A stretch of DNA of 64,000 nt. Source: an uncultured Eubacteriales bacterium (GTDB lineage: Bacteria; Bacillota; Clostridia; Lachnospirales; Lachnospiraceae). Below are positions 1-64,000 of the stretch, one piece after another. Each line of letters begins with the position of its first letter. Within the stretch, counting starts at the first letter, position 1. Location: positions 10,155 through 74,154 of the forward strand of contig ONKC01000003.1 of NCBI GenBank assembly GCA_900318295.1. Direction: 5' to 3'. Both the position numbers and the translations under genes were made by a program. The notes under the pieces are model-generated. The model was not told where the DNA came from. It saw only the letters and a program-made list of their open reading frames with translations, and searched no databases.

Positions 1-1404
1 GCGGCACCTGTTATGTGTGCACTTATCATGAGTTTGCTCGCATTTGTTTTTACTTTGTTTAAGACAAACGGATATCTTTTTAATTTTAAAGAATATGATA
101 TGCTTATGAGTCTTCCGTTTGCGCCGAAAAGTATCGCCGCATGTAAGTTTTTATACATGTATATTAAAGGGATGGCGTGGCATCTGAGTATATCCGTGGC
201 GATGTTGATAGGATATGGTATTTTTGCCAAGCCCGCATTTTACGTTTATATCCTATGGTTGGTATTAACCCTGTTTGTTCCGATCATACCGACATTACTG
301 GCATCATTTTTAGGATTTATCATAGCGAGGATCTTTGCGGGATTTAAAAGGAGAAATATCCTTCAGACAGTCTTTACTTTTATCTTTGTGATAGCTGTTT
401 TTGCTTTTCGTTTTTTAATGGAGGATATGCTCAAGGACGGAAAGGTAAAAGAAACTCTCGAGCAAAGCTATGATATGACCGTGGGTATTGCTAAAGTCTA
501 TCTGCCTGCGGGCTGGTTTTCAGACGGTGTGACAGGGTCGAATATACTTTCGGTACTGTTTTTGGTAGTCATAAGTGTTGTTCTTTTTGTAGTGTTATTT
601 ATGCTGGTCGGCAGATCCTACAGAACGATAAACTCCAAGCTCAAATCACATGCGGCTGCGAGAAAGTATAAGATGACATCGCAGAAGAAAAAGGGCATAC
701 TCAATACGATCGCATTTAAGGAGTTTAAAAGACTTGTCGGATCGACTACTTATATGACAAACGGAGCGATGGGAGTGATACTATCGACCCTGCTCGGAAT
801 AGTAACTCTGATCATAGGCTTTGATAAGATAATCGGCCTTGTGACTAAGGGTGCACAGTTTGATCATGCAGTCGTACAGCCGGCTATCCCGTTCATAATA
901 TTTTTCTTTATCGGGATGGTTTCGACCACCTGCTGCTCTCCGTCTTTGGAAGGAAAGAATTACTGGATAATAAAGAGCTTACCTCTCGATATGAAAAAGG
1001 TATATCAGGGCAAGATGCTTTTTAATATGTATATGAATGTACCGGCGATGATCGTCACTACCTTATGCATGTGTATTTCCGCGAAGGTGCCGGTACTTGA
1101 AACTATACTGTATCTGATACTTGGATTTGTATTGTGTGCTTTTTCGACTACGTGGGGATGCGTATGCGGTATCAAGCATATGAAACTCGAATGGGAGAAT
1201 GAGATAGAAGTGATCAAGCAGGGGGCGGCGGTGACGATCTATCTTCTGCCAAACATGTTTGTGACCATGATCCTAACGGGAGCCTCTGTATTTTTAGGAA
1301 TAATAATGGGTCATATTTTACCTACTGTGATCATAACTATTGTATACGCGGGGCTCGCAGTGGTGAGCTATATCGGTGCGATGGCGCTGGCAAAAAAGAA
1401 GTGA
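1..1404 (+). CDS. ABC-2-type transporter permease (5'-partial; frame is open from base 1)
   Basis: Multi-TM hydrophobic ORF with the 'CSPSLEGKNYWIIKSLP' permease-like segment. There is no stop in frame before base 13, so the true start lies outside the window. Confidence 0.75.
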   Translation, partial: AAPVMCALIMSLLAFVFTLFKTNGYLFNFKEYDMLMSLPFAPKSIAACKFLYMYIKGMAWHLSISVAMLIGYGIFAKPAFYVYILWLVLTLFVPIIPTLLASFLGFIIARIFAGFKRRNILQTVFTFIFVIAVFAFRFLMEDMLKDGKVKETLEQSYDMTVGIAKVYLPAGWFSDGVTGSNILSVLFLVVISVVLFVVLFMLVGRSYRTINSKLKSHAAARKYKMTSQKKKGILNTIAFKEFKRLVGSTTYMTNGAMGVILSTLLGIVTLIIGFDKIIGLVTKGAQFDHAVVQPAIPFIIFFFIGMVSTTCCSPSLEGKNYWIIKSLPLDMKKVYQGKMLFNMYMNVPAMIVTTLCMCISAKVPVLETILYLILGFVLCAFSTTWGCVCGIKHMKLEWENEIEVIKQGAAVTIYLLPNMFVTMILTGASVFLGIIMGHILPTVIITIVYAGLAVVSYIGAMALAKKK

Positions 1405-1410
1405 GGGTGA

Positions 1411-2640
1411 TCAGTTTTCCAAAGCCTTTACACTCTTGATGCGAAGCAGGATCAAAGAGATGACTACGAGCAGTACACCTGAACCCTGGATCACGAGCGC
1501 GGCTCCTCGGCCCACTCCGATGTTTAGCAGTTTTCCGAGGAAGTCGGAGAGCACTCCCGACAGTCCGAAGGAGACTACATATCCGATGTTTGATAAAAAT
1601 CCGATCAGGCCCCAGGCACGTCCCTGCAGCTCGTCGGGGATATTGGTGCGTACCAGGTAATCAAGCGAGTTGTTTGCAAAGGGAAGCATTACAAAGAACA
1701 TGAACCCGAAAGGTGCGATGAGATAAATGTTTTCCCAGATGCCGAAACCGAATATAAACACACCTGCTGCCGCCAGCGATAAAGAGAGCACCAAAACAAA
1801 TCTTTTTTTGATGCCTCGGATACCGAGGAAAATACTTGATACCAGCATTCCACTGGCACATATAGTCTCGGTTATACCGAGAGTCTTTGCATCGGAAAAT
1901 GCGAGAACCAGAGGCTCAGCCAATATCTGGAAAACACCCATAAAAAGTGTGATGGCCGATGCGACCAGTATGAGAACGAGGATTCCTTTGCGGTCGCGGA
2001 TAGCCTTCCAGCCGGACTTTAGGCTGCCGAAAAATGATTCTTTGTTTTCCGAGGGCTTTGTCTTTAGTCCTCTTTTTACAACGAAGGTAGATGCTACGGT
2101 TAAAAAGAAAGTACATATATCGATGATCATCAAAAGCTTCACATCGCCTACGGCTAAAAGAAGTCCGGCGATCATCGGAGAGATAAGATAGCGTGCATTT
2201 CCGGCTATGCCGACAAGTCCGCTGGCGCGGGAGTACTCGTCCTTGGTCAAAAGATCCGTGATCGTAGCGCTGTATGCGGGTTCGAGTAACGCCTGAAAGG
2301 TTGCACTCACAAAGACACCCAGACCGATTTGCCACACTGCGCATTCGCCCTGCATCATACAGATAAGGATGTATACGATACCAAGAGCGGAAAAGCCGTC
2401 ACCGATCATCATAAGGATTCTTCTGTCATATCGATCAGCAAGGACACCCGCCGGGACGCTGAATAAAAATGTAGGCAAGAATCCAAGCAAAGTTATGATA
2501 GCCATGCTTGCGGCACTTCCGGTCTGATTAAAGACATATACACCGAGGCCGAAGCTGGTAAGTCCTCCGCCTATCGATGATATGAGCTCGCCGGCCCACA
2601 AAAGCATAAACTTGGGGAAATTGCTTTTTTGTTTATCCAT
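1411..2640 (-). CDS. MFS transporter (DHA3/macrolide-efflux-like)
   Basis: 409 aa, about 12 TM segments, MFS motif A 'AGVLADRYDRR', N-terminus 'LWAGELISSIGGGLT', C-terminal-half 'PDELQGRAWG'. RBS GGAGG upstream. Confidence 0.85.
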   Translation of the reverse strand: MDKQKSNFPKFMLLWAGELISSIGGGLTSFGLGVYVFNQTGSAASMAIITLLGFLPTFLFSVPAGVLADRYDRRILMMIGDGFSALGIVYILICMMQGECAVWQIGLGVFVSATFQALLEPAYSATITDLLTKDEYSRASGLVGIAGNARYLISPMIAGLLLAVGDVKLLMIIDICTFFLTVASTFVVKRGLKTKPSENKESFFGSLKSGWKAIRDRKGILVLILVASAITLFMGVFQILAEPLVLAFSDAKTLGITETICASGMLVSSIFLGIRGIKKRFVLVLSLSLAAAGVFIFGFGIWENIYLIAPFGFMFFVMLPFANNSLDYLVRTNIPDELQGRAWGLIGFLSNIGYVVSFGLSGVLSDFLGKLLNIGVGRGAALVIQGSGVLLVVISLILLRIKSVKALEN

Positions 2641-2723
2641 GATGATCCTCCGTTCCTACACTGATTTTTTCGATCAGATATTGATAAATATGTGTTGTTC
2701 TATGTTTTTTTGATCTGTCATGA

Positions 2724-2758
2724 ATGATTATAACATATAAATCTTAAGTAATCTTTAA
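2724..2758 (-). promoter_or_regulatory. MFS promoter: extended -10 with tandem AAGATT repeats in place of a -35
   Basis: Minus strand reads TTAAAGATTAC-TTAAGATTTATATGTTATAAT. AAGATT repeats with period 10 upstream of TGnTATAAT. Confidence 0.5.
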
Positions 2759-2803
2759 TTATTATTGAAAACGTTCATAATACGAAGGAGATGAAGTAAA
2801 AAA

Positions 2804-5662
2804 ATGCGCGAAGCACTCTTGACAATCCAATATATCAGCATAGCGGGTGTTTTTATCGAAAGCTGGATAGTGGTAAAAAACTGGAAAAAACCACTTCATT
2901 CTTATCTGCTTTTGAGTTGCTTGGCGACGTTGATAAACAATCTGGGATATCTTTTTGAGATGACATCCCAAACCAGAGATACTTATGTGGTTGCGCTCAA
3001 GATCTCGTATGCGGGACGTATCTGGTTTTCATTTTTTATGTTCTTATTCATATGCGAGCTGACAGGCAGACGTATTCCCACCTTTATTAAGAGTATACTT
3101 GTTTTAGCCCATATGGGTATATACTTCGTGATCTTTTCCATGGGAACAGGAAGTTCCAACTCCTATTACAGAAGGATGCAGTTTGCGACAGGTGGTATTT
3201 TTCCGAAGCTCACGCATGAAAACGGTTTTATGTACAACATATTCTTTTCTATGCAGATTCTGTATATAATCGTAGGAATAACATTTTTGTTTATCGCAAG
3301 ACATAAACAAAAAAACATACGGACTGCAAGAAAAAGGATCGGAGTTGTTATTATCTCCGTTATTATCGAGGCTGTATTTTATGTTGTGCAGGTTACCGGG
3401 ATCGTGAAGCTCACAGATGAATATGACATAATGATGCTCGGATACTTTATCGGGACCATACTGATGATATTTGCGATCATCAGATACGACCTGCTGGGTA
3501 TGAGCGAGATAGCGAAGGATTTCGTTATCGACAGGCTTGCAGAGGGGATTCTGGCCACAGATAGTGAAGGGGCGATCCGGTATTATAATGAACCGATGAA
3601 GATACTTTTCCCGGCGATAGATGATGACCCGGAAAGTGTGTTAAAGATAGTAAAAAGAGCAGTTGATTTTGATGAAAATATAGTAGTTGAAAACCGCATA
3701 TATATACCCGAAAAAAATGACCTCATGCATAATGGAGAGAGGATCGGAACTCTTTACTCTCTTGTAGATGAGACAGAGCACTTCAGATACATGAGTGAAC
3801 TTGAGGAACAAAGAGGCTTGGCAGACAGAGCAAACCAGGCGAAGTCATCCTTCCTTGCAAATATGTCTCACGAGATCCGTACACCGATCAATGCGGTGAT
3901 CGGAATGGATGAGATGATACTCAGAGAAAGTAAAGAAGAACAGACAAGGCGCTATGCTTCCGATATCATGTCTGCCGGAAAAACGCTTCTTTCTCTGATA
4001 AATGATATACTTGATCTGTCAAAGATAGAAGAAGGAAAGATGGAGATCATACCGGTACGTTATGAGCTTTCATCTCTGATAAATGATCTTATAAATATGG
4101 TCAATGAAAGGGCAAATAATAAGGGACTCAGACTCGAAGTAGATGTAGATAAGCACATCCCGAACAGCCTTTACGGAGATGAGGTGCGTATAAGACAGTG
4201 TGTGCTGAATCTCCTTACTAATGCTGTCAAGTATACGGAAAAAGGAACGGTTACTTTATCCGTATCATTTGATAAAACGGATGATGAAGATATCATGCTC
4301 AGCATAACTGTTACAGACACCGGTATCGGAATAAAGGAAGAGGATATCGATAAGCTTTTTTCTACTTTTACACGTATCGAGGAAAAGAGAAACAGATCCA
4401 TCGAGGGCACCGGACTTGGGATAAATATTACGCAGCAGCTTCTTGAGATGATGGAAAGCACACTTGACGTGAAAAGTGAGTACGGAAAAGGATCGAGTTT
4501 TTCATTTTCCGTCTCGCAAAAGGTCATCAGGTGGGATGAGATAGGTGATCTGTCACGTCGCTTTGATGATAGACAAACACATGATTATCATGAGCTGTTT
4601 CATGCGCCGGATGCAAGGATACTTGTAGTAGATGATACGGAGGTAAACCTCTCCGTGATCGAGAATCTTTTGAAAAAAACGAAGATAAAAATAGATACCG
4701 CGCTATCAGGAAAAGAAGCGCTCGAGCTTTCGGATAAAATAAAATACGATGCGATCTTTATCGATCATATGATGCCCGATATGGATGGAATCGAAACACT
4801 TTCATTCATAAAAAAATCCGGTAAAAATACTTTGACACCCACTGTCGCACTCACGGCAAATGCGGTATCGGGAGCCAGAGAGATGTATCTTGATGCCGGG
4901 TTTGACACTTACTTTTCAAAGCCTGTGGACGGAGAAAAACTTGAAAAGCTCTTGTATAATTTGCTCCCGGATGATAAAATAACAGAGTATGAACCGGATG
5001 ATATCGATATGACCGTATCCGGTGATGCTAAAGGGGAGTATTCCGGACACGCTGATCAGGAGTCTGATTTGTTTCCCAAAGAGCTATATGATATATCAGA
5101 GCTTGATGTGGATGAAGGAATTAAAAACGGCGGAGGAGAAGAAGGGTATCTTTCGATACTTACCGTGTTTTATAAAACCGCCGCATCAAAAGCCGACGAG
5201 ATCGAGACGCACTATGATGAAGAAGATATAAAGAACTATACTATCAAGGTTCACGCACTGAAAAGCTCAGCACGGATCATCGGAGCAAAGCATATATCTG
5301 AGCTTGCAAAGAGCTTAGAAGATGCAGGAAATGAGGGAGATAAAGCCTATATCGATGCACATACAAAGGAGCTTTTGGATCTGTACAGAGGACTTGAAAG
5401 TGAATTAAAACCGATACTTGATGCAGATGACTCATCACAGAGCGATAAGCCGGAGATAGGAAAGGCGGAGCTTAAAGAAGCTTATCAGACTATCATAGAG
5501 ATAGCGTCAAGTATGGATTTTGATCTGATGGATGAGTTACTGAAGGAGCTAGATAACTATAGTCTGCATGATGAAGATGAGACAAGACTACAAAGCATAA
5601 AAGAACTGCTTTTAAAGATGGATTGGGATGAAATCAAAGCCAAGGCCGAGGAGGGAGTGTGA
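2804..5662 (+). CDS. Hybrid sensor histidine kinase (7TM-type input, HisKA, HATPase, REC, Hpt)
   Basis: H-box 'SHEIRTP', N-box 'NLLTNAVKYT', G-boxes 'DTGIGI' and 'GTGLG', REC 'LVVDD...FIDHMMP', Hpt 'KVHALKSSAR'. Confidence 0.92.
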   Translation: MREALLTIQYISIAGVFIESWIVVKNWKKPLHSYLLLSCLATLINNLGYLFEMTSQTRDTYVVALKISYAGRIWFSFFMFLFICELTGRRIPTFIKSILVLAHMGIYFVIFSMGTGSSNSYYRRMQFATGGIFPKLTHENGFMYNIFFSMQILYIIVGITFLFIARHKQKNIRTARKRIGVVIISVIIEAVFYVVQVTGIVKLTDEYDIMMLGYFIGTILMIFAIIRYDLLGMSEIAKDFVIDRLAEGILATDSEGAIRYYNEPMKILFPAIDDDPESVLKIVKRAVDFDENIVVENRIYIPEKNDLMHNGERIGTLYSLVDETEHFRYMSELEEQRGLADRANQAKSSFLANMSHEIRTPINAVIGMDEMILRESKEEQTRRYASDIMSAGKTLLSLINDILDLSKIEEGKMEIIPVRYELSSLINDLINMVNERANNKGLRLEVDVDKHIPNSLYGDEVRIRQCVLNLLTNAVKYTEKGTVTLSVSFDKTDDEDIMLSITVTDTGIGIKEEDIDKLFSTFTRIEEKRNRSIEGTGLGINITQQLLEMMESTLDVKSEYGKGSSFSFSVSQKVIRWDEIGDLSRRFDDRQTHDYHELFHAPDARILVVDDTEVNLSVIENLLKKTKIKIDTALSGKEALELSDKIKYDAIFIDHMMPDMDGIETLSFIKKSGKNTLTPTVALTANAVSGAREMYLDAGFDTYFSKPVDGEKLEKLLYNLLPDDKITEYEPDDIDMTVSGDAKGEYSGHADQESDLFPKELYDISELDVDEGIKNGGGEEGYLSILTVFYKTAASKADEIETHYDEEDIKNYTIKVHALKSSARIIGAKHISELAKSLEDAGNEGDKAYIDAHTKELLDLYRGLESELKPILDADDSSQSDKPEIGKAELKEAYQTIIEIASSMDFDLMDELLKELDNYSLHDEDETRLQSIKELLLKMDWDEIKAKAEEGV

Positions 5663-5669
5663 GTATTAC

Positions 5670-6437
5670 ATGGAAAACAACGATGTAGGAAAGGTAGCGA
5701 TAGTAAGCGCGACCGAAAGCTTTTTGGCAAAGAGCTTGAAATCAAAGTTTGAAGGAAGCGGTATCAAGACTGCTTTTGTTCATGCAAGTATCAAAGAAAT
5801 AGAGGAATCTCTCGATGATACGGAGCTCATCATACTTTATATGAGTGAAGGTATGGAGGAGATCACTGATGCTTTGGTATACCTAAAGGATGTGATCAGT
5901 GACAGAGATATCGGACTCATTCTGATCGGTGAGATGGATCAGTACAATGTAGTCAAAAAGATCATACCGGAGCAGGATATACTCGAGTGTTATATGAGGC
6001 CTCTTGACATCGACCTGCTGCTTAAAAATGTAAATACATATCTGCAAAAAAACTCCGGAGAGAATCGCAAAAAAACTGTCATGATAGTTGATGATGATCT
6101 GACTTATATGTGGACTGTCAGAGAGTGGTTAAACAGCACATATCATGTAAAAATGGCAAATAACGGAGTGCAGGCTATAAGCCAGCTTGCAAAAAACAAA
6201 GTAGATCTCGTATTGCTTGATTATGAGATGCCCATAGCAAACGGACCTCAGGTCGCTTCGATGCTTAAAAATGACTCTGACACCGGCAACATCCCCGTGA
6301 TGTTTTTGACGAGTCACGGAGATAGAGAAAGTGTTCTTTCAGTGATCAATTTAGAGCCGGCTGACTACTTACTAAAGACGATAGATAAGGACGGATTGCT
6401 CGCAAAGTTAGAAGCATTTTTTGAGAAAAACAAATAA
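5670..6437 (+). CDS. Response regulator with a degenerate N-terminal receiver-like domain and an intact C-terminal REC; no output domain
   Basis: C-terminal 'IVDDD', 'LLDYEMP', 'FLTS', 'YLLK'. Start placed at ATG 5670, just after the kinase stop, with GAGGGAG upstream. Confidence 0.8.
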   Translation: MENNDVGKVAIVSATESFLAKSLKSKFEGSGIKTAFVHASIKEIEESLDDTELIILYMSEGMEEITDALVYLKDVISDRDIGLILIGEMDQYNVVKKIIPEQDILECYMRPLDIDLLLKNVNTYLQKNSGENRKKTVMIVDDDLTYMWTVREWLNSTYHVKMANNGVQAISQLAKNKVDLVLLDYEMPIANGPQVASMLKNDSDTGNIPVMFLTSHGDRESVLSVINLEPADYLLKTIDKDGLLAKLEAFFEKNK

Positions 6438-6441
6438 AATT

Positions 6442-6478
6442 AAAACAGCGCAGACCAAAAAGTTTGCGCTGTTTTTTT
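6442..6478. terminator. Bidirectional intrinsic terminator
   Basis: AAAACAGCGCA / TGCGCTGTTTT inverted repeat with A- and T-runs between convergent genes. Confidence 0.85.
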
Positions 6479-6484
6479 GTGTGA

Positions 6485-7099
6485 TCAAATACCGTATGAA
6501 CTTGAATCATGTCGGCGTGACATGAAGCGATGACTTTCATTTAAAAAGTTTTGAAGCATAGCTTTTCCGTAAGGAGTAAGGATGGATTCCGGGTGGAACT
6601 GAAGTCCGTAGACAGGCAGGGTTTTGTGGCAAAGCGCCATAACCTCCCCGTCGTCAGCGGTCGCTGTTATCTTCAGTTCATCAGGGATTGTTTTTTTATC
6701 TACTGATAGAGAGTGATATCTTCCCACCGGTGCGCTTTTTGGGATCGAGTCAAATACCGGACAATCAGTATCAAACTCTGTTTCAGACTGCTTGCCGTGC
6801 ATCAGAGTTTTTGCATAGGTTACAGTCGCTCCGAATGCTTCGCATATCGCCTGATGACCTAAGCATACACCGAGTATGGGAATCTCTGATGAGAGTTCCT
6901 TTACTACATCTTCACATATACCTGCATCGGAAGGCTTTCCCGGTCCCGGTGAAAGTATGATGCAGGTCGGATGCATAGAGCGAATCTCATCCGTAGTCAA
7001 AGCATCGTTTCTTACTACCTTTATATCCGGATCTATCGAGCCTATCATCTGGAAAAGATTATATGAAAAGCTGTCATAATTATCTATAAGTAATATCAT
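6485..7099 (-). CDS. trpG: Anthranilate synthase component II (glutamine amidotransferase)
   Basis: 'IDNYDSFSYN', 'SPGPG', catalytic 'GVCLGHQ' and 'QFHPES'. Directly downstream of trpE. Confidence 0.9.
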   Translation of the reverse strand: MILLIDNYDSFSYNLFQMIGSIDPDIKVVRNDALTTDEIRSMHPTCIILSPGPGKPSDAGICEDVVKELSSEIPILGVCLGHQAICEAFGATVTYAKTLMHGKQSETEFDTDCPVFDSIPKSAPVGRYHSLSVDKKTIPDELKITATADDGEVMALCHKTLPVYGLQFHPESILTPYGKAMLQNFLNESHRFMSRRHDSSSYGI

Positions 7100-7156
7100 G
7101 TCTACAGGTCCTTTCTGATTTATGATCTTATCGTGAAAAACAGTTTGTATTTGCGA

Positions 7157-8626
7157 TCATTCATCCATCTCGCTCGCCTTTTGCAGCGCTACTATTACTG
7201 CTTTTGCTTTATTTAAGCTTTCCACGTATTCGGTCTCCGGTACGCTGTCTGCGACTATACCGGCACCGCTTCTGACAAATACCTTGCCATTTTTCTTATA
7301 TGCTATGCGGATCGCGATACATGTGTCTATGTTGCCGGTAAAGTCGATGTAGCCGATCGCCCCGCCGTAGATTCCACGTTTATTGTTCTCGAGTTCTCCG
7401 ATGATCTGACATGCGCGAATCTTCGGTGCTCCGGAAAGAGTCCCGGCAGGCAGTATAGCCTCTATGGCTGAAAGCGCATCCTTGTCATCTGCTATCTCGC
7501 CGCGAACAGTCGAGCCGATATGCATGATGTGTGAGTAACGCTGCACCTCTCTGAGAGTCTCCACCTCTACGGTTCCAAACTTCGATACTCTTCCGAGGTC
7601 GTTGCGTCCGAGATCGACAAGCATGTTGTGCTCGGCGAGCTCTTTTTCATCCTTTAAAAGCTCATCTTCCAGAGCCTTGTCTTGTTCATCGGTCAGACCC
7701 CTTGGTCGTGATCCCGCAAGAGGGAATGTATGTAGTATACCATTTTCAAGCTTTACCAGTGTTTCCGGTGAAGCGCCTGCAACCTCGACGTCCGTTCCGG
7801 AAAAATAAAACATATAAGGCGACGGATTGATGGTGCGAAGCATCCTATATGTATTTAACAGGCTACCTTCAAAAGGAGCGGAGAGTCGGTTGGAAAGGAC
7901 GACCTGGAAGATGTCTCCCTCGCGGATGTATCTCTTTCCTTTTTCGACCATCTCACAGTATTCTTCTTCGGAAAACAGGGCGTCGATCTTGCCTGTGATT
8001 CGTCCGGAACAGTCCTGTTTTTTCTTGCCGTTTTTCAAAAGATGCTTCATTTGATTCAGCTCGACGATCGCTTTGTTATATGATGTCTCGATATCTTCAA
8101 GCTTTATATTTACTATGAGGACTATCTTTTGTTTTACATGATCAAAAGCGATGACTTTGTCAAAGAGCATCAGGTCGACATCCTTGAAAGCCTCCTCATC
8201 CTCTACGTCCACTCGTATGGTGGGCTCTGAATATCCGAGATAGTCAAACGCAAAATAGCCTACCAGACCTCCGGTAAAGGGAGGAAGCTCGGGTATGCGA
8301 GGTGAGCGGTATTTTTTTAAGATGTCACGAAGAAAAGAAGACGGATCATCTGTGTCGATATCTATCAGATCTCCCGCCTGAAGATGTCCGTCGATACAGG
8401 TGATATCAAGCTTGGGATCATATCCCATAAAGGTATAGCGACCCCAGTGCTCCTGTGCCATGGCGGATTCAAGCATAAAGCAATGAACCGAGATATTTTG
8501 AAGAATACGCATAGCCTCTATCGGTGTGATAAAGTCCGACAGAATCTCCATGCTTATAGGTACGATGTCGTATTCATTTTTTGAAGCATAGTCTTTGACC
8601 TGCTCCAGTGACGGAAAAACGTTCAT
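7157..8626 (-). CDS. trpE: Anthranilate synthase component I
   Basis: Trp-feedback motifs 'MLES' and 'NPSPYM'. 'PLAGSRPRG' is TrpE-type rather than PabB 'PIKGT'. Also 'EHNMLVDLGRND' and 'GTLSGAPK'. Confidence 0.9.
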   Translation of the reverse strand: MNVFPSLEQVKDYASKNEYDIVPISMEILSDFITPIEAMRILQNISVHCFMLESAMAQEHWGRYTFMGYDPKLDITCIDGHLQAGDLIDIDTDDPSSFLRDILKKYRSPRIPELPPFTGGLVGYFAFDYLGYSEPTIRVDVEDEEAFKDVDLMLFDKVIAFDHVKQKIVLIVNIKLEDIETSYNKAIVELNQMKHLLKNGKKKQDCSGRITGKIDALFSEEEYCEMVEKGKRYIREGDIFQVVLSNRLSAPFEGSLLNTYRMLRTINPSPYMFYFSGTDVEVAGASPETLVKLENGILHTFPLAGSRPRGLTDEQDKALEDELLKDEKELAEHNMLVDLGRNDLGRVSKFGTVEVETLREVQRYSHIMHIGSTVRGEIADDKDALSAIEAILPAGTLSGAPKIRACQIIGELENNKRGIYGGAIGYIDFTGNIDTCIAIRIAYKKNGKVFVRSGAGIVADSVPETEYVESLNKAKAVIVALQKASEMDE

Positions 8627-8662
8627 GATGACTGTGTAGCCTCCCGTGTAAATTTTTGTAAA

Positions 8663-8691
8663 AGTATATCATATAAATAGGAAAAAGGCAA
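8663..8691 (-). promoter_or_regulatory. SigA-type promoter for trpEG
   Basis: Minus strand TTGCCT-N17-TATACT, about 35 nt upstream of the trpE ATG. Confidence 0.6.
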
Positions 8692-8721
8692 GAGTCTACG
8701 CCATCTTTTTAAAAAAATCAC

Positions 8722-8750
8722 TTGACACTCACCTATACATGTGATATGAT
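8722..8750 (+). promoter_or_regulatory. SigA promoter of purF
   Basis: TTGACA-N17-(TG)TATGAT. Confidence 0.85.
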
Positions 8751-8760
8751 ACATAGCGTT

Positions 8761-8806
8761 GAGGCAAAGGCGTCTCGGAGAAATCCGGGGCGCCTTTTAC
8801 TATTTT
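8761..8806 (+). ncRNA. Leader: ANTAR-type hairpin overlapping an intrinsic terminator (copy 1)
   Basis: GAGGC-AAAGGC-GTCTC hairpin is mutually exclusive with the 14-bp stem AAAGGCGTCTCGGA-gaaa-TCCGGGGCGCCTTT plus T-tract. Confidence 0.8.
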
Positions 8807-8816
8807 GGAGGTATCT

Positions 8817-10310
8817 ATGCATTCCATTCATGAAGAATGCGGTGTCTTCGGAGTTTATACAGATAAGCCTTATGCAGTGGCAAAGGATGTGTACTACGGT
8901 CTGTATTCACTTCAACATCGCGGGCAGGAAAGCTGTGGTATCGTTGTCGGCGACGACGGATTATTTTTCTCACATAAGGATATAGGTGAGGTTCACACCG
9001 TATTTGACGGAGAGATACTTGATAAGCTCCCCACGGGGACGATGGGCATAGGGCATGTCAGGTATTCGACGACAGGTGGGGACGGGAGAAATAACTGTCA
9101 GCCGATGGAGGTAAACCACCAGAAGGGGAGAATGGCGCTCGCTCACAACGGAAACATAAGTAATGCTTACGATCTTCGAAGTAAGCTCGAGCTTTCCGGA
9201 GCTATCTTTCACTCGACATCTGATACTGAGATCATCGCGTATCTGGTGACCAGAGAAAGGCTTACTCATCCGTCTATCGAAGAAGCGGTGATGGCGACCA
9301 TGCCTTATTTAGAGGGAGCATACTCACTTGTTTTGATGTCCGCGACCAAGCTTATCGCAGCTAGGGATCCTCATGGATTCAGACCTCTTTGCTATGGAAA
9401 AAAAGCAGACGGTCACTACATCGTGGCATCCGAGAGCTGTGCTTTAGAGGCGGTCGGAGCTGAGTTTATCAGAGATCTGATGCCGGGCGAGGTTCTGGTC
9501 TTCGGTCAGTCTGATGAAAAGGCTTTTTCTTCGGCACCTGTTCGCGCGGGAGTGACGGTAAAGAAGGAAGCGCCGGGAGTGATAAGCTACTCAAATCATG
9601 TAGAAAAAAAGAAGAAAAAGACATGTATTTTTGAGTACATATACTTCGCAAGACCTGACTCTGTTATCGATGGTGTATCAGTTCACGAGGCCAGGATAAG
9701 AGCCGGAAGGATCCTCGCAAGAGAGGATGATAAGGGTATCGCTGATGTGGTAGTGGGTGTGCCTGACTCAGGTCTTGATGCCGCTTTGGGGTATGCTTTG
9801 GAATCAGGGATACCATACGGTATAGGATTGATCAAAAATAAGTATATAGGAAGGACCTTTATCTCTCCGACGCAGGAGGAGAGAGTAAATCAGGTTCGTA
9901 TAAAGCTCAATCCTATCAGATCTACTGTAGAAGGAAAGAGGATAGTCCTTATAGATGACTCGATCGTGCGTGGCACGACGAGCGGGCATATCGTAAAACT
10001 CCTTCGCGATGCAGGCGCGAAGGAGATACATATGCGAATAAGTGCGCCACCGTTTTTACATCCGTGCTACTACGGTACGGATATAGATTCGGAGGAAAAT
10101 CTCATCGCCTGTCATCATAGTGTGGAGGAGATCGCAGGGATGATCGGTGCCGATTCTTTGAGTTATTTACCGGTAGGATCGCTGCATGAATTGATAAAAA
10201 GTAACGACTTTTGTAACGCGTGCTTTACAGGCGACTATCCGACGGAAGTGCCCGAAAATACTGAGAAAAATCGATTTGAGCAACCTCTGTCCAGGAGGAA
10301 TAATAACTAA
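8817..10310 (+). CDS. purF: Amidophosphoribosyltransferase
   Basis: Short propeptide then 'ECGVFG', 'QHRGQES', 'GHVRYST', 'HNGN', PRPP-binding 'LIDDSIVRGTT', Fe-S Cys residues (TCIF, PCYY, CNAC). ATG 8817 follows GGAGG. Confidence 0.93.
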   Translation: MHSIHEECGVFGVYTDKPYAVAKDVYYGLYSLQHRGQESCGIVVGDDGLFFSHKDIGEVHTVFDGEILDKLPTGTMGIGHVRYSTTGGDGRNNCQPMEVNHQKGRMALAHNGNISNAYDLRSKLELSGAIFHSTSDTEIIAYLVTRERLTHPSIEEAVMATMPYLEGAYSLVLMSATKLIAARDPHGFRPLCYGKKADGHYIVASESCALEAVGAEFIRDLMPGEVLVFGQSDEKAFSSAPVRAGVTVKKEAPGVISYSNHVEKKKKKTCIFEYIYFARPDSVIDGVSVHEARIRAGRILAREDDKGIADVVVGVPDSGLDAALGYALESGIPYGIGLIKNKYIGRTFISPTQEERVNQVRIKLNPIRSTVEGKRIVLIDDSIVRGTTSGHIVKLLRDAGAKEIHMRISAPPFLHPCYYGTDIDSEENLIACHHSVEEIAGMIGADSLSYLPVGSLHELIKSNDFCNACFTGDYPTEVPENTEKNRFEQPLSRRNNN

Positions 10311-10349
10311 AGAGATTCTTGATAATATTTAACAAGTGAAAGAAAATAG

Positions 10350-10378
10350 TTGACATTATTATTCATTTGTGTTATGAT
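10350..10378 (+). promoter_or_regulatory. SigA promoter of amt-glnK
   Basis: TTGACA-N17-(TG)TATGAT. Confidence 0.85.
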
Positions 10379-10388
10379 ACGTTTTGTT

Positions 10389-10434
10389 GAGGCAAGGGCG
10401 TCTCGGTTTTGTAACCGGGACGCCCTTTGTTTTT
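10389..10434 (+). ncRNA. Leader: ANTAR-type hairpin overlapping an intrinsic terminator (copy 2)
   Basis: GAGGC-AAGGGC-GTCTC. Terminator AAGGGCGTCTCGGTT-ttgt-AACCGGGACGCCCTT followed by TGTTTTT. Confidence 0.8.
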
Positions 10435-10462
10435 ATAAAAAATAGAAATGGAGGATAGGTTT

Positions 10463-12229
10463 ATGGAAGAAGTATTGGAGCTGATGGACGGGAAACTATT
10501 TGCAGTATGGTTCCTCATCGGTGCTGCTCTCGTCTTCTGGATGCAGGCGGGATTTGCGATGGTGGAGTCAGGATTTGCCAGGGCAAAAAATGCCGGCAAT
10601 ATCCTCATGAAGAACCTTATGGATTTTTGTATCGGGTGTGTGGTTTTTATCCTGATCGGTTTCGGTCTCCTTTTGGGAGAAGACATGGTGGGACTTATCG
10701 GAAAGCCCGGGCTTGATATTTTTACAGCGTATGCGGATTTTGATTGGTCAAACTTCGTGTTCAACCTTGTGTTCTGCGCGACTACAGCGACCATCGTATC
10801 CGGAGCTATGGCAGAGCGTACAAAGTTTTTGAGCTACTGCGTATACTCCGCTGTCATCTCGGCTTTGATCTATCCGATCGAGGCTCACTGGATCTGGGGA
10901 GGCGGCTGGCTTGCTCAGATGGGATTCCATGATTTTGCAGGGTCATGTGCGATCCATATGGTGGGTGGTATCGCAGCTTTAGTCGGAGCGATCATGGTCG
11001 GACCGCGTATCGGAAAGTTTGAGAGAGATAAGTCGGGAAAGGTTATCAAGGTAAATGCCTTCCCGGGACATAACCTTGTTATCGGAGCTTTGGGTGTGTT
11101 CATCCTGTGGCTCGGCTGGTATGGATTCAACGGTGCAGCTTGTACTACTGTTGAGCAGCTTGCATCTGTATTTGTTACGACTACCATCGCGCCTTCTGTT
11201 GCGACTGTGGTATGTATGGTCTTTACCTGGATCAGATACGGTAAGCCGGATGTGTCGATGTGTCTGAACGCATCTCTGGCAGGACTTGTAGCTATCACCG
11301 CTCCATGTGATGTGACTGATGCATCGGGTGCTATCGCTATCGGAGCTATCTCAGGACTTTTAGTGATCTTCGGAGTATGGCTTCTTGATTACAAGCTTCA
11401 TGTAGATGATCCGGTAGGTGCCGTAGCAGTTCATATGATGAACGGTATCTGGGGAACTATCGCAACCGGACTTTTTGCTACATCAAGCGCACCGGGCTTT
11501 GAGCTTGCAGGTATCAAGGAAGGTCTTTTCTACGGAGGAGGCTTTGATCAGCTCGGTATCCAGTTGGTTGGATTTGCGGCAGTAGCTGCCTGGGCAGCGG
11601 TCGGTATGCTTATCGTATTTGCGATCATCAAGGCTATCTTCGGACTTAGAGTAAGTGAGGAAGAGGAGCTCGAAGGACTCGATCTCACCGAGCATGGTTT
11701 GGCAAGTGCATATTCAGGCTTTTCTATCATGGATGTATCAACAGGTGCTATGTCAGCAAACGAGAACACAAACCTCGGTGTGGCTGCATATGAGGAAGCA
11801 AGTGAGGCGATGAGAAACGCCGCAGTTCCGGTAGAGAATGTAGCCAAAGAGCTCGAGGGAACTATACCTGATTCAGGTATCTACAAGGTTGTCATCATCA
11901 CCAAGCTGTCACGGTATGATAAGATGAAGAGAGCGCTGAACACTCTCGGTGTGACAGGTATCACGGTAACACAGGTCAGCGGTTGCGGTATCCAAAAAGG
12001 TGCCGGCGAGATGTACCGTGGAGTCGAGATGGACATGACACTTTTACCAAAGATCAAACTGGAGGTAGTAGTCAGCGGTATCCCTGTTGACAGCGTCATC
12101 GAGACCGCAAAGAAAACTCTTTACACCGGTAAGATCGGTGACGGAAAGATCTTTGTATATCCTGTAAACAGAGTCGTAAAGATCAGAACCGGAGAGGAAG
12201 ATTATGCTGCACTTCAGGATGTAGAATAA
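10463..12229 (+). CDS. amt: Ammonium transporter fused to a C-terminal PII (GlnK-like) domain
   Basis: Amt motifs 'MQAGFAMVESG', 'HDFAGS', 'DDPVGAVAVH' (twin His). PII motifs 'EMYRG', 'LLPKIK', 'TGKIGDGKIF', 'RTGE'. Start at ATG 10463 after GGAGG. Confidence 0.93.
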   Translation: MEEVLELMDGKLFAVWFLIGAALVFWMQAGFAMVESGFARAKNAGNILMKNLMDFCIGCVVFILIGFGLLLGEDMVGLIGKPGLDIFTAYADFDWSNFVFNLVFCATTATIVSGAMAERTKFLSYCVYSAVISALIYPIEAHWIWGGGWLAQMGFHDFAGSCAIHMVGGIAALVGAIMVGPRIGKFERDKSGKVIKVNAFPGHNLVIGALGVFILWLGWYGFNGAACTTVEQLASVFVTTTIAPSVATVVCMVFTWIRYGKPDVSMCLNASLAGLVAITAPCDVTDASGAIAIGAISGLLVIFGVWLLDYKLHVDDPVGAVAVHMMNGIWGTIATGLFATSSAPGFELAGIKEGLFYGGGFDQLGIQLVGFAAVAAWAAVGMLIVFAIIKAIFGLRVSEEEELEGLDLTEHGLASAYSGFSIMDVSTGAMSANENTNLGVAAYEEASEAMRNAAVPVENVAKELEGTIPDSGIYKVVIITKLSRYDKMKRALNTLGVTGITVTQVSGCGIQKGAGEMYRGVEMDMTLLPKIKLEVVVSGIPVDSVIETAKKTLYTGKIGDGKIFVYPVNRVVKIRTGEEDYAALQDVE

Positions 12230-12260
12230 TATGCGCATATGTTTGCCCAACATATGATAT

Positions 12261-12298
12261 AAAAAAAGGGAGCACCGACCAAAACGGTGTTCCCTTTT
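12261..12298. terminator. Bidirectional intrinsic terminator
   Basis: AAAGGGAGCACCG-accaaaa-CGGTGTTCCCTTT flanked by A- and T-runs. Confidence 0.85.
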
Positions 12299-12313
12299 GA
12301 CACACTACTCATA

Positions 12314-13564
12314 TCAGATACTTGTTTTTGCCTTTGAAAGCATCTCCATAAACTTAGGCGCCTTACCATAATGAAGGACTCCGGCACGATATATCCTCGC
12401 AGAAAGGATACCGATACCGATGGTTGATGCGATAAGTATGATCACCGATATAACTATCTCAAACCAAGCTATATTTCCCATTACAACTCGTGTGAACATA
12501 GCCATCGGAGATGTAAACGGGACATAAGATGCAACGACCATGATAGGAGAATTAACATCTCCGTTCATTCCGAATATAACGATCATAAATGCGATAACAA
12601 AGATCATCGTAACAGGTGTCTGAAGTGTGTTTATGTCCTCTACTTTTGTTGCCATGGAGCCTATCGCACCGAACATCATAGCATAAAGCATAAATCCCAA
12701 AATGAAGAATAACAGCAAATAGAATATCATCTCGGTCGGGATATTGAATATGGATCTGACGATCGGATTGTCGGTAAAGTAGTCACTGTTTATATTGTAG
12801 CATAAAACTGCAGTTCCGAATACCAGGATAAGCTGACTCATTCCGGCAACGCAAGCAGCAAGGATCTTTCCAAACATCAAAGCTGCCGGTCTCGCCGACG
12901 TGATAAGTACCTCCATAGCACGTGAACTTTTTTCGCTGGCAACATTTGTAGCGACCATCTGTCCGTATAGAAGTATGATCATATACAGTGCGAATATCAT
13001 GATATAAGTGTAAAAATAATTCTGCGACTGATCATTTCCTAAAACCTCGGCAGTGCCCTCGACAGTGATGTCGGATGCTTTTTTTAGCTCATCTGAGTTC
13101 ACGCCGGACTGCTTCATCAAAGTGTAATAATTCAGTCTTTCCATGGCGGCATCAGATGGCCCCTGCTTATCGGAATAGATGTTTAATGTCTCTACATAAT
13201 AAGTGTAGCTTTTCAGATCATGAATTACATACGCGTATGCATAGTCACCCGACATGATCTTTGTTTTGACGTTCTCAAGATCGGACTCTGCCACAAGCTC
13301 TTTTCCGTCGCTTTTAGCGATCTCTTCGAAGGCTTGCATTGCCAGATCCTTATCTACATCTCCTTCGACCAGGATAGCGACAGCGCTTTTGCTTTGAGCA
13401 TCTGTTTCGGTACCTTTCTCATCTGAGGAGAAGGACTGAAGTATGCGCGGTAAAAATAACGCGACAGCTATGACAACTACCAAAAAGATAGTTACTCCCA
13501 CGAAGGCTTTGTTTTTAAGATGGGCTCCGAGCTCAAAGCCGAATATAGTCTTAAACTGTTTCAT
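12314..13564 (-). CDS. ABC-2 permease (NatB/YhaP-like)
   Basis: 'VASEKSSRAMEVLITS...LMFGK' signature, one N-terminal TM, an extracytoplasmic domain and C-terminal TMs. Confidence 0.85.
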   Translation of the reverse strand: MKQFKTIFGFELGAHLKNKAFVGVTIFLVVVIAVALFLPRILQSFSSDEKGTETDAQSKSAVAILVEGDVDKDLAMQAFEEIAKSDGKELVAESDLENVKTKIMSGDYAYAYVIHDLKSYTYYVETLNIYSDKQGPSDAAMERLNYYTLMKQSGVNSDELKKASDITVEGTAEVLGNDQSQNYFYTYIMIFALYMIILLYGQMVATNVASEKSSRAMEVLITSARPAALMFGKILAACVAGMSQLILVFGTAVLCYNINSDYFTDNPIVRSIFNIPTEMIFYLLLFFILGFMLYAMMFGAIGSMATKVEDINTLQTPVTMIFVIAFMIVIFGMNGDVNSPIMVVASYVPFTSPMAMFTRVVMGNIAWFEIVISVIILIASTIGIGILSARIYRAGVLHYGKAPKFMEMLSKAKTSI

Positions 13565-14462
13565 CTTCAGTATTCACCTCACTTCCGGTATACTCTACAA
13601 ATATATCGTTCATCGACGGTTCATAAACTCTGATCTCATCGATCTCATACTCAGATGCGATCTTTTGCATGATCTGTTTTTTATTGTCAGGACTTGACAT
13701 TTTTAATATAAGAGAACCGTCTTCTTGCTTTTGACAGGCGTCGCCGTAGGCAGACATGATACTGTCAGCATTCTCGCTTTTTATGACAAGTTTGTCTCTG
13801 GTGTAGCTTCTTTTTATCTCGCGGATGTCACCGGAGAGAACTATATTTCCCTGATTTAAGATGGCTATGTTGTCGCAGAACTCCTCAACATAGTTCATCT
13901 GATGACTGGAGAAAAGAACGATCTTTCCTTCTTCAATCTGACTTTTAACCACGTCCTCAAGTATCATGGCGTTTACCGGATCAAGTCCCGAAAAAGGCTC
14001 GTCGAGAACAACTATATCAGGATTGTGGATAACAGCGGTGATCAGCTGGATCTTTTGCTGATTTCCTTTTGACAGGGTATCGAGACGAGCGTTTCTGTGC
14101 TCAAACATTCCGAGACGTCCGAGCCATTTGTCTACGCCTTTTTCAGCGTCAGCCCTGCTCATACCTTTAAGTCTTGCAAGGTAGACAAGCTGATCGAAGA
14201 TCTTTTTCTTCGGATATAGGCCTCTCTCTTCCGGCAGATATCCTTTACTTACTTTTTCATGGTCGATAGGTACTCCGTCGAGAAGAATCTCACCCGAGTC
14301 AGCACCAAACACATCCATAAGAATACGGATAGTCGTGGTTTTACCCGCTCCGTTTCTTCCCAAAAGCCCGAGTGCCTGACCGCTTTTTACGGACAGATTC
14401 ACGTCCTTTAGCACGTGCTTTTGACCGAAGCTTTTGTTGATGTTTTTCAATTCAAGCTGCAT
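13551..14462 (-). CDS. ABC ATP-binding protein (NatA/YhaQ-like)
   Basis: Walker A 'GRNGAGKTT', signature 'LSKGNQQK', Walker B 'VVLDEPFSGLDP'. Confidence 0.92.
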   Translation of the reverse strand: MQLELKNINKSFGQKHVLKDVNLSVKSGQALGLLGRNGAGKTTTIRILMDVFGADSGEILLDGVPIDHEKVSKGYLPEERGLYPKKKIFDQLVYLARLKGMSRADAEKGVDKWLGRLGMFEHRNARLDTLSKGNQQKIQLITAVIHNPDIVVLDEPFSGLDPVNAMILEDVVKSQIEEGKIVLFSSHQMNYVEEFCDNIAILNQGNIVLSGDIREIKRSYTRDKLVIKSENADSIMSAYGDACQKQEDGSLILKMSSPDNKKQIMQKIASEYEIDEIRVYEPSMNDIFVEYTGSEVNTEDETV

Positions 14463-14504
14463 TGCATATAACCTCCTTGGCTAATGTGTATTACCATCCT
14501 GCTG

Positions 14505-14533
14505 ATTATACTAAAAATTAGGAATTTCGTCAA
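14505..14533 (-). promoter_or_regulatory. SigA promoter of the ABC operon
   Basis: Minus strand TTGACG-N17-TATAAT, back-to-back with the radical SAM promoter. Confidence 0.75.
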
Positions 14534-14543
14534 ATTTTTTTGC

Positions 14544-14572
14544 TTGACAAGATAATCTTAATGATGTATAAA
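14544..14572 (+). promoter_or_regulatory. SigA promoter of the radical SAM gene
   Basis: TTGACA-N17-TATAAA. Confidence 0.7.
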
Positions 14573-14673
14573 GTGAGATAAAGTGGGTGGAGATGTCGAA
14601 GATATGCCTATGCGTAGGGCATATCAGTATAGTCAGACATCGCAAAAAGCAATAATAGGAGGGAGATAAAACT

Positions 14674-15768
14674 ATGGAAAAAGACTTTGACATCCAGGAG
14701 TACATGACAAAGGGTGTGGAAAGGGTTGTCTCGGATGCCCTTCGTGCGACCTTGAAGAATCCACGGGAAAGTGCATTTATGCTCCGATTTGCCTCGGCAA
14801 GTAAGTCTGCATCGAAGAAAAGAAAGGAAGCAAAAAAGCACGGTGAGCATGTACCGCCGTTTTTGATCGCGAGTATCACCAGCGAGTGTAATCTGCACTG
14901 TGCGGGGTGTTATTCACGTTGTACGGAAGCGACTACTGATGATGATCCGACAGACCAGCTTACTTCTAAAGAGTGGTCGGATATTTTTGATGAGGCTTCG
15001 GATATGGGTATAAGCTTTATCCTTTTAGCAGGCGGCGAGCCTTTACTTCGCCGCGATGTGATCGAGGCTGCTTCAAAAAGACAGGATATACTTTTCCCGG
15101 TGTTTTCAAACGGAACTTATATAGACGATAAGTACGAAAAGATGTTTGATAAGCACAGAAACCTCGTGCCGATACTCAGTATCGAGGGAGACAAAGATAC
15201 TACTGATGATCGTCGTGGTGATGGGATATATGATATCCTCATCAAAAATATGAACAGGTTTAAAAAGGACGGCCTGATCTTCGGAGTCTCCGTGACGGTG
15301 ACTACGCAGAACTTAGAAGAGGTCATTTCGGACGGATTTTTAGAGGAGCTTGCGGATAAAGGCTGTAAGGCTGTGATCTATGTTGAGTATGTTCCGATCT
15401 CGGATGAGGCAAAGGAACTTTCGATATCAGATGAGCAAAGAGAGTATCTGAAAGATCGGATGGGTAAGCTCAGAGAGGATATCCCGGAGATGGTATTTAT
15501 AGCTTTTCCGGGTGATGAAAAAAGCTCCGGTGGTTGTGTTGCGGCCGGGCGTGGGTTTTTCCATATAAACTCACACGGTGATGCGGAGCCCTGTCCTTTT
15601 TCTCCGTACTCTGATATAAATGTCAGAGAGACATCTTTGCGCGAGTCCGTGAACTCGACATTTTTCAAAAAACTCCGCGACGGTAATCTCCTTGTAGATG
15701 ACCATGAGGGCGGGTGTGTGCTTTATGAAAAACGTGAGCAGGTGGAAGCTGTGCTATCGGGAGTGTGA
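14674..15768 (+). CDS. Radical SAM protein with SPASM/twitch-like C-terminus, substrate unknown
   Basis: CxxxCxxC 'CNLHCAGC', 'GGEPLL', C-terminal 'GCVAAGRGFFHINSHGDAEPCPF...GGC'. Confidence 0.88.
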   Translation: MEKDFDIQEYMTKGVERVVSDALRATLKNPRESAFMLRFASASKSASKKRKEAKKHGEHVPPFLIASITSECNLHCAGCYSRCTEATTDDDPTDQLTSKEWSDIFDEASDMGISFILLAGGEPLLRRDVIEAASKRQDILFPVFSNGTYIDDKYEKMFDKHRNLVPILSIEGDKDTTDDRRGDGIYDILIKNMNRFKKDGLIFGVSVTVTTQNLEEVISDGFLEELADKGCKAVIYVEYVPISDEAKELSISDEQREYLKDRMGKLREDIPEMVFIAFPGDEKSSGGCVAAGRGFFHINSHGDAEPCPFSPYSDINVRETSLRESVNSTFFKKLRDGNLLVDDHEGGCVLYEKREQVEAVLSGV

Positions 15769-15800
15769 ATAAAAGTATAAATGCTTTCTGAAATTTTTTC

Positions 15801-15829
15801 TTGACAAGTTTCTAAAAATATGATATGAT
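15801..15829 (+). promoter_or_regulatory. SigA promoter of asnB-glnN-gltBD
   Basis: TTGACA-N17-(TG)TATGAT. Confidence 0.85.
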
Positions 15830-15839
15830 GCGTTGCAGT

Positions 15840-15888
15840 GAGGCAAAGGCGTCTCAGAGGAAACTCTGGGACGTCTTTGTCTTTCTTT
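15840..15888 (+). ncRNA. Leader: ANTAR-type hairpin overlapping an intrinsic terminator (copy 3)
   Basis: GAGGC-AAAGGC-GTCTC. Terminator AAAGGCGTCTCAGAG-gaaa-CTCTGGGACGTCTTT followed by GTCTTTCTTT. Confidence 0.8.
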
Positions 15889-15907
15889 GGTTTAGGAGGA
15901 CAAAAAA

Positions 15908-17608
15908 ATGTGCGCGATACTGACTTATGCAAGGCCTGATGTGTCCGAAGGCTTCTTTTCGGAGATGCTTATGAAGACGCAGTCGAGAGGACCGGACATG
16001 TCCGATCACATCAAGGTAAAAAGAGGCTGGATCGGATTCAATCGTTTGTCGATCATGGGACCGGGAGCTACGGGCATGCAGCCCTTCACACATCGAGGAA
16101 ACGCTGTAGTGTGCAACGGTGAGGTGTACGGGTTCGGACCTTTGAAGGAGTATCTGTCATCGATCGGATATCCTTTTGAGAGCGGAAGCGATTGCGAACT
16201 TCTGATGCCGTTATACGAGAAGCTCGGTGTGGCGATGTTTAATCTTTTGGATGCGGAGTTCGCCTGTGTGATATACGACGGTGAAAAGGACGAGTTTATC
16301 GCAGCCCGCGATCCGATAGGCATCAGACCTTTGTACTACGGTTATGATGATGAAGGATATATACTGTTTGCGTCGGAACCGAAAAACATAGTCGGTGTTG
16401 CCAAGGAAATAAAACCGTTTCCACCGGGACATTTTTATAAAAACGGAGAGTTCACAAGCTACCGTGATATGACCACGGGCGGTGTATATGCGAAGGCAGG
16501 CTGGAATCCCGGAAAGGCCGGACAGGGAAGACACTTAAGCGGAGTCGGAAACGCCCACAGTCGTGCTACTGCAGGAAGCATGACTTTGTCAAACGGACTC
16601 GGGATAATGGATGAAGGAGTGGATGCAATATGTGAAGGCATCCATGACAGACTGATAGGTGGTATAAAAAAACGACTTACCGCGGACCAGCCGATAGGGT
16701 TTTTGTTATCGGGAGGACTTGATTCATCGCTTGTATGCGGTGTGGCGGCAAAGCTACTGCCGGAGCCGATACCGACATTTGCGATAGGAATGGATATCGA
16801 TGCGATCGATCTGAAGTACGCAAGGCAGGTTGCGGACTACATACACTCGGATCATCACGAGGTGATCATAACGGCAGAGGATGTCATAGAGGCTGTGGAG
16901 CCGGTGATACAGGCGCTCGCCACCTACGACATCACGACGATCAGAGCGTCGATCGGTATGTATCTTCTCTGCAAGTGGATCAGGGAGAATACGGATATAA
17001 AGGTTTTGCTCACCGGGGAAATATCGGATGAGCTTTTCGGATATAAGTACACGGACTTCGCACCGAGTGCGGAGGAGTTTCAGGAGGAGTCTAAAAAAAG
17101 GATCAGGGAGCTTCACATGTATGATGTGCTCAGAGCCGATCGCTGTATCAGCGTAAACTCTTTGGAAGCCAGAGTGCCGTTTGGAGATCTCGATTTCGTC
17201 GACTATGTGATGGCGATAGATCCCGAGAAAAAAATGAATACCTACGGCATCGGAAAGTATCTTCTAAGACATGCTTTTGAAAAGGATGAGTTCATCCCGC
17301 ATGAGATTCTGATGAGAGAAAAAGCTGCCTTTTCCGATGCGGTCGGTCACAGCCTGAGAGATGATCTGATCGATCTGGCAGAAAAGACCTACACTGATGA
17401 AGCTTATGAGGAGGGTATAAAAAAATATACCCACGCTAAGCCTTTTACAAAAGAGTCACTTTTATATCGCGACATTTTTGAAAAGTATTATCCCGGGCAG
17501 TCGCATATGGTAACGGATTTCTGGATGCCGAATAAGTCCTGGGATGGTTGCAACGTTAATGATCCGTCTGCCCGAGTTCTATCGAACTACGGAGCATCAG
17601 GAGAATAA
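15908..17608 (+). CDS. asnB: Asparagine synthase (glutamine-hydrolysing)
   Basis: Ntn Cys2 'MCAI', 'RGPD', 'CNGEVY', 'RDPIGIRPLYYG', PP-loop 'LSGGLDSS', 'SLEARVPF'. Confidence 0.93.
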   Translation: MCAILTYARPDVSEGFFSEMLMKTQSRGPDMSDHIKVKRGWIGFNRLSIMGPGATGMQPFTHRGNAVVCNGEVYGFGPLKEYLSSIGYPFESGSDCELLMPLYEKLGVAMFNLLDAEFACVIYDGEKDEFIAARDPIGIRPLYYGYDDEGYILFASEPKNIVGVAKEIKPFPPGHFYKNGEFTSYRDMTTGGVYAKAGWNPGKAGQGRHLSGVGNAHSRATAGSMTLSNGLGIMDEGVDAICEGIHDRLIGGIKKRLTADQPIGFLLSGGLDSSLVCGVAAKLLPEPIPTFAIGMDIDAIDLKYARQVADYIHSDHHEVIITAEDVIEAVEPVIQALATYDITTIRASIGMYLLCKWIRENTDIKVLLTGEISDELFGYKYTDFAPSAEEFQEESKKRIRELHMYDVLRADRCISVNSLEARVPFGDLDFVDYVMAIDPEKKMNTYGIGKYLLRHAFEKDEFIPHEILMREKAAFSDAVGHSLRDDLIDLAEKTYTDEAYEEGIKKYTHAKPFTKESLLYRDIFEKYYPGQSHMVTDFWMPNKSWDGCNVNDPSARVLSNYGASGE

Positions 17609-17683
17609 CAGAAGCGCGAGCGCTATGGTAGGGGTCCGACCGCGCTTGCACAGGAAACTTTAGTAGAATAGGAGGATAGAATC

Positions 17684-19792
17684 ATGATTGAAGCTAAAAA
17701 GTTACCCGAGGAATACGGAAGTTTGGTTTTCGGCGATAAGGTGATGCGCGAGCGTCTGCCGAAGGACGTTTATAAGGCGGTCCACAAGACGATCGTCAGC
17801 GGGACTCACCTTGAGCTCGATGTGGCAAACGCAGTTGCGGTTGCGATGAAGGAGTGGGCGATCGAAAACGGTGCTACTCATTATACACATTGGTTCCAGC
17901 CGATGACAGGACTTACCGCGGAGAAGCACGACAGCTTTATCTCACCGGAAGGTGACGGAAGTGTGATCATGGAGTTTTCAGGAAAGGAGCTTGTAAAGGG
18001 CGAGCCTGATGCATCGAGCTTTCCTTCAGGAGGACTTCGTGCAACCTTCGAGGCAAGAGGATATACGGCATGGGATCCGTCATCGCCGGCATTTATCAAG
18101 GACGGGTCGCTTTACATCCCGACTGCCTTTTGCTCATACGGCGGAGAGGCACTTGATAAAAAGACACCGCTTCTTCGTTCGATGGAGGCTCTGTCAAAGG
18201 AAGCAGTAAAAATGATGAAGCTGCTCGGATATGAAGATGTAAACAGAGTGAATACAACAATAGGGTCTGAGCAGGAGTATTTTTTAATAGATAAAGATGA
18301 CTATATGAGAAGAAAGGATCTTCTTTTTACCGGACGTACACTTATCGGCGCTCCGGCGACCAAAGGTCAGGAGATGGAGGATCACTACTTCGGTGTGATC
18401 AAGCCTAAGGTTTCAGCCTTCATGCATGATCTGGATGAGGAGCTTTGGAAGCTCGGTATCCCGGCTAAAACAAAGCACAACGAGGTCGCTCCGTCTCAGC
18501 ACGAGATGGCACCGGTATTTGAGACAGCAAACGTCGCAGTCGATCACAACCAGCTGACGATGGAGGTCATGAAAAAAGTTGCCGACAAGCACGGTTATGC
18601 ATGCCTCCTTCATGAGAAGCCTTTCGAGGGTATCAACGGATCAGGTAAGCACAACAACTGGTCAATCTGCACCGATACGGGGATCAACCTTTTGGATCCG
18701 GGCAAGCATCCGGATGAGAACATCCCGTTCCTCATCACACTGATCGCAGTCATCGCGGCAGTAGATGAGTACGCACCGCTTCTTCGTCTGTCCGTGGCAA
18801 GTGCAGGAAACGACCACAGACTCGGAGCAAACGAGGCACCGCCGGCAGTTATCTCAATCTTTGTCGGAGATGAGTTGACCAAGGTACTTGACAGCATCAG
18901 AAGCGGAAAGAGCTTCAAGGGTGCAGGAAAAGAAAAAATGGAGATGGGTGCACAGGTACTTCCGCACATCACCAAAGATAATACAGATCGTAACCGTACA
19001 TCACCGTTCGCATTTACCGGAAACAAGTTCGAGTTCCGTATGCCGGGTTCATCGGTATCTGTTGCAAACGCAAACATCGTTTTGAATACAGCAGTGGCAG
19101 AGGTCATCTCACGCATGACCGAAAAGCTTTCAGGGCTCGCCGGAGACGAACTTCACGACGCACTGACCGCCCTTTTGAAAGAGGAGCTTATAGCGCATGA
19201 AAAAGTACTGTTTAACGGAAACGGTTACACTGATGAGTGGATCGCTGAAGCAGAAAAGAGAGGTCTCCCGAACCTGAAAGCTCTTCCGGATGCTATGCCT
19301 CATTGGATTGGAGAGCCGTCTGTAGAGCTTTTCACCAAGCATCAGATCTTTACAAAAGAGGAGCTTGATTCGAGATATGAGATCCTGCTTGAGAACTATT
19401 CGAAGTCGATAAATATCGAAGCACTCACGATGCAGGAGATGGTTCGAAAAGATCTGACGAGCGGCATCATCGCATATGAACAGGATCTGACCAAGGAGAT
19501 ACTTCAGAAGGAACAGGCACTTCCGGGAGCAAAGGCAGCGCTTGAAGGAAACATCTTAAAGACACTTGATGAGGCATCCTCACAGATCGCCGTAAAGCTT
19601 GAGACACTTAAAAAGGATACGCTTGAAGCAGAGAGTATCGAAGATCCTCTGGCACAGGCTGATTTCTATGAGAAAAAAGTGCTTGCGGATATGGATGAAT
19701 TGAGAGTATATACCGATCAGGCAGAGGCTTTGATCCCGGATGAATACCTGACCTATCCGACATACGGACAGATGCTGTTTTCACTTAGATAA
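17684..19792 (+). CDS. glnN: Glutamine synthetase type III
   Basis: 702 aa. 'ATHYTHWFQP', 'GEPDASSFPSGG', 'FEARGYTAWD', 'HNEVAPSQHE', 'NGSGKHNNWS', 'DRNRTSPFAFTGNKFEFR'. Confidence 0.95.
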   Translation: MIEAKKLPEEYGSLVFGDKVMRERLPKDVYKAVHKTIVSGTHLELDVANAVAVAMKEWAIENGATHYTHWFQPMTGLTAEKHDSFISPEGDGSVIMEFSGKELVKGEPDASSFPSGGLRATFEARGYTAWDPSSPAFIKDGSLYIPTAFCSYGGEALDKKTPLLRSMEALSKEAVKMMKLLGYEDVNRVNTTIGSEQEYFLIDKDDYMRRKDLLFTGRTLIGAPATKGQEMEDHYFGVIKPKVSAFMHDLDEELWKLGIPAKTKHNEVAPSQHEMAPVFETANVAVDHNQLTMEVMKKVADKHGYACLLHEKPFEGINGSGKHNNWSICTDTGINLLDPGKHPDENIPFLITLIAVIAAVDEYAPLLRLSVASAGNDHRLGANEAPPAVISIFVGDELTKVLDSIRSGKSFKGAGKEKMEMGAQVLPHITKDNTDRNRTSPFAFTGNKFEFRMPGSSVSVANANIVLNTAVAEVISRMTEKLSGLAGDELHDALTALLKEELIAHEKVLFNGNGYTDEWIAEAEKRGLPNLKALPDAMPHWIGEPSVELFTKHQIFTKEELDSRYEILLENYSKSINIEALTMQEMVRKDLTSGIIAYEQDLTKEILQKEQALPGAKAALEGNILKTLDEASSQIAVKLETLKKDTLEAESIEDPLAQADFYEKKVLADMDELRVYTDQAEALIPDEYLTYPTYGQMLFSLR

Positions 19793-19808
19793 AAATCAAA
19801 CTAAAATG

Positions 19809-19846
19809 CATGGAAGGGAACCGACCTCCTTAGGTTTCCTTCCATG
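19809..19846 (+). other. Intercistronic 14-bp hairpin between glnN and gltB (no U-tract)
   Basis: CATGGAAGGGAACC / GGTTTCCTTCCATG. Confidence 0.6.
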
Positions 19847-19872
19847 AATAATCTAAAAAAATGGTGATATAA

Positions 19873-22800
19873 ATGGATAATAATAGTGATAATAATAACG
19901 TTAAAAATAATCCGCTTGAAAATGAAAACTGGTGGAAAAATGAACACGATGCCTGCGGTATCGGAGCTGTTATAAATATAGACGGAAAAAAGGATCATAA
20001 AGTCCTTGATGATGCTTTAAGTATCGTAGAAAAGCTCGAGCACCGCGCAGGTAAGGATGCCACGGGTAAGGTCGGAGACGGTGTAGGAATTCTGACTCAG
20101 ATATCGCATCCATTTTTCAAAAAACAAGGTAAAAAGCTTGGTATAGATCTGGGCGATGAGGGCGACTACGGTGTCGGAATGTTTTTCTTTCCGCAGGATG
20201 CCCTGAAAAGAAAGTTCGCGATGAGGATGCTCGAGGTTATCGCTGAAAAAGAAGGAGTTGAGTTCCTCGGCTGGAGAGATGTTGAAACTCATCCGGAGCT
20301 TCTCGGTCAGGTCGCTGTCGACTGCATGCCCTATATTAGCCAGTGCTTTTTGAAAAGACCTGATGATGTTGAAAAGGGAATAGATTTTGACAGAAAGCTA
20401 TACTGCCTTAGAAAGGAGTATGAACAGAGCTCCGAGGATACATATATCTGCTCACTTTCCTCTCGTACCATCGTGTACAAGGGAATGTTTTTAGTTGGAC
20501 AGCTCAGAAACTTTTATGAGGACTTACTTTCTAAGGATTATAAAACGGCGATCGCTTTGGTACACTCCAGATTTTCTACCAATACGACGCCATCCTGGCA
20601 GCGTGCTCATCCGTATCGAATGATCGCGCACAATGGTGAGATCAACACCATCCGCGGTAACGCCGATCGTATGCTTGCCAGAGAAGAGACCATGAAGACC
20701 GATCTAAGTAAGGTCTATCCTGTTATCTCATCATCGGGTTCGGATTCTGCCATGCTCGATAACACCTTGGAATTTTTATACATGAACGGTATGGAGCTTC
20801 CGCTGGCGATGATGATCACCGTGCCCGAGCCCTGGAAGCATGATGATGCGATGGGCAAGGAGCGCAAGGATTTTTATCACTATTATGCGACAATGATGGA
20901 GCCGTGGGACGGCCCTGCAGCTATCCTTTTTACGGACGGAGAACTTTTTGGAGCAACTTTGGATCGTAACGGACTCAGACCGTCACGCTACTACGTCACA
21001 AAGGATAAAAGACTCATCCTCTCATCGGAGGTGGGTGTTCTTGATATACCCGAGGATACGATCGAAAAGAAATCGAGATTGTCACCGGGAAGGATGCTTG
21101 TAGTCGATACAAAGCAGGGAAGGATCCTCTCGGATGCGGAGTGCAAGGAGCGTTATGCGACTGCACATCCGTACGGCGAGTGGCTTGATCGTCACCTCCT
21201 TCACTTAGATCATTTAAATATCCCAAATAAAAAAATACCGACACACGAGCAGAGTGTGAGAGACCGACTTTACAAGGTATTTGGTTATGCATATGAGGAT
21301 ATAAAAAATCAGATACTTCCGATGGCGACTGATGGAGTAGAGCCGACGGTATCGATGGGTGCGGATGTCCCGCTCGCGATGCTTTCATCACATCATCAGC
21401 CACTGTTTTGCTACTTTAAGCAACTGTTTGCACAGGTAACAAATCCGCCGATCGACTCACTCAGAGAAAAGATCGTCACCGACACGACCGTATATATCGG
21501 TTCGGACGGAGATCTGTTGCAGGCAAAGGGTGAAAACTGTCGAGTGCTCGAGGTAAATAATCCGATACTTACCGGAGTCGATCTGATGAAGATCGAAGCG
21601 CTCGATACGGAGGGGTTCCATACGGCTAAGGTATCACTTTTATACTATAAAAATACCCCGATAGAAAGAGCTTTGGATCAGTTAAATATTGCCGTAGACA
21701 GAGCGATTTCAGAGGGTGCAAATATCATTACTTTATCGGATAGAGGTGTAGATGAAAACCACATGCCTATCCCGTCGCTGCTCGCAGTATCATCTGTTGA
21801 ACAGCACCTGGTAAGAACGAAAAAAAGAACCGCAGTTTCACTCATACTTGAAAGCGGTGAGCCCAGAGATGTGCATCAGATAGCATGTCTTTTGGGTTAT
21901 GGTGTGCGTGCGATACATCCTTATCTTGCACATGAATGTATCGCTGAGATGATCGATATCGGAATGCTTGATAAGGATTATCACACCGCGATCGCTGACT
22001 ATAATAAAGCACTTTTAAACGGTGTTGTAAAGATCGCTGCAAAGATGGGAATATCCACTCTGCAGTCATATCAGTCTGCACGTATTTTTGAAGCAATCGG
22101 TCTTTCAAAGGAGGTTATCGATACCTACTTTACAGGTACAGTCAGCAGAGCAGGCGGTATCGGTATCAAAGAGATCGGTGAGGATGTCGAGCTTCGTCAT
22201 AATAAAGCTTTTGATCCTCTGGGACTTCCTGTGGATGCTACGCTTGATTCGATCGGATTCCACGGCCTTCGAAGCGGAGATGATAAAGAGGACCATATGT
22301 ATACTCCGAAGACCATAGTGACTCTCCAGCGTGCGGTAAGAGAGGGTGACTATGAACTCTTTAAAGAGTATGCAAAAATGGTGGATGATGAGAACAGGCC
22401 GCATACCCTGCGCGCATTGCTTGAGTTTATCCCGGCGAAAAAGCCGGTTCCTTTGGATGAAGTGGAGAGCGAGGATGATATAGTAAAACGTTTCCAGACA
22501 GGGGCCATGTCATACGGTTCTTTGTCAAAGGAGGCGCACGAGACATTGGCGACCGCCATGAACAGACTTGGCGGAAGGTCAAACACGGGAGAGGGTGGTG
22601 AGGCCACCGACCGCTTCGGTACCGAGAGAAACTCTGCAGTAAAGCAGGTTGCGTCGGGACGTTTTGGTGTGACGAGCGGTTATCTTCTCAGTGCGAAGGA
22701 GATCCAGATAAAAATGGCCCAGGGCGCGAAGCCCGGTGAGGGTGGACACCTTCCCGGAAAGAATGTATATCCCTGGGTGGCAAAGACCAGATTTTCGACA

Positions 22801-24417
22801 CCTGGTGTGGCGCTGATAAGCCCTCCGCCGCATCATGATATCTACTCTATCGAGGATCTGGCACAGCTTATATATGATCTGAAAAATGCAAATGATAAGG
22901 CACGTATTTCCGTAAAACTTGTATCAGAAGCAGGAGTCGGAACCATCGCATCAGGTGTTGCAAAGGCCGGTGCGGGAGTCATCCTGATCTCGGGATACGA
23001 CGGAGGTACCGGAGCCGCGCCGTCATCGTCAGTGCACCATGCAGGACTTCCGTGGGAGCTCGGTCTTTCCGAGGCTCACAGATGTCTGGTAGAGAACGGG
23101 CTTCGTTCACATGTAGTGCTTGAGACTGACGGAAAGCTTATGACAGGACGTGACGTCGCGATAGCAGCACTTCTCGGAGCTGAGGAGTTTGGCTTTGCTA
23201 CAGCACCATTAGTATGTATGGGATGTATGATGATGAGGGTGTGCTCAAAGGATACATGTCCTGTTGGTATAGCAACTCAGAATGAGGAACTCAGAAAGCG
23301 TTTTGCCGGTAAGCCTGAGCACGTGATGAACTTCATGAGATTTGTCGCAAGACAGCTCAGGGAGATCATGAGTGAGATGGGCTTTAGAACGCTCGAGGAG
23401 ATGGTAGGACGTACCGACAGACTGAGTACCAGACAGGAAGGAAGAAAGGACAGAGCGGCACTTGCTGATCTGACCAGGATCCTAAACAGCGATGTATCCG
23501 AGGAGCATGAGCTGAACACTCACTTTGTAGAGAAGGATGTGTATGATTTCGGTCTCGAAAAAACACTTGATTCGAAGGTCCTTATCCCGGCTTATAAAAA
23601 GAAAAAGGGCAAGGGCACTCAGACTATCGAGGTGGATATCTCAAGTACGGACAGAAGCTTCGGAACACTTCTCGGATCACGCATTACAGCCGATCATGAC
23701 GGAAGTCTCAAGGATGATTCGGTGAAGGTCATAGCACACGGCGGAGCAGGTCAGTCCTTCGGAGCATTTATCCCGAAGGGTCTTACGATCAAACTCTACG
23801 GAGATGCAAACGACGGATTCGGTAAAGGACTTTCGGGAGGAAAGCTTATCGTCAGACCTCCGGAGAATGCAGCATATAAAGCACATGAAAATATAATCAT
23901 CGGTAATGTGGCTCTGTACGGAGCGACGGCCGGAAAGGCTTATATCTGCGGTGTGGCAGGTGAGCGTTTCTGCGTGAGAAACTCAGGTGCAACAGCAGTA
24001 GCTGAAGGGTGCGGAGATCACGGACTCGAGTATATGACCGGAGGACGTGCGGTGATACTCGGTATGACCGGTAAAAACTTCGCGGCCGGAATGAGCGGAG
24101 GAATAGCCTATGTTCTTGATAAAGAGCATACTCTTTATCTGAGAATGAATAAGGATATGGCTTCACTTTCAGAGGTTACTGCGGAGTATGATATCGGAGA
24201 ATTAAAGAGCATACTTACCGACTATGTAAAGGAGACGGGATCGGAATACGGAAAAGAGATACTTGATAATTTTGAGGAGTATCTGCCCGACTTTAAAAAG
24301 ATCGTTCCGAATGATTATCAGAGGATGCTCACTGCGATATCGCATTTCGAGGAGCAGGGCGTCGATTCGGAGACGGCCATTTATGATGCATTCAGAGAAG
24401 TTACAGGTTCTGACTGA
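19873..24417 (+). CDS. gltB: Glutamate synthase large subunit
   Basis: Propeptide then 'HDACGIG', 'HSRFSTNT', 'AHNGEINT', 'KMAQGAKPGEGG', 3Fe-4S 'CMMMRVCSKDTC', GXGXG C-terminal domain. Confidence 0.96.
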   Translation: MDNNSDNNNVKNNPLENENWWKNEHDACGIGAVINIDGKKDHKVLDDALSIVEKLEHRAGKDATGKVGDGVGILTQISHPFFKKQGKKLGIDLGDEGDYGVGMFFFPQDALKRKFAMRMLEVIAEKEGVEFLGWRDVETHPELLGQVAVDCMPYISQCFLKRPDDVEKGIDFDRKLYCLRKEYEQSSEDTYICSLSSRTIVYKGMFLVGQLRNFYEDLLSKDYKTAIALVHSRFSTNTTPSWQRAHPYRMIAHNGEINTIRGNADRMLAREETMKTDLSKVYPVISSSGSDSAMLDNTLEFLYMNGMELPLAMMITVPEPWKHDDAMGKERKDFYHYYATMMEPWDGPAAILFTDGELFGATLDRNGLRPSRYYVTKDKRLILSSEVGVLDIPEDTIEKKSRLSPGRMLVVDTKQGRILSDAECKERYATAHPYGEWLDRHLLHLDHLNIPNKKIPTHEQSVRDRLYKVFGYAYEDIKNQILPMATDGVEPTVSMGADVPLAMLSSHHQPLFCYFKQLFAQVTNPPIDSLREKIVTDTTVYIGSDGDLLQAKGENCRVLEVNNPILTGVDLMKIEALDTEGFHTAKVSLLYYKNTPIERALDQLNIAVDRAISEGANIITLSDRGVDENHMPIPSLLAVSSVEQHLVRTKKRTAVSLILESGEPRDVHQIACLLGYGVRAIHPYLAHECIAEMIDIGMLDKDYHTAIADYNKALLNGVVKIAAKMGISTLQSYQSARIFEAIGLSKEVIDTYFTGTVSRAGGIGIKEIGEDVELRHNKAFDPLGLPVDATLDSIGFHGLRSGDDKEDHMYTPKTIVTLQRAVREGDYELFKEYAKMVDDENRPHTLRALLEFIPAKKPVPLDEVESEDDIVKRFQTGAMSYGSLSKEAHETLATAMNRLGGRSNTGEGGEATDRFGTERNSAVKQVASGRFGVTSGYLLSAKEIQIKMAQGAKPGEGGHLPGKNVYPWVAKTRFSTPGVALISPPPHHDIYSIEDLAQLIYDLKNANDKARISVKLVSEAGVGTIASGVAKAGAGVILISGYDGGTGAAPSSSVHHAGLPWELGLSEAHRCLVENGLRSHVVLETDGKLMTGRDVAIAALLGAEEFGFATAPLVCMGCMMMRVCSKDTCPVGIATQNEELRKRFAGKPEHVMNFMRFVARQLREIMSEMGFRTLEEMVGRTDRLSTRQEGRKDRAALADLTRILNSDVSEEHELNTHFVEKDVYDFGLEKTLDSKVLIPAYKKKKGKGTQTIEVDISSTDRSFGTLLGSRITADHDGSLKDDSVKVIAHGGAGQSFGAFIPKGLTIKLYGDANDGFGKGLSGGKLIVRPPENAAYKAHENIIIGNVALYGATAGKAYICGVAGERFCVRNSGATAVAEGCGDHGLEYMTGGRAVILGMTGKNFAAGMSGGIAYVLDKEHTLYLRMNKDMASLSEVTAEYDIGELKSILTDYVKETGSEYGKEILDNFEEYLPDFKKIVPNDYQRMLTAISHFEEQGVDSETAIYDAFREVTGSD

Positions 24418-24539
24418 CAGTTTCCGTTCGGAGGTCCGCTTGCGCCATTTCCGAGCGTAGCGGTGCACGGCTTGAGAATACCAAGCCTGCGCACCGACGC
24501 TCGCAAAGCCTCCTCACAAAAACTGTCATCAGAAACCTG
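24404..24539. repeat. About 135-bp nested imperfect palindrome (REP/MITE-like) overlapping the gltB stop codon
   Basis: Outer arms CAGGTTCTGACTGACAGTTT / AAACTGTCATCAGAAACCTG. Inner arms GAGCGT..GGTGC..GGCTTG / CAAGCC..GCACC..ACGCTC. Confidence 0.7.
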
Positions 24540-24589
24540 ATATACTGAGATTGAAAACTATATATGTACTTTTTTATAGGAGTGATAAC

Positions 24590-26056
24590 ATGGGTAAGAT
24601 AGGTGGTTTCCTGGAATACGACAGGAAGGAAAATAAAAGAATTGCACCGGGGGAGAGAATCAAAAATTTTCTCGAATTTTATGATATAAATGATGTCAAT
24701 GAGAGACGTTGTCAGGCGGCCAGATGTATGGACTGCGGAGTACCGTTTTGTCAATCGGCGATGAGCCTGGGCGGAATGGTGGTCGGATGTCCTTTGCACA
24801 ATCTGATCCCTGAGTGGAATGACGCTATTTTTAAAGAACAGGATAAGCATGCGCTTTCGAGACTTTTAAAGACGAATCCTTTTCCGGAGTTTACCGGCAG
24901 AGTTTGCCCGGCTCTCTGTGAGAAGGCTTGTATCAACGGTGAGCACGGTGAGAGTGTGACCGTACATGACAATGAAAAATATATCATTGAAACTGCTTAT
25001 AAAAATGGCTGGATGGAGCCGCGTATACCTAAGCACAGAAGCGGCAAAAAGGTTGCTGTGATCGGCAGCGGTCCGTCCGGACTCAGCACTGCCGATACGC
25101 TGAATAAAAGAGGTCATCAGGTCACGGTTTTTGAAAGAGAGGATCGTATTGGCGGACTTTTGATGTACGGTATCCCGAACATGAAACTCGATAAAAAGGT
25201 GATCTCGCGCAGAAAAAAACTCATGGAAGCAGAGGGGATTATTTTTAAGTGCGGGATAGATGTAGGTCGTGATATAAAGATCAATCAGCTTAAAAAAGAG
25301 TTCGATGCGATCGTGATGTGCTGCGGTGCCAAAAAGCCGAGACCTCTAAACGCAAAAGGAATAGAGGGTGTCAAGGGCGTAAGGTTTGCTGTGGATTTTT
25401 TGACCGATGTAACTAAAAACCTTTTAGCAGATGCACTTGATAAATCCGTAGCACCTTCCGTTAAAAATAAAAACGTGGTAGTAGTTGGCGGAGGTGATAC
25501 AGGAAATGATTGTATAGGAACCTCGATAAGACTCGGAGCAAAGAGTGTCACCGCTCTCGAGATGATGCCGAAGCCACCTGTGGAGCGTGCCGCAAATAAT
25601 CCCTGGCCGCAGTGGCCGAAGGTGTTAAAGACAGATTACGGCCATGAGGAGGCGATAGAAAAATACGGAGAGGATCCGCGTATTTTTGAAACTACCGTAA
25701 AAGAAGTGATTGCTGAAAAGGGTGTCATCAAAAAGATAGTTACGGTAAAGGTTAAGTTTGATAAAGGTCAGCTTAAAGAGGTCAAAGGTTCGGAGCAGAC
25801 TATCCCGTGTGATCTGCTTCTCATCGCTGCCGGATTTCTCGGAGCGCAGGAGTATCTTCCGAAGGCTGCAAAGGTGGAGCTTGCACCGAGAGGAAATGTT
25901 GCCACCGAACAAGACAGCTACAAAACGAACGTAGAGGGTATTTTTACGGCAGGAGACATGCACAGAGGACAGTCACTCGTGGTGTGGGCGATAGCCGAAG
26001 GAAAGGCCTGCGCAAGGGAGGTAGATGATTATTTGATGGGATATACAAATTTATAG
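24590..26056 (+). CDS. gltD: Glutamate synthase small subunit
   Basis: 'ARCMDCGVPFC', 'GCPLHN', 'VIGSGPSG', 'VVGGGDTGNDC', 'GDMHRGQSLVVWAIAEG'. ATG 24590 follows GGAGTGA. Confidence 0.95.
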   Translation: MGKIGGFLEYDRKENKRIAPGERIKNFLEFYDINDVNERRCQAARCMDCGVPFCQSAMSLGGMVVGCPLHNLIPEWNDAIFKEQDKHALSRLLKTNPFPEFTGRVCPALCEKACINGEHGESVTVHDNEKYIIETAYKNGWMEPRIPKHRSGKKVAVIGSGPSGLSTADTLNKRGHQVTVFEREDRIGGLLMYGIPNMKLDKKVISRRKKLMEAEGIIFKCGIDVGRDIKINQLKKEFDAIVMCCGAKKPRPLNAKGIEGVKGVRFAVDFLTDVTKNLLADALDKSVAPSVKNKNVVVVGGGDTGNDCIGTSIRLGAKSVTALEMMPKPPVERAANNPWPQWPKVLKTDYGHEEAIEKYGEDPRIFETTVKEVIAEKGVIKKIVTVKVKFDKGQLKEVKGSEQTIPCDLLLIAAGFLGAQEYLPKAAKVELAPRGNVATEQDSYKTNVEGIFTAGDMHRGQSLVVWAIAEGKACAREVDDYLMGYTNL

Positions 26057-26084
26057 TGACATATGTCATCAAGTGGTGTATAAT
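26056..26084 (+). promoter_or_regulatory. Promoter of carAB with a palindrome TGACATATGTCA over the -35
   Basis: GTGACA-N17-TATAAT. Perfect 12-bp palindrome at 26057-26068. Confidence 0.6.
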
Positions 26085-26142
26085 ATTCCGCAGCAAAAGT
26101 CTATGAGCATATTATTTAGATGAAAAACGAGGTGACAGATTC

Positions 26143-27165
26143 ATGAACGAACAAAAAAGAAGACTGATCCTCGAAGACGGGACCGTTTTTATCGGTGAGG
26201 GCTTCGGGGCAGAGTCTGATGCGGTGTGTGAGCTTGTCTTCAACACGTCGATGGTCGGTTATCAGGAGATAGTTTCCGATCCGTCCTATACAGATCAGGC
26301 GGTGGTGATGAGCTATCCTTTGATCGGTAACTACGGGATCACGGATGAGGATTTCGAGAGCAGGATCGTAGCTCCGACCGCATTTATCGTCAGGGATTAT
26401 AATGATCAGCCGTCGAACTTCAGGTACACGAAAACCCTGTCGGAGCTGCTCGCGGATAACGGCATCCCCGGTGTTACAGGGATTGATACGAGGAAGCTGG
26501 TAAGACATATCAGGGATCACGGATCTCAGAGGGTACTTATCACCTCGGATAATATAAGTCCGGAGGAAGGACAAAAAAGGATAGCAGATACGCCTGTACC
26601 ACACGATTCGGTCAGTCGTGTAAGCTGTAAAAAAAGATGGTATGCAAGAACAGCAAATCCGAGATTTAATGTTGTCGCCATCGACTGCGGTATCAAATTA
26701 AATATCGTCCGTATGCTGAACAAATACGGCTGCAACGTAGTTGTAGTACCGTATGACACGGGAAGTGAGAACATCCTTCAGATGCATCCGGACGGTGTTT
26801 TTGTGTCCAACGGTCCCGGTGATCCGGCTGATGTGAGTGTGGTAACAAAGACGATACAAAACCTCATCGGCAAGCTTCCGATATTTGGAATATGCTTAGG
26901 TCATCAGCTTATCGCAAGAGCATACGGAGCGGATACATACAAGTTAAAATTCGGTCACAGGGGAGTAGATGAAAAGACGATTAAAAATGATAAAATAAAG
27001 GTGTCACATATGAACCTTTTGGATAATACAGTCGAAGGTATCGTGTGTCCTTCCGATAAGGTGATGTCGGTGCAGTATCATCCCGAGAGCGCACCGGGAC
27101 CGAAGGACAGCGCGTATCTTTTTGATCAGTTTGTAGCGTTAATGGAGGAAGAAAAAAATGCCTAA
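26143..27165 (+). CDS. carA: Carbamoyl-phosphate synthase small subunit with an in-frame internal deletion
   Basis: 'LEDGTVF', '[10 protein letters not shown]', 'SNGPGDP', 'GICLGHQ', 'QYHPES'. The usual 'NHPV...SQNH' segment is missing after GHRG. Confidence 0.9.
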
Positions 27166-30100
27166 AAGAAATGATATAAAAAAGGTATTGGTGATAGGAT
27201 CGGGACCTATCGTTATCGGCCAGGCAGCGGAGTTTGATTATGCAGGTACGCAGGCTTGTCTCGCTTTGAAAGAAGAGGGGTATGAGGTCATCCTGGCAAA
27301 CTCCAATCCCGCTACCATCATGACAGATACCACCATAGCGGATAAGGTATATATGGAGCCGCTCACTCTGGAGTTCATGGCCAGGATCTGTCGTTATGAA
27401 AGACCGGATGCCATCGTACCCGGTATCGGAGGCCAGACGGGACTGAACTTAGCTTTGCAGCTCAGCGAAAAAGGAGTTCTCGATGAGTGTGAGATAGAGC
27501 TTTTGGGAACCGATAAAGAGAGTATCCAAAGAGCAGAGGACAGAGAGCTTTTCAAAGAACTTTGCGAAGAGATCGGAGAACCTGTCATCCCTTCGCAGAT
27601 CACTTATTCTATCGAAGAGGGATTGAAGGCAGCAGAGGAGATCGGGTATCCGGTTATCCTTCGTCCGGCGTTCACCCTCGGCGGAACGGGTGGTGGATTT
27701 GCCTACGATAAAGAAGAGATGAAGATAAAGATGGAGCATGCCTTGGAGGCTTCACCCGTACATCAGGTACTCGTAGAAAAAAGTATACGAGGATACAAAG
27801 AGATCGAGTATGAGGTTATCCGTGATGCAAATGACACCGCGATAGTAGTCTGCAACATGGAGAACTTGGACCCTGTCGGGATCCATACCGGAGACTCGAT
27901 AGTAGTCGCACCTTCACAGACTCTGACCAACAGAGAATATCATATGCTCAGAGACTCGGCTCTAAAGATCATCCGTGCATTAAAAGTAGAGGGCGGATGT
28001 AATGTCCAGTATGCGCTTGATCCAGAGAGCTTCCGTTACTATGTGATCGAGGTTAATCCGCGTGTGTCAAGATCATCAGCACTCGCATCAAAGGCGAGCG
28101 GATATCCGATCGCGAGAGTGTCGGCAAAGATCGCAGTCGGTATGCGACTTGATGAGATACAGCTTGCAAACACACCTGCATGCTTTGAGCCGTCACTTGA
28201 CTATGTAGTTACAAAAATGCCACGATTCCCGTTTGATAAGTTTACTACCGCATCAAACACGCTTTCCACCCAGATGAAGGCGACAGGTGAGGTCATGAGT
28301 GTCGGACGCACGATGGAGGAGAGCTTACTTAAAGCGATAAGGTCTTTGGAGGACGGTAAAAATCATATCCATCTCGAGAAGTTTGACTCAAAAAATATGT
28401 CTGTCGACGAGCTTTTAGATTATATAAAAGAAGGAACCGATGACAGGATATATGCGATCGCTCAGCTGATGTGGATGGGTGTCGATCCGTCTGTTATTAA
28501 TCAGCGAACAATGATCGATATGTTCTTCCTCGACAAGATAAAAAATATAGTATTATTTGAGAAAGAAATAGAGGGTGCACACCTCACAAGAGAGCTTGTA
28601 ATAAAAGCAAAAAGGATCGGTTTTTCAGACTCTTATATCGCCGAGCTGACTCAGAAAACAGAGGATGAAATATGGAAGTTCAGACGTGAAGAAAAGATCA
28701 GTCCGGTATATAAAATGATCGATACCTGCGCAAGCGAGTTTGAAAGCTATGTACCTTATTTTTACTCTACTTATGAGGAAGAAAATGAGAGTATAGTAAG
28801 TGATAAAGAAAAGATAATTGTACTTGGAAGCGGACCGATAAGGATCGGTCAGGGAGTCGAGTTTGATTACTCAACAGTCCATGCGATAAGAGCGATAAGA
28901 GAGCTCGGTTACGAAGCGATTGTTATTAATAATAACCCGGAGACTGTATCCACGGATTATACCACCGCTGACAAGCTTTACTTCGAGCCTTTGACCATCG
29001 AGGATATCATGAATATCATCGATCTCGAAAAGCCGAAGGGAGTGATAGTAACACTCGGCGGACAGACTGCCGTGAACCTTGCCGAGCCTCTTACAAGAAG
29101 AGGTGTAAAGATCATCGGTACAGACAGTGAGGCTATCGATAAGGCAGAGGACAGAGATTCATTTGAGTCTGTGATAAGAGAGCTTGATATCCCGCATCCG
29201 ACAGGTGAGGCGGTAACAAGTATAGAGGCCGGTGTAGAGGCAGCAAAGAGGATCGGTTATCCGGTACTTGTCCGTCCGAGCTTCGTACTCGGAGGACGTG
29301 CGATGGAGATCGTCGCAAATGAAGAGATGCTTCGTACTTATCTTAAAAATGCGGTTGAAGTAGATGTAGATAAGCCTGTTTTGGTAGACCGTTATATCGT
29401 CGGAAAAGAAGTCGAGGTCGATGCGATCTGTGATGGTGAGGATGTATTTATCCCGGGTATCATGGAGCTTGTGGAAAGGACCGGTGTCCACTCCGGAGAT
29501 TCGACAAGTGTTTATCCGCCGTTCTCTATCTCGGAAAAAGTAAAAGACACAATCCGAGAGTACACCACGAGGATCGGAAAAGGTATCGGTATAGTTGGTC
29601 TTTTCAACATCCAGTATATAGTTGACGGAGAAGAGGTTTACATCATAGAAGTAAATCCCAGAGCGAGCCGAAGCGTGCCATTTTTATCAAAGAGCACGGG
29701 CTTTTCTCTGGTAGGTATCGCTACGAAGGCGATGCTCGGAGTGTCAATAAGAGATCAGGGTATAGAAAGCATGTATCCGGCGGAGAAGCAGTATCACTTT
29801 GTGAAGGCACCTGCGTTCTCATTTGAAAAGCTGGCCGGGATGGATGCGTATCTCTCACCTGAGATGAAGTCGACGGGTGAGGCGATAGGATATGATTCGC
29901 AGCTTAATCGAGCATTTTATAAAGCGCTTCAGGCTTCCGGCATAAAAATGAAGGAGTACGGAACTGTCGTAGTAACACTCGCCGATGAGGACAAGGAGGA
30001 AGCACTGCCGCTGGTAGAGAGGTTCTATCAGCTTGGCTTCAATATCGAAGCGACACCGGGTACCGCGACATTTTTAAAGAATCACGGAGTCAGAACGCGT

Positions 30101-30337
30101 ATGAGAGGAAAGCTTTCGGAGGGAAGCGACGAGATCCTCAGGTCGATACGCGCAGGCTATGTCAGCTACATCCTGAATACCAGGGCGATACTTTCTGGCG
30201 TGCACTATGAGGACGGTGTGGCGATCAGAAAGTGTGCGGTCGCAAACGGAGTGACGATGTTTACATCGCTCGATACTGTAAGAATTCTTTTGGATGTTTT
30301 AGAGGAGATATCACCGCGCATCAGAGCGCTGGAGTAG
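27158..30337 (+). CDS. carB: Carbamoyl-phosphate synthase large subunit
   Basis: '[17 protein letters not shown]', two ATP-grasp halves ('[10 protein letters not shown]', 'EVNPRASRS'), C-terminal MGS domain. Overlaps the carA stop. Confidence 0.96.
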
Positions 30338-30418
30338 GTGAATCAGAGTGATACAGTGTATGGCAAAAGCTGCGTGCAGTCTTGATCCGGGCTGTGATGC
30401 ATGGAAAGGAAGGAAACT

Positions 30419-31588
30419 ATGACCTATACTAAAGAAGAGATAATGCAATACATGGAGGAGGAAGACGTTAAGTTTATACGTCTTATGTTCCGTGATGCAT
30501 TCGGCGTGCAGAAAAATATCTCGATAATGCCGACCGAGTTAAAAAAAGCTTTCGAGGGTGGCATAGGAATCAATGCGAGGAGAATCCCGGGCTTCGAAAG
30601 GAGTGAGACCGCGGAGCTCTATCTGGTGCCGGATCCCGAGACCATCACTGTGCTTCCGTGGAGACCGGAGAGCGGAAGGGTCGTCAGGATGTACTGCGAC
30701 GTGTGCGGTCCTGATCGTACACCTCAGAAAAATGACACGCGTGTGATGCTTAAAAATGCGATCGAGCATGCTAAAAAAGAGGGTATAGAGTTTAAGTTCG
30801 GATCAAAGTCTGAGTTCTATCTTTTCAAGCTTGATGACGAGGGAAACCGCACCGAGATCCCTTATGATGATGCCGGATATATGGATATCGCACCTCTCGA
30901 TATGGGTGAAAATATCCGTCGTGAGATATGTCTTACTATCGAGAGGATGGGGCTTCGTCCGGAGCGCTCGCACCATGAGCAGGGACCTGGTCAGAATGAG
31001 ATAGATTTCCATCACGGCGAGCCGCTGACGGCAGCGGATCAGATGTCTACTTTTATGATGGCGGTGCAGACTATCGCCGGGAGGAACGGATTGTATGCTG
31101 ACTTCTCACCGGTCCCTATAAAGGATATGCCCGGTAACGGTTATCATATAAACATGTACGCTTCGGATGCACAGGGTAATGATGTATGTCGATATGCGGC
31201 AGCGGGAATACTTGATAAGATTAGAGAGATCACTCTGTTTTTAAATCCGAGTGAAAACTCCTATCGCAGGTTCGGGACCAACACAGCGCCGGATCGTATA
31301 AACTGGACGGCAGAGGGCGAGACCTCACTTATGCATGTGTCTGAAAAACTCGGAGGAATAAGAGCTGAGCTTCGTTCGCCGGATGCTCTTTCTAATCCTT
31401 ATCTGGCTTACTCGATCCTTATCGAAGCGGGCCTGTATGGAATTAAAAATAAGCTCGAGCTGCCGGAAGAAACAGGTGATGAAAATCTCCTTCCGCAGTC
31501 ACTAAAAGAAGCGAGAGAAATCGCGGCAAAAAGTGAGTTTATAAAGAGTATTGTTTCTGAAGATATTTTTGATGAATATATGGGTTGA
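30419..31588 (+). CDS. Glutamine synthetase type I-fold protein, probably catalytically inactive
   Basis: Colinear with GSI ('VKFIRL', 'HHEQGPGQNEIDF', 'RAELRSPDALSNPYL'), but 'GPEPEF' reads 'GSKSEF', 'GYEAP' reads 'NTAP', 'NRSPLIRIP' reads 'GETSLMHVS'. The C-terminal tail is absent. Confidence 0.85.
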   Translation: MTYTKEEIMQYMEEEDVKFIRLMFRDAFGVQKNISIMPTELKKAFEGGIGINARRIPGFERSETAELYLVPDPETITVLPWRPESGRVVRMYCDVCGPDRTPQKNDTRVMLKNAIEHAKKEGIEFKFGSKSEFYLFKLDDEGNRTEIPYDDAGYMDIAPLDMGENIRREICLTIERMGLRPERSHHEQGPGQNEIDFHHGEPLTAADQMSTFMMAVQTIAGRNGLYADFSPVPIKDMPGNGYHINMYASDAQGNDVCRYAAAGILDKIREITLFLNPSENSYRRFGTNTAPDRINWTAEGETSLMHVSEKLGGIRAELRSPDALSNPYLAYSILIEAGLYGIKNKLELPEETGDENLLPQSLKEAREIAAKSEFIKSIVSEDIFDEYMG

Positions 31589-31594
31589 TAGTAT

Positions 31595-32179
31595 ATGGCT
31601 GATGGAAGCGTAAGACAACACGATATACTGATCGTCTCGTCAAACGAGAAGTTCAGTGACAGTGTGACGCGGGCTCTCTCGGACGGGAGATACCGCGATG
31701 TTGACGTGCGCAAAAGTGCTTCCGCAGCCCGCAGAGAACTCCTCGAAAAAAGCTATGATGTAGCTATGATAAACATGCCTCTTTCGGATGAGCCGGGAGT
31801 GGATCTCGCGATAGATATCGCATCGACTTATCCCACCGGAGTGCTGATAATAGCTTCCTCGGAGATCAGTGAAGACGTCGCGGAAAAGGTAACAGACGAC
31901 GGAATAATAGTGATCGCCAAGCCCGCTTCCGCACGCATCGTAAAGCGTGCTGTCAGGGTTTTATGTGCCCTCCTCGATAAGCTGAAAAAATCCGAAAAAA
32001 AAGTCCTCACTCTGGAGGAAAAGATGGAAGAGATCCGCATCGTAAATCGTGCGAAATGGAAGCTTATAGATGAGAAAAAAATGGGCGAAGATGAAGCCCA
32101 TCGCTACATCGGGAAGCTGGCGATGGATAAGTGCATCTCAAAAGGGGATGCTGCGAGAGAAATATTAGGAGGGATCTAA
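31595..32179 (+). CDS. ANTAR-domain antiterminator with a pseudo-receiver domain (NitR/EutV-like architecture)
   Basis: C-terminal ANTAR 'IVNRAKWKLI..KMGEDEAHRYIGKLAMDKCISKGDAAREIL'. Receiver has 'IVSS' in place of 'IVDD' and 'INMP' in place of 'D.MP'. Confidence 0.9.
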   Translation: MADGSVRQHDILIVSSNEKFSDSVTRALSDGRYRDVDVRKSASAARRELLEKSYDVAMINMPLSDEPGVDLAIDIASTYPTGVLIIASSEISEDVAEKVTDDGIIVIAKPASARIVKRAVRVLCALLDKLKKSEKKVLTLEEKMEEIRIVNRAKWKLIDEKKMGEDEAHRYIGKLAMDKCISKGDAAREILGGI

Positions 32180-32198
32180 AAGATCCCTCCCCTTTTTT
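32168..32198 (+). terminator. Intrinsic terminator ending the nitrogen cluster
   Basis: GGAGGGATCT-aaa-AGATCCCTCC plus T6, overlapping the stop codon. Confidence 0.85.
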
Positions 32199-32274
32199 GT
32201 TTGATTTCGGATCATTTTTCAACCTGTAAAAACACACATATTTTAGCATTGTGCACCGGGAAAGTCAATGTTCC

Positions 32275-32303
32275 TTGACAAAACCGCCTATTTGTGGTAT
32301 ATT
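32275..32303 (+). promoter_or_regulatory. SigA promoter of trpB2
   Basis: TTGACA-N17-TATATT. Confidence 0.7.
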
Positions 32304-32375
32304 TCCTTACATATTTATATGGTGTCACGGATGCCAGGAAAAATATTGAAGGGAAAATGATTGGAGGACAGTGAA

Positions 32376-33740
32376 ATGAGTGAAATACCTTACAAAATCT
32401 ATCTCGAAGAAAGTGAGATGCCAAAAGAGTGGTATAACGTACGTGCCGATATGAAAAATAAACCGGCACCGCTTCTTAACCCGGGCACGGGTCAGCCGCT
32501 TAATGCTGAGGAGCTCGGCGCGGTATTCTGCGATGAGCTGGTAGCTCAGGAGCTTGATAATGATACAGCATTTATCGAGATACCACAGGAGATCAGAGAT
32601 TTCTACAAGATGTATCGTCCGTCACCTTTGGTGCGTGCGTACTGTCTCGAGAAAAAGCTCGGCACTCCGGCAAAGATCTACTATAAGTTTGAGGGTAATA
32701 ATACAAGCGGTTCACATAAGTTAAACTCAGCTATCGCGCAGGCATACTATGCGAAGAAGCAGGGACTTAAGGGTGTGACCACAGAGACCGGAGCAGGCCA
32801 GTGGGGTACGGCACTTTCGATGGCATGTGCTTATCTTGATCTCGATTGTAAGGTTTACATGGTTAAGGTTTCATATGAGCAGAAGCCTTTTAGAAGAGAG
32901 GTTATGCGCACATATGGCGCGACAGTAACACCGTCACCGTCAGAGACGACAGAGGTTGGTAAAAAGATCCTCGCTGAGCACCCGGGTACGACAGGAAGTC
33001 TTGGATGTGCGATCTCAGAGGCTGTCGAGGTGGCAGGAAGAGATCCGGGATACAGATATGTGCTCGGTAGTGTACTTAACCAGGTGCTTTTGCATCAGTC
33101 AGTCATCGGTCTGGAGACCAAGGCTGCTCTTGATAAATACGGAATCAAACCGGACATCATCATCGGATGTGCAGGAGGCGGATCAAACCTCGGCGGACTG
33201 ATCTCCCCATTCATGGGAGAGAAGCTTCGCGGGGAGGCTGACTACCGCATCATCGCAGTAGAGCCGGCATCATGCCCGAGCTTCACACGCGGTACATATG
33301 CATATGACTTCTGCGATACAGGTATGATCTGTCCGCTTGCAAAAATGTATACACTGGGAAGTAGCTTCATCCCGAGTGCAAACCATGCCGGAGGACTTCG
33401 CTTCCACGGCATGAGCCCGACACTTTCACAGCTTTATCATGACGGATACATGGAGGCAACAAGTGTAGAGCAGACAGCAGTATTTGAGGCCGCTGAGCAG
33501 TTTGCAAGAGTCGAAGGAATCCTTCCTGCACCGGAGAGTTCACATGCTATCCGCGCTGCTATCGACGAGGCGCTCAAGTGCAAGGAGACCGGCGAGGAAA
33601 AGACCATCGTATTTGGTCTGACCGGAACAGGTTACTTCGATATGGTTGCTTATGAGAAGTTCAATAACGGTGAAATGAGTGATACAATTCCGACTGATGA
33701 GGAGATCGCAGCGAGCATCGCGAAGCTCCCGAAGGTCTGA
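32376..33740 (+). CDS. trpB: Stand-alone tryptophan synthase beta-like enzyme (TrpB2)
   Basis: PLP Lys motif 'SGSHKLNSA', 'TETGAGQWG', 'GGGSNLGG', 'HAGGLRFHG', 'PAPESSHA'. Long N-terminus typical of TrpB2. ATG 32376 follows GGAGG. Confidence 0.9.
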   Translation: MSEIPYKIYLEESEMPKEWYNVRADMKNKPAPLLNPGTGQPLNAEELGAVFCDELVAQELDNDTAFIEIPQEIRDFYKMYRPSPLVRAYCLEKKLGTPAKIYYKFEGNNTSGSHKLNSAIAQAYYAKKQGLKGVTTETGAGQWGTALSMACAYLDLDCKVYMVKVSYEQKPFRREVMRTYGATVTPSPSETTEVGKKILAEHPGTTGSLGCAISEAVEVAGRDPGYRYVLGSVLNQVLLHQSVIGLETKAALDKYGIKPDIIIGCAGGGSNLGGLISPFMGEKLRGEADYRIIAVEPASCPSFTRGTYAYDFCDTGMICPLAKMYTLGSSFIPSANHAGGLRFHGMSPTLSQLYHDGYMEATSVEQTAVFEAAEQFARVEGILPAPESSHAIRAAIDEALKCKETGEEKTIVFGLTGTGYFDMVAYEKFNNGEMSDTIPTDEEIAASIAKLPKV

Positions 33741-33756
33741 AAGAATTATGTTATAA

Positions 33757-33798
33757 CACTGAGGAGGCGGAGAGATTCGCCTCCTTCGGTGCATTTTT
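33757..33798 (+). terminator. Probable terminator after trpB2
   Basis: CACTGAGGAGGCGGA / TCGCCTCCTTCGGTG followed by CATTTTT. Confidence 0.65.
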
Positions 33799-33826
33799 AC
33801 AATAGTGATTAAGGAGACTGAAAGTA

Positions 33827-35560
33827 ATGGAAATCACAGGCGCGCAGCTTTTTGTCAAGGCACTGCAAAAGGAAAATGTTGACACTTTGTTTGCTTATCC
33901 GGGAGGACAGGCGATCGATCTTTTTGATGCGCTCTACGGGGTGAAGGATATAAACATGATCCTGCCTCGCCACGAGCAGGGACTCGTACACGCGGCTGAT
34001 GGGTATGCGAGAGCGACGGGAAAGGTAGGAGTGTGTCTGGTCACGAGCGGACCGGGAGCGACGAACCTTGTCACCGGTATCGCGACGGCAAACTATGACA
34101 GTGTTCCTTTGGTCTGCTTCACCGGTCAGGTGCCGATGAATCTGATCGGAAACGATGCTTTCCAGGAGGCTGACATCGTCGGCATCACGAGAAATATAAG
34201 CAAATGGTCGACGACGGTAAGACGACGTGAGGACCTGGCTGCGACCATCAAAAAAGCATTTTATATAGCGCGCTCGGGTAAGCCGGGAGTCGTTTTGGTA
34301 GACCTTCCGAAAAATATCCAGCTCGAGCTCGGCTCTGATGAGTATCCGGAAGAGGATATCGATATCCGCAGTTATAAACCGAATACAGAAGTACATATCG
34401 GTCAGGTAAAGCGTGCCGTACGTATAATGAAAAAAGCGGAGAAGCCTTTATTTTTACTCGGAGGCGGTGTGAATGTCGCCAGGGTAAATGAAGAGATGAC
34501 CGCACTCGCAGAGAAGCTTCAGATCCCTGTGATCACGACCATCATGGGTAAGGGAGCTATACCTACGGACCACCCGCTTTTCATCGGTAACCTCGGTATA
34601 CACGGTAGTGTTGCGGCAAACAGAGCGGTGTGTGAATGTGATGTTTTGATAAGTATCGGTTCTAGATTTAATGATAGAATAACAGGAAAAATAGATGAGT
34701 TTGCAAAGAACGCAAAGATCATACATTTCGATATAGATACCGCTTCGATATCGAGAAATATAAAAGTAGATATTCCGATAGTAGGTGATGCGGGAAATGC
34801 TATCGCTGCACTTGATGAATATGTACCACCGCTTGATACAAAGAAGTGGGTTGATAAGGTTACGGCGTGGAAAGAAGAGCATCCTATCGATGAGACTAAA
34901 AAGGATGTTGCCGGCGTCACTCCGTACAAAATAATAACGGAAATAAATAAGCAATTTGATAAGGCGGTCATCACTACCGATGTCGGTCAGAACCAGATGT
35001 GGACGACTCAGTTTATCGAGATAACAAAGGATAAAAGATTGTGTACATCAGGTGGTCTGGGAACGATGGGTTATGGCTTCCCGGCAGCTATCGGAGCGAA
35101 GCTCGGATGCCCTGATCATGCTGTGATATCGGTAAACGGTGACGGTGGATTTCAGATGAATCTGCAGGAACTAGCAACCGCAGTCGTGTATGAATTACCT
35201 GTTATTATTTGCGTATTTAATAACGGATATCTTGGAAATGTTCGTCAGTGGCAGGAGCTTTTTTACGGACATAAGTATTCATCGACATGCTTGAAAAGAA
35301 GAAAGAGTTGTCCGCTTGTATGTGATCATCCGAGAGAGGACTGTCCGAAGTACACACCTGATTTTGTGAAGCTTGCAGAGAGTTACGGAGCAAAGGGAAT
35401 CAGAGTGGAAAAAGAAGAAGATATCGCTAAAGCGTTTAAAAAGGCGGCAAAGGAAACAAAAGTACCGACGCTCATCGAGTTTATCATCGATCGCGAGGAA
35501 AATGTAATGCCTATGGTACCGCCGGGAAAACCGCTTGATGATGTCATCATGGGTGATTGA
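33827..35560 (+). CDS. ilvB: Acetolactate synthase large subunit
   Basis: 'AYPGG', 'RHEQG', 'TSGPGATN', 'DVGQNQMW', 'GGLGTMGYG', TPP motif 'GDGGFQMN...NN'. Confidence 0.95.
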   Translation: MEITGAQLFVKALQKENVDTLFAYPGGQAIDLFDALYGVKDINMILPRHEQGLVHAADGYARATGKVGVCLVTSGPGATNLVTGIATANYDSVPLVCFTGQVPMNLIGNDAFQEADIVGITRNISKWSTTVRRREDLAATIKKAFYIARSGKPGVVLVDLPKNIQLELGSDEYPEEDIDIRSYKPNTEVHIGQVKRAVRIMKKAEKPLFLLGGGVNVARVNEEMTALAEKLQIPVITTIMGKGAIPTDHPLFIGNLGIHGSVAANRAVCECDVLISIGSRFNDRITGKIDEFAKNAKIIHFDIDTASISRNIKVDIPIVGDAGNAIAALDEYVPPLDTKKWVDKVTAWKEEHPIDETKKDVAGVTPYKIITEINKQFDKAVITTDVGQNQMWTTQFIEITKDKRLCTSGGLGTMGYGFPAAIGAKLGCPDHAVISVNGDGGFQMNLQELATAVVYELPVIICVFNNGYLGNVRQWQELFYGHKYSSTCLKRRKSCPLVCDHPREDCPKYTPDFVKLAESYGAKGIRVEKEEDIAKAFKKAAKETKVPTLIEFIIDREENVMPMVPPGKPLDDVIMGD

Positions 35561-35631
35561 TGGACGGATATTTTTACAAAAAGATATACACTTACTTTTG
35601 TGAGAAGTAAGCAAGACTAAGGAGATATGGC

Positions 35632-36150
35632 ATGGAAGAATCAACATTAAAAAAACGATGCATAAGCCTTTTTGTTGAGAACGAGATCGGTGTGCTCGCG
35701 TATATATCGGGACTTTTTTCAGGCAAGGGTTATAACCTTGATTCACTCACAGTAGGTACGACTCTTGATCCGACGATCTCGCGTATGACCATCACTCTTA
35801 CAAGTGATGATATGACCTTTGAGCAGATCAAAAAACAGCTCAACAGAAGTGTTCCCGTGATCAGGGTCGTAGACTTCGCCGGCGCGGATATTTTTATGAA
35901 AGAGCTGATGTATGTCAAGGTCATGGGATGTACCGATGAAGAGATGAAAAAGATCGCAAAGATCGCGGAAAAATATGATACGACTATCATTGATTGTGTA
36001 TCTGATTCCATGCTTATGGAGTGTTTGGATACCGAAAAAGACAACGATGCTCTACTTGAAAAATTAAAGAAATATTTCAACGGACGTATGGAGATAGTTC
36101 GCGGCGGAAGCGTAGCGATCGAGGCGCTGCAAGCCAAAAAGGAGCAGTAA
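35632..36150 (+). CDS. ilvN: Acetolactate synthase small (regulatory) subunit
   Basis: ACT domain 'VENEIGVLAYISGLFSGKGYNLDSLTVG', C-terminal 'EIVRGG'. Follows ilvB. Confidence 0.88.
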   Translation: MEESTLKKRCISLFVENEIGVLAYISGLFSGKGYNLDSLTVGTTLDPTISRMTITLTSDDMTFEQIKKQLNRSVPVIRVVDFAGADIFMKELMYVKVMGCTDEEMKKIAKIAEKYDTTIIDCVSDSMLMECLDTEKDNDALLEKLKKYFNGRMEIVRGGSVAIEALQAKKEQ

Positions 36151-37205
36151 TGTATCGTTTGTATGAGTGGACTGCGATAATGCTTTTGTGTCTGGCAGGG
36201 CTTGTCATGTCGGATAACTATGTTGTTCCTGTAGCTGTAGCCATAGGTCTGATCGCGGTGTCCACTGTAGTACATCTGCTCAGTAGGAGTATTTTTTCAG
36301 CTATTATTCTTTTTGTAGCCTGTGGAGTATGCGGATGGGTTCCGCTTGTGTTTTGCGGGTTGCCTGTGTTTATGTATGAAGCGATGCGGGAGGAAAGATG
36401 GTTTCTGGTCCTGCCATCGCTTCTTGTATTATTACATACGGATGCACTTGAGCCGGCGCAGTATATAGTTGCTTTGTCGGGCGCGGGAGTGTCAGTGCTT
36501 CTATACTATATGATGTCGAGGATCGAGGATTCCGTAGAAAAATACCACGTTCTGAGAGATGAGCTTGTAGAAAAAAATGCGATCCTGGAGAGTCAGAATC
36601 AAAGGCTTAAGGAGGCACAAAATAACGAAGTACATCTGGCTACGATGAAGGAGAGAAACCGCATCGCCAGAGAGATACATGACAATGTCGGACATATGCT
36701 TACGAGATCTCTTTTGCAGTCCGGTGCTCTTATGATAGCAAACAAGGATGAAAACCTGAAGGAGCCTTTGGAAGGATTAAATGCCACCCTGGATCAGGCG
36801 ATGACGAGCATACGTGAGAGTGTGCATGATCTGCATGATGAGTCGATAGATCTGCAAGCGGTGATCATCGAGAACTTAAAGACTGCCGAGCACAGGTTTA
36901 AGACCTCGTTTAGTTATGAGATAAAGGCCGGGCTTCCTACGTCGGTAAAACTATGTTTTGCCGGGATAGTAAAGGAAGCAGTATCAAATGCGGTAAAGCA
37001 TTCGAACGGTGATAAGATAGAGGTGACGGTCGGAGAAAAGCCGGGTGTATATGAGCTGATAATATCCGATAACGGCAAAGCCGGAGAGATAAGACAGACC
37101 GGGATCGGTCTGTCAAATATGCGCGATAGAGTCGGACAGCTGCAGGGACATATCGAGTTTATCACGGACAACGGTTTTGTTATCAGAGCAGGCATACCAA
37201 GGTAA
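36150..37205 (+). CDS. Membrane sensor histidine kinase (HisKA_3, NarL-type partner)
   Basis: 'ERNRIAREIHDNVGH', 'EAVSNAVKHS', 'DNG', 'GIGLSNMRDRV'. TM-rich N-terminus. TAATG overlap with ilvN. Confidence 0.9.
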   Translation: MYRLYEWTAIMLLCLAGLVMSDNYVVPVAVAIGLIAVSTVVHLLSRSIFSAIILFVACGVCGWVPLVFCGLPVFMYEAMREERWFLVLPSLLVLLHTDALEPAQYIVALSGAGVSVLLYYMMSRIEDSVEKYHVLRDELVEKNAILESQNQRLKEAQNNEVHLATMKERNRIAREIHDNVGHMLTRSLLQSGALMIANKDENLKEPLEGLNATLDQAMTSIRESVHDLHDESIDLQAVIIENLKTAEHRFKTSFSYEIKAGLPTSVKLCFAGIVKEAVSNAVKHSNGDKIEVTVGEKPGVYELIISDNGKAGEIRQTGIGLSNMRDRVGQLQGHIEFITDNGFVIRAGIPR

Positions 37206-37222
37206 AAAAATGGACGTGCCAT

Positions 37223-37301
37223 GCGCTCGCGCGGTCGGAGTATATATTCCTCGCTCGTCCTTATAAAGGACTCCTCGGAATATATCTCCTGCCGCGAGCG
37301 C
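37223..37301. repeat. 79-bp imperfect palindrome sitting on the 5' end of the response regulator gene
   Basis: GCGCTCGCG..GGAGTATATATTCC..GTCCTT-at-AAGGAC..GGAATATATCTCC..CGCGAGCGC. Confidence 0.8.
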
Positions 37302-37323
37302 GGGATGTAGGGACGATAAACTG

Positions 37324-37917
37324 GTGGCGCTGTCACTTAAGACGATACTTGAGAGTACGCCGGATATTGAGGTCGTGGCGATGGGCAGCTCAGGTGATGA
37401 GGCGATAGGTCTTTACAAGGAGCATAGGCCCGATGTCATGCTGATGGATATCCGGATGGAGGGTATGACTGGACTTGAAGCGGGGGAGATAATCCTCAAA
37501 GATTCACCTGAAGCTAGGCTTTTATACCTGACTACTTTTTCTGATGATGAGTATATCATCAAGGCTCTTGGTATGGGTGCAAAGGGATATATACTTAAGC
37601 AGGATTATGAGGGAATAGCTCCTGCTCTTACAGCTATTATGAACGGTCAGTCTGTCTTTGGAGACAGCGTCAGGGACAAGCTTCCAAACCTTATGAGAGA
37701 TAAAGATGAATTTGATTTTGCGGCCTATGATATAAGCGATAAGGAAAGAGAAATACTTGAGGCGGTCGCAACCGGAAAGAACAATAAAGAGATCGCTGAG
37801 CAACTGTATTTAAGTGAAGGTACTGTAAGAAACTATATAAGCTCTCTTCTTGATAAGCTAGAGCTCAGAGACAGGACTCAATTAGCGGTATTTTATTATA
37901 CTGAAATAAAAGGATAA
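37324..37917 (+). CDS. NarL/LuxR-family response regulator, N-terminally truncated (possible pseudogene)
   Basis: 'MDIRMEG' phospho-Asp, 'LTTF', 'GYILK', HTH 'NKEIAEQLYLSEGTVRNYIS'. The beta1 strand and its Met are missing, and GAC-GAT (DD) lies upstream of the GTG. Confidence 0.75.
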   Translation: MALSLKTILESTPDIEVVAMGSSGDEAIGLYKEHRPDVMLMDIRMEGMTGLEAGEIILKDSPEARLLYLTTFSDDEYIIKALGMGAKGYILKQDYEGIAPALTAIMNGQSVFGDSVRDKLPNLMRDKDEFDFAAYDISDKEREILEAVATGKNNKEIAEQLYLSEGTVRNYISSLLDKLELRDRTQLAVFYYTEIKG

Positions 37918-37936
37918 ATAATTAAAAAAGTGGAAT

Positions 37937-37976
37937 AAAAAAGCTTCTGTCGGGCTTGCCGGCAGAAGCTTTTTTT
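37937..37976. terminator. Bidirectional intrinsic terminator
   Basis: AAAAAAGCTTCTGTCGG / CCGGCAGAAGCTTTTTT. Confidence 0.88.
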
Positions 37977-37991
37977 GTTTTTGTATGATTG

Positions 37992-39431
37992 TCAGACCAT
38001 CTCGTTAAGGGTTTGGGTTATAGTACTTATAATGCCTTCGGAATACGCATCTATTTGCTTATAAATGAACTTTGTCAGATCCTCATACATGTATGTTTCG
38101 AAGAGAGACACTATCTCATCATCCGACAATTTTTTTAGAAAACTTGTATCAAAATCTTTTATTATTTTTTTCAGAATAACTTCTGTATAATCATCATCTC
38201 CGATGTGTTTGATGGAAGGATTGATGATGTACTGTTGGATGAGTGCAAATGTATCCTGAAGGTATACGTCTGCCATATCATCTCTTTCTTTCAGAGCTTC
38301 GAAGGTGGCATCAGGCAATCTCTGAATGATAAAGCCGTAGATTTTTTTACAACAATCCAACATGGCTTTTTCATAGGTAGTCTGGTCTTCTTTATCAGAA
38401 CCGAGTGTCTGATCGATAAACTTATCCATCTGTTTGATAAAGTCCTCTCTTTCGAGAGCATCTTTTCCTTTTTCGATTTCTTCGTCAGTTTGCTCGGTCG
38501 GAACGTCTTTATCATCCTTATCTTTGGACTCTTCGATAAGCTTTACCCAGTCCAGATCGGTCGTGGAGATCTTGTATTTTTTAGTGTAATACTTGTCGGT
38601 TTTATGGTCGTTATTCATCCGGTTCGATCCGATCAGGAAGTAATCGTAGACGAGTGCATCCGAAGGATCATCCCAGGTGGCGTCCAGATGATACCATTTC
38701 TTATTTATCTTAACTATGTTCCACGCATGTGGTCCGCCTGCATCCCCTGTGACGTAGTGACACGGGACACCGGCATCAGTGAGCAGTTTATACATGATGA
38801 GAGCATATCCCTGACAAACGGTAGAGTGTTTTTTTGCGGTCAGACCGCCGTAGGCAGAGTGATCCTTAAGTGAGTCATCATATCTTACCAGATTTACTAC
38901 ATAGTCGTGGATGGTTTTTACTTTGGCCACATCACTCATCCCGGAAACCTTGAGTTTTTTAAGGACTTTCTTTGCTGATGCATTTACTTTTTTAACCTGT
39001 TTGGCAGTCTCCGTATAAACTATCTTCCAATATGTGACGGTCTGACCTTTGGAGTTATAATACCCGGACCAACCGAGACTCAAAAGACCGCCTTTCAAAA
39101 AATCGGCATCATCACTGGTTTTTTTGCTGTCTATCTCGCCGATAGCATCGTAGATCTTATCGGTGTCGACATTTGTACTGTTGAGGGTTAAAGTAAAGGT
39201 CTTCTTTCTTTTAAGAAGATACTTCTGAACTTTTTTAGCCATTGATTTGATGCTTGACACCTGGGCTCCTTTGTAGAGTGTGTCAAACTTCTCATCGCTT
39301 ATCCTGGTGAGCTTGGATTCTTTGATCTCAAGCATAGACGAGAGCTTCGCAGCTTCAGCGCTCTCACCGATAAAAAGGAAGGATGAGAATAAAAATGCAG
39401 CAACAATAAGCGTCTTCAGAATATTATTCAT
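37992..39431 (-). CDS. Secreted transglutaminase-like domain protein
   Basis: Signal peptide from ATG 39431 (GGAGG RBS). Cys-His-Asp triad 'VCQGYA', 'HAWN', 'DATWD'. Acidic helical C-terminus. Confidence 0.82.
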   Translation of the reverse strand: MNNILKTLIVAAFLFSSFLFIGESAEAAKLSSMLEIKESKLTRISDEKFDTLYKGAQVSSIKSMAKKVQKYLLKRKKTFTLTLNSTNVDTDKIYDAIGEIDSKKTSDDADFLKGGLLSLGWSGYYNSKGQTVTYWKIVYTETAKQVKKVNASAKKVLKKLKVSGMSDVAKVKTIHDYVVNLVRYDDSLKDHSAYGGLTAKKHSTVCQGYALIMYKLLTDAGVPCHYVTGDAGGPHAWNIVKINKKWYHLDATWDDPSDALVYDYFLIGSNRMNNDHKTDKYYTKKYKISTTDLDWVKLIEESKDKDDKDVPTEQTDEEIEKGKDALEREDFIKQMDKFIDQTLGSDKEDQTTYEKAMLDCCKKIYGFIIQRLPDATFEALKERDDMADVYLQDTFALIQQYIINPSIKHIGDDDYTEVILKKIIKDFDTSFLKKLSDDEIVSLFETYMYEDLTKFIYKQIDAYSEGIISTITQTLNEMV

Positions 39432-39451
39432 GTGTTTACCTCCGTTTATCG

Positions 39452-39552
39452 AGATTATAGCACGTATTTTCGTGGGTTGCAAGAGGCGTTTTGCTTTTTT
39501 CGGGTAAATCATTTTGCAAATTTCGGGTGTTTCGTTTAGTGTATTTCGGGTT
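39452..39552 (-). promoter_or_regulatory. SigA promoter with three upstream ACCCGAAA direct repeats
   Basis: Minus strand TTGCAA-N17-(TG)TATAAT. TTTCGGGT on the plus strand with CGGG at 39501, 39524 and 39547 (period 23). Confidence 0.6.
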
Positions 39553-39606
39553 GTATTGGCCTTTATTTGTAAAAACCGCACATAAATCGCCGGGGCGTAT
39601 CCGCCC

Positions 39607-39635
39607 TTGACTAACCCGTTAAAATTTGTTATAAT
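39607..39635 (+). promoter_or_regulatory. SigA promoter of the amino-acid ABC operon
   Basis: TTGACT-N17-(TG)TATAAT. Confidence 0.75.
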
Positions 39636-39678
39636 TTTTAGGCTTTATTATATAAATAAGTAGGAGGAGATTCCAAAA

Positions 39679-40458
39679 ATGAAAAAGATTATCGTACTTA
39701 TGCTCACGTTGGTTATGTGTATGTCACTTGTAGGCTGCGGGGATTCCGACAGCGATACGGCAAAGATCAAGGAAAAAGGAAAGCTCGTCGTGGGTATGAC
39801 CGAGTTTGAGCCTATGGATTACAAGGATGATGCAGGAAACTGGATCGGATTCGATGCTGATATGGCAACTAAGTTTGCAGAGAAGCTCGGTGTGAGTGTC
39901 GAGTTCTCGGAGATCGATTGGGATAACAAAGCGCTTGAGCTTGATTCGGGAAGCATCGACTGTGTATGGAACGGTATGACTCTTACCGATGAGGTTAAGA
40001 GTGCCATGGACTGCTCAAATGAGTATTTCAACAACTCTCAGGTAGTCGTAGTTCCGGCTGATAAGGCTGATCAGTACAAGGATGAAGCATCCATCAAGGA
40101 TTTGAAGTTTGCTGTAGAGGCCGGTAGTGCCGGTGAGTCAGAGGCAAACAGCCACGGTCTTCAGGTAACTTCTGTAAAGGATCAGGCATCCGCTCTTATG
40201 GAGGTTGCATCAGGTACATCAGATGGTGCTATCATTGACTACCTTATGGCTGCTGCCATGATAGGACCGGGTACAAGCTACGAGAACCTGACCTACACCG
40301 TAAGACTGAATGATGAAAAATACGGAGTAGGCTTCCGCAAGGGTTCTGACCTTGTTGCTGAGTTGAACCAGTTTTTCAAGGACAGCTACTCTGACGGATC
40401 GATGAAGGAAATCGCTGACAAGTACAAGATCGGAGATTCTTTGATCGAGCAGAAATAA
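39679..40458 (+). CDS. Polar amino-acid ABC transporter substrate-binding lipoprotein
   Basis: Lipobox 'LVGC', 'GFDADMA', 'IDWDNK', 'IDCVWNGMT', 'YGVGFRKG'. Confidence 0.92.
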   Translation: MKKIIVLMLTLVMCMSLVGCGDSDSDTAKIKEKGKLVVGMTEFEPMDYKDDAGNWIGFDADMATKFAEKLGVSVEFSEIDWDNKALELDSGSIDCVWNGMTLTDEVKSAMDCSNEYFNNSQVVVVPADKADQYKDEASIKDLKFAVEAGSAGESEANSHGLQVTSVKDQASALMEVASGTSDGAIIDYLMAAAMIGPGTSYENLTYTVRLNDEKYGVGFRKGSDLVAELNQFFKDSYSDGSMKEIADKYKIGDSLIEQK

Positions 40459-40529
40459 AACACTAAAGGCTTAAACAATCGCCTTAATAGTGGAAAAATG
40501 TCGAGCATATAGCTCGATACGGAGGTATT

Positions 40530-41216
40530 ATGGATACTTTTTTTGACCAGTTGCCGGTCGTGCTGAACTCGCTAAATATCGGCTTTTTGCAGACGCTCAA
40601 GCTGTTTGTGGTAACCCTTATCGGTGCGATCCCGCTCGGTCTTTTGATATCACTCGGTACTCGTTCAAGGATCGCTCCTTTACGAGGTGTACTAAAGATA
40701 ATCATATGGGTGGTTCGCGGTACGCCGCTCATGATCCAGCTTCTGATCATATATTACTTCCCCGGACTGGTTTTACACAACCCTGTCTGGGGTGGCGATG
40801 AGATCGGTCGATTTTTAGCATCATCTGTTGCCTTTATCATCAATTATGCATGCTACTTTTCGGAGATATTCAGAGGCGGTATAGAGGGTATCCCGGTCGG
40901 ACAGGAGGAAGCCGGACTTGTACTCGGTATGAGTAAAAGACAGATCTTCTTTAAGGTAAAGCTTTTACAGATGGTAAAGCGTATCCTTCCGCCGATGTCA
41001 AACGAGATACTGACGCTTGTTAAGGATACTTCCTTAGCACGTATCATCGCTTTGCAGGAGGTCATCTGGGCAGGACAGGCATTCATGAAGGGATCACAGG
41101 GAATATCGGGTGCGATCTGGCCGCTGTTTTTCTCGGCACTTTACTATCTTATTTTTAACGGATTGCTTACGGTCCTTTTAGGTAAAGCCGAGAAGAAGCT
41201 CGGATATTTTAGATAG
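40530..41216 (+). CDS. Polar amino-acid ABC permease
   Basis: 'RGTPLMIQL', EAA loop 'EIFRGGIEGIPVGQEEAG', 'LVKDTSL'. Confidence 0.92.
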   Translation: MDTFFDQLPVVLNSLNIGFLQTLKLFVVTLIGAIPLGLLISLGTRSRIAPLRGVLKIIIWVVRGTPLMIQLLIIYYFPGLVLHNPVWGGDEIGRFLASSVAFIINYACYFSEIFRGGIEGIPVGQEEAGLVLGMSKRQIFFKVKLLQMVKRILPPMSNEILTLVKDTSLARIIALQEVIWAGQAFMKGSQGISGAIWPLFFSALYYLIFNGLLTVLLGKAEKKLGYFR

Positions 41217-41255
41217 CCCGGACCGATCGCGTCCGGCGCGGTAGAAAGGTAATCT

Positions 41256-42035
41256 ATGAGTTTATTAGAAGTTGAAAACTTAGCTAAGACCTTCGACAAA
41301 ACAGAGGTTTTAAACGATATCAATTTTCGGCTGGAAAAAAGCGAGGTCTTATCGATCATCGGTTCTTCCGGAAGCGGCAAAACGACGCTTTTGCGCTGCC
41401 TGAACTTTTTAGAGACTCCCGATCACGGAGTCATAAAAGTCGCCGGAAAAACCATCTTTGATGCGAAGGATGAAAGCTATAAAAAAGAATCCGTGATGAG
41501 AGTGAACAGGCTCCATTTCGGACTTGTTTTTCAGTCGTTTAATCTTTTTCCGCAGTACAGTGCTCTCGGAAACGTGATGCTTGCAAGAAAGCTTCAGGTA
41601 CAGGATGAGCCTGATTACAAGGAGAGAAAAAAGGAGTATCTGGAGGAGATACAAAAAGAAGCAGAGGAACTTCTCGATCAGATGGGGCTTTCCGATCGTA
41701 TGGAAAACTACCCTCATCAGCTTTCGGGAGGCCAGTGCCAGAGAGTGGCTATCGCCAGAGCGCTTGCCTTAAAGCCGGATATCCTTTGCTTTGATGAGCC
41801 CACCTCAGCACTCGATCCTGAGCTTACCGGTGAAGTCCTGAGGGTCATCAGGGAACTCGCTGACCAGAAGATGACGATGATCATAGTCACGCATGAGATG
41901 AGCTTTGCGCGTGATGTATCAGATCATGTGATCTTTATGGACAACGGACTTGTTCTCGAGGAGGGGACTCCCGACGAGGTGTTTAACCATCCTAAGCAGG
42001 AGAGGACGAAGCAGTTTTTGGGAAGCATCCAGTAG
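41256..42035 (+). CDS. Polar amino-acid ABC ATP-binding protein
   Basis: 'GSSGSGKTT', 'LSGGQCQRVAIARAL', 'FDEPTSALDPE'. Confidence 0.93.
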   Translation: MSLLEVENLAKTFDKTEVLNDINFRLEKSEVLSIIGSSGSGKTTLLRCLNFLETPDHGVIKVAGKTIFDAKDESYKKESVMRVNRLHFGLVFQSFNLFPQYSALGNVMLARKLQVQDEPDYKERKKEYLEEIQKEAEELLDQMGLSDRMENYPHQLSGGQCQRVAIARALALKPDILCFDEPTSALDPELTGEVLRVIRELADQKMTMIIVTHEMSFARDVSDHVIFMDNGLVLEEGTPDEVFNHPKQERTKQFLGSIQ

Positions 42036-42093
42036 AAGCATCTGCGCAAAGATCGTTGTAATTGGGTTGTATTAAAGGGGTATAGGTGGTCAT

Positions 42094-44268
42094 ATGATTT
42101 TTGATCAGATTGGAAATGTTTACAGTATCGTAGCAGTCCTGATCGGATTGGTTATCTGTCTGTTTCGTTATATAGACAAGCCGCGACGGTCGTGGGTCTA
42201 TGTGACCATGTTTTTGCTCTGCATGCTTTTGAGCTGTTATTATTGGGGAGCGTACGTACTCATCATCGGAGATGATCCGAACGTTTCCTCTTTCCTGGCT
42301 TATGTCGGAGACAATCTGAGCTTTTTCCCACTTATTCTTCTTTTACTTCATATAAGAGCCGATGGTGAAAAGCGTTTCTTTTCCATTCTGAGTCTTTTAC
42401 CGGTTCCGCTCACTGCATATCAGTTTACTATCTATATCCAATTCGGCGGGCTTTTCAATAATATCTGGCAGTGCTTTTTAAGCACAGTTGTAATAGTTCT
42501 GAGTCTGAATAATATCATATATTATCTAAAAAATAAAAAGAACGGGGCAAAAAAACCATACGTCGGATTTGTACTGTTTTTCTATACTGTATTTGAATAT
42601 GCTATGTGGACAAGCAGCTGCTACGATTGGCCGAATGAGTGGCTTGACCCGTATAACTATGCAAATCTGTTATTGTTTGCCTCTATGATAACTCTTCCGT
42701 GGGCCGTAATAAAAATGGACGGCGGAAAGTTTTTCGAACGTACCAGAACCTCCACTCAGCGAATGGGGCATATTTTTAAGCCACTTTACATCGTGTTTGC
42801 GGTGGGAATATGTTTGAGCGGTTGTTTTATAGGTATGCAGTTTCGTGATACCATCGACAGTTCTATAACAGGAGATATCAATTCTACGGTATACTCGATC
42901 GTTCATATCGAACTCTTTACCTTCTCTTCAATACTTGTTGCTTTTTCGATCGCGATGATCTTTATAGTAAACTTTGCTCATAAAACACTCGAAAATGCCA
43001 GACTTAAAGAAGAGAAGATAATCGCGGAAAAGTCAAATATCGCAAAGAGTGATTTCCTTGCAAGTATGTCTCATGAGATACGTACCCCGATAAATGCCGT
43101 GCTCGGGATGAACGAGATGATCCTGCGTGAAGGACTGCGCGTCAGAGATAAAATGCCCTCCGATCCCGACAGACTGCATGAGACCTTTGTTGATATCTGT
43201 AACTATTCGGGAAATATAGAGAGTGCGGGAAACAATCTTCTTTCCATCATCAATGATATCCTTGATTTTTCAAAAATAGAAGCAGGAAAGATGGAGGTTA
43301 TCGACGGAGATTACAAGCTCAGTTCAGTGCTTAATGATGTAAGTAATATGATATATTTCCGTGCTAAAGCGAAAAACCTCAAGTTTATCGTCGATGTGGA
43401 TAAATCACTTCCGGATGGTCTTTACGGAGACGAGATACATGTTCGTCAGTCTGTGATAAACATCCTGAACAATGCTGTCAAGTATACTGAGGATGGATTT
43501 GTTAAGCTGAGTGTTCGAGGAAAAAAAGAGATCGATTCGCAGAACGGGTACTGGATCAACCTCGTCTTTGAGGTTTCCGACACAGGTATCGGTATACGTG
43601 AAGAGGATATGGAAAAGCTCTTTAAAAGATTTGAGAGGGTTGATCTCGAGCAGAATAAAACTGTGGAGGGTACAGGACTTGGTCTTGCGATAACGCAAAA
43701 TCTCCTTGAGATGATGGGTGGAAAGGTTTCCGTGATGAGTAAGTACGGAATCGGTTCCACATTTACGATCACGATCCCACAAAAGATCGTATCACCTGAG
43801 CCCGTGGGTGACTTCAAGGAAAAGTTTGAAAAGGAAATGGCAAGGACCAAAGCCTATGAGGATGGGTTTGAAGCTCCGGATGCAAGGATACTGGTAGTCG
43901 ATGATACGAAGCTCAATCTGTCCGTGGTTAAAGGCCTTTTGAAGTATACAAAGATAATGATCGATACAGCCGAGAGCGGAGCTGAGTCAATAGAACTTGC
44001 CAAGGACACGCCGTATGACATTATCTTTATGGATCAAAAAATGCCAAAGATGGACGGATCGCAGGCGCTTTCATTGATACGTGAGCAGGGAGGCATAAAC
44101 AAAGACACTCCGGTTATCTGCCTGACGGCGGACGCGGTTGTGGGTGCGCGAGAAAAATACATTGCTGAAGGGTTTTCCGATTATCTTACCAAACCGATAG
44201 ACAGAAACGCACTTGAAAAGATGCTTATAGAGTATATACCGGATGAAAAGGTTCATATGACTGCATAA
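42094..44268 (+). CDS. Orphan hybrid histidine kinase (TM input, HisKA, HATPase, REC)
   Basis: 'SHEIRTP', 'NNAVKYT', 'DTGIGI', 'GTGLG', REC 'LVVDD..FMDQKMP'. No Hpt domain. Confidence 0.9.
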   Translation: MIFDQIGNVYSIVAVLIGLVICLFRYIDKPRRSWVYVTMFLLCMLLSCYYWGAYVLIIGDDPNVSSFLAYVGDNLSFFPLILLLLHIRADGEKRFFSILSLLPVPLTAYQFTIYIQFGGLFNNIWQCFLSTVVIVLSLNNIIYYLKNKKNGAKKPYVGFVLFFYTVFEYAMWTSSCYDWPNEWLDPYNYANLLLFASMITLPWAVIKMDGGKFFERTRTSTQRMGHIFKPLYIVFAVGICLSGCFIGMQFRDTIDSSITGDINSTVYSIVHIELFTFSSILVAFSIAMIFIVNFAHKTLENARLKEEKIIAEKSNIAKSDFLASMSHEIRTPINAVLGMNEMILREGLRVRDKMPSDPDRLHETFVDICNYSGNIESAGNNLLSIINDILDFSKIEAGKMEVIDGDYKLSSVLNDVSNMIYFRAKAKNLKFIVDVDKSLPDGLYGDEIHVRQSVINILNNAVKYTEDGFVKLSVRGKKEIDSQNGYWINLVFEVSDTGIGIREEDMEKLFKRFERVDLEQNKTVEGTGLGLAITQNLLEMMGGKVSVMSKYGIGSTFTITIPQKIVSPEPVGDFKEKFEKEMARTKAYEDGFEAPDARILVVDDTKLNLSVVKGLLKYTKIMIDTAESGAESIELAKDTPYDIIFMDQKMPKMDGSQALSLIREQGGINKDTPVICLTADAVVGAREKYIAEGFSDYLTKPIDRNALEKMLIEYIPDEKVHMTA

Positions 44269-44272
44269 AGAA

Positions 44273-44306
44273 AAAGGACACGGAGCTTACCGTGTCCTTT
44301 TGTTTT
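44273..44306. terminator. Bidirectional terminator, GGACACG family copy 1
   Basis: AAAGGACACGG-agctta-CCGTGTCCTTT. Confidence 0.85.
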
Positions 44307-44325
44307 TCGCATGTAAGAGCAATGA

Positions 44326-44937
44326 TTACTCAGCTTCCTCTTCCTCAGCACCTTCGTCTGTTGCTTCATCCTCAGTGCCTTCATCCTCAGTGCCTTCGTC
44401 CTCTGTAGTTTCTGCTGAGTCATCAGTTGCCTGATCGTCTGTAGTAGCCTGATCATCTGTAGCGGCCTGATCATCTGTAGCAGCCTGATCGTCAGCAGCA
44501 GGAGCAGCACCGGTAGCCGGAGTGATCTCTGCAGTACCCTTCTTGAATACCTGTGTAAGCTCTTTTCCGGTAGGATCTTTGATGGTGTATGTAAGTGTCT
44601 GCTTATCCTTGTCATATTTTACTGACATGAATACGTCCTTCTTACCCGGCTGCAAAATCTCAAAACCGTCACTCTTAAGCTCGATATCAAACTCTTCACT
44701 TGTTGCAGCGTTGGTAGATACAAGCTTGTTGCCATCTTTGATAGTGAGGTTTGTTGTGGCCTGTCCCGGCTCAACACCGAGTGAAGCTGCGTAATCTGCT
44801 ACAGACTGACCATTAACAGTGTCAAGTGTCCAATCACCTTTGATCTCGTCCAAGCTGATAGCGCCACAACCTACGAGTGTGAAGCACATTGCTACAGCCA
44901 TTGCCAGCATTGCTGCCATTTTTGCGATTCTTTTCAT
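44326..44937 (-). CDS. Lipoprotein with a small globular domain and an acidic repetitive tail
   Basis: Lipobox 'LVGC'. C-terminal (A/T)DDQA(A/T) x4 and EDEGT repeats. Confidence 0.8.
   Translation of the reverse strand: MKRIAKMAAMLAMAVAMCFTLVGCGAISLDEIKGDWTLDTVNGQSVADYAASLGVEPGQATTNLTIKDGNKLVSTNAATSEEFDIELKSDGFEILQPGKKDVFMSVKYDKDKQTLTYTIKDPTGKELTQVFKKGTAEITPATGAAPAADDQAATDDQAATDDQATTDDQATDDSAETTEDEGTEDEGTEDEATDEGAEEEEAE
44429..44500. repeat. Four tandem 18-bp coding repeats
   Basis: GCCTGATC(G/A)TC(T/A)G(T/C)AG(T/C)(A/G) units starting at 44429, 44447, 44465 and 44483. Confidence 0.85.
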
Positions 44938-45042
44938 AATACCTGTCTCCTTTCGTGCGGGGGTCTATGCCCCGACTCCTCTTTTGTTTTTTGACCGTTT
45001 GGTATTCTAACACTACAAATCAAAAATGTCAAGTGTTTTTGC

Positions 45043-45085
45043 AAAAAAAAGAGGACACGGGAGATTACCGTGTCCTCGATTTTTT
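45043..45085. terminator. Terminator, GGACACG family copy 2 (terminates the minus-strand gene upstream)
   Basis: GAGGACACGG-gagatta-CCGTGTCCTC with an A8 run on the left. Confidence 0.8.
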
Positions 45086-45105
45086 ACGTATTTTACGTGT
45101 TTAGA

Positions 45106-46221
45106 TCAGTTTTTGTCAGGGATGATATAATTCGGATCACTGACAGATTTATTAACAATCAATCTGAGGTGTGTAATATAATCCGATACTTCCTTATCGG
45201 AGATTCCGATATATGCTCCTACATTCATAAATGCTTTATTGAGCATTTCGTAGTAGTCGCCGAGTCCCTGCTCCAAATCCGATGCAGAATCCGGATCCGA
45301 CAAAGCCTCTTTGATCATGTTCTTTACCTGAGAAACGAATACATCGGTCATTCCAAGAGCATTTGCGAGCTTGTCATTGTAGGTCACAAAATCCTTTACA
45401 TAGGTTTTTGCAGCCTCGGCATCTGTCGGGAGCTTATCAAGTGAATCATAAGGATACTTTTTGATGAACTCAGCCAGACCTGCTTTAGCCTCATCAACAT
45501 ATTTCTGAGATACGATACGTACCGTCTTTATAGTTGTATCGAATGATTTCTGTGAAAGATTGTTTGTGACCTTTGCAGTGTATGAATGCTCGACAAAATC
45601 AGCATCCGTAACAGTATCCGGACGGTATGCGTCATGATTGAACACGGGCTCAATCTCTTTTCCGTTCTCGTCATACCACTGATAGATGAGGTTTCTGGAG
45701 CCAATATCATCTAAATCGAATACGTCGACTGTAAGAATGTTATCTGTCTGTCCCTCAGGAGCAGCCTCGCCATTTTTAAAGATGGCTGCTAACAAATGAT
45801 TGTCTGAGAGTGCGTCTTTGAGAGCGCATTGTGGGGCATCCTTGATTCCGGCACATACATTCATATCGAACGTGTATGTCTTTTTGCCTGCGATTTTCTT
45901 CTTGAGTTTCAAAGTAACGGTAACGTTTGAGATGCCTCCGCCTACTCCCTTCAGTACAAATCCAACCTTTTTCTTGGTAAGGATCTTTTTCTGAAGCTTT
46001 ACTACATTCTTGTTCCAAACCTTTACGGAAAGGCTTTTTACGTTGGCCTTCTTGACATTTTTAATTGTAAAGGTCTTTGTCTTGTCTTTGTAGATGGTAG
46101 CGCCATCCGGTGAAAGTTTGGGTTTCTTTGTCGCTGCATCAGCATTTGTGGCGGATACTACCGGAAATGCGAGAGCGACAGCAAGTGTAGCTGCTAAAAG
46201 TTTTTTCGTTCCCTTCTTCAT
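45106..46221 (-). CDS. Secreted protein of unknown function (Lys-rich, probably Ig-like N-terminus)
   Basis: Signal peptide 'MKKGTKKLLAATLAVALAFPVVSATNADA', K-rich beta-strand region, acidic helical C-terminus. Confidence 0.7.
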   Translation of the reverse strand: MKKGTKKLLAATLAVALAFPVVSATNADAATKKPKLSPDGATIYKDKTKTFTIKNVKKANVKSLSVKVWNKNVVKLQKKILTKKKVGFVLKGVGGGISNVTVTLKLKKKIAGKKTYTFDMNVCAGIKDAPQCALKDALSDNHLLAAIFKNGEAAPEGQTDNILTVDVFDLDDIGSRNLIYQWYDENGKEIEPVFNHDAYRPDTVTDADFVEHSYTAKVTNNLSQKSFDTTIKTVRIVSQKYVDEAKAGLAEFIKKYPYDSLDKLPTDAEAAKTYVKDFVTYNDKLANALGMTDVFVSQVKNMIKEALSDPDSASDLEQGLGDYYEMLNKAFMNVGAYIGISDKEVSDYITHLRLIVNKSVSDPNYIIPDKN

Positions 46222-46325
46222 AGTGTGTTACCTCCATATATAAAAGAGTAATAATGTTACAAACCTTATTTTACCATTTATATGGGGAATTTACAACAGT
46301 TTTTTGACAGGATGCATTTTGAGTG

Positions 46326-46389
46326 TGACATTTGTCATATCAGATTCTGACAGTGTACACTTGTAAGACAGTGTGTGGTTATCTATAAT
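46326..46389 (+). promoter_or_regulatory. ABC operon promoter with a candidate response-regulator operator
   Basis: TGACA-TT-TGTCA at 46326 and TGACA-G-TGTACA at 46348, directly upstream of TTGTAA-N17-TATAAT. Confidence 0.6.
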
Positions 46390-46449
46390 AAGCGTGTAAT
46401 CAAACAAAACCATGTTTTGCGATCATATAAACGAAAGGATGGATTAACG

Positions 46450-47445
46450 ATGGAAAACACGGTAGTAAAGATTGATAATCTGGTAAAAAGATATTCGGAG
46501 CTGATCGCTCTTGATCACTTCAGTCTTGAGATAAAGGAGGGGGAGATATTCGGACTTCTCGGGCCGAACGGATCCGGAAAAACGACGACGATCAGCTGCC
46601 TTTTGTCACTCCTTGCCTACGACAAGGGCGATATCGAAGTCTTTGGCAAGCCGATGACTCCGACAAGCTACGATATAAAAAGAAATATCGGGATCATTAT
46701 GCAGAACGTCGCAGTTTTTGATGAGCTTACGGTATATGAGAATATCGATTGCTTCTGCGGGCTTTATATAAAAGATAAGGCACAAAGAAAACAGTATGTC
46801 GAGGAGGCGATCGAGTTTGTGGGACTTCAGGATTTCAAAAAGTTCAGACCGAAAAAACTCTCAGGCGGTTTGCTCAGGCGCTTAAACATCGCCTGCGGTA
46901 TCGCACACAAGCCAAAGCTGATCATACTTGATGAGCCTACAGTCGCGGTCGACCCTCAGAGCAGAAACAGAATACTTGAGGGTATCGTGGAACTGAATAA
47001 GGCCGGTGCAACTGTTATATATACCACTCATTATATGGAAGAGGTTGAGCAGATCTGTACCAGGATAGCCATCATGGACAAGGGTAAAAAGATCGCCGAG
47101 GGAACCAAGGATGAACTCAAACGCATGATCAAAAATACCGAGACGGTCTCAATCGAGGCGGCTGAGCTTTCCGAGGCCGTGATCGAAGAGATGCGAGAGC
47201 TTCCGCACGTATATGAGGTCACATATGAGGACGAAAAGCTAACTATTCGTTGCTCCGGAGGCAAGCACAACCTGATGAGGATGCTCGGAGTACTTCAGGA
47301 GAAGGATATCCACTTCGGAAGAGTGTATACTGAGCTTCCGACACTGAATGATGTATTCTTGGAGATTACCGGTAAAGAGCTCAGAGATAAAAATGAGAGT
47401 GAAGAAGAAACCGATGATACCAAGGGGAAAAAGAAAAAACGCTGA
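46450..47445 (+). CDS. ABC ATP-binding protein (LnrL/YfiL-like export family)
   Basis: 'GPNGSGKTT', 'LSGGLLRRLNIACGIAH', 'LDEPTVAVDPQSR'. Confidence 0.9.
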   Translation: MENTVVKIDNLVKRYSELIALDHFSLEIKEGEIFGLLGPNGSGKTTTISCLLSLLAYDKGDIEVFGKPMTPTSYDIKRNIGIIMQNVAVFDELTVYENIDCFCGLYIKDKAQRKQYVEEAIEFVGLQDFKKFRPKKLSGGLLRRLNIACGIAHKPKLIILDEPTVAVDPQSRNRILEGIVELNKAGATVIYTTHYMEEVEQICTRIAIMDKGKKIAEGTKDELKRMIKNTETVSIEAAELSEAVIEEMRELPHVYEVTYEDEKLTIRCSGGKHNLMRMLGVLQEKDIHFGRVYTELPTLNDVFLEITGKELRDKNESEEETDDTKGKKKKR

Positions 47446-47471
47446 GAACCGTATAGCATAACGAAAGGACG

Positions 47472-48692
47472 ATGCATATGTTTTTACATAATCTGAAATA
47501 CGAGCTTATGGTATCACTTCGGGTCAAGGATCTGATCATATGGATGATGATCTTCCCGGTGGTGCTCGGATCACTTTTCAAGATCGCTTTCGGTAATATA
47601 TATACAAATGATACACTGTTTAATTCTATTCCGACAGCGGTTGTTGAAAATGAAAAAAATGATATTTTTCACTCAATAGTAGATGACATAGAAAAGAGTG
47701 ATGCTCCGCTTCTGAAGGTCACTTATATGAGCGAAGCAGATGCGATGAAGGCTCTTGAAAATGATGAAGTAAAAGGTATTATTTATGTCGATACTGATAC
47801 GAAAAAAGAAGAGAGTGACAAGTCGTTTAGTTTCTTCGGAAAAATGATAGATGCAGTCGGTGTTCCGTCTATGGATACCAAGCTTTCACTGAAGATCAAA
47901 ACCAACGGTATCGAGCAGACTATTCTCAAAAAGTTTACTGAGAATTATATGGCTCAGGAGTCGATAGTAAGAGATGCCATAGAAAAAAATCCGATGGATA
48001 TCAGCTCCGTGACGGATGTGCTTACACAGGATATGACGACTCGTACGGACAGGCCGATAACGGAAGGAAATACGGATCCCTTTACATCTTATATGTATAA
48101 TCTTATAGCGATGATCGCGATGTTCGGATCGGTGACTGGACTGCATATAGCTGCGCAGAACCAGGCGAACCTCTCCAATCTCGGTGCGAGAAGAAACTGT
48201 TCACCTACGCCCAAAAGTATCACCCTGGCAGCCGGGCTTGTGGGAAGCTATATCGCACACGGGGCTTGTATAATCATCGGGATATCATATGAAGCATTGG
48301 TGTTAGGCGTTGATTTCGGTTCCAGGCTTCCGCTTGTATATCTGGGAGGCATTGTCGGTGGACTGATGGGTGTCTCGATGGGATTTTGCGTAGGGTCGAT
48401 ATCGACATGGTCGCAGTCGACAAAGGTTGGTATAGTGATGAGTGTGTCGATGCTCTGCTGCTTTTTAAGCGGACTCATGATGGGAGATATAAAAGGAATC
48501 ATCGAGCTAAATGTGCCACTACTCAATGATCTGAATCCGGCAGCGATCGTATGTGATGCTCTTTACTATCTGAACGTGGATGCGGATCTGAGCCGTTTCT
48601 TCATAAAGCTTTTGACGATGGCAGGCTTGGCATTTGCATTTGCAGCAGGCGGATTTGTTTTGACAAGGAGGCGTAAATATGCGAGTCTTTAA
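47472..48692 (+). CDS. ABC-2 permease
   Basis: N-terminal TM 'FPVVLGSLF', extracytoplasmic domain, six C-terminal TMs. Confidence 0.85.
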   Translation: MHMFLHNLKYELMVSLRVKDLIIWMMIFPVVLGSLFKIAFGNIYTNDTLFNSIPTAVVENEKNDIFHSIVDDIEKSDAPLLKVTYMSEADAMKALENDEVKGIIYVDTDTKKEESDKSFSFFGKMIDAVGVPSMDTKLSLKIKTNGIEQTILKKFTENYMAQESIVRDAIEKNPMDISSVTDVLTQDMTTRTDRPITEGNTDPFTSYMYNLIAMIAMFGSVTGLHIAAQNQANLSNLGARRNCSPTPKSITLAAGLVGSYIAHGACIIIGISYEALVLGVDFGSRLPLVYLGGIVGGLMGVSMGFCVGSISTWSQSTKVGIVMSVSMLCCFLSGLMMGDIKGIIELNVPLLNDLNPAAIVCDALYYLNVDADLSRFFIKLLTMAGLAFAFAAGGFVLTRRRKYASL

Positions 48693-49878
48693 TCTTTTTT
48701 TCAAAATAGCAAAGTCAAAGCTTCCGAGCGGACTGATCTATGTGATTGTATTTTTCGCGATATGTTTTCCTATTTCGCAGGCGGGCTCGAGTCAGCTCAG
48801 CTTCAAGGAGACCGAACTTAAGATAGCGGTGTTTGATGAGGATGGGAGCGCTGAGAGTAAAAGCCTTGTCGAGCACATCGCAAAGAATAATGAGATAAAG
48901 GATATTAAAAATGATCCGAAGCTTATCCTTGATGCGATGTACTATGAGCAGATCGACTATACACTCACGATCAAAAAGGGATACGGCGAAAGGATTTCGG
49001 ACACTGATAAGGATGCCGTGAAAGAGCCGCTTTTTGAGACTTATCACCTTCATGATTCATATGCGACTGCTATGATGGAGCAGTATCTGGATGAGTATGT
49101 ACGTATGGTACGCTCTTATGTGGCAGGTGGAAATGATACTGCCGGAGCGATCAAAAAAACACAGGAGAGGATAGATAAAAAGGCCGAGGTTAGCTTTGCT
49201 GAGTTTGATAGCGGTCAGGTGAAGGATGAAAACTATCCGGATGATTTTTCCTTTGTATTTCGTTATATGCCGTATGTACTGATTTCGGTTCTTATAAATG
49301 TACTTTGTCCGGTCCTCTTGGTGATGAGGAAAAAGGATCAGAGATACCGCATGAATTGCTCGAGCACCAATATGAAAAGCTTTACGGGCCAGGTGTTTGC
49401 GGGAAGCACAGTGCTTGTTCTGGCTATATGGCTTTTATTCATGATCGGAGCTATGGTGATGTACGGCGGGATCTTTAGAGGCACAAACTGCTGGATCGCA
49501 GTGCTGAACTCGTTCATATTCGGACTGATCTCAGCGGCGCTTGCGATACTGATAGCGAGCTTCTCGCCTTCGGAAAATGTTGTGAGCATGATCACGCAGT
49601 GTGTAGGACTCGGGATGTGCTTCCTTTGCGGAGTGTTCGTACCGCAGACCATGCTCAGCGAGGGAGTTTTGAAGGCAGCGAAGTTCCTCCCGGCTTACTG
49701 GTATGAAAAGGTGAATGATATCTTAAGCGGAAACCAGTCGGGTACGATGGGAGATGTCTGGATGGGGATGCTGATCGAGGTAGGATTTTTGGTGGCGCTC
49801 ATCCTTGTGACGGCATTTGTTTCAATGCAGCGTCCGCAGGGATCGACCTTAAAGATCAGGAAAAAAAGCGCAGCCTAA
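48679..49878 (+). CDS. ABC-2 permease (second subunit)
   Basis: Same topology, 'FLCGVFVPQ...AAKFLPAYWY'. Overlaps the previous stop. Confidence 0.85.
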   Translation: MRVFNLFFKIAKSKLPSGLIYVIVFFAICFPISQAGSSQLSFKETELKIAVFDEDGSAESKSLVEHIAKNNEIKDIKNDPKLILDAMYYEQIDYTLTIKKGYGERISDTDKDAVKEPLFETYHLHDSYATAMMEQYLDEYVRMVRSYVAGGNDTAGAIKKTQERIDKKAEVSFAEFDSGQVKDENYPDDFSFVFRYMPYVLISVLINVLCPVLLVMRKKDQRYRMNCSSTNMKSFTGQVFAGSTVLVLAIWLLFMIGAMVMYGGIFRGTNCWIAVLNSFIFGLISAALAILIASFSPSENVVSMITQCVGLGMCFLCGVFVPQTMLSEGVLKAAKFLPAYWYEKVNDILSGNQSGTMGDVWMGMLIEVGFLVALILVTAFVSMQRPQGSTLKIRKKSAA

Positions 49879-49899
49879 CCCGGGGTAAATAAACATAAG

Positions 49900-49932
49900 A
49901 AGGGACACGAGAGCGATCCGTGTCCCTTTTTT
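49900..49932 (+). terminator. Terminator, GGACACG family copy 3
   Basis: AAGGGACACG-agagcgatc-CGTGTCCCTT followed by TTTT. Confidence 0.85.
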
Positions 49933-49943
49933 GTGTCAAAAGG

Positions 49944-49972
49944 TTGACAAAGTCGGGGGCTTCGTCTATAAT
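49944..49972 (+). promoter_or_regulatory. Consensus SigA promoter of pckA
   Basis: TTGACA-N17-TATAAT. Confidence 0.9.
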
Positions 49973-50029
49973 GTAGAATGGTTTAATTTTCAAAATCAAA
50001 CAATATTATAGAAAGGTAAGGTATAAACT

Positions 50030-51640
50030 ATGGCAATCGATTTAAGCAAGTACGGCATCACAGATGTCAAAGAGATCATTCACAATCCTTCGTATGAGGA
50101 TCTGTACAAGGACGAGATGGATCCGTCACTCGAGGGTTATGACAAGGGAGTTGAGACAGAGCTTGGTGCGGTCAACGTTATGACAGGTATCTATACCGGT
50201 CGTTCCCCGAAGGATAAGTTTATCGTTATGGACGAGAACTCAAAGGACACTGTATGGTGGACATCCGATGAGTATCCGAACGATAACCATGTTGCTTCTC
50301 AGGAGTGCTGGGAGGCAGTAAAGGATATCGCTAAAAAGGAGCTCTCTGGCAAAAAGCTTTATGTAGTTGATGCATACTGCGGAGCAAACAAGGACACACG
50401 TATGGCTGTTCGCTTCATCATGGAGGTAGCTTGGCAGGCACACTTCATAAAGAACATGTTTATTCAGCCTACTGAGGAAGAGTTAAAGACATATGAGCCT
50501 GACTTTGTTGTATACAACGCATCAAAGGCTAAGGTTGAGAATTATAAAGAGCTTGGTCTGAACTCAGAGACCGCAGTTGTATTCAACATCACATCACGCG
50601 AGCAGGTTATCATCAACACATGGTACGGCGGCGAGATGAAGAAGGGTATCTTCTCAATGATGAACTACTACCTGCCTCTGAAGGGTATCGCAGCTATGCA
50701 CTGCTCTGCAAACACAGATATGCAGGGTAAAAATACCGCGATCTTCTTCGGACTTTCAGGTACAGGTAAGACTACACTTTCAACAGATCCTAAGCGTCTG
50801 CTTATCGGTGATGACGAGCACGGATGGGATGATAACGGAGTCTTCAACTTTGAGGGTGGTTGTTATGCAAAGGTTATCAACCTTGACAAAGAGTCAGAGC
50901 CGGATATCTACAATGCTATCAAGAGAAACGCTCTTCTTGAGAACGTAACCGTAGATGCAAACGGAAAAATTGATTTCGCTGACAAGAGCGTAACAGAGAA
51001 TACGCGTGTTTCATATCCGATCGATCATATCGAGAAGATCGTACTGAATGTTAACCCTGTTTCGGCAGGTCCTGCTGCAGATAATGTTATCTTCCTTTCT
51101 GCAGATGCGTTCGGAGTTCTTCCGCCGGTATCCATCCTTACACCGGAGCAGACACAGTATTACTTCCTGAGCGGATTTACCGCTAAGCTTGCCGGTACCG
51201 AGCGTGGTATCACCGAGCCGACACCGACCTTCTCAGCTTGCTTTGGTCAGGCATTCTTGGAGCTTCATCCTACAAAATACGGTGAGGAGCTCGTAAAGAA
51301 GATGAACAAGAGCGGCGCAAAGGCATATCTCGTAAATACAGGATGGAACGGAACAGGAAAACGTATCTCCATCAAGGATACACGTGGTATCATCGATGCG
51401 ATCCTGAGCGGAGATGTTCTTAAGGCTGAGACAAAGACTATTCCGATCTTCAACTTTGAAGTTCCGACATCTCTTCCGGGAGTTGATACAGGTATCCTTG
51501 ATCCGCGTGATACATATGCTGATCCGTCAGAATGGGATACAAAGGCAAAGGATCTTGCTGAAAGATTTATCAAGAACTTCGCTAAGTACACAGGTAATGA
51601 TGCCGGTAAGGCACTTGTATCTGCAGGTCCGCAGTTATAA
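50030..51640 (+). CDS. pckA: Phosphoenolpyruvate carboxykinase (ATP)
   Basis: 'TGRSPKDK', 'YGGEMKKG', 'MHCSAN', P-loop 'GLSGTGKTT', 'LIGDDEHGW', 'EGGCYAK', 'NTRVSYP'. Confidence 0.96.
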
Positions 51641-51656
51641 TTCTTAAAAATAATCC

Positions 51657-51728
51657 GGGACGACTGATGTCTGTATGTGCGTCCGGATGCGATACGCAGT
51701 CCGGATGCACCTGCAGGCAGGGCGTCCC
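51657..51728. repeat. 72-bp nested palindrome after pckA (terminator or REP-like)
   Basis: GGGACG..GTGCGTCCGGA-TGCG-ata-CGCA-g-TCCGGATGCAC..CGTCCC. Confidence 0.7.
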
Positions 51729-51756
51729 TAATTTTAGAAAAGGGATAATGTGACAG

Positions 51757-52848
51757 ATGAAGGCCATCTATGAAAAACACAAGCATTTTATGAAGAATAA
51801 GCCGCTTGATTCTCGCGTGTTTATGATAGTTTTGGCGGTGGGAGTGATCACGACGATCCTCTCCATCATTAACACTGTACTAGAAGGGCTTGGTGCGGGA
51901 GCGATCCTGTCGACTCTTGCTTGTCTTATTGTGATCATCGCGCTTACTGTGGTTGCCTTTATTTTTGATAAGGAAGCGATCTGTCATATTCTTTTGTGTA
52001 TACTGCTCAACTTTATTTTGCTCCCCGTGGCATTTTTCTTCTGCGGAGGGATAAAGAGCGGAATGATCACATATTTTATTTCGGGACTGTACCTGACAGT
52101 TCCGACGATATCAAAAAAAAGGACAAGGTTAATAATCTACCTGCTGTCTTTGGTGATGCTGTCAGCGACAGTTGTTGCTTCTTATGTGTTTTTCCCGGAG
52201 TGGGTTACACCGATGTCCGATGATGCTTTTTACTTTGATATGCTGGCATCATTTATACTGAATGCATTTTGCATCTATCTTGTTGCGAGCCTTACGGTCA
52301 AGGCTTATGACGAGAAAAATGAAGAGAACGAGGAGCTTGTCAAGAAGCTTGAGTCGATGACGATCCATGATGAGCTCACTGGGGTATATAATCGAAGAGA
52401 GTTGTTCCGCGTACTTGAGGAAAAGGTGATGAGAGCGGAGCAAAATGATCTTTATTGTTTGTTTATTTTTGATATTGACGAGTTCAAACAGGCCAATGAT
52501 ACATATGGGCATGTTTTTGGAGATAAGGTTTTATGTGAGGTTGCGAACTGCTTAAATGATGAGGTAGGTGACATTGAAGACGGAGAGATCGCTGCGAGAT
52601 ACGGCGGTCAGGAGTTCGTAGCTGTTTTTCATGATGATGATTTCGAGGTATCATATGCGCGTGCCGAGAAGATAAGACAGAAGATAGAAAAGCTCAGGTT
52701 TTTCGAGAACCCCGAATTCAGGGTTACCATCAGCGGCGGTGTGGACAGATGCAACGGTATGCGTCCGAGATATGCACTGCATCAGGTGGATGACCTATTA
52801 TATCTGGCAAAGACAACCGGCAAGAATCAGATCACACGCAAGTTCTGA
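51757..52848 (+). CDS. Membrane GGDEF-domain protein with a variant GGQEF motif
   Basis: About six TMs, then 'HDELTGVYNRR', 'DIDEFKQANDTYGH..GD', 'RYGGQEF'. Confidence 0.85.
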   Translation: MKAIYEKHKHFMKNKPLDSRVFMIVLAVGVITTILSIINTVLEGLGAGAILSTLACLIVIIALTVVAFIFDKEAICHILLCILLNFILLPVAFFFCGGIKSGMITYFISGLYLTVPTISKKRTRLIIYLLSLVMLSATVVASYVFFPEWVTPMSDDAFYFDMLASFILNAFCIYLVASLTVKAYDEKNEENEELVKKLESMTIHDELTGVYNRRELFRVLEEKVMRAEQNDLYCLFIFDIDEFKQANDTYGHVFGDKVLCEVANCLNDEVGDIEDGEIAARYGGQEFVAVFHDDDFEVSYARAEKIRQKIEKLRFFENPEFRVTISGGVDRCNGMRPRYALHQVDDLLYLAKTTGKNQITRKF

Positions 52849-52908
52849 TCTGCTAGTAAATCGAGTTTTGTGCGGTGACTTGCACAAGTGCTCGTCACAG
52901 GAGGTTTT

Positions 52909-53796
52909 ATGAGCGATTTCCAGTTAAGTTGTTGTTCGGCAGCGGATCTGTCGGAGGAGTATTTCAAGGAAAGAGATATCCAGTATCTGTGCTTCCATTA
53001 TGAGCTTGACGGTGTGGATCATCTTGATGATCTGGGAAAAACTATACCGCCCGAAGAGCTTTTCAGAAGGATGGATGAGGGTGCTCAGACCAAGACATCG
53101 CAGGTTTCGATCGCGGAGTACACCGATTTTTTCAGAGGGATTCTTTCAGAAGGTCAGGATCTGCTCCATGTGACCTTGTCCAGCGGGATCACCGGTACAT
53201 ATAACTCTGCAATGGTTGCAAAGGAGATCGTCGAGGAGGAGTATCCGGACAGGAAGATCTATGTGATGGATTCACTCGGAGCATCAAGCGGATTCGGACT
53301 TCTTGTTGACAAGCTTGCCGATATGCGCGATGCGGGTATCGACATAGATGAGGTCTATAACTGGGGAGAGGAAAACAAGTTAAATGTACATCACTGGTTT
53401 TTCTCCACGGATCTTACTTATTATATCAGAGGAGGAAGGGTGTCAAAAACAGCCGGAGCCATAGGAACCATGCTGAATATTTGCCCTCTGCTGAATGTGG
53501 ATTTTGAGGGACGACTCATCCCCAGAGAAAAAGTAAGGACCAAGAAAAGAGTTATCAAAAAAACTGCCGAGAAGATGGTAGAGCATGCTTTTGACGGAAA
53601 GGATTACAGCGATACCGTATTTATCTCTCACAGCTGCTGTGAGGAGGATGCTAAGGAATTGGCGTCGCTTATCGAGCAGAAATTTCCAAAGCTCGCTTCA
53701 CCCATAAAAATATTCCCGATCGGAGCGACTATCGGAAGTCATTCCGGTCCGGGTACGGTTGCCCTGTTTTTCTGGGGAGATAAAAGAACTGATTAA
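52909..53796 (+). CDS. degV: DegV family fatty-acid-binding protein
   Basis: 'KTSQVS', 'LSSGITGTYNSA', 'DLTYYIRGGR', 'IGSHSGPG'. Confidence 0.88.
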   Translation: MSDFQLSCCSAADLSEEYFKERDIQYLCFHYELDGVDHLDDLGKTIPPEELFRRMDEGAQTKTSQVSIAEYTDFFRGILSEGQDLLHVTLSSGITGTYNSAMVAKEIVEEEYPDRKIYVMDSLGASSGFGLLVDKLADMRDAGIDIDEVYNWGEENKLNVHHWFFSTDLTYYIRGGRVSKTAGAIGTMLNICPLLNVDFEGRLIPREKVRTKKRVIKKTAEKMVEHAFDGKDYSDTVFISHSCCEEDAKELASLIEQKFPKLASPIKIFPIGATIGSHSGPGTVALFFWGDKRTD

Positions 53797-53810
53797 AGGA
53801 TACTAAGTAA

Positions 53811-54317
53811 ATGAACACAAAAACATCAACGAATATTTACAGAATTACACTTGCGGCGATGGTGGCAGCCCTGTATGTGGTGCTTACCTTCGCCTCAAAC
53901 GCGTTTGGGCTTGCAAGCGGAGTGATACAGGTGCGTATATCCGAGGCTTTGACTATACTCCCGTATTTTACACCCGCGGCTATCCCGGGGCTTGTTATTG
54001 GGTGCCTTTTGTCAAATTGGCTGACAGGATGCGTGTTGCCCGACATTATATTCGGAACGCTTGCGACGCTTTTGGGAGCGCTCGGTTCATATGCACTCAG
54101 AAAGCATAAGTTTTTAGTGCCGATACCGCCCATCCTTTCAAATATGATCATAGTTCCATGGGTTCTGCGTTTCGCATATGACGTGCCGGATTCAATCCCG
54201 TTTATGATGGCTACTGTCGGAGCCGGAGAGCTTATATCATGTGGCATTTTGGGAATAGGTCTTTTATTTGCGCTTAACCCTTTCCGGAGCTCGATTTTTA
54301 AGGATGCATCGAAGTGA
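53811..54317 (+). CDS. queT: QueT-family transporter membrane protein
   Basis: 'AAMVAALYVVLT', 'IQVRISEALTILP', 'GLVIGCLLSN', 'DIIFGTLAT'. Confidence 0.78.
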   Translation: MNTKTSTNIYRITLAAMVAALYVVLTFASNAFGLASGVIQVRISEALTILPYFTPAAIPGLVIGCLLSNWLTGCVLPDIIFGTLATLLGALGSYALRKHKFLVPIPPILSNMIIVPWVLRFAYDVPDSIPFMMATVGAGELISCGILGIGLLFALNPFRSSIFKDASK

Positions 54318-54329
54318 GGATAACTACAC

Positions 54330-55190
54330 ATGAATCGTATAACTCTGACGGTCATAATACTGATAGTGCTCGGCGTGCTCGGGTATTATTGGGTTACCGA
54401 TTGGTCAAAGCCGAAGGAGTTTGAGGATGCCACAAGACCGCTTCCTTTGGGGATGCGTTCCGTATCCGGAGGTGCTGCATCAGGTGGGGCCGTATCCGGA
54501 TCTGCAGATGAAGAGGAGGAGCTTCTTCCCAAGGATATCTCGACGATCCTCGATCCCAGTAAGAATGTCCCGCTTGACACTATACCGGAGAGTATAACAG
54601 TGCTCGTAAACAGAGCATTTTTGTTGCCGGAAACATATATTCCGGAGAATCTGAAAAAAGTAAAAATAAAGTTTGATACAGAGGTTGTGTCAGAGAAAAA
54701 TGATCTGCGAAAAGAGGCGGCTGATCAGATCGAAAAAATGATATCCGATGCGGCGAAAAAAAAGATAACTATAACAGGAGTTTCCGGTTACAGATCCTAT
54801 GCAAGACAGAAGGAAGTTTTTAAGCAAAGTGCAAAGGATCACGGTAAAGAACATGCAGACAAATACTGTGCGATACCGGGATCAAGTGAGCATCAGACCG
54901 GACTTGCGATAGATGTTTCATCTCCCGAAATATTCAATGCTTTGGAACCGAGATTTGCAGGAACAAAAGCAGGAAAGTGGATTGAAAAAAACTGTTATAA
55001 ATACGGATTTATCATCCGCTATCCGAAAGGAAAACAAAAGATAACAGGATATAATTATGAGCCCTGGCATCTCAGATATGTGGGACTGAACAGAGCCAAA
55101 TATTTATATAAAAATAATCTTACTTTGGAAGAGTTTTATAATGTAAGTATGAACAAAGAAAACAAGGAATGGAGGAACGACCTGAATTGA
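54330..55190 (+). CDS. M15B D,D-/L,D-carboxypeptidase (VanY/LdcB-like), membrane anchored
   Basis: 'SGYRSYARQ', zinc motif 'SEHQTGLAID', 'EPWHLRYVG'. Confidence 0.9.
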   Translation: MNRITLTVIILIVLGVLGYYWVTDWSKPKEFEDATRPLPLGMRSVSGGAASGGAVSGSADEEEELLPKDISTILDPSKNVPLDTIPESITVLVNRAFLLPETYIPENLKKVKIKFDTEVVSEKNDLRKEAADQIEKMISDAAKKKITITGVSGYRSYARQKEVFKQSAKDHGKEHADKYCAIPGSSEHQTGLAIDVSSPEIFNALEPRFAGTKAGKWIEKNCYKYGFIIRYPKGKQKITGYNYEPWHLRYVGLNRAKYLYKNNLTLEEFYNVSMNKENKEWRNDLN

Positions 55191-55921
55191 GAAGTATAAT
55201 TCTTTTTCTGGTATATATAATCGTTTGTATACTGTCGCTGCCTCTGCAATTTATATTATTGATAATAGTAAGACCGATAAGTAAACGAGCGGCGGCGGTG
55301 TTCTCGCAAAAGGTTGTATGGCTTGCGTTCAGGCTGTGCATGCTCATATCGGGATGTAAAAGACAGATCGTCGGTCGTGAAAAAATACCCCGCGATACCG
55401 CGGTTATGTACGCAGCAAATCACCGCAGTTTTTATGACATAATACTTATGTATACGGCGGTCCCGAATCAGACTGCTTTTATCTCGAAGATAGAATTAAA
55501 AAAGTTCTTTTGTATCGCGCAGTGGATGTATTTTTTAAACTGCCTTTTTATGGACAGAGGAAATATAAAACAGAATCTGCAAACCATACTTGAAGCTATC
55601 GAGCTTGTCAAAAACAACTACTCCGTTTATATCTCTCCGGAGGGGACAAGAAATGCTACAGATGAGCTTTTACCTTTTCACGAGGGTAGTATGAAGATAG
55701 CCACGAAAGGAAAGGTTCCGATTGTTCCGGTGGTGTTTACCGGGACCGAGGATATACTGGAAAAACACTTGCCCTGGGTTCATAGAGGAAAGATAAGAAT
55801 TGAGTTTGGTGATCCGATCTATCCTGATCAGCTTGATAAAGAGGATCAAAAACATTTGGGTGAATACACAAGAGGTATTATTCAGGATATGTACAATAAA
55901 GCAAAGGAGAAAGAAGCATGA
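55169..55921 (+). CDS. plsC: 1-acyl-sn-glycerol-3-phosphate acyltransferase
   Basis: HX4D 'NHRSFYD', 'FMDR', 'SPEGTRN', 'PIVPV'. Confidence 0.88.
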   Translation: MEERPELRSIILFLVYIIVCILSLPLQFILLIIVRPISKRAAAVFSQKVVWLAFRLCMLISGCKRQIVGREKIPRDTAVMYAANHRSFYDIILMYTAVPNQTAFISKIELKKFFCIAQWMYFLNCLFMDRGNIKQNLQTILEAIELVKNNYSVYISPEGTRNATDELLPFHEGSMKIATKGKVPIVPVVFTGTEDILEKHLPWVHRGKIRIEFGDPIYPDQLDKEDQKHLGEYTRGIIQDMYNKAKEKEA

Positions 55922-56370
55922 AAGTATTTTTGATCGTAATGCTCGTGATCATTGCGGTACTTTTGGTAGGAGTCATCGTACTGTATTTCGTGGGCAAAAA
56001 GCTTCAGAAAAGACAGGAGGAGAGCCAGGTACAGATGGAGGCTGCTTCTCAGACGGCATCGATACTTGTTATCGATAAGAAGAGGATGAAGTTGAAGGAG
56101 TCGGGACTTCCCGCAGTCGTTATCGAGAACACGCCTAAGTACCTCAGAAGATCTAAGGTGCCCATCGTAAAGGCAAAGATAGGACCGAAGATCATGACCC
56201 TTATGTGTGATGAGAAGCTGTTTCCGCAGCTTCCCGTAAAGAAAAATCTCAAGGTGAAGATCAGCGGAATCTATATCATGGATGTTATCGGACGTGGTGT
56301 GCTTGAAGCACCGCCGGAAAAGAAAGGTCTTTTCAAACGTTTCCACAGCAAGGTTACGCTGAACAAGTAA
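55918..56370 (+). CDS. Hypothetical membrane-anchored protein
   Basis: N-terminal TM and a basic beta-rich domain. ATGA overlap with plsC. Confidence 0.75.
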   Translation: MKVFLIVMLVIIAVLLVGVIVLYFVGKKLQKRQEESQVQMEAASQTASILVIDKKRMKLKESGLPAVVIENTPKYLRRSKVPIVKAKIGPKIMTLMCDEKLFPQLPVKKNLKVKISGIYIMDVIGRGVLEAPPEKKGLFKRFHSKVTLNK

Positions 56371-56392
56371 GGATATACGAGGTAGTTTTTTC

Positions 56393-57769
56393 ATGAAAAT
56401 GCCCGATGGTGCGAGATCCATAATCGATACGCTGAAAAACCACGGTTATGAGGCTTTCATCGTGGGTGGTTGCGTGCGCGATATGCTTTTGGAGAGAACC
56501 CCTGAGGATTGGGATATCACTACGTCCGCGAAGCCTTCTGAGGTGAAGAAGCTTTTCAGAAGGACGGTGGATACAGGGATCGAGCACGGTACGGTTACTG
56601 TCCTTGTCGGAAGCGAGGGATATGAGGTAACTACCTACCGCATGGACGGTGTGTATGAGGATCACAGACATCCGAAGGAGGTTGTTTTTACTCCGAGTCT
56701 TGAAGAGGATTTAAAGCGCAGGGATTTCACCATAAATGCGATGGCGTACAGTGATGAGGCGGGCTTCGTGGACCTCTTTGGAGGAAGGAGCGACCTTGAA
56801 AAGGGTTGTATCCGGTGCGTGGGAGATCCAAACGAGAGATTTGATGAGGATGCGCTTCGTATGCTCAGAGGCATCAGGTTTGCCGGCCAGCTCGGGTTTG
56901 AGCTTGATCTCGCAACTTTTGATGCGATAAAAAGGCTTTCCGGTACTATCGTGAATGTCAGTGCAGAGAGGATAAGAACCGAGCTTTCAAAGCTTTTGAT
57001 CTCCGATGGTGCTGACAGGCTGGTGCTTACATATGAGACCGGTTTGTCGGGGTATTTTTTAAAAGAGTTTGATATGATGAACTCGACTCCTCAAAACAAT
57101 CCCCACCACTGCTATAATGTCGGCGAGCACAGCATCCGTGTGGTGGAGCTTGTAAATAAAGAGATAAATAAAATGAATAAAAACGGCGAGTACGTCGATA
57201 AAAAAACTCACACGGCACTGGCTTATGCGGCGATTTTGCATGATGTCGCAAAGCCGGTATGCAAAACGACGGATGAAGCCGGGATCGATCATTTCCACGG
57301 ACACGATGTGCGCGGAGAACTTTTGGCCGGACAGATACTTAGACGCCTTAAGTTTGATAATGATACTGTCAGTCTCGTGAAGTGCCTGGTAAGGTTTCAC
57401 GATGCAAGATACAAGGATGTAAAGATCGCCGGTATGAGAAGGCTTGTAGGTAAGGTCGGAAGAGAGAGGATGCCGTTACTTTTTATCCTTCAAAAAGCCG
57501 ATGTGCTGGCGCAGAGTGAGTATAAAAGGGAAGAAAAGCTCGATGCGCTAAAGTCCGGTATGGAGATGTATGACAGGATATGCGCTGCGTCGGACGCGGT
57601 TACGGTAGCTGATCTTGCGATCGGCGGCAGGGAATTGATAGATGAGTTGGGCTTTGAGCCGGGCCCCGGTATCGGCGCCGAGCTTAAAAGGCTTTTGGAG
57701 CTCGTGATGGACGATCCGTCGCTGAACACAAGAGAGCGTCTGCTCGATCTTTCGGGCAGCGAAAAGTAA
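56393..57769 (+). CDS. cca: CCA-adding tRNA nucleotidyltransferase with HD domain
   Basis: 'VGGCVRD', 'DWDITT', 'DLKRRDFTINAMA', 'EDALRMLR', 'ERIRTE', HD motif 'ILHDVAK'. Confidence 0.92.
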   Translation: MKMPDGARSIIDTLKNHGYEAFIVGGCVRDMLLERTPEDWDITTSAKPSEVKKLFRRTVDTGIEHGTVTVLVGSEGYEVTTYRMDGVYEDHRHPKEVVFTPSLEEDLKRRDFTINAMAYSDEAGFVDLFGGRSDLEKGCIRCVGDPNERFDEDALRMLRGIRFAGQLGFELDLATFDAIKRLSGTIVNVSAERIRTELSKLLISDGADRLVLTYETGLSGYFLKEFDMMNSTPQNNPHHCYNVGEHSIRVVELVNKEINKMNKNGEYVDKKTHTALAYAAILHDVAKPVCKTTDEAGIDHFHGHDVRGELLAGQILRRLKFDNDTVSLVKCLVRFHDARYKDVKIAGMRRLVGKVGRERMPLLFILQKADVLAQSEYKREEKLDALKSGMEMYDRICAASDAVTVADLAIGGRELIDELGFEPGPGIGAELKRLLELVMDDPSLNTRERLLDLSGSEK

Positions 57770-57799
57770 AGATCGAAGGATGCGGACGAAAAGAAAACC

Positions 57800-57828
57800 T
57801 TGCAGTTTTTATGAAACTGTGATAGAAT
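57800..57828 (+). promoter_or_regulatory. SigA-type promoter
   Basis: TTGCAG-N17-(TG)TAGAAT. Confidence 0.55.
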
Positions 57829-57859
57829 CAAATCGATGTTTAGGAAGGAGGATTCACTA

Positions 57860-58024
57860 ATGGAAGAATTTTTATCTGATGACGATCTGAATAACCTTTT
57901 GGGTGATGATCCTGATGCATTGGCCGGAGAGCTTGAGATCGAGGGCATGGACGAGGCGATGGAAATGAGCGCTTCAAATCGACGCTACGAGGAGATCATC
58001 AAGAAACATGCGGACGAGAAATAA
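57860..58024 (+). CDS. Small acidic hypothetical protein (54 aa)
   Basis: Strong RBS AGGAGG before ATG 57860 and an upstream promoter. Confidence 0.6.
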   Translation: MEEFLSDDDLNNLLGDDPDALAGELEIEGMDEAMEMSASNRRYEEIIKKHADEK

Positions 58025-58031
58025 GAAACAA

Positions 58032-59165
58032 ATGAAAAAGAAAAACGGGGACGTCAGTACCGGAGTGAAGATTCTGTTCACGCTTGCCGTACTGGCGGCT
58101 CTTTTCGTTAGCGGAACATATATTTACGCAAGGATAAACAACTCTGCGACTTCGGTTGTTGATGAATATGTCAGAAGCTTTACCGCCGGGAGTCCGAGCA
58201 GGATATTTCGTACACTGAATCTGAAAAATACCCGCTTTGTGACTGCCGATAACCTGGATAAGCTTCTGAAGGATATCGCGGATTATGACAAGATCACTTC
58301 ATACTCGCTGGTCAGACTTGATGAGAGCGATGACGTATGCCACTATCAGGTCACGTACATGATCGGTCGTACGGAGAGTGATTTTAAGCAGGTGCTGACG
58401 CTCAAAAAGACGGATGAAAACTATCTGTTCTTTTTCAAAAAATGGGGCATAGACAGCGCCGATCTGATCGCATCCAAGGTCGCCATAAGTGTGCCTGTGG
58501 GAGCCGAACTTTCCGTGGACGGAGTAAAGCTTTCGTCGGAGTCGCTTCGCAAAAAGTCCGATCGGATGCAGGATTATGAGATCGGGGATATTTTTATGGG
58601 TGAACATGAGTATGAGGTAAAGCTTGACGGCTTTAACCCTTATCAGGGAAAGTTTACCCTAGAGGCCAAGGATTATTTAGATGATCCGGTGGTGACAGTG
58701 AAAGCTAATCAGCTGGTCCCGGATGAGGGAAGCACCGAGGTTTTGAAAAATCTCGTGGAGAGGATCGTTCCGAAGATCTATGAGGATCTGCTGCAGAGAA
58801 GGTCTTTTGATTTTCTTACACAAGAGGTGGCCATAGAGGCCGGAAGCAGGGACGGGCTCGAAAAAAGGTACGACAAGATGCGCCGCGACCATGTGGACAC
58901 GAGGACGCATCTGACATTTGTTGATTTTACCGGGTTCAAATCCAAGGTAGCATCCACCATATCGATGGATGATTGTTATGCGCTCAAGGTGGATTCAAAG
59001 ATAAGCTACACGGCGCATTCGACTGTGGTCAGTGGTGATACTCCCGAGATAAAAGTCAAAAAGGGAAAGCTAAAGATCTCTACGATCTTTCACTACTCGG
59101 ATGGACAGTGGTGGGTGTACGATTCGGATGCTTTCGGAAGATTTGTTGATTATATCAAGGAGTAG
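58032..59165 (+). CDS. Hypothetical single-pass membrane protein
   Basis: Basic N-terminus, one TM, about 340-aa extracellular region. The start could be 58008 or 58032. Confidence 0.72.
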   Translation: MKKKNGDVSTGVKILFTLAVLAALFVSGTYIYARINNSATSVVDEYVRSFTAGSPSRIFRTLNLKNTRFVTADNLDKLLKDIADYDKITSYSLVRLDESDDVCHYQVTYMIGRTESDFKQVLTLKKTDENYLFFFKKWGIDSADLIASKVAISVPVGAELSVDGVKLSSESLRKKSDRMQDYEIGDIFMGEHEYEVKLDGFNPYQGKFTLEAKDYLDDPVVTVKANQLVPDEGSTEVLKNLVERIVPKIYEDLLQRRSFDFLTQEVAIEAGSRDGLEKRYDKMRRDHVDTRTHLTFVDFTGFKSKVASTISMDDCYALKVDSKISYTAHSTVVSGDTPEIKVKKGKLKISTIFHYSDGQWWVYDSDAFGRFVDYIKE

Positions 59166-59302
59166 GTATTTTTAGAACAAAAATACCATAAATAGGACTA
59201 GTATTTTTGGGAATTATGTGTTATAATATCTGATGTGTGATTGCGCGCTTTTGAAAAAAGGCGCGAAATCGCGATTTTTCGTGTGTTTATGAGGTGTCTG
59301 AG

Positions 59303-60667
59303 ATGAGTAGAGCAGGTGTCGGGCGTAAAGATGCAAGTTTCGGGCGCGCCCGGTGCATGAGGGCGGTATTTTTTATGCTGTGCGCATACGCTCTTTGTGC
59401 TTGCGGCAAAGTTGATAAAAAGCCGGCCGCATCTCCGAACAGTGAGGTTACCTACGAAAAGGGTTCTGACCTTACGGGCGTGGTCAGGGAGGTTGATAAC
59501 GAAGCTCAGGCGATAAGCATATATAATCCCGTCACCGAGACTGAGGAGACATTTACCTACGACAGCGCGACGTCCATTCTCTCGAAAAATGATCTGGAGA
59601 TGTCGATAAGCGAGGTTGGTATCGGAGAGGTTTATGATCTCTATGTAGAGGGTGTCGGTTCGAAGCTCTCAAAGATGAAGGCTACCGAGAACATCATCGA
59701 AGAGGAGTCTCGTGAGATATCGATAGATGCCGACAGCCACATAATGACCGTGGACGGAGTAAACTATGAGTATTCCGACAACATGGTCGTTCGCTCCGGC
59801 GAAGAGGACATCAATCCGATGGAGATCACCGATATGGACAGGGTGACCTTCCGAGGAATAGAAGGAAAAGCCTACTCGGTCGTTGTGACCAGGGGGCACG
59901 GATATATAGAGCCTGTCAACTATGAAGATTTTGTTGGTGGGACATTGGTGATCGAGGGTGAATCGATACTTCCCGTGACGGAGGGGATGCTGATCACGGT
60001 TCCGGAGGGCAGGCAGACGCTCTCCATGAAGAACGGAGACCTCGCATCAAAGGCAGAGACGACGGTTGAGAGAAACAAGGTCGCCCAGCTGAATATAAAA
60101 GAGAGCATGACTCAGGTTCCCGAGACGGCAAGAGTCACCTTCCATGTTCATCCCGAGGGTGCTGAGCTGTATATCAACGGAACTATGGTTGATTATTCCA
60201 AGCCGGTAGCTCTTTACTACGGGATCCATACGATCAAGGTCGTACTTGAGGGCTATAACCCGTACATCGGCAGGATAAGAGTACAGGATCCGGAGCCGTC
60301 ATTCCGCATAGACCTGGCGGAGGAGATAGCTACGGTCGATGATAAAAATGACGATGACAGTCCGCCGGATGACAATCAGTCGTCGCAGTCGTCGGTTACC
60401 GACGATGACGGAAGCATAGAAAACCCATCCTCGGTTGACTATGATGTTGATCACAAGATCACGGTCACTGCACCGGATGGTGCAAGCGTTTATATCAACG
60501 GAACATACAAGGGTGTGGCGCCGTGCTCATTTACAAAGTGCGTCGGCAAGATAACCCTTACACTGCAAAAGGACGGATACGAGACAAAAAGCTATTCCAT
60601 GGAGATCATAGACGATTCTCAGGATACCTCGCTTTCCTTCCCGGAGCTAAAGACTCAGAATCAGTGA
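59303..60667 (+). CDS. PEGA-domain lipoprotein
   Basis: Lipobox 'LCAC'. PEGA-like repeats 'PEGAELYINGT', 'APDGASVYINGTYKG..LTLQKDGY'. Confidence 0.82.
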   Translation: MSRAGVGRKDASFGRARCMRAVFFMLCAYALCACGKVDKKPAASPNSEVTYEKGSDLTGVVREVDNEAQAISIYNPVTETEETFTYDSATSILSKNDLEMSISEVGIGEVYDLYVEGVGSKLSKMKATENIIEEESREISIDADSHIMTVDGVNYEYSDNMVVRSGEEDINPMEITDMDRVTFRGIEGKAYSVVVTRGHGYIEPVNYEDFVGGTLVIEGESILPVTEGMLITVPEGRQTLSMKNGDLASKAETTVERNKVAQLNIKESMTQVPETARVTFHVHPEGAELYINGTMVDYSKPVALYYGIHTIKVVLEGYNPYIGRIRVQDPEPSFRIDLAEEIATVDDKNDDDSPPDDNQSSQSSVTDDDGSIENPSSVDYDVDHKITVTAPDGASVYINGTYKGVAPCSFTKCVGKITLTLQKDGYETKSYSMEIIDDSQDTSLSFPELKTQNQ

Positions 60668-60687
60668 CGATCAAGGAGGATTTAATC

Positions 60688-62421
60688 ATGGGCTACAAAG
60701 AGGTTTATCAGTCATGGCTTGACAACCCGTACTTCGATGAGGCAACGAAGGATGAACTTCGCTCCATCGCAGACGACGATGCACAGATCAAAGACAGGTT
60801 TTATGCCGATCTCGAGTTTGGTACCGCGGGACTTCGCGGAGTGATCGGGGCAGGTATAAACCGCATGAATGTATATACGGTCCGCAAGGCTACGCAGGGC
60901 CTGGCAAACTACATCATCAAGATGGGCGGACAGGACAAGGGCGTTGCCATCGCCTTTGACTCCAGAAGAATGTCGCCTGAGTTTGCGGATGAGGCAGCAT
61001 GCTGCCTGGCTGCAAACGGGATAAAGGCTTATGTGTTTGAGTCGCTCAGACCGACACCGGAGTTATCATTCGCAGTAAGAAAGCTCGGTTGTATCTCCGG
61101 TATCAACATCACCGCCAGCCACAACCCGCCTGAGTATAACGGCTACAAGGTTTACTGGGAGGACGGTGCCCAGATCACACCGCCTCACGACAAGGGGATC
61201 ATGGATGAGGTTAAGGCGGTTACCGATTATGCCACGGTAAAGACTACATCTGTTGATGATGCAAAAGCAAAGGGCCTTTACAACGTCATCGGAAAGGATA
61301 TCGACGATCCATATATCGAGGCGCTAAAGAAAAATGTCTTGCATCCCGAGGCGATCGCTCAGACTGCAAAGGATCTTAAGATCGTATACACCCCGCTTCA
61401 CGGTACAGGAAATCTTCCAGTAAGACGTGTGCTCAAGGAGCTCGGATTTGAAAATGTATTCGTTGTTCCGGAGCAGGAGCTCCCGGACGGAGAGTTCCCG
61501 ACAGTTAGCTACCCGAATCCGGAAGCTGCGGAAGCATTTGAACTTGCCATGGCTTTGGCAAAGGATAAGGATGCGGACCTGGTTCTCGCTACGGATCCTG
61601 ATGCCGACAGACTCGGAGTATATGTAAAGGATGCCAAAGGCGAGTATCACTGCCTGACCGGAAATATGAGCGGAAGCCTGCTTGCCGACTATGAGATCGG
61701 ACAGAAAAAAGCAGTTGAGGGAAGTCTTCCGGCTGACGGCGAGCTCATCAAAACGATAGTTACGACCAATATGGTCGATGCGATAGCAAAGTACTACGGT
61801 ATCAAGGTTACCGAGTGCCTGACAGGTTTCAAGTGGATCGGAAAAGAGATCCTTCGCATGGAGACAAGCGGAAAGGGACAGTATCTCTTCGGATTTGAGG
61901 AGAGCTACGGATGCCTGATCGGTACGCATGCAAGAGACAAGGACGGAATCGTCGCTTCGATGGCACTTTGCGAGGCCGCGGCATTTTTCAAAGCAAATGG
62001 CAAAACGCTTTGGGATGCCATGACTGATATGTATGACAAGTACGGCTACTACAAGGATAACGTGATCTCGATCACGCACAAGGGTATCGAGGGTCTCGAG
62101 AAGATCAAAAATATAATGGAGACACTGAGAAACAACCCGCCGAAGCAGCTTGGTGATTACAAGGTTTTGGTCACAAGAGATTATCAGAAGGATGAGATCT
62201 GTGATCTAGCAACCGGACAGAAAAAGCCTACCGGAATCCCGAACTCAAACGTTCTCTACTATGAGATGGAGGATGATGCATGGCTTGCGGTAAGGCCATC
62301 GGGAACCGAGCCGAAGATCAAGCTCTATTACGGAGTGGTCGGAAGTGATATGGATGATGCCGAGAAAAAGTCGGCGGTGCTCGGAGATCAGGTAAAGGCG
62401 CTTCTAGACACGCTCGGTTGA
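60688..62421 (+). CDS. pgm: Phosphoglucomutase/phosphomannomutase
   Basis: 'FGTAGLRG', phosphoserine motif 'TASHNP', metal loop 'DPDADR', 'FEESYG', 'RPSGTEPKIK'. ATG 60688 follows AGGAGG. Confidence 0.93.
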   Translation: MGYKEVYQSWLDNPYFDEATKDELRSIADDDAQIKDRFYADLEFGTAGLRGVIGAGINRMNVYTVRKATQGLANYIIKMGGQDKGVAIAFDSRRMSPEFADEAACCLAANGIKAYVFESLRPTPELSFAVRKLGCISGINITASHNPPEYNGYKVYWEDGAQITPPHDKGIMDEVKAVTDYATVKTTSVDDAKAKGLYNVIGKDIDDPYIEALKKNVLHPEAIAQTAKDLKIVYTPLHGTGNLPVRRVLKELGFENVFVVPEQELPDGEFPTVSYPNPEAAEAFELAMALAKDKDADLVLATDPDADRLGVYVKDAKGEYHCLTGNMSGSLLADYEIGQKKAVEGSLPADGELIKTIVTTNMVDAIAKYYGIKVTECLTGFKWIGKEILRMETSGKGQYLFGFEESYGCLIGTHARDKDGIVASMALCEAAAFFKANGKTLWDAMTDMYDKYGYYKDNVISITHKGIEGLEKIKNIMETLRNNPPKQLGDYKVLVTRDYQKDEICDLATGQKKPTGIPNSNVLYYEMEDDAWLAVRPSGTEPKIKLYYGVVGSDMDDAEKKSAVLGDQVKALLDTLG

Positions 62422-62472
62422 TCAAAAAGGGTCATAGGGAATGGGATATACTGATACGGAGGAAAACTTTCT

Positions 62473-64000
62473 ATGAAGGATATACTGAACGGATGGGCGA
62501 ATGACGCACTGATCCGCGAGCTTTCCGAAGGAACGATAAACGCACCGCAGGATCTCCTCGGATGTCACGAGTTCAAGGAAAAAAAGGCCCAGATCTTTAC
62601 AGCGTATCGTCCGTGCGCATGGCATGTATGGTTGCTCGACGGAGACGGAAATGAGATCGGAGAGATGGTACGTCTCGATGGTATCGAGGACCTTTTCGGA
62701 TTTGCCATCACAAAGAAAAAGGATTACCTTAAAAAATACCGTTTCAGAGTGCAGTACGGAGATGATGATTTCGTGGAGATCGAAGACCCGTACTCATTCC
62801 CGAAGCAGATAACCGATTTTGACTGCTTCGTTTTCGGTGAGGGTAAGCATCACAGGATATTCGACAAGCTCGGTGCTCACATGATGACCATCAACGGTGT
62901 CGAGGGAACGCTCTTTGCGGTATGGGCGCCGGATGCCAGAGCGGTGAGCGTGGTCGGAGAGTTTAACATGTGGGATGAGAGACTTCACCACATGCAGCTT
63001 CACGGAGAGAGCGGTATATATGAGCTGTTTATCCCGGGTACCTGGGAAGGAGCGGTTTATAAATATGAGATAGTTACCCGTATGGGCGACCGGCTCTTCA
63101 AGACGGATCCGTATGGAAACTACTGTGAGCTCCGCCCCGGAAATGCGTCAAGGATAACAAGACTTGATACTTACAAATGGCGTGACTCGGCTTACATGAA
63201 AAAGCGCGATGCCAAGACAAGAGCTGATCGCGAGCGTGAGCCGATGACGATATATGAAGCGCATCTCGCTTCATGGAAGAAAAAGATCGAGGACGACGAT
63301 AACGGTAACTTCGATTACAGAGAGCTTGCCGGGATGATCGGTGATTATCTTGTGGATATGGGTTATACCCACTTGGAACTCATGGGAATCGCCGAGTATC
63401 CGTTTGACGGATCTTGGGGATATCAGGTCGGATGCTACTACGCGCCGACAAGCCGTTACGGTTCTCCGACGGACTTTATGTATTTTGTGGATGAGATGCA
63501 TAAGCGCGGAATACAGGTCATACTTGACTGGGTACCCGCACACTTCCCGAGAGACGAGCATTGCCTCGGTAAGTTCGACGGGCAGGCGCTGTATGAGCAT
63601 CCCGATCCCAGAAAGGGTGAGCACCCTGACTGGGGAACATATATTTTTGACTACGGAAGAAAAGAGGTTAAAAACTTCTTAGTAGCCAACGCGATGTTCT
63701 GGGTTGAAAAGTTCCATATAGACGGACTCAGAGTTGACGCGGTCGCATCGATGCTTTATCTGGATTACGGAAAGCGCGACGGCGAGTGGATCGCGAACAA
63801 GGACGGCGGAAATGAAAATTATGATGCCGTGGAATTTTTAAGAGATTTAAACGACCTGATGGATGAGGAGCATCCGGGTGCGTACATCATAGCCGAGGAA
63901 AGTACGGCGTGGGCAGGTGTGACGGCCCCTGTAAAGGACAAAGGACTGGGCTTCTCATACAAATGGAATATGGGTTGGATGAACGACTTCCTTGAGTACA
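62473..64000 (+). CDS. glgB: 1,4-alpha-glucan branching enzyme (3'-partial; missing from the ORF track because it has no stop in the window)
   Basis: My translation from ATG 62473: 'LGAH..GTLFAVWAPDA', 'DGSWGYQ', 'ILDWVPAHFP', 'DGLRVDAVASMLY', 'IAEEST', 'KWNMGWMND'. Confidence 0.93.
   Translation, partial: MKDILNGWANDALIRELSEGTINAPQDLLGCHEFKEKKAQIFTAYRPCAWHVWLLDGDGNEIGEMVRLDGIEDLFGFAITKKKDYLKKYRFRVQYGDDDFVEIEDPYSFPKQITDFDCFVFGEGKHHRIFDKLGAHMMTINGVEGTLFAVWAPDARAVSVVGEFNMWDERLHHMQLHGESGIYELFIPGTWEGAVYKYEIVTRMGDRLFKTDPYGNYCELRPGNASRITRLDTYKWRDSAYMKKRDAKTRADREREPMTIYEAHLASWKKKIEDDDNGNFDYRELAGMIGDYLVDMGYTHLELMGIAEYPFDGSWGYQVGCYYAPTSRYGSPTDFMYFVDEMHKRGIQVILDWVPAHFPRDEHCLGKFDGQALYEHPDPRKGEHPDWGTYIFDYGRKEVKNFLVANAMFWVEKFHIDGLRVDAVASMLYLDYGKRDGEWIANKDGGNENYDAVEFLRDLNDLMDEEHPGAYIIAEESTAWAGVTAPVKDKGLGFSYKWNMGWMNDFLEY

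Follow-up and report, generated by a model that had tools for sequence, protein, structure and literature searches.

The ANTAR protein described here is probably a NitR-like antiterminator that controls a nitrogen regulon independently of phosphorylation and would be gated by a glutamine synthetase (GS)-like partner in the same way as AmiR is by AmiC and NasT by NasS. This reading comes from the computational analysis of a stretch of 64,000 nucleotides, referred to below as the window, and of related loci. It draws on the substitutions and the fold of the protein, on the strict synteny of its gene with that of the GS-like partner, on the catalytic decay of this partner, and on covarying hairpin-terminator leaders found ahead of nitrogen genes. 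The coordinates of these elements are collected in Table 1.

Table 1. Elements of the nitrogen cluster and of the ANTAR gene, in window positions
Feature	Position	Strand	Details
purF leader	8722..8806	+	Promoter, hexaloop hairpin 8760-8776 (loop AAAGGC), overlapping terminator; fold -26.3 kcal/mol, z -5.3
amtB-PII fusion-gene leader	10350..10434	+	Promoter, hexaloop hairpin 10388-10404 (loop AAGGGC), overlapping terminator; fold -29.5 kcal/mol, z -5.7
asnB leader	15801..15888	+	TTGACA 15801, -10 15824-15829, hexaloop hairpin 15839-15855 (GAGGC-AAAGGC-GUCUC), overlapping terminator to 15888; terminator fold -34 kcal/mol, z -6.4
Type III glutamine synthetase (GSIII, glnN)	17684..19792	+	702 aa; GSIII_N, Gln-synt_C, Gln-synt_C-ter
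GS-like partner	30401..31588	+	395 aa; GSI-alpha-type fold, degenerate catalytic residues; Gln-synt_N + Gln-synt_C
ANTAR antiterminator with pseudo-receiver	31595..32179	+	ORF, 194 aa; Pfam, AlphaFold2 (AF2), Foldseek
Codons S15-S16	31637..31642	+	Replace the acidic pocket D12-D13 of CheY
Codon N60	31772..31774	+	AAC; replaces the phospho-acceptor Asp57
Codons K109-P110	31919..31924	+	Receiver Lys-Pro, kept
Intrinsic terminator	32168..32190	+	Ends the operon right after the ANTAR stop codon; 10-bp stem, 6 GC pairs, then CCTTTTTTGT

An ANTAR protein with a degenerate receiver

The protein is laid out as a receiver (residues 9-112 approximately), a coiled-coil helix (113-161) and an ANTAR domain (140-191). 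This last domain scores 51.1 bits against a Pfam cut-off of 27.3 (PF03861), and residues 11-115 match Response_reg (PF00072) with 31.0 bits, barely over the cut-off of 30.2. In the AlphaFold2 model (pLDDT 86), a five-stranded receiver is followed by a single long helix spanning residues 113-161 and by a C-terminal helical ANTAR bundle. The best full-length matches of this model in Foldseek are RNA-bound EutV (6ww6_B, TM 0.80), AmiR in its complex with AmiC (1qo0, TM 0.63-0.69) and Rv1626. With its ANTAR score and a CheY-like receiver joined to the ANTAR domain by a long coiled-coil helix, the protein belongs to the REC-ANTAR antiterminators. Residues E165, A176 and M177 are invariant in the family alignment. 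As judged from its sequence, this domain is conserved and undamaged; the initial annotation had already described it as intact, together with the coiled coil, and both the Pfam score and the modeled helix bear this out.

The receiver was examined by aligning the protein with Escherichia coli CheY and 119 homologues, CheY numbering being used for the receiver sites. Residues D12, D13, D57, T87 and Y106 of CheY correspond to S15, S16, N60, A87 and V106, with N60 lying within the motif 'AMINMPL', and K109-P110 ('AKP') is retained. HMMER alignments to solved receivers place N60 opposite the phospho-Asp of Rv1626 and DgcR, and 'VSS' opposite 'IED'. Among the 119 homologues from databases, which extend to identities of about 45%, 117 have an Asn at the phospho-site, as do 88/89 related loci, so that N60 does not result from a chance or sequencing change. 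S15 is likewise found in 88/89 of these loci and, more generally, the pocket residues S15, N60, P62, L63 and D65 vary little or not at all across the family. The initial annotation held the receiver to be non-phosphorylatable, the 'DD' pair being replaced by 'SS' and the phospho-Asp by Asn while the Lys-Pro was kept. The CheY alignment agrees on each of these positions, and the replacement of the acceptor, of the acidic-pocket pair and of both switch residues extends to the whole family. On the strength of these replacements, the receiver is a fixed pseudo-receiver, predicted to be incapable of accepting a phosphoryl group.

A glutamine synthetase homolog invariably encoded upstream

In the window, the stop codon of the GS-like gene stands 6 nt ahead of the ANTAR ATG. 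The GS-like gene was found directly upstream of the ANTAR gene, on the same strand, in 80/80 testable loci (median gap 35 nt). These loci span the Lachnospiraceae, the Oscillospiraceae/Ruminococcaceae, the Acutalibacteraceae and the Clostridiaceae, the latter being represented by loci L080 and L081. The pair is kept together in varied surroundings and even stands alone between serS and gdhA in locus L088. Among its carriers are the cultured relatives Lachnospiraceae bacterium XBB2008 and Lachnospiraceae bacterium AC2029. A strict synteny and short gaps would also be expected from genes that are merely co-regulated.

The catalytic residues of the GS-like proteins were scored using a set defined in the S. 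typhimurium numbering (D50', E129, E131, E212, E220, H269, R321, E327, R339, R344, E357 and R359). Seven of them (E131, E212, E220, H269, R321, E357 and R359) are kept in the window protein. Comparison with the M. mazei GS shows that D50' is replaced by N, the metal ligand E129 by K, E327 by T, R339 by E and R344 by H. Because these five residues are lost, it is very unlikely that the window protein works as a ligase. It thus lacks the full catalytic set of a type I glutamine synthetase, and it reaches only 260.1 bits against TIGR00653 (GlnA), under the equivalog cut-off of 429.15. The catalytic Glu flap E327 is not a Glu in any of the 76 partners scored (K in 64, T in 9, N in 2 and F in 1). 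The partners of the window clade are additionally devoid of D50', E129, R339 and R344, whereas most of the partners outside this clade have lost little of the catalytic set beyond the flap; judging by their residues, these might be active ligases or 'trigger enzymes' and not pure sensors. A GS-like gene decaying as a pseudogene was considered and rejected, intact open reading frames of 373-458 aa being present in 77 loci.

The initial proposal was that the ANTAR protein takes its input from the upstream GS-like protein or from a small ligand. The first part of this proposal now receives strong circumstantial support from the constant adjacency, from the isolated pair, from the general loss of the Glu flap and from the four further losses in the window clade. 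No paper on a partnership between a GS-like and an ANTAR protein was found by literature search.

Leader RNAs upstream of nitrogen genes

Three leaders of the window, those of purF, amtB-PII and asnB, share the same organization: a sigma-A promoter is followed by a hairpin with an AARGGC hexaloop, bearing A1 and G4, and by a strong terminator that overlaps this hairpin. The 17-mer TGAGGCAARGGCGTCTC occurs three times in the window, against 0.28 occurrences expected, and every copy lies 9 nt past a TTGACA-17-TATGAT promoter and is overlapped by the terminator. The loop and the 3' arm of the hairpin double as the 5' half of the intrinsic terminator. The same hexaloop hairpin was observed in relatives, among distant Clostridia, past the promoters of the genes for GOGAT and GSIII, of amtB-PII, gdhA, purA and purC, and of the GS-like/ANTAR pair itself. 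Its stem shows compensatory changes across these organisms. In a site set picked without regard to the outer pairs, the 7-bp stem is paired at 89.6%, against 70.6% in shuffles, and none of 500 shuffles reached as high a value. The covariation score on this set amounts to 0.58, against 0.25, and sliding the partners gives no more than 0.17.

Positions A1 and G4 of a hexaloop constitute the ANTAR signature (PMC3369931), and, as the structure of EutV bound to RNA shows, the minimal ANTAR site consists of one hexaloop (bioRxiv 10.1101/2020.09.27.315978). The window leaders conform to the REC-ANTAR target RNAs by having such a hairpin mutually exclusive with a terminator, with one hexaloop instead of two. 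A dual-hairpin model was rejected for these leaders: only about 2-9 nt separate the promoter from the hairpin, and the distal loop of the terminator varies in both size and sequence. The leader is not a curated RNA family, since no Rfam family reached its gathering score over the whole window; a permissive Rfam search of positions 8000-33000 returned chance-level matches only. By their sequence features, the three leaders are likely RNA targets of the ANTAR protein, a link suggested by the loop signature and by the co-occurrence of such leaders near the pair. Neither these RNA targets nor the known layout of glnA followed by an ANTAR gene figured in the initial annotation.

Operon organization and transcripts

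The asnB leader probably heads an asnB-glnN-gltBD-carAB-GS-like-ANTAR unit. A promoter-like site is found inside this proposed unit, upstream of carA (26056-26084). The GSIII is likely the working GS of the cluster, able to supply the ligase activity. In rumen metatranscriptomes, one contig runs across the end of the GS-like gene into the beginning of the ANTAR gene (31559-31792), and the deepest contig coverage of the stretch belongs to GSIII, although part of this coverage may derive from related species. These data consist of sparse Logan contigs, in which DNA carry-over is possible; they place the ANTAR gene and its junction with the GS-like gene in RNA libraries, and termination or read-through at the leaders lies outside their reach.

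Proposed mechanism

In the proposed circuit, the free ANTAR protein, probably a coiled-coil dimer like EutV and AmiR, would bind the 5'-proximal hairpin of the nascent leader RNA. Because the hexaloop and the 3' arm of this hairpin are shared with the terminator, binding would prevent the latter and allow RNA polymerase to read into the nitrogen-assimilation genes. The predicted targets in the window are purF, amtB-PII and the asnB-glnN(GSIII)-gltBD-...-GS-like-ANTAR unit; since the ANTAR gene would belong to this unit, the regulator would be autoregulated. The co-translated GS-like protein, instead of a kinase, would set the activity of the ANTAR protein. As a GS paralogue in which the fold and most residues of the glutamate/glutamine site are kept and catalytic residues are lost, it would most likely report the nitrogen status of the cell through its occupancy by glutamine and/or glutamate/ATP/2-oxoglutarate. 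When nitrogen is plentiful, it would keep the antiterminator inactive, in the manner of AmiC towards AmiR and of NasS towards NasT. What we infer here is that the two proteins touch, which ligand is sensed, in which direction the regulation runs, and that the ANTAR protein is the factor binding the leaders. A more specific model can be put forward tentatively: a GS pseudoenzyme might be the nitrogen (glutamine) receptor of the cell, directly binding a kinase-less ANTAR antiterminator that reads a minimal leader with one hexaloop at the extreme 5' end of the mRNAs of GSIII, GOGAT, GDH, AmtB-PII and glutamine-dependent amidotransferases.

Alternative explanations

It is conceivable, if rather unlikely, that the pseudo-receiver itself senses a small molecule, or that the protein is constitutively active under an autoregulated level, the GS-like gene encoding merely a co-expressed enzyme of the regulon. 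The near-invariant S15, N60, P62, L63 and D65 could indeed mark a ligand site, a pair transcribed from its own leader could exert a feedback via protein level, and most partners outside the window clade keep their metal, ATP and glutamate ligands, with the exception of the flap. Co-regulation alone nevertheless leaves unexplained an adjacency that holds in 80/80 loci across contexts, the isolated pair included. The window partner has moreover retained an intact open reading frame in spite of its five missing catalytic residues, and a dedicated GSIII is already present in the cluster. There is also precedent for control by a partner in the pseudo-receiver protein AmiR, which is under AmiC (PMC3369936), and in the REC-ANTAR protein NasT, which is under NasS (PMC3795266). 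A reversed or mutual control, in which the ANTAR protein acts on its GS-like partner in the way that TnrA inhibits the GS of Bacillus subtilis, and another factor reads the leaders, appears improbable. The two-way control between GS and TnrA provides a precedent (PMC6316151), and the link between the ANTAR protein and the leaders is not direct; against this stand the intact ANTAR domain with its invariant residues, the A1/G4 signature carried by the leader loop, and a window GS-like protein that offers little catalytic machinery to regulate.

Least probable of all is a protein still regulated by phosphorylation, through another Asp, Ser or Thr acceptor and an orphan kinase or acetyl phosphate. 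Retention of K109-P110 and of the overall receiver fold would be compatible with it, as would the invariant D55 and D65 and the presence of a histidine kinase gene 4 kb downstream, but other residues stand family-wide in place of the acceptor, the two metal-binding Asp and the two switch residues. D55 and D65 were rejected as substitute phospho-sites: according to the alignment, they would occupy the usual receiver positions 'PD..' (start of beta3) and 'MP..DG' (loop), outside the pocket. The nearest kinase (HisKA_3, 36150-37205) lies 4 kb downstream of the ANTAR gene, past a terminator and three genes; it was rejected as the input, being paired with its own LuxR-type regulator (37324-37917) and not conserved near relatives. 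The absence of an adjacent kinase, noted from the start, holds for the operon, which contains no histidine kinase gene, and no kinase is conserved beside the related ANTAR loci in the neighborhoods examined. Compared with the phosphorylation-dependent response regulators of the EutV and PdtaR/Rv1626 type, the window protein retains Lys109 and has neither the acceptor Asp, nor the D12/D13 and T87/Y106 residues, nor a cognate kinase. Gating by the GS-like partner is preferred to these alternatives.

Significance

Nitrogen control is poorly understood in the dominant Clostridia of the rumen and gut, and neither a signal input nor an RNA target has been assigned to NitR, which has been known since 2007. 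The locus offers a circuit that can be tested from end to end, with a candidate GS-like sensor, a predicted non-phosphorylatable regulator, an RNA site of 16-20 nt with its terminator, and a proposed regulon comprising purF, amtB-PII, asnB, GSIII, GOGAT, GDH, purA and purC. If the proposal is correct, a third kind of partner would be added to the AmiC and NasS paradigm, and the leaders would illustrate in nature the ANTAR site with one hexaloop that the EutV-RNA structure predicts. Under the more specific, tentative pseudoenzyme model, hundreds of species of gut and rumen Clostridia would possess a complete and previously undescribed nitrogen-control circuit replacing GlnR/TnrA or NtrBC, in which a trigger enzyme, exemplified by the flap-less but otherwise intact GS-like partners, would have decayed into a dedicated sensor in the window clade. 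Such a circuit may also account for the deregulated nitrogen genes that follow the deletion of the 'type I GS' of Clostridium thermocellum, a finding applied in biofuel strain engineering; in the study of Rydzak and colleagues, nitrogen-assimilation genes reportedly rose in this deletion strain despite high glutamine. In metabolic reconstructions of the rumen and gut, the GS-like genes should not be tallied as glutamine synthetases.

Comparison with known systems

In Clostridium saccharobutylicum NCP262, the ANTAR antiterminator NitR induces the genes for GS and GOGAT when nitrogen is limiting, as proposed by antitermination (Stutz et al. 2007, via PMC6316151); it is encoded in a glnA-nitR-gltAB cluster where glnA precedes the ANTAR regulator. 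C. thermocellum shares this arrangement of ANTAR, GS type I and GOGAT genes (PMC4676874, PMC9888227). Its ANTAR gene is the unstudied Clo1313_2030 (PMC4676874), and the deletion of its GS type I gene 'deregulates nitrogen metabolism', in the words of the title of Rydzak et al. 2017 (via PMC9888227). The window protein is likened to NitR by gene layout, with an ANTAR regulator that directly follows a GS type I gene and neighbors GOGAT genes in a member of the Clostridia. The glnA product upstream of nitR is a working GS of about 444 aa, reported to complement E. coli, whereas the upstream protein of the window has 395 aa and lacks five catalytic residues, catalysis being assigned to GSIII. No description of the signal input, phospho-site status or RNA target of NitR was found in the literature consulted.

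AmiR of Pseudomonas aeruginosa (PDB 1QO0) acts without phosphorylation and is sequestered by the co-encoded, ligand-binding AmiC (PMC3369936). It combines a pseudo-receiver, a coiled coil and an ANTAR domain as the window protein does, with a TM of 0.63-0.69 and a sequence identity of only about 17-18%. The signals presumably differ as well, amides for AmiR-AmiC and likely nitrogen status here. AmiC has a periplasmic-binding-protein fold, whereas the window partner has a glutamine-synthetase fold and is presumably oligomeric. In Paracoccus denitrificans, the REC-ANTAR protein NasT is held by the co-encoded NasS until a signal frees it to antiterminate a nitrogen-assimilation operon (PMC3795266). 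NasS is an NrtA-like protein that binds nitrate/nitrite, and the target is the nas leader; the window partner has another fold and presumably another ligand. The window pair resembles the AmiC-AmiR and NasS-NasT systems by its non-phosphorylated receiver and by a putative sensor co-encoded in the operon, and departs from them by a sensor built of Gln-synt_N and Gln-synt_C in place of an AmiC/NrtA-like fold.

The closest structure is that of EutV, from the EutV-EutW system of Enterococcus faecalis (PDB 6WW6, 6WSH; TM 0.80), and an A1/G4 hexaloop hairpin overlapping a terminator is found in both systems. EutV must be phosphorylated by EutW for its dimerization and RNA binding (PMC3369931), whereas the acceptor Asp is replaced by Asn in the window protein and its operon lacks a kinase. 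The eut leaders and the canonical ANTAR targets also carry two hexaloops, against a single one in the window leaders. Finally, the GS of B. subtilis, with TnrA and GlnR, demonstrates that a GSI-alpha-type protein can serve as a nitrogen sensor by direct contact with a regulator (PMC6316151), a contact which for the window pair is a proposal. The B. subtilis protein is a working enzyme acting on DNA-binding regulators of the MerR type, whereas the GS-like protein of the window appears catalytically dead and its regulator is predicted to bind RNA.

Genomic setting of the ANTAR gene

The window holds a nitrogen-assimilation cluster from a Lachnospiraceae bacterium of the rumen, and the table below collects its main features. 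In a scan of one genome per species, the closest genome record was an uncultured Lachnospiraceae MAG with 98% identity, and the DNA was found in bovine and sheep gut metagenomes. Metatranscriptomic coverage consists of sparse contigs, one of which, from the rumen, spans the junction between the glutamine synthetase (GS)-like gene and the ANTAR gene (31559-31792).

Features of the nitrogen cluster and tandem leader modules of relatives (positions refer to the window, or to a relative's locus where an L number is given)
Feature	Position	Strand	Remark
purF	8805	+	cluster gene
amtB-PII fusion	10448-12229	+	single 593-aa ORF, Ammonium_transp + P-II
radical-SAM gene	14674	+	cluster gene
asnB	15908	+	cluster gene
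type III glutamine synthetase (GSIII)	17684	+	cluster gene
gltB	19873	+	cluster gene
gltD	24551-26056	+	ORF as listed, TTG start
carA, carB	26143, 27158	+	cluster genes
GS type I-like gene, 395 aa	30401-31588	+	ends 6 nt before ANTAR gene
strong terminator	32168-32190	+	directly 3' of ANTAR gene
HisKA_3 histidine kinase	36150-37205	+	multi-pass membrane N-terminus; closest kinase to ANTAR gene
tandem hexaloop-hairpin/terminator modules	L031, about 1212 and 1140; L049, 2929 and 2851	-	
tandem hexaloop-hairpin/terminator modules	L053, 5128 and 5040; L081, 7475 and 7394	-	

Several details of this organization deserve mention. The fusion of ammonium transporter and PII also occurs in the related loci L004-L006 and L012. 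The real start of gltD is probably the ATG at about 24590 ('MGKIGGFLEY') rather than the listed TTG, and the gltB-gltD spacer is therefore longer than the ORF table implies. Both this spacer (24418-24550, +; 133 nt, structured) and the glnN-gltB spacer (19793-19872, +) contain long GC-rich hairpins that lack a U tract, for example CATGGAAGGGAACC...GGTTTCCTTCCATG; these might serve in RNA processing or stability inside the operon. Just 5' of carA lies a near-consensus promoter-like site without a hexaloop leader (26056-26084, +; GTGACA-17-TATAAT, 11/12 matches), so that a second route of transcription, not governed by the asnB leader, may exist for carAB, the GS-like gene and the ANTAR gene. 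Past the operon terminator, a TrpB-like PLP enzyme (TrpB2, NF009057; 32275-33740, +) has its own near-consensus promoter, TTGACA-17-TATATT with TG, and is followed by ilvB and ilvN.

A degenerate receiver on an intact ANTAR protein

The initial annotation described an ANTAR protein with a non-phosphorylatable receiver, and the domain matches, the residue alignment and the structural model show that this description is right for the 194-aa product of ORF 31595-32179 (+). With Pfam, the ANTAR domain (residues 140-191) scores 51.1 bits against a cut-off of 27.3, and the receiver (residues 11-115) reaches 31.0 bits, barely above its cut-off of 30.2. In the AlphaFold2 model (pLDDT 86), the receiver has five strands and is followed by one long helix (113-161) and a small C-terminal bundle of helices, in agreement with the intact coiled coil and ANTAR domain announced earlier. 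Its best full-length structural match is RNA-bound EutV (6WW6_B, TM 0.80); Rv1626 is also among the best, and AmiR of the AmiC-AmiR complex (1QO0) matches with a TM of 0.63-0.69.

Residue equivalences were read from an alignment that combined the protein with CheY of E. coli and 119 database homologues. S15/S16 replace the acidic-pocket aspartates D12/D13 of CheY, N60 the phospho-acceptor D57, and A87 and V106 the switch residues T87 and Y106; the Lys-Pro pair said to be kept is indeed present as K109-P110. In HMMER alignments, N60 falls under the phospho-Asp of the solved receivers Rv1626 and DgcR. Among the 119 homologues, which reach down to about 45% identity, 117 have Asn at this position, as do 88 of 89 related genomic loci; S15 is kept at the same frequency in these loci (88/89). 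Judging from these alignments, the phospho-site substitution is fixed across the family. Among the 89 relatives (L001-L089), one has Asp at the phospho-site and one has Thr in place of S15.

Membership in the phospho-dependent EutV/PdtaR type was considered, and it is ruled out because the residues defining this type are absent. NCBIfam has no model for the protein, and the source annotations read 'ANTAR domain-containing protein' and nothing more.

The absence of an adjacent kinase gene, also noted initially, holds true. The histidine kinase of the table is separated from the ANTAR gene by the terminator and three biosynthetic genes, and is paired with its own LuxR/NarL-type response regulator (pair 36150-37917, +; the regulator ORF is listed with a GTG start and may be longer). 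The two form an ordinary two-component system that has nothing to do with the ANTAR gene. No conserved kinase was found near the GS-like/ANTAR pair in the relatives' loci inspected.

An invariant GS-like partner

The scan yielded at least 547 loci encoding relatives, of which the best 80 were fetched. In all 80 loci with enough upstream DNA, the gene of the relative is immediately preceded by a GS-like gene in the same orientation, with a median gap of 35 nt, as compared with 6 nt in the window. The surroundings of the pair differ and include bacterial-type gltBD-carAB, archaeal-type split GOGAT, pyrG and gdhA; in locus L088 the pair stands by itself between serS and gdhA.

Alignment of 76 distinct partners to Methanosarcina mazei GS (S. 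typhimurium numbering) revealed that the Glu flap residue E327 is never Glu (K 64, T 9, N 2, F 1), a change always accompanied by a one-residue deletion. The remaining catalytic residues are kept in most partners. In the window's clade (the window, L007, L009-L012 and others), four more residues are gone: D50' (replaced by N or G), E129, which is the n2 metal ligand (by K, M, A or S), and two that bind the nucleotide, R339 (by E, G or S) and R344 (by H). The clade retains E131, E212, E220, H269, R321, E357 and R359. The window protein scores 260 bits, far under the GlnA equivalog cut-off of 429. A bona fide GS type I is ruled out on account of this score and of the catalytic residues, and the residues lost make a working ligase very unlikely in the window's lineage, where the GSIII of the cluster is available for this job. 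All partner ORFs are nevertheless intact, and the gene is therefore maintained.

Leader RNAs of a nitrogen regulon

Three intergenic regions, before purF, amtB-PII and asnB, share a common module. Each begins with a TTGACA-17-TATGAT promoter followed about 9 nt later by UGAGGC-AARGGC-GUCUC, a small hexaloop hairpin whose loop and 3' arm are included in the 5' strand of a long and very stable terminator (-26 to -34 kcal/mol, z -5.3 to -6.4). By chance, 0.28 copies of the leader 17-mer would be expected in the window, which has three. The AARGGC loop has the A at position 1 and the G at position 4 that are the signature of ANTAR targets (PMC3369931).

Distant relatives carry this hairpin too, immediately 3' of sigma-A promoters and with differing stems (TGAGC/GTTCA, AAGGC/GTCTT, GAAGC/GTTTC, GAGGC/GTCTC). 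Covariation was assessed on 33 distinct sequences chosen by loop, closing pair and promoter alone, which avoids circularity. The 7-bp stem is 89.6% paired, versus 70.6% in shuffles (0/500 as high); the covariation score is 0.58, versus 0.25 when shuffled and at most 0.17 with partners slid; three stem pairs show 10-16 double changes each. A G·U beside the closing C-G is kept in 32 of the 33 variants (columns 6/15, alignment A3; window 15843/15852). A G-C would give a more stable pair at this position, and the G·U may serve in recognition or be required by the alternative pairing of the terminator.

The genes behind the leaders are GOGAT operons ending in the GS-like/ANTAR pair, or the pair itself, as well as GSIII, amtB-PII, gdhA, purA, purC, purF and asnB. 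On this sequence evidence, the leaders define a nitrogen regulon that includes the regulator's own operon, and the ANTAR protein would be the factor acting on them. In several relatives, tandem complete modules about 80 nt apart in one leader (see table) suggest two successive antitermination checkpoints.

In contrast with the classical ANTAR target, composed of two hairpins, these leaders have space for just one hexaloop because the transcript must begin a few nucleotides before the hairpin. They agree with the minimal ANTAR site, redefined as a single hexaloop by the authors of the EutV-RNA crystal structure, in which G4 is stacked on Tyr164 and in contact with Glu160, with Met172 plugging the loop (bioRxiv 10.1101/2020.09.27.315978). 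E165 and M177 are invariant and H169 nearly invariant in the present family; their spacing (+4 and +12) is that of Glu160/Tyr164/Met172, to which they probably correspond.

Proposed mechanism and alternatives

A phosphorylation-independent antitermination switch is the most likely mechanism. The active ANTAR protein would bind the 5' hairpin of the nascent leaders and block terminator formation, its activity being set by the GS-like protein produced from the same mRNA. When nitrogen is plentiful, the ligand-loaded GS-like protein, most likely bound to glutamine, would sequester the antiterminator, to be released under nitrogen limitation. This sequestration is proposed by analogy with AmiC-AmiR, NasS-NasT and the action of B. 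subtilis GS on TnrA/GlnR; the contact between the two proteins, the ligand and the sign of control are presumed.

With the entire pocket lost and no kinase co-occurring, it is unlikely that some other site is still phosphorylated. It is possible that the pseudo-receiver senses a ligand itself, or that control operates solely via its autoregulated level, the GS-like protein being merely a co-expressed enzyme, especially for partners keeping most catalytic residues; such a scheme, however, accounts poorly for the invariant adjacency and for the decay in the window's clade. Alongside sequestration, the ANTAR protein may in turn control the GS-like protein, in a reverse or mutual manner.

In the literature searched, no description was found of a GS-fold sensor partner, of a family-wide Asn at the phospho-site, or of a single-hexaloop 5' leader regulon. 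The circuit is widespread, with hundreds of Clostridia species from gut and rumen, and bears on how these bacteria sense nitrogen. It is testable end to end. Its central element would be the presumed GS-like/ANTAR interaction.

Comparison with known systems

Co-encoded sensor partners are known from AmiC-AmiR and NasS-NasT (PMC3369936, PMC3795266), and B. subtilis GS acts on TnrA/GlnR (PMC6316151). By analogy, the present protein would work as AmiR and NasT do, with a pseudo-receiver, an ANTAR domain and a sensor encoded alongside. The ANTAR regulator NitR of C. saccharobutylicum, encoded after glnA, induces GS/GOGAT genes under nitrogen limitation (PMC6316151). NitR has the same gene position as the ANTAR protein and is likened to it by gene layout. 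In the 2017 C. thermocellum GS type I deletion of Rydzak et al., nitrogen genes are reportedly up despite high glutamine. The ANTAR (Clo1313_2030), GS type I (2031) and GOGAT (2032-2036) genes are arranged in this way in C. thermocellum as well (PMC4676874, PMC9888227), where, in the words of a title cited in PMC9888227 (Rydzak et al. 2017), deletion of GS type I 'deregulates nitrogen metabolism'. The proposed mechanism fits both the behaviour of NitR and this C. thermocellum layout.
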